The notes beneath the pieces were generated by a model. That model was given only the letters and a program-made list of their open reading frames with translations, ran no database searches and was not told where the DNA came from. Both the position numbers and the translations under genes were made by a program. A stretch of DNA of 47,250 nucleotides from Cyanobacteria bacterium auto_48_18 (GTDB taxonomy: Bacteria; Cyanobacteriota; Vampirovibrionia; Obscuribacterales; Obscuribacteraceae), in the NCBI GenBank assembly GCA_036170915.1, contig JAVHQC010000027.1, positions 1 through 47,250 of the forward strand. Reading direction: 5' to 3'. Within the stretch, counting starts at the first letter, position 1. Each line of letters opens with the position of its first letter. This document shows positions 1 through 47,250 of this stretch, piece by piece.

Positions 1-1115
1 GACCAGAAGGTGGCGGTGGATTTAATCGCGGCCCAAGACCTGAAGGCGGCGGTGGTGGTGGATACAACCGCGGCCCAAGACCAGAAGGTGGTGGTGGCGG
101 CGGCGGTGGATATGAACGTCGCCCTAGAGAAGCGGCCGAAATGTCACCAGAGCGTAAAGCTGCCGGCATTGCTCGCAAAGTAAATGAATACTTTGACGAG
201 GCTCCTGTAGAACGCACTCAAACTGTCAGGTATGGCGGCCACGAAGAGTCGGGCCCGGCCGATGTTGACCAGGAAGCCGTTGACGAAGAATTTGTCTATG
301 GTCGCAACGCAGTACTTGCGTTCCTTATAGAAGGAAAAGTTGCGGTCAATAAAATCTATATGGCCAGCGGTCTCGAATCAGATAAACGCATCGACAAAAT
401 AAAAGAGCTGGCGAAAGATAACTCCATTCCTCTATCAACTGTTGAAAAGCGCAAGTTATCCGATTTGATCGGCGATCGTGATAAGCATCAAGGTGTGGTG
501 GCGCAGATTGCTGCCAGTGAATATCTTGATATGTCAGAATTTTTGGACCAATTCGACGCTGAGAAAGCTGCTCTAGAGGCTGAAGGCAAGACTTTAGACG
601 GATACACAGTAGCCATTCTTGATGGTGTGGAAGATCCACACAATATTGGTGCCATTGTCAGATCAGCAGAAGCTGCAGGCGTGAAGGCTGTAATTTTGCC
701 GCAAAGAAGATCGGCCGGATTGACTCGAACTGTGGCTAGAGTTAGTGCTGGAGCCCTTGCCAGCATGCGCATGGTGCGCATCACCAATCTTGTTTCTACT
801 TTAGAGAAACTCAAAGATCGTGGCTTCTGGATCGCGGGTTTAGCAATGGAAGGTGCGCAAGAAGTCTACGAAAGCGATCTCAAGCGGCCCGTAGCTCTTG
901 TGATTGGCGGCGAAGGTGATGGTATAAGTCGCCTGGTGTCTGAACATTGTGACTTCTTGATCAAAATTCCAATGTACGGATCTGTGCAGTCTCTAAATGC
1001 ATCTGTCGCTGCTGGAATTGTTTTTTATGAGGTAGTCAGGCAGAACAAAGGCTCTAAAGTGGTCTCAAAAACCCCACCAGAAGTCAATATTGTTGCTTCC
1101 GGTTCGGCCGACTGA
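1..1115 (+). CDS. rlmB: 23S rRNA (Gm2251) 2'-O-methyltransferase RlmB (TrmH family), 5'-truncated, with Gly/Arg-rich repeat N-terminus
   Basis: SpoU motifs YGRNAV, HQGVVA, EDPHNIGAIVRSA, IPMYGSVQSLNASVA. The frame stays open upstream of ATG141 to the window edge (PEGGGGFNRGPRPEGGGGGGYNRGPRPEG...). Confidence 0.93.
   Translation, partial: PEGGGGFNRGPRPEGGGGGGYNRGPRPEGGGGGGGGYERRPREAAEMSPERKAAGIARKVNEYFDEAPVERTQTVRYGGHEESGPADVDQEAVDEEFVYGRNAVLAFLIEGKVAVNKIYMASGLESDKRIDKIKELAKDNSIPLSTVEKRKLSDLIGDRDKHQGVVAQIAASEYLDMSEFLDQFDAEKAALEAEGKTLDGYTVAILDGVEDPHNIGAIVRSAEAAGVKAVILPQRRSAGLTRTVARVSAGALASMRMVRITNLVSTLEKLKDRGFWIAGLAMEGAQEVYESDLKRPVALVIGGEGDGISRLVSEHCDFLIKIPMYGSVQSLNASVAAGIVFYEVVRQNKGSKVVSKTPPEVNIVASGSAD
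3..113 (+). repeat. Coding tandem repeat, unit about PE-G(4-8)-[FY]NRGPR
   Basis: CGCGGCCCAAGACC recurs at 27 and 69, separated by GGN runs; about three units visible. Confidence 0.85.
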
Positions 1116-1188
1116 TCTGCTTTTTTAAATTTCTGCAGAGTTATTATTAAGTTCGTGTAGCGCAATTGCCCTCAGATCAGGCAATAGT

Positions 1189-1218
1189 TTGACACGACTA
1201 AAAAATACTCTGTAGAAT
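1189..1218 (+). promoter_or_regulatory. sigma70-type promoter of the tRNA-tuf unit
   Basis: TTGACA (1189-1194), 18-bp spacer, TAGAAT (1213-1218), just upstream of tRNA-Thr. Confidence 0.75.
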
Positions 1219-1255
1219 TTAAATCCCCTATCTTTGATAGGCGTTACAGACTCAT

Positions 1256-1327
1256 GCTGGTGTAGCTCAACGGTAGAGCAACGGTTTTGTAAACCGTAGG
1301 TTGCGGGTTCGAATCCCATCACCAGCT
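1256..1327 (+). tRNA. tRNA-Thr(TGT)
   Basis: Acceptor GCTGGTG/CACCAGC; anticodon arm ACGGT-TT-TGT-AA-ACCGT; GGTTCGAATCC T-arm. Confidence 0.95.
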
Positions 1328-1330
1328 AGA

Positions 1331-1413
1331 GGGTGGATGTCCGAGTGGTTAAAGGAGACAGGCTGTAAACTTGTTAGCGAAAGCTTACGCTGGTTCGAAT
1401 CCAGCTCCACCCA
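1331..1413 (+). tRNA. tRNA-Tyr(GTA)
   Basis: Acceptor GGGTGGA/TCCACCC; anticodon arm ACAGG-CT-GTA-AA-CTTGT; long variable arm; GGTTCGAATCC. Confidence 0.95.
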
Positions 1414-1552
1414 AACTTTGATTTCGAGTAAGCAATTGCTCGGAGCAAACAGGAAACCAAGAAGATCAAAATTTTCAAGAGTAAAGAAAATTTTGAGGAA
1501 CCCAGAGAATAGAGAATCACCGTAGATAATAGAATCCTCGCAGACCATGCGT

Positions 1553-1627
1553 GCCCACGTAGCTTAGCGGTAGAGCACCCCCTTGGTAAGGGGGAGGTCA
1601 CGAGTTCGATTCTCGTCGTGGGCTCCA
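1553..1627 (+). tRNA. tRNA-Thr(GGT), encoded CCA
   Basis: Acceptor GCCCACG/CGTGGGC; anticodon arm CCCCC-TT-GGT-AA-GGGGG; ends TCCA. Confidence 0.95.
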
Positions 1628-1746
1628 CTTAAAAAGCGCCAGTTAAACAGACCGTCTGGCACTAAGTCCGAAGTAAGTCACCAAGAACTGATACTCGATT
1701 TAAGTATCAAACGTAGAAGCAGTAAATTGTAAGGAGAGTAGATAGG

Positions 1747-2931
1747 ATGGCCCGTCAAAAGTTTGAACGAAACAAACCAAACGTGAACGTTGGAACGATC
1801 GGGCACGTTGATCATGGCAAAACATCGTTAACCGCCGCTATCACAATGACTTTGGCCAAAACCGGCCAAGCCAAAGCGAAAAAATACGATGAGATCGATG
1901 CTGCTCCCGAAGAGAAAGCTCGTGGTATTACCATTAATACTGCTCACGTTGAATACGAAACCGACAAGCGTCACTACAGTCACGTAGACTGTCCAGGACA
2001 CGCTGACTACATCAAGAACATGATTACTGGTGCTGCTCAAATGGACGGCGCTATCCTCGTAATCTCAGCAAACGATGGCCCTATGCCACAAACTCGCGAG
2101 CACATTCTGCTTGCCCGTCAAGTTGGCGTTCCACACATCGTTGTTTTCTTGAACAAGTGCGACATGGTCGACGATCCAGAATTGATCGAGCTAGTTGAAA
2201 TGGAAGCACGCGAATTGCTTTCCAAATACAACTTCGACGGTGACAACATTCCGATTATTCGTGGCTCTGCCCTCAAGACTCTTGAAGGCGACATGAAGTA
2301 CGAACAAGCCATCCTCGATTTGATGAAAGCTGTTGACGAGCATATCCCAACTCCAGAAAGAGATTTGGACAAACCATTCTTGCTGGCTGTTGAAGACGTG
2401 TTCTCAATCACCGGCCGCGGTACAGTTGCCACTGGTCGTATTGAACGCGGACAAGTTAAAGTCGGCGAAGAAGTAGAAATTGTTGGTCTGCAAGATACAC
2501 GCAAAACAACCGTAACCGGCGTTGAAATGTATCAGAAGACTCTTGATTCCGGTATGGCCGGCGACAACGTTGGTATCCTCCTTAGAGGTATCGACAAGAC
2601 CATGATCGAACGTGGTCAAGTTATCGCTAAACCAGGCAGCATCAAGCCACACACCAAGTTCAAAGCAGAGGTTTACATCCTCTCGAAAGAAGAAGGCGGA
2701 CGTCACACTCCATTCTTCAAAGGCTACAGACCACAGTTCTACATCCGTACAACTGACGTAACCGGCTCCATCGAATTGCCAGAAGGCGTTGAAATGGTTA
2801 TGCCTGGTGACAACGTTGCCATGGACGTGGAATTGATTCAACCAGTAGCCGTTGAGCAAGGTATGAGATTCGCTATTCGCGAAGGCGGTCGTACCGTCGG
2901 CGCTGGTGTAGTTGCTTCCATCATTGCTTAA
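1747..2931 (+). CDS. tuf: Elongation factor Tu
   Basis: [25 protein letters not shown] motifs; 394 aa; AAGGAG RBS. Confidence 0.99.
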
Positions 2932-2951
2932 TTAGCTGAAAAACAAAATTG

Positions 2952-2989
2952 AAAGAGGGCTGCTGATTCAGTGGCCCTCTTTTACTTTT
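2952..2989 (+). terminator. Intrinsic terminator after tuf
   Basis: AAAGAGGGCTGCTG-ATT-CAGTGGCCCTCTTT hairpin followed by a T-rich tail. Confidence 0.8.
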
Positions 2990-3009
2990 AGAAGGAAGTT
3001 TTGTAGGCG

Positions 3010-3924
3010 ATGGTGATGGCAAAAATTTCAAAACACTTGACCTTACTTATATTGCTAGCCGCAAGCACCAATTTCGCTCTGGCTGCCGACGATCAAAATA
3101 AAGCGATGATGCTTTTAAGTACGGCCGAAAAGATGAAGCGCAAGGATCGTCAGCAGGAAGCTGTGGCCTTTTGTGATCAGGCCATTAAGATCGATCCCAA
3201 GTATAAAGATGCCTATTTGGCAAAGGGTCTCTATCTAATGGAGTTAGGGAAATACAAAGAGTCCATAGCTACATTCAATAAGCTGATTGCTTTAGACAAA
3301 GATTTCGCGCAAGCCTACCTGCACCGCGGGCAGTGCTATGTAAATTTAAAAGAAACTACTCGAGCTCTGAGCGATTTTTCTGATGTGATCAATCGAAACC
3401 CGGCTCACCGACAAGGCCTGCATAATCGTGCCACCATCTATGAAGATATAGGCCAATTAGATAAAGCAGAAAAGGACCTCAATGCGCTAGTCGCTGTAAA
3501 GGGTGCAGCAAGGCCGTCCTCTGCCTATCATATTCGGGCGGGTTTTTATGTTCGACATGGATATTTTGATAAGGCCATCATTGACTACACGAACATAATC
3601 AAATTGAAGCCAACCAGTGACCAGGCCTATAACCAACGTGCAGAGCTTTATCTAAGAACCAGACAACCGGCTTTAGCTCTGGCCGACTATACTCACTTGA
3701 CCAAGTTTAATCCGCGCGATGAAGCTGCTTATGCCGGCCGCGCCAAATGTCAGTTGATAATCAAACGCTACGACCTTGCTCTGCTTGACGCCGACAAAGC
3801 CATTGCTCTAGACCCAGACAACGGAGCGGCCTATCTGGTGCGAGCAAAAGCGCACAGCGCTCTGTCGCATAAAGACCAGGCGGAGAAAGATTTGAAAAAA
3901 GCAAAAGAGTTGGGTTTTCAATAA
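3010..3924 (+). CDS. Secreted TPR-repeat protein
   Basis: Signal peptide ending ALA; repeated 34-aa TPR pattern (AYLAKG, AYLHRG, AYNQRA, AYAGRA, AIALDP). Confidence 0.88.
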   Translation: MVMAKISKHLTLLILLAASTNFALAADDQNKAMMLLSTAEKMKRKDRQQEAVAFCDQAIKIDPKYKDAYLAKGLYLMELGKYKESIATFNKLIALDKDFAQAYLHRGQCYVNLKETTRALSDFSDVINRNPAHRQGLHNRATIYEDIGQLDKAEKDLNALVAVKGAARPSSAYHIRAGFYVRHGYFDKAIIDYTNIIKLKPTSDQAYNQRAELYLRTRQPALALADYTHLTKFNPRDEAAYAGRAKCQLIIKRYDLALLDADKAIALDPDNGAAYLVRAKAHSALSHKDQAEKDLKKAKELGFQ

Positions 3925-3991
3925 AGTTATTACTTTCCACTGTGCACTACATGTGGTGCACCGGATGCTTACCGACTAATTCGCTTGGTGC

Positions 3992-5035
3992 TTAGTGATT
4001 GATTTGCTTGAGCATAAATCTTTCGGCACGACTTTCAGCGCCAGGTGCGGCGGCAATTACTCTGTCAAAAAGTTGTGCTGCCGAAGCTCTATGACCAGTG
4101 CGCAATTCCACCCAGGCTAATTGACGCAGGGTATCAAGATACTGGCTGTCTTTAACTTTCATTTTTTCAAAAATGCCCACGGCAGTTTGCAGATCATTTA
4201 AAGCAGCTGGATCTTGCCCTTTTCGAGCAGCAATACGGCCTTTCAAATCATGATACGTGGCCATAACTGCAGGGCTGCCGAAAGCCACCTGCAGTTTATG
4301 TTTTTCGTTCAAAGCTTGAGCTTTATCTAAGCGGCCAGTTTGAAGATAGAAATAGGCCAGGTGGGTGGAATATTCCAGATTGTTGGGGTCAGCAGCGATC
4401 GCTCTGGCGAAAAGTTCGTCAGCTTCAGCTGTCCGACCTTGCGCACCAACTGCTCGTGCTAATTTGTCGTAGCCGGCTGCCAGCGCAGCTGGTGATGTCT
4501 TTGTGTCCGCCAGTGCCACAGCTAATTCCTGACGATAGCCGGGCTCGTCAGCCAAAGTGGCAAATATGGCGGCTGCCGCCTGGTAGTTTCCTGAAGCTTC
4601 CGCCTTTTTTGCTGCAGCCAACAGATGGTTGCGGGTTTCTAATTTCGACCAGTGCGAAAGACTGGCGTGATTGCTTTGCGTCACTGCCACTTGCTCAACA
4701 ACTTGATTGTGACGCGACTTTTTCACTATGCCTACGATGCTCGTGACGGCGTTAGCGGTCAAAACTAAAGTGATGACTATGCCAAAGGCGATAGCAATGT
4801 GGCGCAAGGGTTTCTGCAAATTTGCATCAGGTGCTCGTTTGCCAAAAGATTTTTTCGATGTGTTGGCTTTGTTCGTTTTCGCAGCTTCTGTCAATCGTTG
4901 CAATGCAGTTCGCTCGCCATTGCCGTCGGTGTCATCAACTTTTTTTGCTGTTTGCATCAAATGCGATGCTGCCGCTTTTTGCTCGGCGTCTTTAAATATG
5001 CGTTTTCCTTTTTTATCGAATCTATATGTAGGCAT
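3992..5035 (-). CDS. Membrane-anchored TPR-like protein
   Basis: Basic N-terminus, one hydrophobic helix (IAIAFGIVITLVLTANAV), TPR-like helices (AIAADPNN, LAYFYLQTGRLDKA). Confidence 0.8.
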   Translation of the reverse strand: MPTYRFDKKGKRIFKDAEQKAAASHLMQTAKKVDDTDGNGERTALQRLTEAAKTNKANTSKKSFGKRAPDANLQKPLRHIAIAFGIVITLVLTANAVTSIVGIVKKSRHNQVVEQVAVTQSNHASLSHWSKLETRNHLLAAAKKAEASGNYQAAAAIFATLADEPGYRQELAVALADTKTSPAALAAGYDKLARAVGAQGRTAEADELFARAIAADPNNLEYSTHLAYFYLQTGRLDKAQALNEKHKLQVAFGSPAVMATYHDLKGRIAARKGQDPAALNDLQTAVGIFEKMKVKDSQYLDTLRQLAWVELRTGHRASAAQLFDRVIAAAPGAESRAERFMLKQINH

Positions 5036-5349
5036 TTGTTTTAATAGCGAATGTTGTCAAGTGGATACATCATATTCTTCCCTCACTTGAAAGCCTCAAA
5101 CGGTCGGAATCTTAAGACATTGTAGAGTTTGCCCAATTGTTCAAATTGAGTGCGGAACTGATGTTGCGGTTGTTTACAGGAGCTAGATGAAATTATTTGG
5201 CCGCTCTCACGTCCTCGAGTGCTCGAAACGCCCATCAGTACCCTGTTCTGTTTGCTGGTGAAGCGGAGAGTGGCAAAAACACGTCAATTGATTGCGAAGC
5301 TGAGATAAATTTACTCTAGCGCCGTCCGGCGTTATCTGTACAATATGTG

Positions 5350-5571
5350 GTTCGTTCGCTGGAACGGTCATCCCGTGCCGTCCGCAATTATAAGAGGCAG
5401 TTAATGCTTCTTGTAGCCCGGGCCGGGAGGATTAGACTGGTGCCGGTTGAGAATCTATTTGATATCAAATCAATATAGATTTTCCCTGCTGATGTCTGAG
5501 GCGACGTGATCGCATTTTGCGATTACTTATCTGTTGATTCTAGTTTTTAAGCTAGGGAGAAATTAGGCAAT
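5350..5571 (+). promoter_or_regulatory. Structured 5' leader of the S10 operon (candidate ribosomal-protein leader)
   Basis: TACAAT -10 at 5339-5344; hairpins at 5389-5415, 5452-5481 and 5506-5526, with G-U pairs on the + strand. Confidence 0.55.
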
Positions 5572-5922
5572 ATGGCAAGCGCCAAAAAACAAAAAGCTGA
5601 TACCGCATCCGCTTCGAAAGTGCAGAGAATCAGAATTCGTCTTAAGTCTTACGACCATCGTTTGCTCGATAAGTCTTCCGAACAAATTGTAGATACTGCC
5701 AAACGCACCGGTGCGACAGTTTGCGGCCCCGTGCCGTTGCCAACCAAAAAACGCGTTTACTGCGTACTGCGTTCACCGCACGTCGACAAAAAATCGCGCG
5801 AGCATTTTGAAATCAGAGTGCACAAAAGACTGATCGATATCAAAGATCCAACTCCAACCACTGCTGACGCGCTTATGCGCCTCGACTTGCCGGCTGGTGT
5901 TGATATCGAAGTCAAACTCTAA
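5572..5922 (+). CDS. rpsJ: 30S ribosomal protein S10
   Basis: [44 protein letters not shown]. Confidence 0.99.
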
Positions 5923-5951
5923 GTTTTCTGTCTGTATAAAGGACTAAGGCC

Positions 5952-6590
5952 ATGACACTAGGCGTAATGGGAAGAAAAGTTGGAATGACTCAGGTATTCG
6001 ATGAGAATGGCCTGGCAGTTCCTGTCACTGTAGTTAAGCTGGGCGAAAATATCGTCACTGAGACCAAGACCAAAGAGAAGCATGGTTATGTTGCCGTGCA
6101 AATCGGTGGTTTTGCCATCAAAGACAAAAAGCTCAATAAGCCTGACCTCGGTAATTTCAAAAAGAAATCAATTGCTCCACTTAAACCTATTAAGGAATAC
6201 CGCGTTGATGACGTGTCTTCTTTCACAGTAGGTGAGGCAATCAAAGTTGATGACCTGCTTAAAGCCGGCATGAAAGTTGATGTGCGCGGGCGTTCGATTG
6301 GTAAAGGTTTCCAGGGTTGTATCAAGCGCTACAACCACGGCCGCGGTCCAATGAGCCACGGTTCTAAGTTCCACCGCTCGATGGGTTCCATCGGCGCTGG
6401 TACCACTCCCGGTCGCGTCGTCAGAGGCCTGCACATGCCTGGTCACATGGGCGACGACAATGTTTGCGCACGTCGACTGACAGTAGTCAGAGTCGATACT
6501 GAAAAAGGTTTGGTCCTTGTCAGAGGCTCTGTGCCTGGTGCTGATGGTGGTCTTGTTGTTATTTCAGCATCAATCACCAAATGGAATTAG
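5952..6590 (+). CDS. rplC: 50S ribosomal protein L3
   Basis: GRKVGMTQVF, SIGKGFQG, GPMSHGS, MPGHMG. Confidence 0.99.
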   Translation: MTLGVMGRKVGMTQVFDENGLAVPVTVVKLGENIVTETKTKEKHGYVAVQIGGFAIKDKKLNKPDLGNFKKKSIAPLKPIKEYRVDDVSSFTVGEAIKVDDLLKAGMKVDVRGRSIGKGFQGCIKRYNHGRGPMSHGSKFHRSMGSIGAGTTPGRVVRGLHMPGHMGDDNVCARRLTVVRVDTEKGLVLVRGSVPGADGGLVVISASITKWN

Positions 6591-6617
6591 CTGAGTTATT
6601 AAGAGAGAGAAAGTAAA

Positions 6618-7502
6618 ATGACATCCGCGCAAGTAGTTGATCTCAAAGGCAAGAAACTGAGTGAAGTGCCACTCAGTGACGCAGTCTTTGGTATTAAGCC
6701 GAACATGGGCGTAATTCACAGCGCTCTGATTAGACAGCTCGCTAATGCTAGACAGGGCAGTGCCAACACCAAAACCAGAGCGGAAGTTCGTGGTGGCGGT
6801 CGCAAGCCATGGCGTCAAAAAGGTACTGGCCGCGCCAGAGCCGGCTCTATTCGTTCACCTTTGTGGGCTGGTGGTGGCGTTCCGTTTGGTCCTAAGCCAC
6901 GCGACTATTCCATCACTATGAACAAGAAGATGAGAGTGCTGGCACTCAAATCTGCTCTTGCCGCTAGTGTTGAAAAATTGGTTGTAGTCCAGGACTTCGA
7001 CAATTTTAAAGAAGCCAAAACAAAGTTGTTCAGCCAGGTCATTAAAGACCTTGGTCATGAAGGCAAAAAAGTATTGGTAGTACTCGATTATGCTTGTGAC
7101 GCATGTGCCCGCGTAGAGCGCGCCGCCCGCAACATGGCCGGTTTGAAAGTTATTGCCATGAGCAATTTGAACGTCAAAGATTTGCTCAACTACGAAGTCA
7201 TCCTCACTAATTCCAGAACCCTCGAAGCAATCAACAATCGCTTTGAAGCCAAAGAAAAAGCTGAAGGCGATGCTCCTAAAGGCGCCACTAAAGCTGGTGC
7301 TAAGAAAGAGAAAGTAGAAACTAAGGCAGCTGCTCCTGCTAAATCAGCTGCTAAAGCACCTGAAAAAGCAGAAGCTCCAAAGAAAGCTGCGGCTCCTAAA
7401 AAAGCAGCTCCAGAAGCATCTGCTAAAGACGCTCCTGAAGCCGCCGCGCCTAAGAAAGAAGGGGCTGCCAAAGCTCCTAAGAAAGAGAAGAGCGAAGAAT
7501 AA
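6618..7502 (+). CDS. rplD: 50S ribosomal protein L4 with Ala/Lys-rich C-terminal tail
   Basis: TKTRAEVRGGGRKPWRQKGTGRARAGSIRSP. Confidence 0.99.
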   Translation: MTSAQVVDLKGKKLSEVPLSDAVFGIKPNMGVIHSALIRQLANARQGSANTKTRAEVRGGGRKPWRQKGTGRARAGSIRSPLWAGGGVPFGPKPRDYSITMNKKMRVLALKSALAASVEKLVVVQDFDNFKEAKTKLFSQVIKDLGHEGKKVLVVLDYACDACARVERAARNMAGLKVIAMSNLNVKDLLNYEVILTNSRTLEAINNRFEAKEKAEGDAPKGATKAGAKKEKVETKAAAPAKSAAKAPEKAEAPKKAAAPKKAAPEASAKDAPEAAAPKKEGAAKAPKKEKSEE

Positions 7503-7536
7503 TCCGTACTTATAGATAAGTCTAAGGACCAACGAG

Positions 7537-7842
7537 ATGAACAAACGTCATTCGCAAATCATCATCAGACCAATGATTACTGAGAAGTCTGCCCAACAGA
7601 TGGAACTCGGTCAATACACTTTCGAAGTGATGAAAGACGCCAACAAAGTAGAAATTGCTCAAGCGATTGAGCAAATGCTCAAGGAGCTTTATCCAAAGAG
7701 CAAGAGCGAAGTTCTCGCCGTTAATACAAGTGCTATCCGCGGACGCTTCAGAAGAAGCAAACGCCATGGTCGCGCTCCAAAAGACAGCAAGAAAGCTATT
7801 GTCACCATCGGTGGTGATCCGCTCGAGTTGTTCACTGCCTAA
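7537..7842 (+). CDS. rplW: 50S ribosomal protein L23
   Basis: RPMITEKS, YTFEV, ANKVEI, KKAIVT; operon position. Confidence 0.97.
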   Translation: MNKRHSQIIIRPMITEKSAQQMELGQYTFEVMKDANKVEIAQAIEQMLKELYPKSKSEVLAVNTSAIRGRFRRSKRHGRAPKDSKKAIVTIGGDPLELFTA

Positions 7843-7889
7843 TTTAGGCCGCTGAACTCACAGTTATGGGAATTATTTAGGAACAGAAG

Positions 7890-8720
7890 ATGCCTACCCG
7901 CAAAGTGAATCCAACCTCCGCAGGACGCAGGAATATGTCGTTAGCCGATTATTCGGATGTAACGACTCATACTCCTTTGAAAAGCCTGCTGCGCCCCCTG
8001 AAAAAACATGGTGGCCGCAATAATCAAGGCCGTTTGACCGTCAGACACAAAGGTGGTGGCCACAAACAGGCTTACCGCGTTATTGACTTCAAACGCAACA
8101 AATTTGATATTCCCGGTGTGATCGCCACTATTGAGTACGATCCAAACCGCAATTGCCGCATATGCCTGGTGCATTATGCTGACGGCGACAAGCGTTATAT
8201 CTTGGGACCTCTAGGTATCAAGGTCGGCGAAAAAATCATGGCTGGTCCTGCTGCTGAAATTAAGAACGGCAACGCTCTTCCGCTTCGCGCAATTCCTCTA
8301 GGTACCATGGTTCACAACGTTGAATTGACTCTCGGACGTGGCGGCCAATTAGGTCGTGCTGCCGGCGCGCAAATTCAAGTGTTGGCCAAAGAAGGCAAAT
8401 ATGCCACCCTGCGTTTACCGTCAGGTGAAATGCGCATGGTGCATTTGGAATGCATGGCCACCATTGGTCAGCTAGGCAATACCGACGACAAAAACTTGCG
8501 TCTTGGTAAAGCCGGCCGCACTCGCTGGTTGGGTATCAAGCCCACCAACCGTGGTGTCACCATGAACGCCATTGACCACCCGCATGGTGGTGGTGAAGGT
8601 AAATCGCCAATCGGCGGTAAGCCACAAACACCTTGGGGCAAACCTGCAATGGGTTACAAAACCCGTCGCGGTAAGTCATATACATCTGACAAATTCATCG
8701 TCAAGCGCAGAACAAAGTAA
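7890..8720 (+). CDS. rplB: 50S ribosomal protein L2
   Basis: [22 protein letters not shown]. Confidence 0.99.
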
Positions 8721-8734
8721 TTTTGGAGGTTTAA

Positions 8735-9016
8735 GTGTCTCGATCGCTTAAAAAGGGACCATTCGTTCATCCCGCCCTTGTAAAAAAGGTCGATGAGATG
8801 AATAAGAAGGGCGACAAACGCGTTATCAAATCTTGGTCGCGTGCTTCGATGATTGTGCCCGAAATGATTGGCCACACAATCGCTATTTATAACGGCCGCA
8901 AGCATGTGCCAGTCTATGTGACTGAACAAATGATCGGTCACCGTCTCGGGGAGTTCGCTCCTACCAGACTCTTCAAAGGTCACGCCGGCGGAGACAAAAC
9001 TGCAAAAAGAGGCTAA
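8735..9016 (+). CDS. rpsS: 30S ribosomal protein S19
   Basis: [29 protein letters not shown] start after GGAGG. Confidence 0.99.
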
Positions 9017-9073
9017 TCAAATTAGTTTTGGGCAGTCAGTAAAAGTAGAAATACTAAGTAAGGATTCGGAACA

Positions 9074-9421
9074 GTGGAAAGCAAAGTTTGCGCAAAATGG
9101 GTCAGGATGTCACCGCGGAAGGTGCGTCGCGTAGTCAATGAGATTCGCGGTAAAGAAGTTGGCGAAGCTAGAGTTATGCTCAAGTTCATGCCTTACACCG
9201 CTGCTCGTGTAGTCGAGAAACTGCTTTATTCAGCCGTTTCCAACCTCACTCATGCTGATAAGCATGCAGTCTCCGATAACGAAGCGGACAAATTCAAAGT
9301 TGTAGAAGCATTCTGCGACGGTGGACCGACTTTAGAACGTTTCCAGCCAAGAGCGAGAGGCCGGGCCTATCCCATCATGAAGCGCTCCAGCCATATCACC
9401 CTGAAACTATCAGATATTTAA
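9074..9421 (+). CDS. rplV: 50S ribosomal protein L22
   Basis: RMSPRKVR, PRARGRA, SHIT. Confidence 0.98.
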   Translation: MESKVCAKWVRMSPRKVRRVVNEIRGKEVGEARVMLKFMPYTAARVVEKLLYSAVSNLTHADKHAVSDNEADKFKVVEAFCDGGPTLERFQPRARGRAYPIMKRSSHITLKLSDI

Positions 9422-9436
9422 GAGAGGACTAAGAAG

Positions 9437-10201
9437 TTGGGTCAGAAAGTAAATCCTGTTGGTTTTCGCGTCGGTATTCACCGGGGCTGGGCTTCTAACT
9501 GGTTTGTTCAAAAGAAAGACGTTGCTCCTCTAATCGAAGAGGACGCTCGCATCAGAGCGTACTTGAAGAAAGAACTCTCTGGCGCTGGTTGCTCCAAAGT
9601 AGACATTTCTAGAAAGGCTGATCAAGTCACTATCGATATCTTCACCGCCAGACCAGGCGTAGTTGTTGGTAAGGGCGGCCAGGGCATCGAAAATCTGAGC
9701 CAGAAGTTGCGCGCTCTTTTGAATCGCACCGGCCTTGATATCAAAATCAACATTCTCGAAGTTAACCGCGTTGACCTCGAAGCTAAATTAGTAGCCGAGT
9801 CGATTGCGCAGCAGTTGGAAAAACGGGTGGCATTCCGCCGCGCTATGAAACAAGCCATGCAACGCTGCATGAGAGCTGGTGCCATCGGCGTCAAAATTAT
9901 GGTTGCCGGTCGTTTGGGCGGCGCTGAAATTGCTCGTACTGAATGGGCTAAAGAAGGTCGTATTCCACTGCAGACTCTGCGTGCTGATATCGACTACGCC
10001 ACTGCTGAAGGCAACACTATGATGGGCATCATCGGCATCAAAGTGTGGGTATTCCGCGGCGAATTGGAGCCAGGACAATGGTCACCTCCAAATATCAAGA
10101 CTCAACAAGAACGTTCACAAGAAGGCGGAGCTCGCAAAAATAATCAAGATGCGAGAGATCCGGTCAAGTCTGGTCGCAGACCCAGGAAGGCAGGTCAATA
10201 A
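9437..10201 (+). CDS. rpsC: 30S ribosomal protein S3
   Basis: [34 protein letters not shown] start. Confidence 0.99.
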
Positions 10202-10204
10202 CCC

Positions 10205-10630
10205 ATGTTAATGCCCAAACGTACAAAGTATAGAAAGCAGCAGCGCGGTCGCATGTGCGGTCACGAAACTCGCGGCGTAGAAGTGCAATTTGGCGACTAC
10301 GGCTTGCAAGTTCTCGAGCCAGCCTGGATTACTTCACGTCAAATCGAAGCTGCCCGTAAAGCCATGGTTCGTTCCGTGCGCCGCGGCGGCAAAATGTGGA
10401 TTCGTGTTTTCCCTGACAAATCAGTCACCAAAAAAGCGGCTGAGACCAGAATGGGATCCGGTAAAGGTAACCCTGAATTCTGGGTAGCCGTTGTAAAAAC
10501 CGGACGCGTAATGTTTGAAATGTCAGGCGTGGCCCAAAAAGATGCGCACCATGCGCTCGAATTGGCCGCCCAGAAGTTACCTGTTAAATGCCGCGTAATT
10601 GAAAGGCATGCCGGAGGAGCAGCAAAATGA
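10205..10630 (+). CDS. rplP: 50S ribosomal protein L16
   Basis: [22 protein letters not shown]. Confidence 0.99.
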
Positions 10631-10827
10631 GAGTGCGAGAAATGAGAGAGCTTTCCGCTGAAGAGCTGAATGCACGAATTGATGAGACCCGTAAGACAAT
10701 CGTCGATCTGCGTTTTCAACTTGCTCTGAGAAAGTTAGAGAGTCCGGCAAAATTGCGCCTGGAAAGAAAAAAACTAGCGCAACTGCTGACAGTGGCTACT
10801 GAAAAAGTCATTTTCGTCACTGCTTAA
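10627..10827 (+). CDS. rpmC: 50S ribosomal protein L29
   Basis: ELSAEEL, LRFQ, operon position. Confidence 0.96.
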
Positions 10828-10878
10828 AAAGCGCTTTTGATCTGGATTCGAGTAAAGAGAGAGACTAAGGGGTCGAAC

Positions 10879-11154
10879 ATGCCAAAGAAGGTATTAGTCG
10901 GGAAGGTTGTATCCAATAAAATGGATAAGACGGTTGTTGTAGCCGTTGAAAGCCGTTCACCGCACCACAAGTATGAAAAGCAGATTGCCGAGACACGCAA
11001 GTTCAAAGCACACGATGCTGAAAATAAATGTCAAATGGGCGACGTAGTACGCATTGAAGAATGCCGTCCGTTGTCTAAAGACAAGAAATTCACCGTCATC
11101 GAAGTGACTGGTCATGCCATCTCGAACAAAGCCAGCGAGGTGTCGGCCACATGA
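10879..11154 (+). CDS. rpsQ: 30S ribosomal protein S17
   Basis: [24 protein letters not shown]. Start reassigned to ATG10879 behind AAGGGG. Confidence 0.97.
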
Positions 11155-11519
11155 TTCAGCAAGAAACCAGATTGACTTGTGCAGATAACACTGGAGCCCG
11201 CGAGCTCTTGTGCATTCGGGTCCTGGGCGGATCGAATAAAACATTTGCCACCGTTGGTGATGTCATCGTTGCTACAGTCAAAGATGCACTTCCCAACATG
11301 CCTGTGAAGAAGTCCGAAGTTGTCCGTGCAGTAGTTGTACGCGTCAAGCAAAACGTTAGCCGTCCAGATGGTTCAACCATCCGCTTTGACGACAACGCTG
11401 CTGTGATTGTGCAAAAAGACGGCAACCCAAAAGGTACTCGTGTTTTCGGACCGATTGCCCGTGAATTGCGCGACAAGAACTTCACCAAGATCATTTCATT
11501 GGCTCCGGAGGTTCTCTAA
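11151..11519 (+). CDS. rplN: 50S ribosomal protein L14
   Basis: MIQQET, ADNTGA, FDDNAAV, SLAPEVL. Confidence 0.99.
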
Positions 11520-11521
11520 CC

Positions 11522-11965
11522 ATGACTTACAACAAAGTAAAACCGCTTTCGGTGCGCTACACCAATGCTCCTATTAAGACGAAAGTCAAAATGGGCAACA
11601 AGCAGGTTATCTCTCGCGCCCTGGTCAAACCAAGTGCCACCAACTTGGCACCAAGCTGTCACGTTAAACGCGGCGACCTGGTGATGGTAATTTCCGGTTG
11701 CAGAACTCGCACCAAAAAGAACGGTCAAAAGCTCGAAGGCGACAGAGGCAAAATCGGCAAAGTGCTTAAGGTTTTCCCTAAGCTCGGCAAAGTGATTGTT
11801 GAAGGCGTCAACGTGGTTACCCGTCACGTTAAAGCAAAGAATGCTTTCACTAAGAGCGGCATTATCAAACAAGAAGCACCACTTTTCGCTTCTAAAGTAA
11901 TGCTCTACTCCAATGAGAAGAAGAAACCAGTTAGAGCTGAGTTCCGCAAAGAAATCGGCGTTTAA
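11522..11965 (+). CDS. rplX: 50S ribosomal protein L24, extended
   Basis: HVKRGDLVMVISG...DRGKIGKV, VEGVN, EAPL; between rplN and rplE. Confidence 0.95.
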   Translation: MTYNKVKPLSVRYTNAPIKTKVKMGNKQVISRALVKPSATNLAPSCHVKRGDLVMVISGCRTRTKKNGQKLEGDRGKIGKVLKVFPKLGKVIVEGVNVVTRHVKAKNAFTKSGIIKQEAPLFASKVMLYSNEKKKPVRAEFRKEIGV

Positions 11966-12038
11966 TTCAAGATTTGGTTCAACCAACCAAAGACGACAAA
12001 GACCGTCTTAAACAGCAGTAAAAGTAAGGTAGAAGGCA

Positions 12039-12596
12039 ATGTTCGATATCAAAGAAAATTACCAAACCCAGGTAAGAGAAAGTCTGAAAAAGCAGTTCGG
12101 TTATGAAAATGACTTGCAGGTTCCCCGCATTGTCAAAGTTGTAATCAACATGGGCCTCGGTGAAGCCACCGCGAATGCTAAGGCAATTGAAAACGGCGTC
12201 AAAGAATTGGGCATTATCGCCGGCCAAAAGCCAGTGACTAATCGCGCCAAGAAATCCATCGCTACTTTCAAATTGAGAAAAGGCATGCCGGTTGGTGCTT
12301 CAGTTACTCTGCGCGGCGAGCGTATGTGGAACTTCCTGGCCAAACTGATTCACATTGCTCTTCCTCGAATCCGCGACTTCCGCGGCCTATCAGGAAAATC
12401 TTTTGACGGTCGTGGCAATTTCTCAGTTGGTATTAAAGAGCAATTGATTTTCCCTGAAATCAATTACGAATCAATCGACGCAGTTAGAGGCATGGATATT
12501 TCCATCGTCACTACTGCCCCCACCGATCAAGAAGCGTATGCACTGCTAGCCGCCATGGGCATGCCGTTCAAAAAACAACACGTAAGTAATCAATAG
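12039..12596 (+). CDS. rplE: 50S ribosomal protein L5
   Basis: [26 protein letters not shown]. Confidence 0.99.
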
Positions 12597-12644
12597 TTAT
12601 TTTGCAGATGATAAAGAAGAGTCGTAAGGAGAGGAAAGCACAAC

Positions 12645-12851
12645 GTGGCTAAAACATCCATGGTTGATAAGGAGCATAAGCGCCAGGTATTGGTCGCCAA
12701 AGGCAAATACCCTAAGGTGCGCTTGCACAATCGCTGCCGCATTTGCGGACGGCCCAGAGCGGTTTATCGCGACTTTGGCTTGTGCCGCTGTTGCCTGAGA
12801 AAAATGGCTCACGAAGGTTTGATTCCTGGACTCACCAAGTCTAGCTGGTAG
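12645..12851 (+). CDS. rpsN: 30S ribosomal protein S14, short zinc-binding type
   Basis: RCRICGRPR...[13 protein letters not shown]; 68 aa. Confidence 0.97.
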
Positions 12852-12861
12852 GAGATAGCAA

Positions 12862-13263
12862 ATGCCGGTCACAGATCCAATTTCGGACATGTTCACACGT
12901 ATTAGAAACGCCATTCGCGTTCAGGCTCCGGCAGTTGAAATGCCCGCCTCGAAAGCGAAGGTAGCGATTGCAGAATTGTTGCGCAATGAAGGATTCATCT
13001 CCTCATTCGAAACAAGAGCTCTCGGTTCCCCCGAGCAGCGCATGCGTATTGTTCTCAAATACGGCAGTAAGGGCGAGCACGTCATTCAAGGTTTGAAACG
13101 AATTTCTAAACCAGGATTACGCGTTTATCGTCCATCTAAAAAAGTACCCAGAGTCTATAACGGCATGGGTGTGGCAATCGTCAGTACCAGCCGCGGGCTG
13201 ATGACTGACCGTCAAGCTCGCAAGAGCAATCTTGGCGGCGAAGTAGTTGCCGAAGTCTGGTAG
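12862..13263 (+). CDS. rpsH: 30S ribosomal protein S8
   Basis: DPISDMFTRIRNA, RISKPGLRVY, GGEV. Confidence 0.99.
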   Translation: MPVTDPISDMFTRIRNAIRVQAPAVEMPASKAKVAIAELLRNEGFISSFETRALGSPEQRMRIVLKYGSKGEHVIQGLKRISKPGLRVYRPSKKVPRVYNGMGVAIVSTSRGLMTDRQARKSNLGGEVVAEVW

Positions 13264-13290
13264 ATTTTTGATTTTCAGGAGTTAAGAGCA

Positions 13291-13836
13291 ATGTCTCGTA
13301 TCGGTAAAGCACCAATCCCAGTGCCATCTGGCGTGACGGTTCAAATTGACAATCACAATGTGATCGTCAAAGGACCTAAAGGACAACTGGCTCGCCAGTT
13401 TGTCCCTGAGATGACCTTCAAGCATGAAGACGGAAAAATCACTGTGACGCGTAATTCTGAAAACAGAACTACACGCAGCTTGCATGGTTTGAGCCGCACT
13501 CTTCTGGCCAACATGGTCAAAGGTGTCAATGAAGGGTTTGATCGCAACCTGGAAATCGTCGGCGTTGGCTATCGCGCCGCAATGGACGGCAGAAAGCTGG
13601 TGATGCAACTGGGTTATTCACACCCTGTAGAAATCACTCCGCCAGAAGGCATCACTATCGTAGTCGGCAAAGGCAACGTCATCACCGTCAGTGGTATCGA
13701 CAAGCAAGCCGTAGGCGATGTGGCATCTTTCATTCGCGAGAAGCGTCCACCTGAAGTTTATAAAGGTAAGGGCGTTAAATATGCCGGTGAAGTTATCCGC
13801 CGTAAAGCTGGTAAGGCTGCTGGTAAGAAGAAGTAA
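13291..13836 (+). CDS. rplF: 50S ribosomal protein L6
   Basis: MSRIGKAP, VGVGYRA, PEVYKGKG. Confidence 0.99.
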   Translation: MSRIGKAPIPVPSGVTVQIDNHNVIVKGPKGQLARQFVPEMTFKHEDGKITVTRNSENRTTRSLHGLSRTLLANMVKGVNEGFDRNLEIVGVGYRAAMDGRKLVMQLGYSHPVEITPPEGITIVVGKGNVITVSGIDKQAVGDVASFIREKRPPEVYKGKGVKYAGEVIRRKAGKAAGKKK

Positions 13837-13860
13837 TTTAAGAGACTGAGGATCAGATCA

Positions 13861-14229
13861 ATGATTAAGAAGCTAGACAGAAAGCTCAATCGCATCAAAG
13901 TTCACTACCGCATCCGTCGCCGTTTGTCCGGTAGCACTGAGCGTCCGAGACTTTGTGTATATCGCTCCAACAAGCATATTTATGCTCAAATCGTCGATGA
14001 CAGCACAGCCAAAACCCTTGTGATGGCTAGCACTCTCGATCCCGAAATCAAAGATAAGACAGCAAAAAGCTGGAACGTCGAATCGGCTAAAACCGTGGGC
14101 GAACTGGTGGCCAAGCGCGCTAAAGCAAAAGGCATCGATTCTGTAGTCTTCGATCGTGGCGGCTATATTTATCACGGCCGTGTCGCCGCTGTAGCTCAAG
14201 CTGCACGTGACGCCGGTTTAGATTTCTAA
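13861..14229 (+). CDS. rplR: 50S ribosomal protein L18
   Basis: [25 protein letters not shown]. Confidence 0.99.
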
Positions 14230-14253
14230 GTTATATAAGAGGATAAGTTCCAG

Positions 14254-14898
14254 ATGGAAAGAGACGATAAGGTTACCGGCGCTGCTGGTATTGGTGGATT
14301 AGATGACGTTGCTGCTCCTCTAGCAGCACCAGATAACGCCCGCCGCGGTCGCAGAGGACCTGGTGGTGGCAATCGTGATCCACAACGTCGCCCTGATGAC
14401 AACAAACGTGAACGTGTTGAATCTGAATGGGAAGAAAAAATCATTCAAGTACGCCGCGTCACCAAAGTGGTTAAGGGTGGTAAAAAGCTTTCCTTCCGCG
14501 CAGTAGTGGCAGTAGGCAACGGTAAGGGTCAAGTCGGCATTGGTGTCGGTAAGGCTTCTGAAGTTGTATCGGCAATTCAAAAAGGTGTTGTTGACGCTAG
14601 AAAATCACTGGTGACAGTGCCTCTAGTTGGAACTTCGATTCCCCACACCATTACCGGTAAAACCGGAGCCAGCCGCATTCTTTTGAAACCAGCCGCCAAA
14701 GGTACAGGCGTCATCGCCGGTGGTGCCGCCAGAGCTATTCTGGAATTGGCTGGTGTAGGTGACGTGCTTTCCAAATCGCTGGGATCGCGTTCACCACTGA
14801 ACGTGGCTCGTGCCACCATCAATGGCTTGAAAGGACTGAGAACCTTTGAAGATGCAGCTCGTTTGAGAGGCATCAGCATTCGTCAGTTGTTCACATAA
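14254..14898 (+). CDS. rpsE: 30S ribosomal protein S5 with N-terminal extension
   Basis: [23 protein letters not shown]. Confidence 0.99.
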
Positions 14899-14928
14899 TT
14901 CCAAATTTAAATTCGAGAGAGGCAGATC

Positions 14929-15159
14929 ATGTTACGCATCACTTTAACTAAAGGACTCGTCGGCAAAAGAGACGACCAGAAGAAAGTCGTTCGCGCGCTT
15001 GGCCTGGGCAAATTTAACAGCAGCGTTGTACACGCAGATAGCCCCACTATTCGCGGCATGTGCAACAAAGTGCACCACCTGGTCACAGTAGTCGAAGAGA
15101 AAGACGCTGAGAAAAAAGATGGTGCCGCTAAATCCACCAAAGCTAAATCAGCTAAGTAA
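14929..15159 (+). CDS. rpmD: 50S ribosomal protein L30
   Basis: RITLTK, ALGL, IRGM, HLV; between rpsE and rplO. Confidence 0.95.
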
Positions 15160-15253
15160 GCCAGACTAATTGAGTCAGAACAAATCAGATTAGATTGACA
15201 GCCGAGTCGCTTAAAAAGTTTGAGTGGCGTGAGGCAAAGGAGAACGTAAGAAA

Positions 15254-15733
15254 ATGGATTTAGAACAAGTAAGACCTGATGAAGGTTCGCGTAAAAAAAG
15301 AAAAAGAGTAGGTCGTGGTCGCGCCTCCGGTCACGGTAAAACTTCTACTCGCGGTCACAACGGCCAGGGTCAGAGATCTGGTGAAGCCAGACGCTTTGGT
15401 TTTGAAGGTGGACAAACTCCCCTTTTCCGTCGTTTACCTAAAATTCACAACTTTGATTCAGTGCCAGGACGCGACTGGGTTGTCATTAACGTTGATGCTC
15501 TCAATGTTTTGCCTGCTAATAGCGAAGTCACTCCTGAAACCCTAATTGGTCACGGTGTAATTCGCCGCCACAACGACAGTCTGCGCGTGCTTGGCAACGG
15601 CGAATTGAAAGTCGCTGTGAAGATTAGTGCTCATCACTTCTCTCAAGGTGCCATCGACAAGATTCAAGCTGCTGGTGGTTCTTATGAAGTGATTCAACCG
15701 GCTGCTCCCACAAGGAATCCGAAAAATCGCTAG
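15254..15733 (+). CDS. rplO: 50S ribosomal protein L15
   Basis: [30 protein letters not shown]. Confidence 0.99.
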
Positions 15734-15879
15734 AGATCTCTAGGCAAAAAATTACAGCCGCTCCAGATGCTTCTTTGCTTCTGGAGCGTTCTAATATTTT
15801 GCTTAGTGCGGCCATAACTACCGATATTGAACCAGGCACAGATACAATATGTAGGTGCTTTTATAAAGGGAACTGTTGA

Positions 15880-17331
15880 ATGTCTGAGAGTGTAAGCAAA
15901 CGTGGTGCCAAAATCGGCGGTCCTGAAGACTGGCTGGCATTGCTGAGCGCCCCTGGTTTAAAAGAGCGCATCATTTTCACTCTGACGATGATTTTGCTTT
16001 ATCGCTTTGGAGTGCACATTCCGATTCCTGGCGTCGATCCGGCGGCATTTGTTAAACACCCAGAGCTGGCTCAAAATTTGCTCGGCATGATCGATTTGTT
16101 TACTGGCGGTGCCTTGAACAAATTGTCTGTATTTTCCATGGGTATTGGGCCTTACATCACCTCATCCATTGTCATGCAGCTGATGACTGTGGTGATTCCA
16201 AAACTTGAGAATCTGCAAAAAGAACAGGGTGAACAAGGTCGCAGGCAACTGGCCCAAATCAGCCGTGTAGCCACAGTGGTGCTGGCCGTTTTTCAATCTT
16301 TCATGCTCGCTCAATTGCTGTCGCGTATTCCTGGCGTTGTGATTGTGCCCGGCCCGCTCTTTCTCATTAACACCACCATTATTCTTACATCGTGTGCTGT
16401 GTTCATCATGTGGATGGGTGAGCTAATCACCGAGCGTGGTGTCGGTAATGGTGCCTCGCTGTTGATTTTCCTTGGTATTGCCGCCAGATTGCCTGTGATG
16501 ATGAACAACACTTATCAAGCAGTGCAAACCGGTCAATCACCCATGTGGGGCGTGATTGCATTGGCAGTGTTTTTCCTTCTTGTTGTTGCCTTTATTGTGC
16601 GTCTGCAGCAAGGCGTGCGCAAAGTAATGGTGATGGGTTCACGTCGTAATGTCGGGCGGCAAATATTCGCCGCACCTGAAGACTACATGTATTTGCCGGT
16701 GAATCCCTCAGGGGTTATGGCCATCATTTTTGCCTCTTCGCTAATGATGTTTCCTTCCACGATCATGCAGTTTTTAGCTCAACAGAAAACTGATCCGGGT
16801 ATGGTTTTCTATCGCGTTATTAAAGATATTCCAGGCATTGGTCCGGCCTTTGCCAGCCTTTGTGAGCAGCACTGGGCAAAAGATGTCTGGGCATTTATTG
16901 TTCAAGAAACCGGTAATGCTTTTTCATATTATCGCTGGGAGCATTCTCTGGTCTATTTCTTTTTGATTTTGTTCTTTGCTTTCTTCTATTCATCAATCAT
17001 TTTGCCTGTGCGCGATATGTCAGAGAATTTAAGACGCAGTGGTAGAGCTATTCAAGGCATCAGACCAGGCAGGCCCACGGCAGATTTCCTCGAGAAGACA
17101 TTGAATCGCCTCACTTTTATTGGTGCGGCATCAGTGGCGGTGATTGCCATCGCTCCTATTCACATTGAACAGGTCACCATGGTCACTACCTTGCAGGGTC
17201 TTGGCAGTACGTCGCTCATCATTCTGGTGGGTGTGGCCATTGATACCCAGCGCCAGATTCTCACTCACGCTCTATCGTCTAAATATCAGGCCCGTGGCTT
17301 GTTTAAGTCACAAGAAAATAAGGATATCTAA
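15880..17331 (+). CDS. secY: Preprotein translocase subunit SecY
   Basis: GIGPYITSSI, GVGNGASL, IQGIRPG, STSLIILVGV; about 10 TM helices. Confidence 0.99.
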   Translation: MSESVSKRGAKIGGPEDWLALLSAPGLKERIIFTLTMILLYRFGVHIPIPGVDPAAFVKHPELAQNLLGMIDLFTGGALNKLSVFSMGIGPYITSSIVMQLMTVVIPKLENLQKEQGEQGRRQLAQISRVATVVLAVFQSFMLAQLLSRIPGVVIVPGPLFLINTTIILTSCAVFIMWMGELITERGVGNGASLLIFLGIAARLPVMMNNTYQAVQTGQSPMWGVIALAVFFLLVVAFIVRLQQGVRKVMVMGSRRNVGRQIFAAPEDYMYLPVNPSGVMAIIFASSLMMFPSTIMQFLAQQKTDPGMVFYRVIKDIPGIGPAFASLCEQHWAKDVWAFIVQETGNAFSYYRWEHSLVYFFLILFFAFFYSSIILPVRDMSENLRRSGRAIQGIRPGRPTADFLEKTLNRLTFIGAASVAVIAIAPIHIEQVTMVTTLQGLGSTSLIILVGVAIDTQRQILTHALSSKYQARGLFKSQENKDI

Positions 17332-17336
17332 TAGTA

Positions 17337-17996
17337 ATGCGTATTTTGTTCCTCGGTGCACCTGGCGCAGGTAAAGGCACCCAATGCAAAAAGCTCTCCA
17401 GCAAATATGCTTTGCTCCATCTATCATCTGGCGATTTGCTCAGAGATGCGGTGAAGAACAACACCAAGGCCGGCGTCGCAGCAAAGGAATTTATGGACAA
17501 AGGTCAGCTGGTACCAGATAAGGTATTGATTGATCTCTTCCGTGAAAAGCTCAGCCAGCCTGATTGCGCTGCTAAAGGTTTTATTCTTGATGGTTTTCCA
17601 CGCAACCGTGCTCAAGCTGAAAGTCTCGATCAATTGCTGTCTGAACTAAATCAATCGCTTGATATCGTTATCGATTTGAAAACATCAGATTCGCTTCTTG
17701 AAGAGCGTATTACCGGTCGCCGGGTTTGTCCTAACAAATCTTGCAATGCCGTTTATCACGTCAGTTTTTCGCCAGCTAAAAAAGATGGTGTTTGCGATCT
17801 TTGCGGCACTGAGTTGTCTCATCGATCTGACGATAAACCAGAGCTGGTTAAGCAAAGGCTCAATGTTTACCATGAGTTGACCGCACCGCTTATTGACTTC
17901 TACGGAAGTAAAAATTTAGTGGTCACCGTCAATGGTGAAGGTGAGCAAGAGGCAATTTTTGCCGATATTCTCAAAGCACTGAAAGTGCAAGTCTAA
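17337..17996 (+). CDS. adk: Adenylate kinase with four-Cys LID
   Basis: GAPGAGKGTQ, LDGFPR, CPNKSC...CDLC. Confidence 0.99.
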   Translation: MRILFLGAPGAGKGTQCKKLSSKYALLHLSSGDLLRDAVKNNTKAGVAAKEFMDKGQLVPDKVLIDLFREKLSQPDCAAKGFILDGFPRNRAQAESLDQLLSELNQSLDIVIDLKTSDSLLEERITGRRVCPNKSCNAVYHVSFSPAKKDGVCDLCGTELSHRSDDKPELVKQRLNVYHELTAPLIDFYGSKNLVVTVNGEGEQEAIFADILKALKVQV

Positions 17997-18025
17997 AAGC
18001 ACTTATAAAGGTCTCCTGTTTAATT

Positions 18026-18811
18026 ATGATTCTAACTAAAGCTGAAGATATCGAACTGATTCGCGAAGCCGGTCGTCTCGCAGGCGAAGTGCTCGAAATG
18101 ATATCGCGGGCTGCTGCACCAGGCGTAAGCACTTACGAGCTCGATCAAATGGCTGAAGCCGCCATTGTTGCCGCCGGCCATATACCTACATTCAAGGGCT
18201 ATCGCGGTTTCCCCGCTACGGTCTGCGCTTCCGTCAATGAAGAAGTGGTGCACGGTATTCCAAACAAAAAGAGATTGCTCAAAGATGGCGACATTTTGAG
18301 TCTTGATATTGGTGTGTCTATCCGCCGCATGGTGGACGGCAAGCCTTTTAATTACATTGGAGACACGGCCATAACGGTGCCTATTGGTACTGTAACGAAA
18401 GCGGTGCAGAAACTTATCGATGACACGCAAAAATCGCTCTATGCTGCCATTAAAGTGGCTAGAGGCGGTGCTACTCTCGATGATATTGGTGGTGCTGTAG
18501 AAGACGTTGGTAAAGCTGGTGCATATGGCATCGTGCGCGATTACGGCGGACACGGCATTGGGCCTGATTACCATGAAGAACCGTTCATCTGCAACTATCG
18601 CACCGGTAGTAAGACCAAGTTGAAACCTGGTATGGTTATAGCGATTGAACCGATGTTCAATCAGGGCGGCGACAAGGTTCGCACTAAAACAGATGGCTGG
18701 ACTGTTGTAACCAAAGATTACAGACCATCGGCCCATTTTGAGCATTCGTTGCTCATCACTGATGGTGACGCTGAAATACTTACTAAGCGTCCCAACGAGG
18801 TAGTTGGATGA
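18026..18811 (+). CDS. map: Methionine aminopeptidase type I
   Basis: [25 protein letters not shown]. Confidence 0.98.
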
Positions 18812-19029
18812 CTAAACAGGGCGTAATAGAATTTGAGGGGACCATTCGGGAATCCTTGCCCAATGCCATGTTTCGCGTAGAGCTGGATAATGGACACAAG
18901 GTTTTGGCTCACATATCGGGCAAAATTCGCAAGAACTTTATTAAGATACTGCCGGGCGATCGCGTACGTGTAGAGCTCACCCCATATGACCTCACGCGCG
19001 GAAGAATTACATACCGAATCAAAGATTGA
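18808..19029 (+). CDS. infA: Translation initiation factor IF-1
   Basis: [25 protein letters not shown]. Confidence 0.99.
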
Positions 19030-19040
19030 TGGATCACTTG

Positions 19041-19068
19041 TTGATTGGGTAGTGATTTGCGGTACAAT
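19041..19068 (+). promoter_or_regulatory. Candidate internal promoter for rpmJ-rpsM-rpsK-rpoA
   Basis: TTGATT (19041-19046), 16 bp, TACAAT (19063-19068) in the infA-rpmJ gap. Confidence 0.5.
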
Positions 19069-19204
19069 GAGACGTTTGTCTGAAGGCCCCTTGTTTTGCA
19101 TGCAAATGCGGGCAAGATTTGTCTTCGGAGAGATAAGCTTAGCATCGTTTCATCTAAGCTGAGCGAATAGTAGACCCGGCGAAAGCCGCACAGAGAGCTG
19201 GATA

Positions 19205-19318
19205 ATGAAAGTTAGAGCATCAGTAAAGAAGATTTGTGAGAAGTGCAAAGTGATACGCCGTAAAGGTCGTGTTGCTGTGATTTGTGAAAATCCGAAGCAC
19301 AAACAACGTCAAGGTTAA
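19205..19318 (+). CDS. rpmJ: 50S ribosomal protein L36 (not in ORF track)
   Basis: Manual translation [37 protein letters not shown]; CxxC...C...H zinc type. Confidence 0.98.
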
Positions 19319-19400
19319 GAAGTGATGAGTTAACTCTAGTTAGGATATTAGACGCATATCTTGCGCTAATTTGACTGAGTTAAAGACCATTGGAGGATAA

Positions 19401-19790
19401 ATGGCCCGTATTGCCGGAGTAGATCTGCCGAGAAACAAGAGAGCGCCAATTGCGCTTACTTACATTCACGGCATAGGCAGAACAACTGCCGCCAAAATCT
19501 GTAAGAAAGTAGGCATTCCTGATTCTAAGCGTGTTCAAGACATGACCGAAGAAGAAGTCGGTCGCGTACGTGAAGAAATCGAGAAGAGCGGTAATTACCA
19601 GGTCGAGGGTGATCTCAGACGGGTAGAAGGCCTTAACGTTAAGCGCTTGATTGAAATCAATTGCTTCCGTGGTCAACGCCACAGAAGAGGCTTACCTACT
19701 CGTGGTCAGCGCACCAAGACCAATGCCAGAACCCGTCGCGGTCGCAAACGCGTTACCGTTGCCGGCAAAAAGCAAGCTCCAGGTAAATAA
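19401..19790 (+). CDS. rpsM: 30S ribosomal protein S13
   Basis: [29 protein letters not shown]. Confidence 0.99.
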
Positions 19791-19884
19791 ATAGCAGCAG
19801 CACTAGTGCTGCAGTTATGAAATCGAAGCAGAATCACATTTAGAAACAAGTTAGACGCATAACTAAAGGATAGAAGCAGAAGCT

Positions 19885-20277
19885 ATGGCTAAGTCACCGA
19901 AGGCTAGAACGAAGAAAAAAGAACGTCGCTATGTTTTGCAAGGCATCGTTCACATTTCGAGCACCTTCAATAACACCATCGTCACTTCTACTGACCCTCA
20001 AGGTCAGGTGATCGCCTGGGGTTCCGCTGGTACAGCGGGCTTCAAAGGTGCTAAGAAGGGCACTCCCTTTGCCGCTCAACAAGCCGCTGAGTCTGTGGCC
20101 AAGCGCTCAATGGACCAGGGCATGAGACAAGTAGAAGTGTTGGTAAAAGGACCTGGTGCCGGTCGCGAAACTGCTATTCGCGCTTTGCAAAGCTCCGGTT
20201 TGGAAATCACCTTGATTAAAGACGTAACGCCGATTCCCCACAACGGCTGCCGTCCACCAAAACGCAGAAGAGTCTAA
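19885..20277 (+). CDS. rpsK: 30S ribosomal protein S11
   Basis: [27 protein letters not shown]. Confidence 0.99.
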
Positions 20278-20392
20278 GCAACTGTTTTTTTATCCCCTTC
20301 CAGAAGCCCGCATAGTTGAGAACTAATCCTGAATGAATACATCTATTGATACTAGAAGCTTCGCCGACAGCCACTTTCGTCACGGAGATAAT

Positions 20393-21340
20393 ATGGAACC
20401 ATTAAGAATAAAGTGCCTCGAGAACAAGACCGGAGCCGATGGCTCGATTTACGGTAAGTTCGTCATTGAGCCTTTAGAAAAAGGCTATGGCACCACTCTT
20501 GGTAATGCCATCAGAAGAGTTCTACTTTCTTCACTTGATGGTTCTGCCGTTACAGCTGTAAGAATTGAAGGCATCACTCACGAATTCACCACCGTTCCTG
20601 GTGTAGTTGAAGACGTGATTGATATCATGCTCAACCTCAAAGGTCTTGTCGTGAAGACCTTCAGCAACGATCCACAATATTTGCATTTAGATATCGATAG
20701 ATCTGGTGCTGTCACCGGCCGCGATATCATGTGCCCAGCCGATGCCACCATCATCAATCCAGATTGGCAGCTTTGCACACTGGCCGAAGGCGGACGCATC
20801 CGCGCTGAAATCACTGTTGAGCGCGGCAGAGGATACGTTCCTGCTGATTCACACAGCCACTACAAACAAGCCATCGACGTGCTCCCTATCGATGCTGTGT
20901 TTATGCCTATTCGCAAAGTCAGCTATAACGTTGAACCAACTCGCGTTGGCGAATCAACCGACTTTGACAAACTGACAATCGATCTCTGGTCCAATGGTTC
21001 GATGGACGCTACTGAAGCAATTTCACAAGCTGCCCGTCAAATCATTGAACATCTGTTGCCCATTGCCGAACTTTCCGGGAAGCCAATGGTGCCGGCTGCT
21101 ACTCAGCCTCAACAGCAAGATGGAAAACATAGTTCCATCTCAATCGAAGAGCTCGAACTTTCAGTCAGAGCTTACAACTGCTTGAAGAGAGCCAATATCA
21201 ACTCTCTTGGTGAACTGCTCAAACTCTCATACGACGATCTGATGAATATCAAAAACTTTGGTAAGAAATCAGCTGACGAAGTAATAGAGCGTTTGCGTCA
21301 ATTCGGCCTCACCCTGGCCGATACACCAAAAGACAAGTAA
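20393..21340 (+). CDS. rpoA: RNA polymerase subunit alpha
   Basis: EPLEKGYGTTLGNAIRRVLLSSL, LSVRAYNCLKR, NFGKKS. Start set to ATG20393 behind GGAG (alternative 20333). Confidence 0.98.
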   Translation: MEPLRIKCLENKTGADGSIYGKFVIEPLEKGYGTTLGNAIRRVLLSSLDGSAVTAVRIEGITHEFTTVPGVVEDVIDIMLNLKGLVVKTFSNDPQYLHLDIDRSGAVTGRDIMCPADATIINPDWQLCTLAEGGRIRAEITVERGRGYVPADSHSHYKQAIDVLPIDAVFMPIRKVSYNVEPTRVGESTDFDKLTIDLWSNGSMDATEAISQAARQIIEHLLPIAELSGKPMVPAATQPQQQDGKHSSISIEELELSVRAYNCLKRANINSLGELLKLSYDDLMNIKNFGKKSADEVIERLRQFGLTLADTPKDK

Positions 21341-21392
21341 AAACAGATAGACACTGAAACTGACACTGAAATTGTATTAGAAGGAATTTGTT

Positions 21393-21818
21393 ATGCGTCA
21401 CAGAGTACCCGGCCACCAGCTAGGCCGCCCAGCCGATCAAAGAAAAGCGGTTTTGCGAGCACTGGCTACTGAGCTTCTTCGCCATGACGAAATCGAAACT
21501 ACTCTTGCTAAAGCAAAAGCAGTTCGCGCCCATGCCGAAAGAATCATCACCAAAGGTAAGCATGGTCAAATTGGCGACTACAAAGCAATGCACGAAAAAG
21601 CTAAAGGCGGCGATAAAGAAGCTGCTAAAGAAGTCGCTCGTGTTGTGCACTTGCGCCGTCAAGTAAGCGGTTTCATTTACGACAAAGAAGTAGTGAGAAA
21701 AGTATTCGACACTATCGCTCCTAAGTATAAAGATCGCCAGGGCGGCTACACTCGCATCATCAAGATTGGACCTCGTCGTGGGGACAATTCCGAAATGGCG
21801 ATTATCCAGCTCGTCTAG
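21393..21818 (+). CDS. rplQ: 50S ribosomal protein L17
   Basis: MRHR, TTLAKAK, GGYTRIIK, RRGD. Confidence 0.98.
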   Translation: MRHRVPGHQLGRPADQRKAVLRALATELLRHDEIETTLAKAKAVRAHAERIITKGKHGQIGDYKAMHEKAKGGDKEAAKEVARVVHLRRQVSGFIYDKEVVRKVFDTIAPKYKDRQGGYTRIIKIGPRRGDNSEMAIIQLV

Positions 21819-21835
21819 TCTGTAAATAGAAATAA

Positions 21836-22612
21836 GTGCCACGCATCGCCCTCCTGCTTGAGTATTGTGGAAAGAATTTCCACGGCTCTCAATTCCAGGG
21901 GGGCGTTCGCACTGTACAGCACGAATTGGAAAAAGCCATTGCCGTACTGGCCAAAGGCGAAGTGCGAGTGCACATGAGTGGACGCACCGATACTGGTGTC
22001 AATGCCAGCGGGCAAGTTGCACATTTCAACTTTCCGGCCGAAAATTTATCGCAGGCCGATTTGCATCAGATGGCCTGGAGTTTGAACGGTATTATGCCGC
22101 GAGATTTGAGTGTCGTTTCCCTGGCTGTGGTCCCCGAAACTTTTCACGCTCGTCATAGCGCCACCAAAAGACAGTATGTTTATCGAATCTTGAACCGATC
22201 GCAAAGATCTGCCCTGTTAAAAGATACTCATTTGCACGTGCGTCAGCCGTTATCGCTAGAACCTATGCTGGATGCGGCTTCCCGCATTTTAGGTGACCAC
22301 GATTTCAGTGCGTTTCGCTCATCAACTACTTCCAATGCTAACCCTTCTTGCCGCATTTACCGCTCTGAATTATTGAATTTACGTGAAGGGGAGCTGGAAT
22401 ACTGGATAGCGGCTGATCACTTCGTGTACAATATGGTCCGCATTATTGTCGGAACCCTAATCGAAATAGGGCTCGGCAAAAAGGACGCGGAGAGTGTTTC
22501 TCATGCTCTTGAGAAAAGAGAAAGAGAGCTCGCCGGTCCTAACGCTCCCCCCTGGGGTTTGACGTTGGAATCAGTACAATACCCCAACGCTTTCAGGCTG
22601 TGGGAGCAATAG
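21836..22612 (+). CDS. truA: tRNA pseudouridine(38-40) synthase
   Basis: SGRTDTGV, FHARHSA, HDFSAF, YNMVRIIVG. Confidence 0.97.
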   Translation: MPRIALLLEYCGKNFHGSQFQGGVRTVQHELEKAIAVLAKGEVRVHMSGRTDTGVNASGQVAHFNFPAENLSQADLHQMAWSLNGIMPRDLSVVSLAVVPETFHARHSATKRQYVYRILNRSQRSALLKDTHLHVRQPLSLEPMLDAASRILGDHDFSAFRSSTTSNANPSCRIYRSELLNLREGELEYWIAADHFVYNMVRIIVGTLIEIGLGKKDAESVSHALEKRERELAGPNAPPWGLTLESVQYPNAFRLWEQ

Positions 22613-22633
22613 TTCCAGGAGTTAAAATAGATC

Positions 22634-23083
22634 GTGAAAACTTATTGCCCGAAACCAGATGATGTCGTAAGAGAATGGCTCGTAATCGATGCCGAAGGTA
22701 AAACTTTGGGTCGTGTGGCTAGTGAAGTTGCCAGTATTCTTAGAGGCAAACACAAAGCCGAGTTCACTCCTCACGTAGATTGCGGTGACTTTGTCGTCGT
22801 AGTCAATGCTGAGAAAATTGCCGTATCTGGTAAGAAAGAAACTCAAAAAATGTACAGACACCACTCTGGATTCCCAGGTGGATTCAAGGAAGAGAGCCTG
22901 GCTCACCTGAGAGCAAGAAGACCGATTGCTATTCTCGAAAAAGCAATTCGCGGCATGATGCCTCACAATCGCTTAGGCGATCAGCAATTCACCAAGCTCA
23001 AAGTTTATGTTGGTCCAGAACATCCACATGCTGCTCAGAAGCCAGCTGATTTCAAACTTCCAGAGCACGTTCTCGCTAACTAA
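22634..23083 (+). CDS. rplM: 50S ribosomal protein L13
   Basis: [22 protein letters not shown]. Confidence 0.99.
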
Positions 23084-23123
23084 ATTGACCAGCCAATTCG
23101 CAATATAGGAAAAAAAGTTCCAA

Positions 23124-23522
23124 ATGACTAGCGTTATTCAGTACATCGGCACCGGAAGAAGAAAGTGCGCCACAGCCAGAGTGAGACTCATTCCTGGTAC
23201 TGGTGCAGTAACAATCAATGGCCGCACCATGGAAGACTACATCGGCGGCAGACCTGGTCTGGCAAAAGAAATTTACGCTGGTTTTGAAGCAGCTGACGCC
23301 ATGGGCAGATTTGACGTAATGGTATTAGTGCGTGGTGGTGGTATCGCCGGACAAGTTGGCGCTATTCGCCACGGTATTGCCCGCGCTCTTTCTGAAGCCG
23401 CTCCACAAAATCGTCCTACTCTGAGAGGCGAAGGTCTGCTTACTCGCGACCCCCGCATCAAAGAGCGTAAGAAAGCCGGTCGTAAGAGAGCTCGTAAACG
23501 GTTCCAGTTCTCCAAGCGTTAA
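23124..23522 (+). CDS. rpsI: 30S ribosomal protein S9
   Basis: GTGRRK, GGGIAGQ, LTRDPR, QFSKR. Confidence 0.99.
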   Translation: MTSVIQYIGTGRRKCATARVRLIPGTGAVTINGRTMEDYIGGRPGLAKEIYAGFEAADAMGRFDVMVLVRGGGIAGQVGAIRHGIARALSEAAPQNRPTLRGEGLLTRDPRIKERKKAGRKRARKRFQFSKR

Positions 23523-23558
23523 TTCGCTGCATTCAACTCAACATTCAATATGTTCAAG

Positions 23559-23590
23559 AAAAGCAGCCGGCTTCTCCGGCTGTTTTTTTT
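23559..23590 (+). terminator. Intrinsic terminator ending the ribosomal cluster (possibly bidirectional)
   Basis: AAAAGCAGCCGG-CTTCT-CCGGCTG followed by T8. Confidence 0.88.
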
Positions 23591-23674
23591 CTTGCCACTG
23601 TAAAAATTGCTGAGCTAGCAGAAATTGGAGATGCACCATGAAGCAATTGCTATGCAGGTGGCTTAGCTTCTAGT

Positions 23675-24031
23675 TTAGGGCAAGGGTGAGTTGTCTGACT
23701 CGTCGACTGTGACTTTGGCTTTAGGGCCAATCATTTCTGTATCTTGCCCGCCGATAATTCCTTGAGCACGGTACTTGTTTTGAAAGCGAAAGAGTGCGAC
23801 AAACGCCGACAGAGCAATGACCACGGTGGCTGTAATAAATGCCCAACCCCAGGCGGTTTCACCGTAGTAAACCAGAAAAACGCCGCCTGAAAAAATTACA
23901 CAGGCGATAAAAAGTGACAGTGGAATGTATAGAGCGCTGATTGATTGCCAGACTTCCGCCTTTTCAGCTGCCAGTGCGGCCGCTTTTTTGTCCTTTTCTT
24001 TCTGGTTTTCACTGAGACTGTCCACAGTCAT
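23675..24031 (-). CDS. Small two-TM membrane protein, unknown function
   Basis: Two hydrophobic segments; GAGGAG RBS before ATG; fills the gap without overlap. Confidence 0.75.
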   Translation of the reverse strand: MTVDSLSENQKEKDKKAAALAAEKAEVWQSISALYIPLSLFIACVIFSGGVFLVYYGETAWGWAFITATVVIALSAFVALFRFQNKYRAQGIIGGQDTEMIGPKAKVTVDESDNSPLP

Positions 24032-24150
24032 AATTCTCCTCAGGTTCGAGATCGAGAACCTGGCTTAATATTAGCACCAGGCTGCCTCAAGGCCGCTTAC
24101 CTCGGCTCACTTAACCATTAAAAGAATCGCTAGATGATACACTGAGGGCG

Positions 24151-25164
24151 ATGTCAAAGTTTCAATCTACTAAAACCGACACAGAAATGCACTGCCCGAA
24201 TTGCCTGCGGCCGGTCAAGAAAAATCTTGAATTCTGCCTCGAATGCGGTGATTTCGTGCAGCCATTTTCGGGCCGCGGCGATATTGACTCCACGCTCAAG
24301 GCAAGGCCGCTAAAGCGCCCCAGGCGGCCGCAGAATAACAAGATTAAAGGACCAGTACTGCTGACGGCCGGAGTTCTAGGAATTGCTTTACTGAGCTTAT
24401 TTGCTCTCACGGTTTATGAGTGTTGCACCAGCTATGATGCCGCACACAAAGATTTAGTCAGACTGGCGCAAAAATATTTAGCCAACGGCGATGAAGAAAA
24501 TGCAGTCAATGTGCTGGAGCGCAGTCTGCTGGAAGAAAAACATCCCAAGCAAGAACAAAGGCGTGTTTTACTCGATCAAGCACTTTATGCGCTGGCTACA
24601 AAAATGGCCGGTCAAGGTAAATATAGAGATGCCGTTACCTGCTACAGCCGCATCTCTCCTGCTTTTGATCGCCACGATGAAGTAGAAAAACTTATCGCTG
24701 ACTATTCTGACAAAGCTCTACCTCAGTTCTTTGTTCAATCAGGTCCTGCTCCTGAGGCAGTTGAAGTGGAATCGACCACGGCGGCAGCAGCAATTAAAGA
24801 CAAGAGCCGCAGTATGACCCGGCTGGAAAAAGCAGTGATGACAGCAGTGCCGTCCCCAACACCTAAGAGCACCACTGCTAATACCAGTACTGCTAATGCT
24901 AATAAAGTCACCGAAGCTGCCGACAAAGAAGTCGTTAAACCGATCGTAAAGGTAACTGAGAAAACAGATGCAAGAATAGAAAGAAGCAATCGCTCAGCTG
25001 CGCCGGTCAATGACCCGCAAGTCTCTTCCATGGCTCGGTACAACGAGCTTCTAGCCAATTATTTCGCTCACAAAAATAACAGCGCTACTGCAAAAGATGC
25101 GGAAACTCAAGCTGAGCCGCCTTCATATCAAGAGTGGGTCAAAGCCGGTACGAAAGATTTTTAA
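24151..25164 (+). CDS. Zinc-ribbon + single TM + TPR-like + Ser/Thr/Ala-rich protein
   Basis: CPNC...FCLECG, hydrophobic helix, TPR-like helices (QGKYRDAVTCY), low-complexity PSPTPKSTTANTST. Confidence 0.8.
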   Translation: MSKFQSTKTDTEMHCPNCLRPVKKNLEFCLECGDFVQPFSGRGDIDSTLKARPLKRPRRPQNNKIKGPVLLTAGVLGIALLSLFALTVYECCTSYDAAHKDLVRLAQKYLANGDEENAVNVLERSLLEEKHPKQEQRRVLLDQALYALATKMAGQGKYRDAVTCYSRISPAFDRHDEVEKLIADYSDKALPQFFVQSGPAPEAVEVESTTAAAAIKDKSRSMTRLEKAVMTAVPSPTPKSTTANTSTANANKVTEAADKEVVKPIVKVTEKTDARIERSNRSAAPVNDPQVSSMARYNELLANYFAHKNNSATAKDAETQAEPPSYQEWVKAGTKDF

Positions 25165-25166
25165 GC

Positions 25167-27425
25167 ATGAAAAAGCAGATCGCCAATTCATCCGCTCCAG
25201 TTGATCTAAATTTACGCAGCCGGCTCTGGACGGGTAGTATTGGAGTAGCTGTACTTTCTACTGTGTTGCTGGCACTTTGTTTAATCGCTCACGGTGCATC
25301 TCTTTGGAATGGTCTGGTACTGGGAGACTATTTTCAAATTCAGCCTTTTTACGGCATCGAGGCCAAAAAATGGCCCGAGTTCTGGATGGAACTCTTTACC
25401 GAAGGTTTCCTCCACCCTTTCGCCGCGCCGCTGACAAAAGTTTCTCTAGCTATTGATTATCAATCGGCCGGTGGTCAGCCTGCTATTTATCATGCTATCA
25501 ATGTGCTTTTACATGTTGGTTGTGTAATCAGCGCTTTTCTATTGTTAGCGCGCTTGAGCAGCCATTTCATAACATCTCAGAAAGTCAAAGATGATGCTAG
25601 ATATTCCCTTTTAATTCCTTTTGTTACCACTGCAATTTTTGCTGTTCATCCATTGACCAGTGACGCTGTGGCCAACATTGGTGGCCGCTCGGCACTTTTG
25701 ACTTTTTTCTGGTATGTGGTGGCACTGCATGCATTCCTAACCGGTTTTACGGCCACTTCTGTGGGCCTGGGTTTACTTGGTTATTTGTTTGCTTATCTTT
25801 TTATTGTGCTTTCCATATTCTCAGGCTGCCAGGCCATCACGCTGCCTTTTACGATGATCTTCATTGGCCTGTTGATTAAGCCCAGCGATGCATTGTGGAA
25901 AGATTGGATTTACGAACGCGCCTGGGAATTTGGTGCCATGACACTGGTGGCCATCGCGTTACCATTTCTCTTTTTGCTGAAAAGCGTGATGCCTGTGGGC
26001 ACAGGTCTTGGCTTGCCGGAACTACCACGCGAGATTTATCTTGCTACTCAATTTAAGGTTTTGCTGGTCTATTATTTGCGCATTTTTGTGGTGCCAGTTG
26101 CCCTGACAATTGCCCCTGTATACGCCATTGCCTCTGGCTTTGGCGATCCGCTGGCCATTGCCGGCATGCTTGTGGTGCTGAGCAGTTTAGCTTTGATGTA
26201 TCAGTTGCGACAGCGACCTTTTGTGGTGCTCGGTCTCTACCTATTTATCGTCGGTCTTCTGCCCCAGTCACTAGTTGTGCAACCAGAATATGCTTCGGCT
26301 GTGCGTTTCTACCTCTCTGGTTTTGGCTTGACACTGGCTGTTGCAGCGCTGGTAACACCACTTTTGCCTGTAGACTTGAGCAAACCCAATTTGCAGTTGC
26401 CGGTCAAAATCACCGCCGCGTTCGCCCTGATTATTGTGCTTCTAGCATCATTAGCCATCTGGCGCGACCGCGCTTATTCAACGAATAGCGCGCTTTTACG
26501 TGGGGCATTGCGGCTTGACCCCGCTAATGCAAGATTGCGTGGGCTGCTTGCATTTCTACTTACCACAGATAAAGGTCCAAACATAGAACGTGGTGCTATT
26601 GAAGCCAAGCGTGCTTTAGCAAAAGATGGCCAACTACCCACCGCTTATGTGGCGATGGGCACCTATAATCGCTGGCAGAAACATCATAAAGAAGCCACTG
26701 GTGATTTTGAGGCCGCACTTAGATTGGCTACTGAACAAAAACTTTCGCCGGAAATTATTCTCACTGCCAAGTCGGGCCTGGCTCAAGCTTTGGCAGACAG
26801 CAGCAGCAACAACCACCCTATCAAAGATCCGCCGAGAGTCAAAGAACTGGCAAAAGACGCTCTTGCACTTTACCCTAACGAACCGCGACTATATCTGGCT
26901 ATGGGCAAAGCGTTACTGGCTGAAAATCGCCCTGAGTCTGCAGAATTAGCTTGCCGCCAATTCGACCAGGGGCGGCGCTTCGATCGCCTTGATATTGATT
27001 TCACCGAGCCTTATGTTCGTGCCGCGCTGAACACCGGTTATCCTTTCAGATTTGATATCGCCTATGGTGCCGCACGTACCGCAGATAACATTATTCAATC
27101 TGATGAAACTAATTTGCTTTTAGCAAGAGCAGCGCTCGAGACCGGTCGCATTCGCAAAGGCATCGACATGATGAAACTCTATTTTTCTCACGCGCCTTCC
27201 CCCTCGGCTGAAGCCTATAAAGTCACCGCTGGTCTGGCTAAACAGCTTGGAGACAAGCAAGCGGCCGCTCAGTATATGGCTAAAGCAAGAGAAGTCGACC
27301 CTGACGTCGACAAGCATGTCAGACTCTTTATGACCGTGCCGCCGAAGCCTCTCAAAGACGACGATCTTGATACTCCAGGCTCCGCTGGCAGGGCGCTGCC
27401 TGATCCCATGCGTATAAGGAAGTAG
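25167..27425 (+). CDS. TMTC-like GT-C membrane protein with C-terminal TPRs
   Basis: YHAINVLLH, FAVHPLTSDAVANIGGRSALL, many TM helices, TPR tail (ALRLDPAN, ALYPNEP). ATG25167 follows the upstream stop. Confidence 0.8.
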   Translation: MKKQIANSSAPVDLNLRSRLWTGSIGVAVLSTVLLALCLIAHGASLWNGLVLGDYFQIQPFYGIEAKKWPEFWMELFTEGFLHPFAAPLTKVSLAIDYQSAGGQPAIYHAINVLLHVGCVISAFLLLARLSSHFITSQKVKDDARYSLLIPFVTTAIFAVHPLTSDAVANIGGRSALLTFFWYVVALHAFLTGFTATSVGLGLLGYLFAYLFIVLSIFSGCQAITLPFTMIFIGLLIKPSDALWKDWIYERAWEFGAMTLVAIALPFLFLLKSVMPVGTGLGLPELPREIYLATQFKVLLVYYLRIFVVPVALTIAPVYAIASGFGDPLAIAGMLVVLSSLALMYQLRQRPFVVLGLYLFIVGLLPQSLVVQPEYASAVRFYLSGFGLTLAVAALVTPLLPVDLSKPNLQLPVKITAAFALIIVLLASLAIWRDRAYSTNSALLRGALRLDPANARLRGLLAFLLTTDKGPNIERGAIEAKRALAKDGQLPTAYVAMGTYNRWQKHHKEATGDFEAALRLATEQKLSPEIILTAKSGLAQALADSSSNNHPIKDPPRVKELAKDALALYPNEPRLYLAMGKALLAENRPESAELACRQFDQGRRFDRLDIDFTEPYVRAALNTGYPFRFDIAYGAARTADNIIQSDETNLLLARAALETGRIRKGIDMMKLYFSHAPSPSAEAYKVTAGLAKQLGDKQAAAQYMAKAREVDPDVDKHVRLFMTVPPKPLKDDDLDTPGSAGRALPDPMRIRK

Positions 27426-27472
27426 TTAAGCTTCGCCTCCCGAATGGTTTCAAAGCAAACCACGAACTTTAT

Positions 27473-29650
27473 TTACCAGCCAGCCATACTTTCTTTCAGA
27501 GCACTAATTTCGTTAACAGGCTTCTGGCAGGTAAAATTTTGACAAATATAAACTGTGGTTTTGTCATCTATTGCCGGCCGGTCTTGCGTTAGAGTGAGAG
27601 CAGGGGCCTTGTTGGTCTCGCCATTCTGACTCACTGCCACCACTTTATTGGGGAAGTACTTGCCGTGCAAAGCAAACAATAATTCTTTGTCGCCCGCAGC
27701 CGGAATAATCACCGCAATTTCAGGACCGTCAAATAAATACATGTCCATGGCATTGAGCAAGTTAGCAAACTGGTCTGGCATGCGGCTTAAATGTGGGCCG
27801 TATAGACCAAATATTTCTTCTACAAGCTCAAGATATTTTTTGTTGCCGGTCAGTTTGTTTAATTTCAGCAGTACATTGGTGGCCACTGAAGTACCTGACG
27901 GCACAGAACCATCATAGTGACTGCGTGGTTTGACTACCAGTTCTTCATGATCTTGTGCGGTGAAGAAAAATCCGCCTTCTTTGTCATCTGTGAAATTCTC
28001 GATCATGGAATGGCACAGCTCGTCGGCAGCTAAGAGCCATATGGCATTGTCGTCTACGCTAGCGATATTAACTAGCGCCTCAATAAAATAGGCGTAGTCA
28101 TCGAGGCAGCCCTGCAATTTGACGATACCTTCTATATTATTGCTGGCACCATTTGTATTTACCGGTTGGCCCCAAACTCTCATCAGGCGATTTCCCACTT
28201 TCATTTTAGAAAGTAAGAAATTGGCTGCTTTAATGGCACGGTCGAGATAATCTTGTTTGCCGGTTGCTTTATATCCCTCTATATAAGCGGTGATCATCAA
28301 ACTATTCCAGCTGGTTAAAACTTTCTCGTCACGGGTCGGACGGATGCGCTTGGCACGGGCGGCCATAAGCTTAACTGCGCACAAGTCGATTTTTGTCCAC
28401 AGTTCATCTAATGGTGTGGTCAAATGTCTGGAGAGTTCTTCAGGCGATTTGCTCAGGTGCAAAATTGACGTGCCGTGTTCAAAGTTGCCTCTTTCACTAA
28501 CACCAAAAACTTCGTTGAACCAGTCGGCGTCTTCGCCTAACACCTGATTGATTTCGTCTGGTCTAAAGACATAAAACTTGCCTTCTTCACCTTCTGAATC
28601 GGCATCTAGACTCGAATAAAATGCACCGTCTTCGGTGGTTAGCTCGCTGCTGACAAAATTTAAAATGCCTTCTGCCACTCTAAGCCAGTAGGCGCGCCCG
28701 GTGAGCAAATAACCGTCAATATATGTTTTTGCCAGAAGTGCATTGTCATAAAGCATTTTTTCAAAGTGCGGCACCAACCACTGACGGTCTACCGAATAGC
28801 GAGCAAAGCCACCGCCGATTTGATCATGTATGCCGCCGTAAGCCATCTTGTCCAGGGTGGTTTCCACCAGCTCCAGGCACTCTTCTTTGCGACTAGCCGA
28901 CGCAGGCGACGTGTTGGCACAAGCGCGCATAGCAAGCTCAAGACTCATTGTATGGGGGAATTTCGGCGCACCGCCAAAGCCACCATAAGTGCTGTCAAAA
29001 TTGCGCAGTAATTTTTCTAAGGCTATATCTATAGTTTCACGTTTAACTACTGCTGCAAGCGATACCGGCGCTTGAGTGTCGTCTGCTTTTATTTTTTCCA
29101 TCATTTTTAAATGGTTGGAAAGCTCAGACGCGCTTTCTTGAATTTGATCTCGATTGTTTTGCCAGGCAGAGGCTACATTTTTCAGTACTTTCTTAAAGCC
29201 GGGTAGGCCATGGCGATCGTCTACAGGAAAATAGGTGCCACCAAAAAATGGTTTGCTCTGCGGTGTGAGAAAAACGGTCATGGGCCAGCCACCGTGGCCG
29301 GTCATTAGTTGAATGGCTTTCATATAAATTTCGTCAAGATCAGTACGTTCTTCTCTGTCGACTTTGATATTGACGTACAGCTTGTTCATCAAATCGGCAG
29401 TTTCTTGATCTTCAAAAGATTCATGAGCCATGACATGACACCAGTGACAGGCGGCATATCCGATTGATAGAAGAATGGGCTTATCTTCTGTCTTGGCTAG
29501 GGTAAGCGCTTCTTCACCCCACGGATACCAGTCAACCGGATTATGACAATGTTGCTGCAAATATGTGCTTGTTTCTTGGGCCAGGCGGTTTGGTTTTGTT
29601 TCAGAGCTGTGGGTGGCCGCACTCGATTTCTTTTTTTCCTTAGTCAACAC
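27473..29650 (-). CDS. YyaL/SSP411-family thioredoxin-domain protein (DUF255 + six-hairpin fold)
   Basis: [49 protein letters not shown]. Start likely GTG29650 or TTG29647 behind AAGGAG. Confidence 0.93.
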
Positions 29651-30836
29651 ATGCTCCTTCTTTATTGCGTTCTTTGCAAATGCGTTCGTAAGCCGCTTCC
29701 GTTGCTTCAACAGTTTTTTCCCAGGTTATTTTTTTTGCTGAAGTTGTCGCTTCAGCAGACAACTTTTTGAAAAATTCGTTATTGTCCATAAGTTTTTGCA
29801 TTAAAGTTGCCAGTTCGCCGGCGTTTAAATGGTCTTGCAAAATTAAGGCATCGTGATTGTCTTTCAGTACTTCGGCAACCCCGCACACTGCGCTGACAAT
29901 GGGCACAAGTCCATATTGCATTGCCTGAATTGGTGCCATGCCAAATGGTTCCATTTTGGACGGCAAAATTATGGCACTGGCCTGCTCGTAGACTGCCGCC
30001 ATATCTTTTTGATAACCAAGAAAAACTATTTCTTTGCTTATGCCTTGCGTGGTTAGCTGAAAGCGCTGCAAGGGTTTTTCTTTGAGACCGGCAATAAGCA
30101 GGCGAAAATTGCTGTGGCGTGCTTTTAAAATAGCGCAAGCAGCAAATAAAGTATCAAGCCCTTTTTTGCGAAAACCTTTGCCGACAAACAAAAATGTAAA
30201 TATAGACTGATTGGGCAGGGTTACTGCCTCGTCTTTTGCATCTTCAGTAGAACTAGGGCTGGCGCTCAGGCTAGCACCTAGACTCGCACCTGGATTAGCA
30301 ATGGCATATGGGGCGTCAGCGGCGAGATTATAGGTGTTATAGAAATCGTCTTTCATTACACCGGCTACAAAAATGCGCATGGCCGCCACCTGGCATAATT
30401 CGCGATCATATTTGTAGCGCAGTTTATAGGCGCGTACCGTGGCCAGCTTAAGATTATTGACCACACGCTCAATAGGATAGCCCACAAAAGAAAGGCGGCT
30501 GGCTGTGTGATTATGGAAAGTGACGGCGTCGGTTTTCTTGAGGGGGAAATGCTGCGAATGGACAATATCAAATGGTCCGTAAGATGCCACCGCATCTGAT
30601 GCCACCTGATGATAGTGTTCAATTTTCTGCCACTTACGTGCGCCTTTTTTTGGCGAACTAAATTTGTGCACAGTTAAGTTTTCATGACTGATTGCGCTGT
30701 CATCGCTTTCGCAAATAACAGTGATGCGGTGGCCTCTGGCTAGCAAGCCTTCAATTAATTTTAAAGCATAGAGTTCTAGCCCACCCTGGCTGGAGAACAA
30801 TCGCATAACAAAAGCTATATGGTAGCGCTGGGGCAT
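29640..30836 (-). CDS. Glycosyltransferase family 4 (GT-B)
   Basis: [31 protein letters not shown]. Confidence 0.92.
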
Positions 30837-30921
30837 TCAATTAAAAACCGGTTGACAGCAGTCATTATCATATACATTAGTGTGGTTTGGAGACAAACTT
30901 TAAATGCGGGAAGCAGATTAA

Positions 30922-32100
30922 GTGCAGAAACTTGATTATGATGTCATCGTTGTTGGTGCTGGTGCTATGGGGGCTGCCAGTGCCTGCCAGTTGGCGCGCC
31001 GGGGTGTATCGGTAGCCCTAATTGAACAGTTTGAGCTCAATCACAAGCACGGCAGTTCGCATGGTCGTAGCCGCATTTTTCGCCTGGCTTATGAGAATCC
31101 AGCTTATATACCTCTAGCTCAAGCAGCTTTTCCGCTCTGGCAACAAATAGAAGAGCTATCAGGTACAAAATTACTGACTAATACTGGTGGTCTTGATTTT
31201 GGTCGTCGTGGTCAAAAGGTTTTCAATATCTGTGAAAATCTTCAACAAGCAAATATTGCTTGCGAACCTTTGTCAGCCGCGGCAATTATGGAACGCTTTC
31301 CTCAATTTCAATTGCAAGCAAAGATTGAGGGAGTTTTTCAAAAAGACGCTGGTGTTCTCGACGCTGAACTCAGTGTTGCCACCATGGTTGCTCTGGCGCA
31401 GAAAAATGGTGCACAATTTTTTGCCAATACTAAAGTCAACGCCATAAAAATTCTTGATGGTGCAGTAGAGCTTGTGGCCGGTGAAAAGGTTTATTACTGT
31501 AAGCGCTTGGTGCTGGCAGCCGGAGCCTACATACAAGAGTTGTTTGATCAGTTTACCTGTGTCAAATTGCCGCTCAGTATCAGTCAGGAGCAATATTTAT
31601 TCTTGCAGAGTTCGACGCCCGAGTTGTTCGCAGTGGGCAAATTTCCAGTTTGGATTGATTATGACGCCATGGCCGGGTCGAGATCGTCTTTGAGTATGTA
31701 TGGATTTCCACAAATGCCGCAACCGGCTTGCCATGCCACTCAGGTAAAAGTTGCCTGTCACATGAGTGGAGAGCCGGTCACTACTAGATCGAGAAATTAC
31801 GAACTCAATCAAGCGGTGGCTGTTCGGTCATTGCAGTATGTTAGTGAATTTTTGCCCCAGGCATACGGCCCCATTGCTGATTTCGCTAGCTGCCTGTATA
31901 CCACTACCGTCAATGAGCGCTTCATTATTGATTTTGTTGATGATGCCAAAAGCATCATTCTAGCTTCGCCCTGCTCAGGCCATGGCTTTAAGTTTGCGCC
32001 GCTAATTGGCGAGATTATCTGCGACCTGGTGCTCAACAGCAAAACCGATCACGGCATTGAGCTTTTCAATCTAAATCAAGCGCTGAATTCAAAGAGTTAG
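30922..32100 (+). CDS. FAD-dependent N-methyl-amino-acid oxidase (SolA/monomeric sarcosine oxidase family)
   Basis: GAGAMG, GSSHGRSRIFR, CLYT (covalent-FAD Cys position), SGHGFKFAP. Confidence 0.9.
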   Translation: MQKLDYDVIVVGAGAMGAASACQLARRGVSVALIEQFELNHKHGSSHGRSRIFRLAYENPAYIPLAQAAFPLWQQIEELSGTKLLTNTGGLDFGRRGQKVFNICENLQQANIACEPLSAAAIMERFPQFQLQAKIEGVFQKDAGVLDAELSVATMVALAQKNGAQFFANTKVNAIKILDGAVELVAGEKVYYCKRLVLAAGAYIQELFDQFTCVKLPLSISQEQYLFLQSSTPELFAVGKFPVWIDYDAMAGSRSSLSMYGFPQMPQPACHATQVKVACHMSGEPVTTRSRNYELNQAVAVRSLQYVSEFLPQAYGPIADFASCLYTTTVNERFIIDFVDDAKSIILASPCSGHGFKFAPLIGEIICDLVLNSKTDHGIELFNLNQALNSKS

Positions 32101-32130
32101 TCTGTTTACGCGTCAGGAGTGCAATTCAAA

Positions 32131-32601
32131 ATGAGTTTCGTGAACGTAAAAATTCTTCGGCACTTCAAAGCTTTTGTTTGTTTGACTTTAGTCAGCATGT
32201 CCGCTTCCGTTCCTTGCTTCGCACACAAGGAACCAGCGTATACTGGCCGCGGTCCGGCGATACAGATCTTGTATGCCAAACGCGACGTCACTGAAAACAA
32301 AAGTGTTGTATTGGCTGACCTGGGTGTTGAATTGGTAGACCTCAAAAAAGTACCCATGGGAACGCTCACCAGACCGGAATTAGCGATTGGCAGAAAAACA
32401 TTTGGCTTGACAAAAGGTCAAATTATAAACGCAGCAGACCTTTATCCCTTAGAAACAGTATCTGAGAAAAAGATGACCATCACCATTCCTCAAGAGCTGT
32501 TTCTTAAACTGCATAAGAATGCTGTGATGGAGAAGCAGACAGATGAGGCATATGCACTCCGTCTTTTAAAGAAAGGCGTTGCTCATCAGCAGAGAAAATA
32601 A
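32131..32601 (+). CDS. Exported SAF-domain protein with RHH-like C-terminus
   Basis: Signal-peptide-like N-terminus; YAKRDV...ADL...VP.G...AIGRK...KGQII...DL SAF pattern; MTITIPQELFLKL tail. Confidence 0.65.
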   Translation: MSFVNVKILRHFKAFVCLTLVSMSASVPCFAHKEPAYTGRGPAIQILYAKRDVTENKSVVLADLGVELVDLKKVPMGTLTRPELAIGRKTFGLTKGQIINAADLYPLETVSEKKMTITIPQELFLKLHKNAVMEKQTDEAYALRLLKKGVAHQQRK

Positions 32602-32605
32602 TGCG

Positions 32606-33328
32606 TTAAACAGTTTCAGCAATCGTAGCGAGCAGACCATCGTATAAATGCATATTAGCGTCGAGTACTGAGTTTAAGCCGAGTTCGACGGCATCAAAAT
32701 GGCCGCGTTCAAGAAAATACAGCGCCAGCGCAATTGAGTCACCAGAGTGTTCTTGCTCAACCAGCACATGATCAAACCAGATGTGGTCTTGCAAATCGAA
32801 TTGTTTAAAAGCAATTTGCAACGATTTAAATTCTTCAACAGCCATCAGTTCAGTAGCGGTAATGGCACCAGCAGCGATGGCAGCCTTAGAAAGCTTTGTA
32901 GCAAGTTTAAGAGGATAGTAAAATGGAGTTACTTCTTTGATGAAGCGCTTCACTCCTTTTTCGATTGTATATGCGCGATATTCGTCAGTGCTGTTACCTG
33001 CTTGCAATGCTACGCTCTGCAACTGCAGCTGGTGCCTGCCGCTGTCGACGCCGTTGCCATATTCGTTGCGTACGTTCTCTAAGATAAAACCTACTGCTGA
33101 TTCAGGCATGATGGTGGCCGACTTGAGCAAAAGTCTGCGCAAATGTGAAGCGTGGGCGTCATAGTTTTTAAGCAACCGGCCGGCCGACGCTGGTGTCAGC
33201 CCTACTTTTTCAAGAGTGCGAAAAAGCGGATGGTCAAAGGCTTGATGAGTGCCGGCAAATTGTTTTAAAGTCAGACTCAAGTCACTATTCGCGTTAGATT
33301 TGAGGCTGCGCTTAGTGGCTGTGAGCAT
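32606..33328 (-). CDS. Heme-oxygenase-like diiron (HDO; PqqC/CADD-like) redox enzyme
   Basis: HPLF, ENVRNEYG...H, ATE, HVLVEQEH metal-ligand pattern; all-helical. Confidence 0.8.
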   Translation of the reverse strand: MLTATKRSLKSNANSDLSLTLKQFAGTHQAFDHPLFRTLEKVGLTPASAGRLLKNYDAHASHLRRLLLKSATIMPESAVGFILENVRNEYGNGVDSGRHQLQLQSVALQAGNSTDEYRAYTIEKGVKRFIKEVTPFYYPLKLATKLSKAAIAAGAITATELMAVEEFKSLQIAFKQFDLQDHIWFDHVLVEQEHSGDSIALALYFLERGHFDAVELGLNSVLDANMHLYDGLLATIAETV

Positions 33329-33351
33329 ATTGACTTGATGAGATGACTTAA

Positions 33352-34326
33352 TCAGGATGCCTTGGTGCTAGCTAGGGTTTTTTTTTCAGACTCGGCTTGC
33401 TCTTCTTCAAGTTCAAGCAACCACTGAGCTTCAAGTGCGGCCATACAACCGGTTCCGGCTGCGGTAATGGCTTGGCGATAAAGTTCGTCTTGCACGTCGC
33501 CTGCCGCGTATACACCCTTAATCGAAGTCTTAACGCCGTCGGTTTTGATATAACCTGTTTCAGTCAGCTCGATTTGGCCCTGGAATAAATCAGTGTTAGG
33601 TTTATGTCCGATGGCGATAAATACGCCGTCAGCAGGCAATACTGATACTTCATCTGTTTTGATGTTGCGCAGTTTGATGGCACTGACTTCGCCTTCGTTA
33701 ACATCAAGAATATCTTCCACCACAGAATCAAGAATGAAGTGCACTTTTTCATTGTTGCGCGCCCGGTCGGCCATAATTGCCGATGCGCGGAAACTGTCTC
33801 TTCTGTGCACCACAGTCACTGAGCTGGCAAAACGGGTGAGGAAAGTGGCTTCTTCTAAGGCCGTGTCACCACCACCTACTACAAATACAGTTTTGTCTCG
33901 GAAGAAAAATCCATCACAAGTGGCACAGGCAGAAACGCCATGACCCATAAGTTTGCTTTCTGATTCCAGCCCTAATAATTTGGCCGAGGCGCCGGTGCCG
34001 ATGATCAAAATATCGGTGATGATTTCTTCGGAGCTGGTTTTGATTTTAAAAGGACGACTGCTCAAATCTACAGATTCGGCATTGTCGTAGATAAATTGAG
34101 TGCCGAAACGTTCGGCTTGCTTGTGCATCTCTTCCATCAGTTCAGGCCCGAGGATGCCATTAGGGAAACCGGGGAAGTTTTCCACGTCTGAAGTGATTGT
34201 GAGCTGGCCACCAGCCTGTAACCCTTGAATCACCAGTGGTTCCAAATTGGCGCGAGCCGCATAAATAGCGGCTGTGAGGCCGGCTGAACCGGAGCCGAGA
34301 ATAGTTACTTTCTTTCTGATTGCCAT
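33352..34326 (-). CDS. trxB: Thioredoxin-disulfide reductase
   Basis: [40 protein letters not shown]. Confidence 0.98.
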
Positions 34327-34469
34327 AGACTTTTCCGCTGTGCAGTTACTTAGATTGTATGGTCATGACTTGGATATTAGAACTAGTTTCAATATTACTT
34401 AACTCCAAACTTCGAATCAAAAGTGAAGACCTGATAAAAACGCTTGTTGGCAACCGCTTTTTGTCCCCT

Positions 34470-35366
34470 TCACTGCTCAAAAGATACAGAAGGCCGCAAG
34501 CCGTATGGCAAATTGTCTTTGAGGGGCTTAAGTTCTTCATTCAAGGCCCCGATCTCCAATAAAAGCCTGCTTTCAGCTTCTTTCAAGCCGGCAAGACTGC
34601 CGCCACCCAGCTTTTCTGCCGCTTTGGCCAGCTCTTGTTTCAACAGCGTCAGATCATGATGTTTGCCCAGAATCTGCTGTGCTTGTACCAGCTCTAAATT
34701 GGTGAGACCAAAAAATTCGGCCAGAATATACCGCCAGCGTTTGATTGAAAGCCTCAACTCATGCAGCTCTTCGTCAGCTTCAGCACGCCCGGCTTGCTCA
34801 TGGGCCACTCTTTCGGTGGCTTCAAGAAAACCGACCATGTGGTGATAGGCCGAATCATTGATTGATAATTTCAGCTCATCTTGGCTGAAGGCCAGGTATT
34901 GCTCTAGCTCATAAGCCTTGCGGCCGATATATGTTTTCAGAGCGTTAACTGCCTTGACCACATTTAGCTTAGCAATTTTCTTAGCGACTTTCTTAGAGAG
35001 CCTTTTTCGCTTTTTCGACCAGGCGACGATGACAGGCTCTGGTAGTGAGTATTGTTTGGCATGGGCGATATTGACATCGAGGTCCCGCAGGCCGCCCAAG
35101 AGTTTGTTCACGCCCTTAAGGGTGTTGCCGATGCGCTTTTGATATTCGTCATCTTGCCAGCGGTCGAGGCTGAGAATTTCCCAAATTGAGTACCAGCGCC
35201 GCAACACTACCCGCGTCTCGTGCACTCTTCTGGTGGTCAATTTTTTGTGCACTTTACTCAGGCACTGTTCTAAATCGCGCATCACCACAATCGCACGGCC
35301 TTCTTCCTGGGAAAGCCAGGAGACGGTAATCAGATGTTCAGGTGCGTGAGTAATTTTTTGCGGCAT
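34470..35366 (-). CDS. CHAD-domain protein
   Basis: VHETRVVLRR, LGGLRDLDV, LHELRLSIKRWRY, QQILGKHHD. ATG35366 abuts the upstream stop. Confidence 0.88.
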   Translation of the reverse strand: MPQKITHAPEHLITVSWLSQEEGRAIVVMRDLEQCLSKVHKKLTTRRVHETRVVLRRWYSIWEILSLDRWQDDEYQKRIGNTLKGVNKLLGGLRDLDVNIAHAKQYSLPEPVIVAWSKKRKRLSKKVAKKIAKLNVVKAVNALKTYIGRKAYELEQYLAFSQDELKLSINDSAYHHMVGFLEATERVAHEQAGRAEADEELHELRLSIKRWRYILAEFFGLTNLELVQAQQILGKHHDLTLLKQELAKAAEKLGGGSLAGLKEAESRLLLEIGALNEELKPLKDNLPYGLRPSVSFEQ

Positions 35367-35367
35367 A

Positions 35368-36708
35368 CTACTTAAGTATGTCATTCAATAGCTCAGTGGA
35401 GCGCTTGATTATTAGATCTTTGCCGCCGCGCCGATATACAGAACGCGCTCGCTCGAGCAAATTAGGCATGGTTACCTGCTCGTGAGCAGGCAGGTGATAG
35501 GGCTGGCGTAAAAATTTGCGAATGGGCTCAGCATTGTCTTGCCAATGAAAACGCTCAGCCAGCTTGAGTGCGCCTTGCTTCATTGACTCAAGTCGCTGCT
35601 TTTCGTGCAAAAGTGATTTGATGGCCTGGGCCCAGGCGTCTTCATCTTCATATGGTAGGGCAAGGCCGGCATTGTGACCTTCAATCAACTCGGCCAGCTG
35701 ATCGCCGCCTGTAGTCAGGGTGGGCAGCCCGCACCAGAAATAATCGAGCAATCTGGTGCGGAATGAAAAACGTGTCTCAGGTAAATCAAAATGGCTGGAG
35801 ACGGCAATTGTAGCGTCGAGCAAATAGTTGACCCGCTCGTTGTAATCAACCCAGCCGTCCAGGAAAAATATGTTTTTATCGGTGAGGCCGAGCTGTGCCG
35901 ATAAGGTAATGGCTCTGGTTGTCATGTCCATAACTGGTACTTTTGGATTGGGCGATTTAGTTCCCATAAAAACCAGCCGTAGATTCGGTATGTCGCTTAA
36001 GACCTGGTTGACGGCTTTGATCACCGTCAGTGGATCGAACCAATCCCAGATGCCACCGCCCCAGAGAAGCACCGGATCATCTGGCCCGATTTGCGGTAGA
36101 CGCTCTTTCAGTCCGGCCCCTGATTTGACCGGTCTTGCTTCAGGCAAGCCGAAAGGCACTACATCAATCAGTCGGCGCAAGCTGGGGTCGAACTGGTACA
36201 TGGCCGGATTGATACGTCCCAGAGCGCAAAAGCGCCCCAACCAGTAATCTCGCTGACGCTCTGAAGCGCAAACAGCAAGGTCAGCCGCCAACATGTGTTT
36301 TTCCAGCACCTTATGCATCAAGCGGTAACTGGAGGAGGCTTGTACCGAGTCGTCTTTGTACTGCACCAGCACTGAAAACAAGTAAGGGTCATATAGATCG
36401 ACAATCACATATTTATTCATTTCAGCAAGAAATGGATATGGCTTAAGCACATTAGCTTGAACAAATATTGTCTCAGCGCTTTCCGCCAGTTCTTGCAGCA
36501 TTTTGCGACCGCCACCAGCAACAAAATTAAAATTGGCGAGCTCTGGCTGCGGCAGGGGCTCAGCGTCGCTCACATCCACGGGCGAAAACACAGTAACTGA
36601 AAATTCGCTAGCAATGGCCTTGCCCAATTCAATGGCGCGAATGGCAGGGCCGGCCATTTTTTTTGAAATTGGTTCAAGCGTGATTATAAGAATCTTCGAA
36701 TTATTCAA
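35368..36708 (-). CDS. Glycosyltransferase, GT-B/GT4-like
   Basis: MAGPAIRA, VDLYDP, WGGGIWDWFDP, RTRLLDY, FHWQ. Confidence 0.85.
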   Translation of the reverse strand: MNNSKILIITLEPISKKMAGPAIRAIELGKAIASEFSVTVFSPVDVSDAEPLPQPELANFNFVAGGGRKMLQELAESAETIFVQANVLKPYPFLAEMNKYVIVDLYDPYLFSVLVQYKDDSVQASSSYRLMHKVLEKHMLAADLAVCASERQRDYWLGRFCALGRINPAMYQFDPSLRRLIDVVPFGLPEARPVKSGAGLKERLPQIGPDDPVLLWGGGIWDWFDPLTVIKAVNQVLSDIPNLRLVFMGTKSPNPKVPVMDMTTRAITLSAQLGLTDKNIFFLDGWVDYNERVNYLLDATIAVSSHFDLPETRFSFRTRLLDYFWCGLPTLTTGGDQLAELIEGHNAGLALPYEDEDAWAQAIKSLLHEKQRLESMKQGALKLAERFHWQDNAEPIRKFLRQPYHLPAHEQVTMPNLLERARSVYRRGGKDLIIKRSTELLNDILK

Positions 36709-36836
36709 GGCAGGCTCGCGAAGACAGTGCTTTGCACCTAAGGAACAGCCAAATTATACCTAGTTCTCAACAGAACCGAAAAATATGATGGTCGGAAGGC
36801 AGTAAAATAGGAGCGCGATATGCCTGTAGGCATCCA

Positions 36837-36874
36837 GTATGAATGAATGTATGACCGAATGAATGAATGAATGT
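36837..36874. repeat. Imperfect (GAAT)n tetranucleotide tract
   Basis: GTAT GAAT GAAT GTAT GACC GAAT GAAT GAAT GAAT GT. Confidence 0.8.
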
Positions 36875-36891
36875 GGACCGGGGAGCAAGTT

Positions 36892-37947
36892 TTGAGTAAC
36901 AGCGAGTCATTGCCGAGCCAATACGTCAAAAATCTGGTTACGGTGGTCATTCCGACATGGAATGGCAAACGGTTTTTGACTGGGGTTTTAGATTCAATTG
37001 CAATTCAAACCTATCCACAAGTAGAAGTAATCGTCGTCGACAATGGTTCGAAAGATGGTTCAGTCGAATTCATGCGCGAGAATTATCCCTTCGTTAAACT
37101 GGCTCTCTATGAGAAGAATACCGGGTTTGCCGTGGCAGTAAATCGCGGCATTAGAGAATCTACCGGCGAATTTATTGCTTTGATCAATAACGACACGGTG
37201 CTCGAGGCTAACTTTTTAGAAGAGCTCGTCAAAGGCATGCATGAGCATCCAGAATGTGGATCGCTCGGTTGCAAAATGCTGGCATACGACGATCATAGTC
37301 TGCTTGATGGTGTCGGGGATGGCTATAGACGTGGCGGTTTGCCAGGTCGCATAGGGCACAGAGAAAAAGACACCGGGCTCTTTGACGAGGGTCGCTATAT
37401 TCTTGGTGCTTGTGGTGGTGCGGCTCTTTATCGAAGGTCACTTTTTCTAGATATTGGTTTATTCGATGATGATTACTTTGCTTATTTGGAAGATGTAGAT
37501 ATTTCTCTACGCGCTCAGAGTGCCGGATACAAATGTTTCTACATTCCCACCGCCCGCATTTATCATCTTGGCTGCGGCACTACGGGCAGTGGCTACAGCC
37601 CTCTCGTTGTAAAACTATCGGCGCAAAACAATTGGAATACTATCGTCAAAAATATTCCTTTGTCCTTGATGATCAAATGGTCATGGGAGATCTTTTTCTG
37701 GCAAGGCTATTATTTGGCTGTAGTCTGCGTCAGGGGCGGTCAGGTGCTTCCATGGCTGCAGGGCAGTTTTAAAGCGTTAATGCTTTTGCCTCGTATGCTT
37801 GGTAAGCGCGCAGCCATTAATAAAAAGCGCAAAGTGACGCTCAAATATTTTGAAGATGTAATTGTGCAATCAGAAAATGATCTTTCGGCCGCCCGTGATC
37901 GTCTTTATAAAAATAAAGTGGCCGAGATCGGTAGCGGTCGGAAATAG
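36892..37947 (+). CDS. Glycosyltransferase family 2
   Basis: VVIPTWNG, VDNGSKDGS, NNDT, FAYLEDVD. Start TTG36892 behind GGGGAG (alternative ATG36871). Confidence 0.93.
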   Translation: MSNSESLPSQYVKNLVTVVIPTWNGKRFLTGVLDSIAIQTYPQVEVIVVDNGSKDGSVEFMRENYPFVKLALYEKNTGFAVAVNRGIRESTGEFIALINNDTVLEANFLEELVKGMHEHPECGSLGCKMLAYDDHSLLDGVGDGYRRGGLPGRIGHREKDTGLFDEGRYILGACGGAALYRRSLFLDIGLFDDDYFAYLEDVDISLRAQSAGYKCFYIPTARIYHLGCGTTGSGYSPLVVKLSAQNNWNTIVKNIPLSLMIKWSWEIFFWQGYYLAVVCVRGGQVLPWLQGSFKALMLLPRMLGKRAAINKKRKVTLKYFEDVIVQSENDLSAARDRLYKNKVAEIGSGRK

Positions 37948-37971
37948 TCGGTGGGAAATAGTGGAAGGTAG

Positions 37972-38310
37972 ATGATGAACATCGATGATTTGTCCAAAGC
38001 AATGAAAACCAAGCCCGATTCAAAAGACACGGGCAGAACGGTTGGTTGGAAACAATTGGTGGAAGATGCCAAAACTTTGCACAAAGAGGGCAACCTCGAA
38101 GAAGCGGCAGAAATTTTTGAGCAGTCAATTGTTATGGCTGAACTTAGATTAGGCACTGAGAGTTTAGTGTTGGCCCACATTCTTATGCAATATTCTGAAC
38201 TCTGCAAAGACTCAGGCAACAGCGAGAAAGCCAGAGCGCTTACTTCTCGCGCTCGAGAGATGATGAGTAATCTAGCCGCACAAGTTGACCCGGCCGGCGA
38301 CGCTGAGTAG
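37972..38310 (+). CDS. Small TPR-like helical protein
   Basis: EGNLEEAAEIFEQS...LG....LA..L..Y....SG..EKA pattern. Confidence 0.72.
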   Translation: MMNIDDLSKAMKTKPDSKDTGRTVGWKQLVEDAKTLHKEGNLEEAAEIFEQSIVMAELRLGTESLVLAHILMQYSELCKDSGNSEKARALTSRAREMMSNLAAQVDPAGDAE

Positions 38311-38316
38311 AGTAAA

Positions 38317-39072
38317 TTAGCGGTTTCGAATTCGATCTAAAAAATTAGTGCAGAGGGCAATTATCTGCTTAAACTCGACATTGTCAAAAGCATGGTCGGC
38401 TTTCGGAAAGATGTGCTCTTCAAATTTAGTACCGGTGCGCTCAAGCACCGCTACAAGCGATTTTTCTCGACTGACGGGCACCACTTTGTCGAGTTTACCG
38501 TGCAGTATCAGTACTGGTGGCATCTTCTCTATTTTTGCCGTGGGCAAAACAAAACATCCGGCCATATCAATTACCGATGCCACCCGGCCATCGCTGGCGG
38601 CGGTATGCAAAGCCAATTGAGCGCCCAGGCTGTGACCGAGTAGGCAAATGTTTTTACTATCGACAAGAGGCAGACTGGCGGCATAATCGATGGAGGCGTC
38701 TACAGTTTTGAGCCAGAGTTTGAAATTTTGGGCCATCTCGGCACTACTGGCAGTGGTCATACCAGTTTGATCAAAATAGTGCACCACCATCACATGGCTG
38801 CCGCTTTTGCATAAGTGTGACGCCAGATCGGAAAAGAATTCGCCCAGACCACCAGAACCATAAAGAATAATAATAAGCGGTTTTTTTTGTGAACGATCTT
38901 CGGCGTAATACCAGTCAGAGGTAATTGTTTTGCCTTTGCAAACAAAAGTTGTCTGCGACATTTTTACTTTAGGGCGCGTTGCTGCAGTGTCGGCAGCAGT
39001 TGCACTCGGTAACATTAATAGAGCCAAGCAAGCTGCACTCAATAAAGTTTGAATTTTAGATGCCGAATTCAA
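38317..39072 (-). CDS. Secreted alpha/beta hydrolase (dienelactone hydrolase-like)
   Basis: Signal peptide; GHSLG nucleophile elbow; LHGKLDKVVP; ADHAF. Confidence 0.88.
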   Translation of the reverse strand: MNSASKIQTLLSAACLALLMLPSATAADTAATRPKVKMSQTTFVCKGKTITSDWYYAEDRSQKKPLIIILYGSGGLGEFFSDLASHLCKSGSHVMVVHYFDQTGMTTASSAEMAQNFKLWLKTVDASIDYAASLPLVDSKNICLLGHSLGAQLALHTAASDGRVASVIDMAGCFVLPTAKIEKMPPVLILHGKLDKVVPVSREKSLVAVLERTGTKFEEHIFPKADHAFDNVEFKQIIALCTNFLDRIRNR

Positions 39073-39078
39073 AGCAAA

Positions 39079-39705
39079 TTATTCCGATAACAGGCTTTCG
39101 CCACTGAGAGCGCCGGTAGCATAATCAAGATCTTCGATGGTTTGCGCTAGCTGCGAGGCAGCAGATTTAAGCGGCGAATAAGCCTTAGTAAATTTGCGGC
39201 TACGCAATTGCTCTAGTGCCATACGCATCTGACCGAGTGCCTCTTCGGTTTTCTCCACAGCAGCCGAGACGGCGTCTTGCACCAGATCAATTTTGTGTGT
39301 TTCGTCTTTCGAACGACAGTTCTGACAATAACCGAGAATATCAAAGCGGCTGGTGGTGTGGTCAAAACCTTTGCGCTGAGCCACTGTTTTGCCAAAACCA
39401 CGAATCAGTTCGTCGTAAAACTCAATTGTCATTCCGCATCCGAGACAAATGAGATGGTCGTGAGCAGGACCTTCTTCTACAGCTTCATAACGCAGGCCGC
39501 GATCACCGCTTACGGTGATTACATTGCCGTGGGCTTTAAGGCGATTTAGAGTGCGATAAATTGTTGAAAGACTGACTTTTAAGCCGCGCTCCAGCGCCAG
39601 CTCGTAAACTTCGGGTGCGGTTAAATGGTCGCCCCGAGGAATAGCTTTGACTATCTCTTCAATTGCTTCCTGAGTGGAAAGCATTTTAGTTTTACTCTCT
39701 TCCAT
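39079..39705 (-). CDS. Fur-family transcriptional regulator with C-terminal helical extension
   Basis: HLTAPEVY, SLSTIYRTL, HDHLICLGCG, GYCQNC; 208 aa. Confidence 0.93.
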   Translation of the reverse strand: MEESKTKMLSTQEAIEEIVKAIPRGDHLTAPEVYELALERGLKVSLSTIYRTLNRLKAHGNVITVSGDRGLRYEAVEEGPAHDHLICLGCGMTIEFYDELIRGFGKTVAQRKGFDHTTSRFDILGYCQNCRSKDETHKIDLVQDAVSAAVEKTEEALGQMRMALEQLRSRKFTKAYSPLKSAASQLAQTIEDLDYATGALSGESLLSE

Positions 39706-39914
39706 AGATATATATTCGCCGATTTGACGGCGCTCTGATCACACGCTGTCCAAATTCTTCATCAGCACCTAATTGTTGCTTTGCATCTGTACTATTGCGA
39801 ATTAACGCAATACCCGGTCACCAAAATATGATGCTCTGCAATCAGCAAACCCCTGGAGAACCTGCCTTTTGCTCATGACAGCCGGTTATGGGATTTTCTT
39901 TAGATTAGTGTTGG

Positions 39915-39943
39915 TTGACAGTGATTATTGAGAGTGTTAGCGT
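39915..39943 (+). promoter_or_regulatory. sigma70 promoter of the Tad operon
   Basis: TTGACA (39915-39920), 17 bp, TAGCGT (39938-39943), with extended -10 TG at 39935-39936. Confidence 0.7.
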
Positions 39944-39973
39944 GAGTCTCAGTTGCTAATGAGAATCAATTGC
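39943..39973. promoter_or_regulatory. Fur-box-like operator (tandem)
   Basis: GCTAATGAGAATCAATTGC (39955-39973) matches GATAATGATAATCATTATC at 14/19 by eye; related TGAGTCTCAGTTGC 17 bp upstream. Confidence 0.7.
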
Positions 39974-40134
39974 AAAAAGCTTTCGAGGTTTTTAGCTCTT
40001 TTAGCGACTACGTGTCACCTTTTTTTGCATGCATTTGCATGAAGCTGACCGATGTTTGAGAAATATTCGTTTGAGCACTCGTGTGCTGCAATCAATCCTT
40101 AGCTATTCAGCACTTTTGAAAATATGGAGATTCG

Positions 40135-40365
40135 ATGATTACTAGAAAAACAATTAACCGCAGCAAGCGCGGTCAGAGCATGGTTGAGTACGCCCTGGGC
40201 ATCGGCTGCGTAGCAGCTCTTTGTGTAGTGGCTCTGGGCTCATTAGGCCATATCACTGGCGATATGATCTGGAACGTTGAACAAGCCACCAACTACGGCG
40301 GTACAAAATCAAGCGAACCTGGTCGCACAATCAAGGCCACAGCTACGCCCTGGGTAGTGCAATAG
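40135..40365 (+). CDS. flp: Flp-type prepilin
   Basis: Basic leader KRG|QSMVEY (E+5, Y+6), hydrophobic helix, first gene of the operon, GGAG RBS. Confidence 0.85.
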   Translation: MITRKTINRSKRGQSMVEYALGIGCVAALCVVALGSLGHITGDMIWNVEQATNYGGTKSSEPGRTIKATATPWVVQ

Positions 40366-40378
40366 AGTTGCAGGAAGG

Positions 40379-40412
40379 CGAAGAGTGTTTGCTTAACTGC
40401 AAGCACTCTTCG
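40379..40412 (+). promoter_or_regulatory. Strong intercistronic hairpin after flp
   Basis: CGAAGAGTGTTTGC-TTAACT-GCAAGCACTCTTCG, 14-bp stem with one G-U and no U-tract. Confidence 0.7.
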
Positions 40413-40443
40413 AATTCATTTAACAGGCTGGTGACCATTGTCT

Positions 40444-41037
40444 ATGGCTTCTTCTTCGAAACAAAAGCAGCAAAAAAGCGGGTCGCGTAAGCGGCATGGG
40501 CAATCGATGGTCGAATTTGCTTTTGCCATTCCATTTTTGCTTTTGATTATTGTCACAATAATGTATTTTGGAAGAGTGTTTTATATCAAGCAAACAGTAG
40601 CCATGGCCTGTCAAGAAGGCGCTCGAATAGCCAGCCGCACTCCTGATTTGAGCGACGTACAGGTTCGGGCGAGCGTAACTGGATTTACCGCATCTGGTGA
40701 TTCAGTAAATTCCACTTCAGTAGTAGCCCAACAACTTGGGTCAGCCAGGCTCTTATCGCAAGGATCAACTGGCAGTTTGCCGCCCGGGGCGAAGGTCAAA
40801 GTACTACCGTTCGATTCTGATGGTACGGCAGATGACGAAATTGCTCCAGGAACCGTTGCCGTAAGAATTGAATATCCTTTTGTTTTCACCGGTAATGCCT
40901 TCACAGGTGGTGCTAGTAATTTCGGCAATTCTTTCGGTGTTTATACCGGTGTAGGCGGCTCGCCAATCTCGTTTCTTGATTTTCCAATATCAGAAAGAGC
41001 TGTGGCTCTGACTGAGGTTTATCAAAAGATTCAATAG
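40444..41037 (+). CDS. tadE: TadE-like pseudopilin
   Basis: RHG|QSMVEFAFAIPFLLLII...ACQEGARIAS (alternative TTG start 40438). Confidence 0.9.
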   Translation: MASSSKQKQQKSGSRKRHGQSMVEFAFAIPFLLLIIVTIMYFGRVFYIKQTVAMACQEGARIASRTPDLSDVQVRASVTGFTASGDSVNSTSVVAQQLGSARLLSQGSTGSLPPGAKVKVLPFDSDGTADDEIAPGTVAVRIEYPFVFTGNAFTGGASNFGNSFGVYTGVGGSPISFLDFPISERAVALTEVYQKIQ

Positions 41038-41067
41038 CACTGTTTAAGGCAACAATTTGAGGTTTTC

Positions 41068-42099
41068 ATGCGGTCGTCCAACGTTATCAATTCAGAATCG
41101 TCAGTGCAATCTCTGCTAGGCAGAGATCGCACGTCAGTGCCACCTAAAAAGGTTAGCGCCATGGTGCCGGTGCTAGTAGGGCTAGTGCTGGTGTTGGTCG
41201 GCCTGGCATTGTTTCGTATGATGGCGCCCCAGCAGACGGCTGCTAAGACCGTGCAGATTGTGGGTGCCGGACAAGACATTTTTCCGGGGTCACGTATAAC
41301 TTTTCATGATTTACACTACATCACCATCCCTGAGAGCTATTACTCTGAAGGGATGAGTTCAAAAACCAATTTGCTAGTTGGTCGCATCGCTCGCAATTTT
41401 ATTGGCAAAGGTGAGCCGGTCCAGGAGAGCTATTTGTTCAGTGGTCGAGACAATCTGGCTCAGAAAGTTGAAAACCATGAACGGGCCGTTACTCTCAAGT
41501 TAGACGACTATGCTCTTGTTGACCACACCATCAGTAGTGGCGACCAGGTAGATGTTCTCGTCACCACAACTCTAGACGGTAAGAAATTTACCAAAACCGT
41601 CTGCCAAAGTGTCAAAGTGCTTTTCAGCATGCCGCGTGAAGCTTTGCACAGCAGCTCGCTTCGAGGTCAAGAAGCTAACCATATCACTCTTGTGGTCAGC
41701 CCTGGTCAAGCCGAATTGCTTGCTCAAGCTGAAGAAACTGGCAAAATCAAACTTTCATTGCGCAATCGACTGGCAACAGGCCAGCCTTTTCTCAGCGGAG
41801 TTTCAGAATCTGATCTCCTGCCTGATCGAGCCAAAGAGTTGAGCGCGGCTAGATTTAGCGCCAACGCCAAAGTGCCAGCCACGACTGCTACTTCTACTAC
41901 TATACCGGCACCACCGCAGATGGTGCCAACTTTTGCTGGTTTTGCCGGCTTACCCATGCCGCCCATTTTTGCAAATAATACTAACAGTGCTGCCGGTATT
42001 GACGTGATGGCTCCAGTGACTCGTACGGCTAGATGGGTTGTAGAGATATTTTCAGGCAACAAGCGAGAACTTTATGAAGTGCCAGAAGTCAGCAAATAA
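41068..42099 (+). CDS. cpaB: Flp pilus assembly protein CpaB/RcpC
   Basis: TM helix, SAF domain, RAVTL, GDQVDVLV, ITLVVSP, GKIKLSLRN. Confidence 0.9.
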   Translation: MRSSNVINSESSVQSLLGRDRTSVPPKKVSAMVPVLVGLVLVLVGLALFRMMAPQQTAAKTVQIVGAGQDIFPGSRITFHDLHYITIPESYYSEGMSSKTNLLVGRIARNFIGKGEPVQESYLFSGRDNLAQKVENHERAVTLKLDDYALVDHTISSGDQVDVLVTTTLDGKKFTKTVCQSVKVLFSMPREALHSSSLRGQEANHITLVVSPGQAELLAQAEETGKIKLSLRNRLATGQPFLSGVSESDLLPDRAKELSAARFSANAKVPATTATSTTIPAPPQMVPTFAGFAGLPMPPIFANNTNSAAGIDVMAPVTRTARWVVEIFSGNKRELYEVPEVSK

Positions 42100-43459
42100 A
42101 GTTAGATCAAGGCGCTCAGCTGGTGCCGTCTTGCCTTTTGTCGCTTTTATTATCGTCTTGGGTATCGCATTTGTTGCCTTTTGTGTTGATGTCATGCGCA
42201 CGGCATATGCTTCTTCTGCGGTGCGCTATGCAGCCGAAGCCGCCGCACTCGGTGCCTTTTCATCCACACTTAGCACTCCTGCTCAAAGCTATAGTCGCGA
42301 TCAGGCTGAAAGTAATATTCGCCAGGCTATTTTTCAAGCATCAGGCTCAAGCGGGCCTGCCTGGAATACCGCTCCATATGGTCCAAACTCCGCACTGAGC
42401 GGTAGGGCCGCCGCAGAGAGCGCCGTGCACTTCGAAGATGCGGATATCACCTTTTTAGACAATCCTAATACTGCCGATAGTGGCGATTACTTTTTGCAAT
42501 TGCGTGGCCGTCGCGACAACGCAGACTCACTTAAGCTCTTCTTTCTGCCTTTAATTTATGCCTTTAATGGCGCTGGAATTGGTTCGGTTGCTACTGTTCC
42601 GACAGAGATGACATTTGCTAGCCCGCAGCGCCTGGTAGAAATTATTGCTCAACCGGCTTCGCGCATCGGCGCCGGTGTTCCGCGCACCGCTGGTTCGGCT
42701 ATGCGCGATCAAGACTTGATTGGTTTTGCTACCTTGCCCATCGCCTTGAGCAATAAACAATTTGCCGCTTTGGCAAACTCGGCTAACTCTGCGTTGCCCG
42801 CTTACAATTTACTCTTGAGCCCCACCAGTAGTATTCCTGCTGGCACCATTAGCGGTGCACTGGTAAATTTGACCCCTTCGCCTTCAACCCTGGCTTATTA
42901 CAATCAAGCATCAAGCAGTTTGAACGTCAATCAGTTGGTTGCAAATCTGGCTTACTTTGCGCCGGGGCCCACTAATAACGAGATTCCTTCTGCCATGGTT
43001 GAACGGGGTAGTCTGATTTCAAATTTCAATCTCAATTCCAATCTTTTTACTTCTGCTACCGTGCAGCAGCAGCTTGTCAATCAGCTGCGACAATTGTCGA
43101 TCGGTCGCTCATATATCTTTCCTGTTGTGGCAGAAAATCCGACTTTTGCAACTGGTGAAGTCAGCAAAGTTGTGGGCTTTGCCCGCTTGCGCTTGCTGGG
43201 CTCGCCTACCGTTTTCAGCCAGGGCAACTTTAACCTCAGCGTGGCTCTGGAACCAGATTCTGTGGCAGTGCGCAATGCCAGCTTTGCCAATGCCCGAGCG
43301 GCTATTCCTGCTGCTACCAGCGCTATGATGCCTGCGCCGATTGCACCTTTTACCGCTCGCATTAAAATTGGAGAGGGCATGAGCGTAAGACCACGTTCGA
43401 TAGTTATGGCGCCATCTCTATCTCCACGCACTACATCTTCAAGTTCTATGGTGAATTAA
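42074..43459 (+). CDS. TadG-like large pseudopilin/tip protein
   Basis: RRSAG|AVLPFVAF hydrophobic helix, VDV, AAEAAALGA; C-terminal VVGFA motif; operon context. Confidence 0.75.
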   Translation: MKCQKSANKVRSRRSAGAVLPFVAFIIVLGIAFVAFCVDVMRTAYASSAVRYAAEAAALGAFSSTLSTPAQSYSRDQAESNIRQAIFQASGSSGPAWNTAPYGPNSALSGRAAAESAVHFEDADITFLDNPNTADSGDYFLQLRGRRDNADSLKLFFLPLIYAFNGAGIGSVATVPTEMTFASPQRLVEIIAQPASRIGAGVPRTAGSAMRDQDLIGFATLPIALSNKQFAALANSANSALPAYNLLLSPTSSIPAGTISGALVNLTPSPSTLAYYNQASSSLNVNQLVANLAYFAPGPTNNEIPSAMVERGSLISNFNLNSNLFTSATVQQQLVNQLRQLSIGRSYIFPVVAENPTFATGEVSKVVGFARLRLLGSPTVFSQGNFNLSVALEPDSVAVRNASFANARAAIPAATSAMMPAPIAPFTARIKIGEGMSVRPRSIVMAPSLSPRTTSSSSMVN

Positions 43460-44293
43460 ATGAATGCCGTTACTCTCTTTAAAAAGAACGTTTCGCAAGA
43501 AGCAAAAGCATTGAATTCTGGCAGTGAAAAATTTAGCCGTGTAATTGGCGTACTTGGAGCTAAAGGCGGTGTTGGTGCCACGACTGTCACTATCAATCTT
43601 GCCGCTCACCTGGCCTTGCATTACCCAGGCAACGTCGCAGTATTTGACGCTAATTTACAGCAACCGGACGCCGCATGCCTTTTAAATTGCCTGCCGCGCT
43701 ATTCGCTACTTGATTTGGCACGGCTTTCAGCTCTTGATGGTGCAATCATTGCGGCATGCGCCGAACATGTTTCTCTAGACAACAATGTGAGCAACGGTAA
43801 GCATTTCAGCTTGTACAGTCCTCCGATGGAAGCCAGCCTGGCCTTACAATTTCCGTCAGGTGATCTGCACAGGTTGCTTACCGAAATGAAAAAGCAGAGC
43901 GGCACTGTGGTGGTGGATTTGCCCCGCACAGTCAGCCGTGAACTAATTACAATGCTTGATTTATGCGACAACATCATTTTGGTGCTGGAGCCTACGGTCA
44001 CAGCTCTGGCCGCTGCTAAACGCTGGTTTGAGGTTTTTAGCGACCTTGAGCTTAAATCTGATCAGGTTTTCACTGTTCTCAACCGCACAGGCGGCAAACT
44101 CAAAGAAATTGAAAGGCAATTGTCTGCCGAGCTCGGAGGCTTTCCGTTGTTGCGCCTGCCCAACGCTTATGAGGCCTGCGAAAGTGCTGCTATTGAAGGT
44201 ATTCCAGTTGTGGTCAAAGAGCCTCGCCATGGCTTCAGCAAAGCTATAAATGAACTATCTCGAACATGCCTGTTGGCTGTAGGAGAAGTATAA
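43460..44293 (+). CDS. cpaE: CpaE/TadZ-like MinD/ParA ATPase
   Basis: Deviant Walker A GAKGGVGATT, NLA, VVDLP, VLNR; no obvious receiver domain. Confidence 0.85.
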   Translation: MNAVTLFKKNVSQEAKALNSGSEKFSRVIGVLGAKGGVGATTVTINLAAHLALHYPGNVAVFDANLQQPDAACLLNCLPRYSLLDLARLSALDGAIIAACAEHVSLDNNVSNGKHFSLYSPPMEASLALQFPSGDLHRLLTEMKKQSGTVVVDLPRTVSRELITMLDLCDNIILVLEPTVTALAAAKRWFEVFSDLELKSDQVFTVLNRTGGKLKEIERQLSAELGGFPLLRLPNAYEACESAAIEGIPVVVKEPRHGFSKAINELSRTCLLAVGEV

Positions 44294-44294
44294 A

Positions 44295-45851
44295 GTGTCG
44301 AAATTACGCCAATTGCTATTCAACGACAATACGGCAGCAACGCCGCATAAACCAGTTGCTGTTGCTATTTCTGCGCTTCCAGACAATTTGTCGACAGGTG
44401 ATGAAGAAGAAAGAAAAGCAAAACAAGAAAGAAAAGTTGGTTTATCACTCAGCCGCCGAAATCCAAAAATTTCGGCAGATCAAGCCAAGAGTGATCATGA
44501 GTCAAACCTCTATCATGATTTGAAATCAAAAATTCACGAACGTTTAATTGAAACTATTGACGTTAGTGTTTTAACACAGCTAAATGGCAACGATGCTTTA
44601 GAAGAAGCAATCGAAGCCACTATTCGCCATCTTATTGCAGAAGAACGGCTGCCACTTTCGATTTCTGAGCGTGACAACTTGGCTCAAGAAGTGCTTTACG
44701 AAACACTCGGCCTTGGGCCGTTAGAGCCACTTCTGTCTGATCCTCTGGTCAATGATATTCTCGTTAACGGGTCACAAAGTGTATGGATTGATAGAGACGG
44801 CAAACTGATGGAGACCGCCATTCGTTTTAAAGATGACCACCACTTATTGCATATTATCAATCGCATTGTTGCCAGAATTGGCAGGCGCATCGACGAATCG
44901 TCACCGATTGTTGATGCCAGATTACCTGATGGATCAAGGGTGAATGCCATTATTCCTCCATTGGCATTAGACGGACCGGTGCTTTCGATAAGAAGGTTTA
45001 GACCAGTTCCTTTTGCTTTTGAAGATTTAATTGGCCGCGCTGCACTGACGCAAAACATGGCAGACTTCTTGACCCAGGCGGTCAAAGCCCGACTGAATAT
45101 TCTAATTTCAGGCGGCACTTCCGCCGGTAAAACTACTTTATTAAACGTCTTATCGTCTTACATCGGCAATCACGAACGCATTGTCACCATCGAAGATACT
45201 GCTGAATTGCGATTGCAGCAAAGGCATGTTATACGCCTGGAATCGCGGCCCGCTAATACCGAAGGTAGTGGCGCCGTCGGCCAGCGCGAATTGGTTAAAA
45301 ATGCGTTGCGAATGCGTCCAGATCGCATTGTGGTTGGCGAAGTGCGCGGTCCTGAAGCCCTGGATATGTTGCAAGCAATGAATACTGGCCACGAGGGATC
45401 GTTGACCACGGTGCACTCCAATAGTAGTCGAGACGCTCTAAGTAGAATTGAAACCCTGGTGCTTTTATCTGGCGTAGATTTATCTCAACGTAGCATTCGC
45501 GAACAAATAGGCTCAGCCTTTGACCTGGTTGTGCAGGTGAAGCGGCTTTCTGACGGCACCCGGCGAGTTGTAAGTATTACTGAAATTTTGGGTGTGCAAG
45601 AAGGCGTGGTCAGCATGCAAGATCTCTTTGAGTTTCGCCAGATAGGCACCGGCCATGATGGCAATTCGCTTGGTTTTCATAGCGCTTGTGGTATCAGGCC
45701 GCTTAAATCAGAACGGTTTGTCGAACACGGTTTGCCCCTTCCTTCTGCCTGGTTCGAAGTCGAAGACGAACAGCAGTTTCAACTTGAATATGATCAGGCG
45801 AAAGAGGCTGAGAATGCCCGCGTGCCGGTTCTCAGAGGGGTGCCGCAATGA
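44295..45851 (+). CDS. tadA: Tad secretion ATPase CpaF/TadA
   Basis: GLGPLEPLL, DARLPDGSRVNA, GGTSAGKTT, IEDTAEL, LRMRPDRIVVGEVRG, MNTGH. Confidence 0.97.
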   Translation: MSKLRQLLFNDNTAATPHKPVAVAISALPDNLSTGDEEERKAKQERKVGLSLSRRNPKISADQAKSDHESNLYHDLKSKIHERLIETIDVSVLTQLNGNDALEEAIEATIRHLIAEERLPLSISERDNLAQEVLYETLGLGPLEPLLSDPLVNDILVNGSQSVWIDRDGKLMETAIRFKDDHHLLHIINRIVARIGRRIDESSPIVDARLPDGSRVNAIIPPLALDGPVLSIRRFRPVPFAFEDLIGRAALTQNMADFLTQAVKARLNILISGGTSAGKTTLLNVLSSYIGNHERIVTIEDTAELRLQQRHVIRLESRPANTEGSGAVGQRELVKNALRMRPDRIVVGEVRGPEALDMLQAMNTGHEGSLTTVHSNSSRDALSRIETLVLLSGVDLSQRSIREQIGSAFDLVVQVKRLSDGTRRVVSITEILGVQEGVVSMQDLFEFRQIGTGHDGNSLGFHSACGIRPLKSERFVEHGLPLPSAWFEVEDEQQFQLEYDQAKEAENARVPVLRGVPQ

Positions 45852-46807
45852 CTCCCATAAATCTATTATCTATATTGGTTTTTGTTATTCTGACGGGCAT
45901 TCTGGCTGTAAGAGTAATTAAAATTGCCAAGCGAAAAAAATTTATTGCTCTTCGTGTTAGTCAAGCTCTGGGCCCTGCAGTCGAGCAAACAGCAAAACTC
46001 GAAGCTGGCACCAATGCAGAAGCACGTCCAACTTTCCAATTTAATTTTGCCGGCATTGTGCCGAAACCGCAATGGTTGGTGCGCGTAGTGGAACGATCGG
46101 CGGTAGAAATTTCGCTGGCCGATTTATGGCTGGTGTCGCTAAGCTGCGCCCTTATACCGGCGTTGGGCGCTTACATCGTTGGTCTGCCTGAACTTTTTTC
46201 AATGGCTCTGGCTGTTTTATTTCTGTTTTTGCCCATTACCTGCTTAATTGTGATTGGCAGGAGGAGGCGCGGACGCTTCATCGATCAATTGCCTGATGCT
46301 ATTGATTTGATGGTTTCTGTTTTGCGCAGTGGGCATAGTGTGGCCCAGGCAGTGCGTTCGGTGGGCAAAGAATCGGCTGTTCCGTTAGGGCAGGAATTTT
46401 CTCACGTGCTGCAACGGATCAACCTGGGGCAGCCCTTTAGCGAAGCTCTAAACAATACGGTGACAAAATATAACTCAGAAGAACTTGATCTAATTCGCCG
46501 GGCGATTACCATTCAGGCGGAAGTAGGTGGCAGTTTAGCCGAGCTTTTAGACAAGACTAATTTAACACTACGCCAGCGTTTGAAGTTGAAGCGCCAGGTG
46601 CGCGTTTTGACCAGCCAGAGTCGCTTGACCGGCATTATTGTTGGACTTCTGCCGATAGTACTGGCAACTGCTCTTGAATTTCTAAGCCCCGGCTATCTTG
46701 ACCCTCTATTTTCGAACGAATTGGGTCGCATGTTGTTGGCACTGGCGGTGGTGCTAGAAATTATTGGAGTTGTGCTGATAACTAAAATGGCCGAGGTGAA
46801 AGTTTAA
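45848..46807 (+). CDS. tadB: Tad inner-membrane protein TadB
   Basis: QLPDAIDLMVSVLRSGHS, IQAEVGGSLAELL; T2SS-F domain. Confidence 0.93.
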   Translation: MTPINLLSILVFVILTGILAVRVIKIAKRKKFIALRVSQALGPAVEQTAKLEAGTNAEARPTFQFNFAGIVPKPQWLVRVVERSAVEISLADLWLVSLSCALIPALGAYIVGLPELFSMALAVLFLFLPITCLIVIGRRRRGRFIDQLPDAIDLMVSVLRSGHSVAQAVRSVGKESAVPLGQEFSHVLQRINLGQPFSEALNNTVTKYNSEELDLIRRAITIQAEVGGSLAELLDKTNLTLRQRLKLKRQVRVLTSQSRLTGIIVGLLPIVLATALEFLSPGYLDPLFSNELGRMLLALAVVLEIIGVVLITKMAEVKV

Positions 46808-47250
46808 ATGGCTTCTGCTCAATTTCTCACCAGTTATCCAGAACTGATTGCCGCATTGTTCCTATCTCTAGTTCTTGCTTTCAAGCTTATCTTTCGAAGC
46901 GGCGCCAGTGCCAATAGTGCAGGCTCCGTTTTCAGTTTGCCTTACATTATTGTAGAGCCGGCCAGTTACGTGATGAGAATGTTTCCTGGCAGTTATTTAT
47001 CTTGGCTGCAAGAGCGTTTGACTTACGCCGGTCTGCGCAACAATACATATTATGGAACTGTCTGTGCGGCCAAATTTTATCCATTGCTACTGGGCTCGCT
47101 TTTGTTTCTTGTGGTTCACCCGGGCTTTGCTCTTGTCGGTTCACTAGTGTTGTTTTTTGTCGCTGATATTATCCTGGCAATTTTTGCCAAACGCAGGCAG
47201 CGGGCTTTGGCTGATAATTTGCCTCAAGTAATCGACTTGATGGTTTTGTG
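46808..47250 (+). CDS. tadC: Tad inner-membrane protein TadC, 3'-truncated (not in ORF track)
   Basis: Manual translation MASAQFLTSYPEL...RLTYAGLR...KRRQRALADNLPQVIDLMVL, open to the window end. Confidence 0.88.
   Translation, partial: MASAQFLTSYPELIAALFLSLVLAFKLIFRSGASANSAGSVFSLPYIIVEPASYVMRMFPGSYLSWLQERLTYAGLRNNTYYGTVCAAKFYPLLLGSLLFLVVHPGFALVGSLVLFFVADIILAIFAKRRQRALADNLPQVIDLMVL

What the first reader, a model, noticed from the sequence alone, without database searches (positions are those of the whole stretch)
39079..47250. Candidate metal-responsive Tad/Flp pilus module: divergent Fur gene, Fur-boxed promoter, Tad operon
Seen: a Fur-family gene diverges from a flp-tadE-cpaB-tadG-cpaE-tadA-tadB-tadC operon. 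The operon promoter (TTGACA-17-TAGCGT, extended -10) is followed at about +5 by a 14/19 match to the classical Fur box. Known: Fur-family proteins repress by binding over promoters, and Tad pili act in adhesion and, in some predators, prey contact. Inference: a locally encoded Fur paralog switches this pilus on under iron or other metal limitation, for example for attachment to minerals, hosts or prey. I do not know of a described dedicated fur-tad cassette, but cannot exclude one.
Basis: partly seen in the sequence, partly recalled or inferred. Interest (0 to 1): 0.82.

Follow-up and report, generated by a model that had tools for sequence, protein, structure and literature searches.

The report
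Iron-switch promoter on a Tad pilus
Across an order of non-photosynthetic relatives of cyanobacteria, the promoter of an adhesion-pilus operon carries the same conserved DNA box as the iron-starvation gene flavodoxin, so the pilus is likely made when iron runs short, probably under the cell's main iron repressor rather than the Fur gene next door.

Summary
The genes, promoter and 14/19 box are as described. The 14/19 match alone is weak (236 such sites in this genome). The box is nevertheless real. A 7-1-7 palindrome just after the -10 is kept at 30 of 30 flp-tad promoters examined in Obscuribacterales. The same box, in similar geometry, precedes flavodoxin (15 of 15 loci), a textbook iron-Fur target. 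A distinct Zur-type motif exists elsewhere, so zinc is unlikely.

The 'dedicated cassette' idea fails in its strict form. fur and flp are divergent neighbours in 32 of 59 genomes having both. The box persists at 16 of 16 promoters without an adjacent fur, including genomes where no orthologue was found. Best reading: Tad belongs to a small iron regulon, likely repressed by the housekeeping FurA-like protein (fur-feoA). The adjacent long Fur, which has a C-terminal helical hairpin, may be a co-regulator.

Iron-induced Tad is known in Vibrio vulnificus. I found no description for this lineage, and my look-ups found no earlier scan note on this promoter. Binding and expression are untested.

The parts
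39079..39705 (-). Long Fur-family paralog (208 aa): Fur fold to about residue 133 plus a C-terminal two-helix hairpin (135-168, 172-201)
   Evidence: Pfam; alignment of 110 sequences (H27, E74, H82, D83, H84, E95, C87, C90, C127 invariant); model (helices pLDDT 87-98, pTM 0.42); Foldseek
39793..39812 (.). Second, one-base-shorter (7-0-7) Fur-type palindrome about 90-107 nt upstream of fur; candidate control site for fur
   Evidence: score 15.1; score >=11 in 17 of 37 fur-homologue upstream regions; background >=10 in 1.4% of 3194 upstream regions
39915..39943 (+). Sigma-70-type promoter TTGACA-17-TAGCGT with extended -10 TG
   Evidence: TTGAC lies 40-43 nt before the box in 28 of 30 flp loci; conservation
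39955..39977 (.). Fur-type operator, 7-1-7 core TGAGAAT-C-AATTGCA at 39960-39974 (family consensus TG[AC]GAAT-n-ATTC[GT]CA)
   Evidence: score 20.1, rank 4 in the genome with a matrix built from flavodoxin promoters of other genomes
40135..40365 (+). Flp-type major pilin candidate
   Evidence: homologues in 68 of 107 order genomes; no Pfam hit
40379..40412 (+). 14-bp stem-loop after flp (likely mRNA stabiliser or partial terminator favouring pilin excess)
   Evidence: role inferred
40438..41037 (+). TadE-like minor pilin
   Evidence: PF07811
41068..42099 (+). CpaB/RcpC
   Evidence: PF16976, TIGR03177
42074..43459 (+). TadG-like pseudopilin
   Evidence: weak PF13400
43460..44293 (+). CpaE/TadZ-like MinD-family ATPase
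44295..45851 (+). TadA/CpaF ATPase
   Evidence: PF00437; TIGR03819 E 3e-103
45848..46807 (+). TadB
   Evidence: PF00482
46808..47250 (+). TadC, cut by the contig end
   Evidence: full orthologue PF00482

Best explanation
The tad operon carries an order-wide conserved Fur-type operator over its transcription start, shared with the flavodoxin gene, and is likely repressed by iron-loaded housekeeping Fur (the FurA-like gene of the fur-feoA locus), so that pili would be built when iron is scarce. Shown: the operator, its position, its conservation, its sharing with flavodoxin and its independence from the adjacent fur. Inferred: the binder and the metal. Mechanism: Fe(II)-Fur sits at about +5 to +25 and blocks RNA polymerase; iron loss frees the promoter and flp-tadE-cpaB-tadG-cpaE-tadA-tadB-tadC is transcribed, with the hairpin after flp giving excess pilin. 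The adjacent long Fur is an inherited neighbour with its own weaker site and is at most a co-regulator.
For: Box score >=16.2 at 30 of 30 flp loci fetched (the 30 best of 68 genomes with a flp hit): 14 with adjacent fur, 16 without, the latter from 6 genera. Background: 11 of 3183 upstream regions. Same motif before long-chain flavodoxin (TIGR01752 above cut-off) in 15 of 15 loci, score 13-22, mostly just after a TTGCA/TATGCT promoter, plus three more genomes. In G019 a genome-wide pattern had only two hits, tad and flavodoxin. Anabaena FurA has top-scoring sites at flavodoxin isiB and the consensus AAATAAATTCTCAATAAAT (PMC4005646, passages), sharing the TTCTCAATA half-site. G000 and G016 both keep the box and share only the fur-feoA clade and the Zur-like clade. 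The Zur-like clade has a different motif, TG(A/G)AAA(C/T)-n-(A/G)TTT(C/T)CA. The fur-feoA protein is 44-66% identical to the main Fur of other classes of the phylum; the window Fur is 28-37%. A second Tad locus in G000 has no box (best 4.8).
Against: No binding or expression data. feoB lacks a strong box in 6 of 6 genomes (0.1-9.7), and the fur-feoA gene has no 7-1-7 box in 8 of 8 (best 5.1), unusual for a classical iron regulon. Genome-wide hit counts are no higher than with permuted matrices (7 versus 0-17 at score >=17). The flavodoxin training sites were picked with a pattern informed by the tad box, so the cross-test is not fully independent. Direct identity to the Anabaena consensus is only 12/19. 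13 of the 16 non-adjacent genomes still encode a long-Fur homologue elsewhere, and the three without are 79-94% complete. The window Fur has the same SLSTIYRTL recognition helix as the main Fur of other classes of the phylum and could bind the same box. Calling the fur-feoA protein 'FurA' rests on identity and recall, not on a named reference.
Confidence: 0.6

Rival explanations
1. The long Fur paralog (adjacent, or acting in trans after rearrangement) is the main binder and runs a small regulon of tad, flavodoxin and a PLP-enzyme operon. This is a relaxed form of the first reader's idea.
For: Divergent adjacency in 32 of 59 genomes across two families; at least two 'non-adjacent' cases look like contig breaks (G024; G072). 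Metal ligands are invariant in 110 sequences. The recognition helix is FurA-like. feoB and fur-feoA lack the box. Homologues at E<=1e-30 occur in 84 of 107 order genomes.
Against: The box is kept in G016, G116 and G110, where no homologue was found at that cut-off. In G016 the GT2-flp gap is contiguous and empty, and none of its five Fur genes falls in the clade. The gene stays with the glycosyltransferase block when tad leaves.
Confidence: 0.22
2. The box is read by a Fur-family sensor of another signal (Mn, Zn, Ni or peroxide).
For: Boxes also precede CooC/MinD-like ATPase genes and PLP-enzyme operons, and one di-haem peroxidase gene. The variant in the second family reads TGCAAGT-n-AATTGCA. 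feoB is unboxed.
Against: Flavodoxin is the most constant co-target. A separate Zur-type motif exists. G000 has no member of the PerR/Irr-like clade among its five Fur genes yet keeps the box (genome 86% complete). Both candidate binders have Glu, not Asp, at the position linked to peroxide sensing (alignment; PMC11672702 passage).
Confidence: 0.12
3. The match is a chance AT-rich sequence or a promoter element, not an operator.
For: 236 sites of >=14/19 in the genome; no genome-wide excess over permuted matrices.
Against: 30 of 30 loci keep it at fixed distance from TTGAC while flanks diverge. A combined promoter-plus-box pattern hits 63 of 107 order genomes, while the reversed control gives only scattered single hits.
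Confidence: 0.04

Closest known systems
Vibrio vulnificus tad1/flp-1 induction by iron limitation (PMC6748444, passages; PMC7137831, passages)
   Same: A Tad/Flp operon tied to low iron; flp-1 rose about 131-fold with dipyridyl; tad genes up in iron deficiency.
   Different: The passages show no direct Fur box (the word Fur does not occur in PMC6748444). That is one of three loci in a pathogen; here an operator is conserved across a whole uncultured order.
Cyanobacterial FurA regulon (Anabaena PCC 7120, PMC4005646; Synechocystis, PMC8634477; passages)
   Same: Palindromic box with a central base and TTCTCAATA-type half-site; flavodoxin as a target.
   Different: No word starting with 'pil' occurs in either main text; supplements not seen. 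Here the box often carries CGCA/TGCA half-sites and feoB is not boxed.
Fur-repressed type IV pilus genes and iron-acquiring pilins (PMC13170364 passages; Synechocystis PilA1, PMC4144903 abstract)
   Same: [quoted passage not shown]
   Different: Those are type IVa systems; this is a Tad (type IVc) operon without secretin, TadD or prepilin peptidase in the operon.
Fe-sensing Fur proteins with a Cys4 site (E. coli 8J6W, C. jejuni 4ETS, F. tularensis 5NBC)
   Same: Fold, CxxC pairs and regulatory-site His/Glu ligands.
   Different: Lacks three site-3 ligands (A81, R102, S119) and has a ~70-residue C-terminal helical hairpin with no significant Pfam family.

Membership tests
Fur family (PF01475) | HMM score above curated cut-off and Fur fold | tested here: met
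   73.1 bits versus cut-off 23.1; Foldseek top hits are all Fur/Zur
Fe-sensing Fur equivalog | NCBIfam equivalog cut-off | tested here: not met
   Best 61.9 versus 146; the fur-feoA paralog also misses, so the models do not cover this lineage
Fe-sensing Fur | Regulatory-site ligands (E. coli H33, E81, H88, H90, E101; site assignment recalled) and Cys4 site | tested here: met
   H27, E74, H82, H84, E95, C87, C90, C127 in 110 of 110; C130 in 109
Fe-sensing Fur | Site 3 ligands (not present in all Furs, PMC11672702) | tested here: not met
   A81 (never His), R102, S119
Fe-sensing Fur | Iron-dependent DNA binding and repression | not testable with these tools
   needs EMSA or reporter
Zur | Groups with the Zur-like clade, has the hinge Cys and uses the Zur-type motif | tested here: not met
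   separate clade; no Cys between the DNA-binding domain and the HDH motif; different motif
PerR | Asp in place of Glu at the beta-2 ligand | tested here: not met
   E95 invariant; position inferred from alignment; criterion from PMC11672702
Tad/Flp (type IVc) pilus locus | TadA ATPase, TadB/TadC platform, CpaB, TadZ/CpaE, TadE/G pseudopilins | tested here: met
Tad/Flp (type IVc) pilus locus | Flp pilin family hit | tested here: inconclusive
   no Pfam hit at E<=0.1; motif, size and position fit
Tad/Flp (type IVc) pilus locus | RcpA secretin, TadD, TadV in the locus | tested here: not met
   tadC is followed by a GntR gene or unrelated genes in relatives; three secretin genes lie elsewhere in G000, not assigned
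Dedicated fur-tad cassette (proposed) | Box and fur gene are lost or moved together | tested here: not met
   box at 16 of 16 promoters without adjacent fur
Iron-Fur regulon member | Operator overlapping the promoter, shared with a hallmark iron-starvation gene | tested here: met
   flavodoxin 15 of 15; feoB not shared

The most novel reading that the evidence does not exclude
In Obscuribacterales the Tad pilus is the main iron-starvation organelle. It would be used to reach iron on minerals or on other cells in a lineage where no TonB-dependent receptor was found in 24 of 41 genomes searched (0 of 5 in this genus). It is governed by a two-tier circuit: FurA on the 7-1-7 box, and a lineage-specific long Fur with a helical hairpin that reads a 7-0-7 site and, in some genera, sits beside a boxed promoter for an undescribed small RNA.
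Probability: 0.25. Interest if true: 0.72.

Novelty: new variant of a known kind. Interest (0 to 1): 0.48.

Why it matters
Obscuribacterales are known mainly from metagenomes (recalled), and what their Tad pili do is unknown. A conserved operator shared with flavodoxin gives a first environmental cue, iron shortage, for a surface machine in this lineage. It also defines a usable Fur box for the order, separate from its Zur box, and makes the idea testable by heterologous reporters and by metatranscriptomes. It argues that gene adjacency was a misleading guide to the regulator. Low-iron pili are known elsewhere, so the principle is not new.

Tried and rejected
The classical 19-bp score was rejected as evidence (236 sites). 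The first matrix included three wrongly picked sites and was rebuilt. Genome-wide enrichment over permuted matrices was not seen. The C8:70271 hit was first counted as a target, then reassigned to the Zur-type motif. 'Window Fur is sister to FurA' appeared in one midpoint-rooted tree but not in a second; its placement is unresolved. The ~900-aa boxed genes were suspected to be siderophore synthetases but are PALP fusions. ZnuA was not found in 4 of 4 genomes, so a znu promoter could not serve as a control. No RNA holder was listed. Rfam gave nothing at gathering level for the candidate small RNAs or the window locus. Tad-like loci in four genomes of other orders showed no flp or fur hit and no box above 12.7; they may not be orthologous. 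PMC4451040 and PMC8545098 (passages) held nothing on Tad regulation. No complex prediction was run.
Full report
Setting. The window is contig C27 of G000 (4.94 Mb, 86% complete). Record titles of the closest relatives name Candidatus Obscuribacter and Obscuribacterales, non-photosynthetic Cyanobacteriota.

Observation. All genes are where stated: fur on the minus strand, then flp, tadE, cpaB, tadG, cpaE, tadA, tadB and a cut tadC. The pilin has no Pfam hit and tadG only a weak one. TTGACA-17-TG-n-TAGCGT and the 14/19 box are in the sequence. The promoter scanner missed the promoter because the -10 has 3 of 6 matches. A 14/19 match is common: 236 sites in the genome, both strands, repeats included.

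The box is conserved. In aligned intergenic regions, TTGAC and the box stand out against diverged flanks. Against five other genera, identity is 0.87 for the -35, 0.74 for the box and 0.27 for the rest. The consensus is a 7-1-7 palindrome, TG[AC]GAAT-n-ATTC[GT]CA. Of 107 order genomes, 68 had a flp hit, and loci were fetched for the best 30. All 30 carry a box scoring at least 16.2, and 28 have TTGAC 40-43 nt before it. Only 11 of 3183 upstream regions in G000 reach 16. Thirteen of the 30 besides G000 are one genus, so they are not independent. A promoter-plus-box pattern hit 63 of 107 genomes, with only scattered hits for the reversed control; not all of those hits are at tad.

The box does not depend on the neighbouring fur. 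Homologues of the window Fur (E<=1e-30, including a distant 33-42% subclade) occur in 84 of 107 genomes. Of 59 genomes with both genes, 32 have them divergent within 2 kb and 27 do not; 9 more have flp but no homologue. At least two of the 27 look like contig breaks. Among the 30 loci, 16 lack an adjacent fur, from six genera, and all 16 keep the box. In G016 and G019 the glycosyltransferase gene runs straight up to the flp promoter with no fur between. G016 has five Fur-family genes, none in the window clade (89% complete). Conversely, where tad has gone the fur usually stays beside the glycosyltransferase block (G004). The adjacency occurs in both families and is probably ancestral, but it is broken repeatedly.

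What else carries the box. A matrix built from tad boxes of other genomes found its top G000 sites upstream of a long-chain flavodoxin, with three sites. One lies just after TTGCAT-17-TATGCT, the same layout as at tad. All 15 flavodoxin loci returned have such sites (scores 13.0-22.2). A strict pattern found three more boxed flavodoxins. In G019 the only two genome-wide hits were tad and flavodoxin. With a matrix from flavodoxin promoters of other genomes, the window box ranks fourth in G000; those sites were picked with a pattern informed by the tad box. Other boxed genes are a PLP-enzyme operon containing another Fur paralog, CooC/MinD-like ATPases and a tandem-HTH Fur. The second Tad locus of G000 has no box. 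Against the iron reading: feoB has at most a weak site (6 of 6 genomes below 10), the fur-feoA gene has no 7-1-7 site (8 of 8), and total hit counts do not exceed those of permuted matrices.

Which regulator. G000 has five Fur-family genes. The C16 gene precedes feoA, is at least 79% identical across its 120 best listed homologues, and is 44-66% identical to the main Fur of other classes in the phylum, against 28-37% for the window Fur. I call it FurA-like from that and from recall. G000 and G016 both keep the box and share only this clade and the Zur-like clade. A different motif, TG(A/G)AAA(C/T)-n-(A/G)TTT(C/T)CA, stands before Zur-clade genes in 3 of 8 loci inspected, before a His-rich gene and before the PLP operon. 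An earlier scan note prompted that check. Parsimony therefore points to FurA and iron. Published Anabaena FurA sites include flavodoxin and share the TTCTCAATA half-site (PMC4005646, passages), though direct identity is only 12/19.

The adjacent Fur. It keeps the Cys4 site and the His/Glu regulatory ligands in 110 aligned sequences and lacks site-3 ligands. It has Glu rather than PerR's Asp and no Zur hinge Cys (criteria partly from PMC11672702 passages, partly recalled). The model adds a confident two-helix hairpin at residues 135-201. Its recognition helix equals that of the main Fur in other classes of the phylum, so co-binding is plausible. A one-base-shorter palindrome lies upstream of it (39793-39812) and scores at least 11 in 17 of 37 homologue loci. 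Similar sites also remain upstream of some tad promoters without fur (5 of 15 at 10 or more), so its owner is unclear.

Mechanism. Shown: a conserved operator over the start site, shared with flavodoxin and independent of gene adjacency. Inferred: Fe(II)-FurA blocks transcription, and iron loss derepresses pilin and assembly genes. Secretin and peptidase must come from elsewhere (three secretins in G000). The purpose is open: adhesion under nutrient stress, or access to iron on surfaces or cells. No TonB-dependent receptor was found in 24 of 41 order genomes, 0 of 5 in this genus; long queries can miss weak matches.

Known context. V. vulnificus flp-1 rises about 131-fold under iron limitation (PMC6748444, passages; that paper's introduction also says iron-rich). 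Fur-repressed type IV pilus genes are cited in PMC13170364 (passages). Synechocystis PilA1 aids growth on iron oxides (PMC4144903, abstract). Ten searches (listings, with passages read for nine papers at most) showed no fur-tad cassette and no Fur regulon for this lineage. The library lacks most subscription papers, and no supplements were read, where regulon tables could list pilus genes. Scan look-ups by relatives and by words returned nothing on this promoter.

Verdict. A real, order-wide, probably iron-responsive Tad operon, not a dedicated cassette. New variant of a known kind; interest 0.48.

Noticed in passing
L208, L209, L210, L213, L222, L225, L264, L266, L269-L272 (promoter diverging from the long fur in G088-G093, G051, G052, G073, G076, G086, G087): Where tad has left, a TTGAC-plus-box promoter still points away from fur and is followed by about 110-200 nt without a convincing ORF, ending in a terminator-like hairpin; one genus shares AGAAATAGGGACAGATTT. 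Candidate Fur-repressed small RNA or a leader of the GntR gene; no Rfam family in the five of these loci scanned.
   Followed up: partly
G000 C8:96040-96603 and C5:1-2403 (contiguous in G003, L129): Fur paralog with a duplicated N-terminal HTH, related to the window Fur, behind a 129-aa unknown gene and diverging from a CooC/MinD-like ATPase, with several boxes in between.
   Followed up: partly
G000 C33:197744-211498 (L084): Twelve-gene PLP-enzyme operon with an internal Zur-like gene, behind both the iron-type box (C33:211746) and a Zur-type site.
   Followed up: partly
L273, L277-L280: Boxed promoters drive ~900-aa fusions with a C-terminal PALP domain, four of five also hitting a Cys/Met PLP domain; in at least two loci a decarboxylase-like gene follows.
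   Followed up: partly
G000 C8:69688-70032 (L078): His/Cys-rich 114-aa protein with no Pfam hit behind two Zur-type palindromes.
   Followed up: partly
G000 C22:99358-106426 (L086): Second, unboxed Tad locus (pilin-like gene, cpaB, cpaE, tadA, tadB, tadC).
   Followed up: partly
L052:6100-7100 (G020); also G078, G094-G097: Tandem flp copies; in G020 each has its own TTGAC promoter and box, the first with the 7-0-7 spacing.
   Followed up: no
L055 (G023) and L070 (G015): tadA, and tadE or tadB, appear frameshifted or split, possibly sequencing errors.
   Followed up: no
window 38317-39072(-): Dienelactone-hydrolase-like gene with a predicted N-terminal signal, 6 nt downstream of fur; seen only in this genome and its two closest relatives among the loci inspected.
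   Followed up: no
window 39928-39940: A half-box TATTGAGA lies inside the promoter spacer in this genus, possibly a second overlapping site.
   Followed up: no
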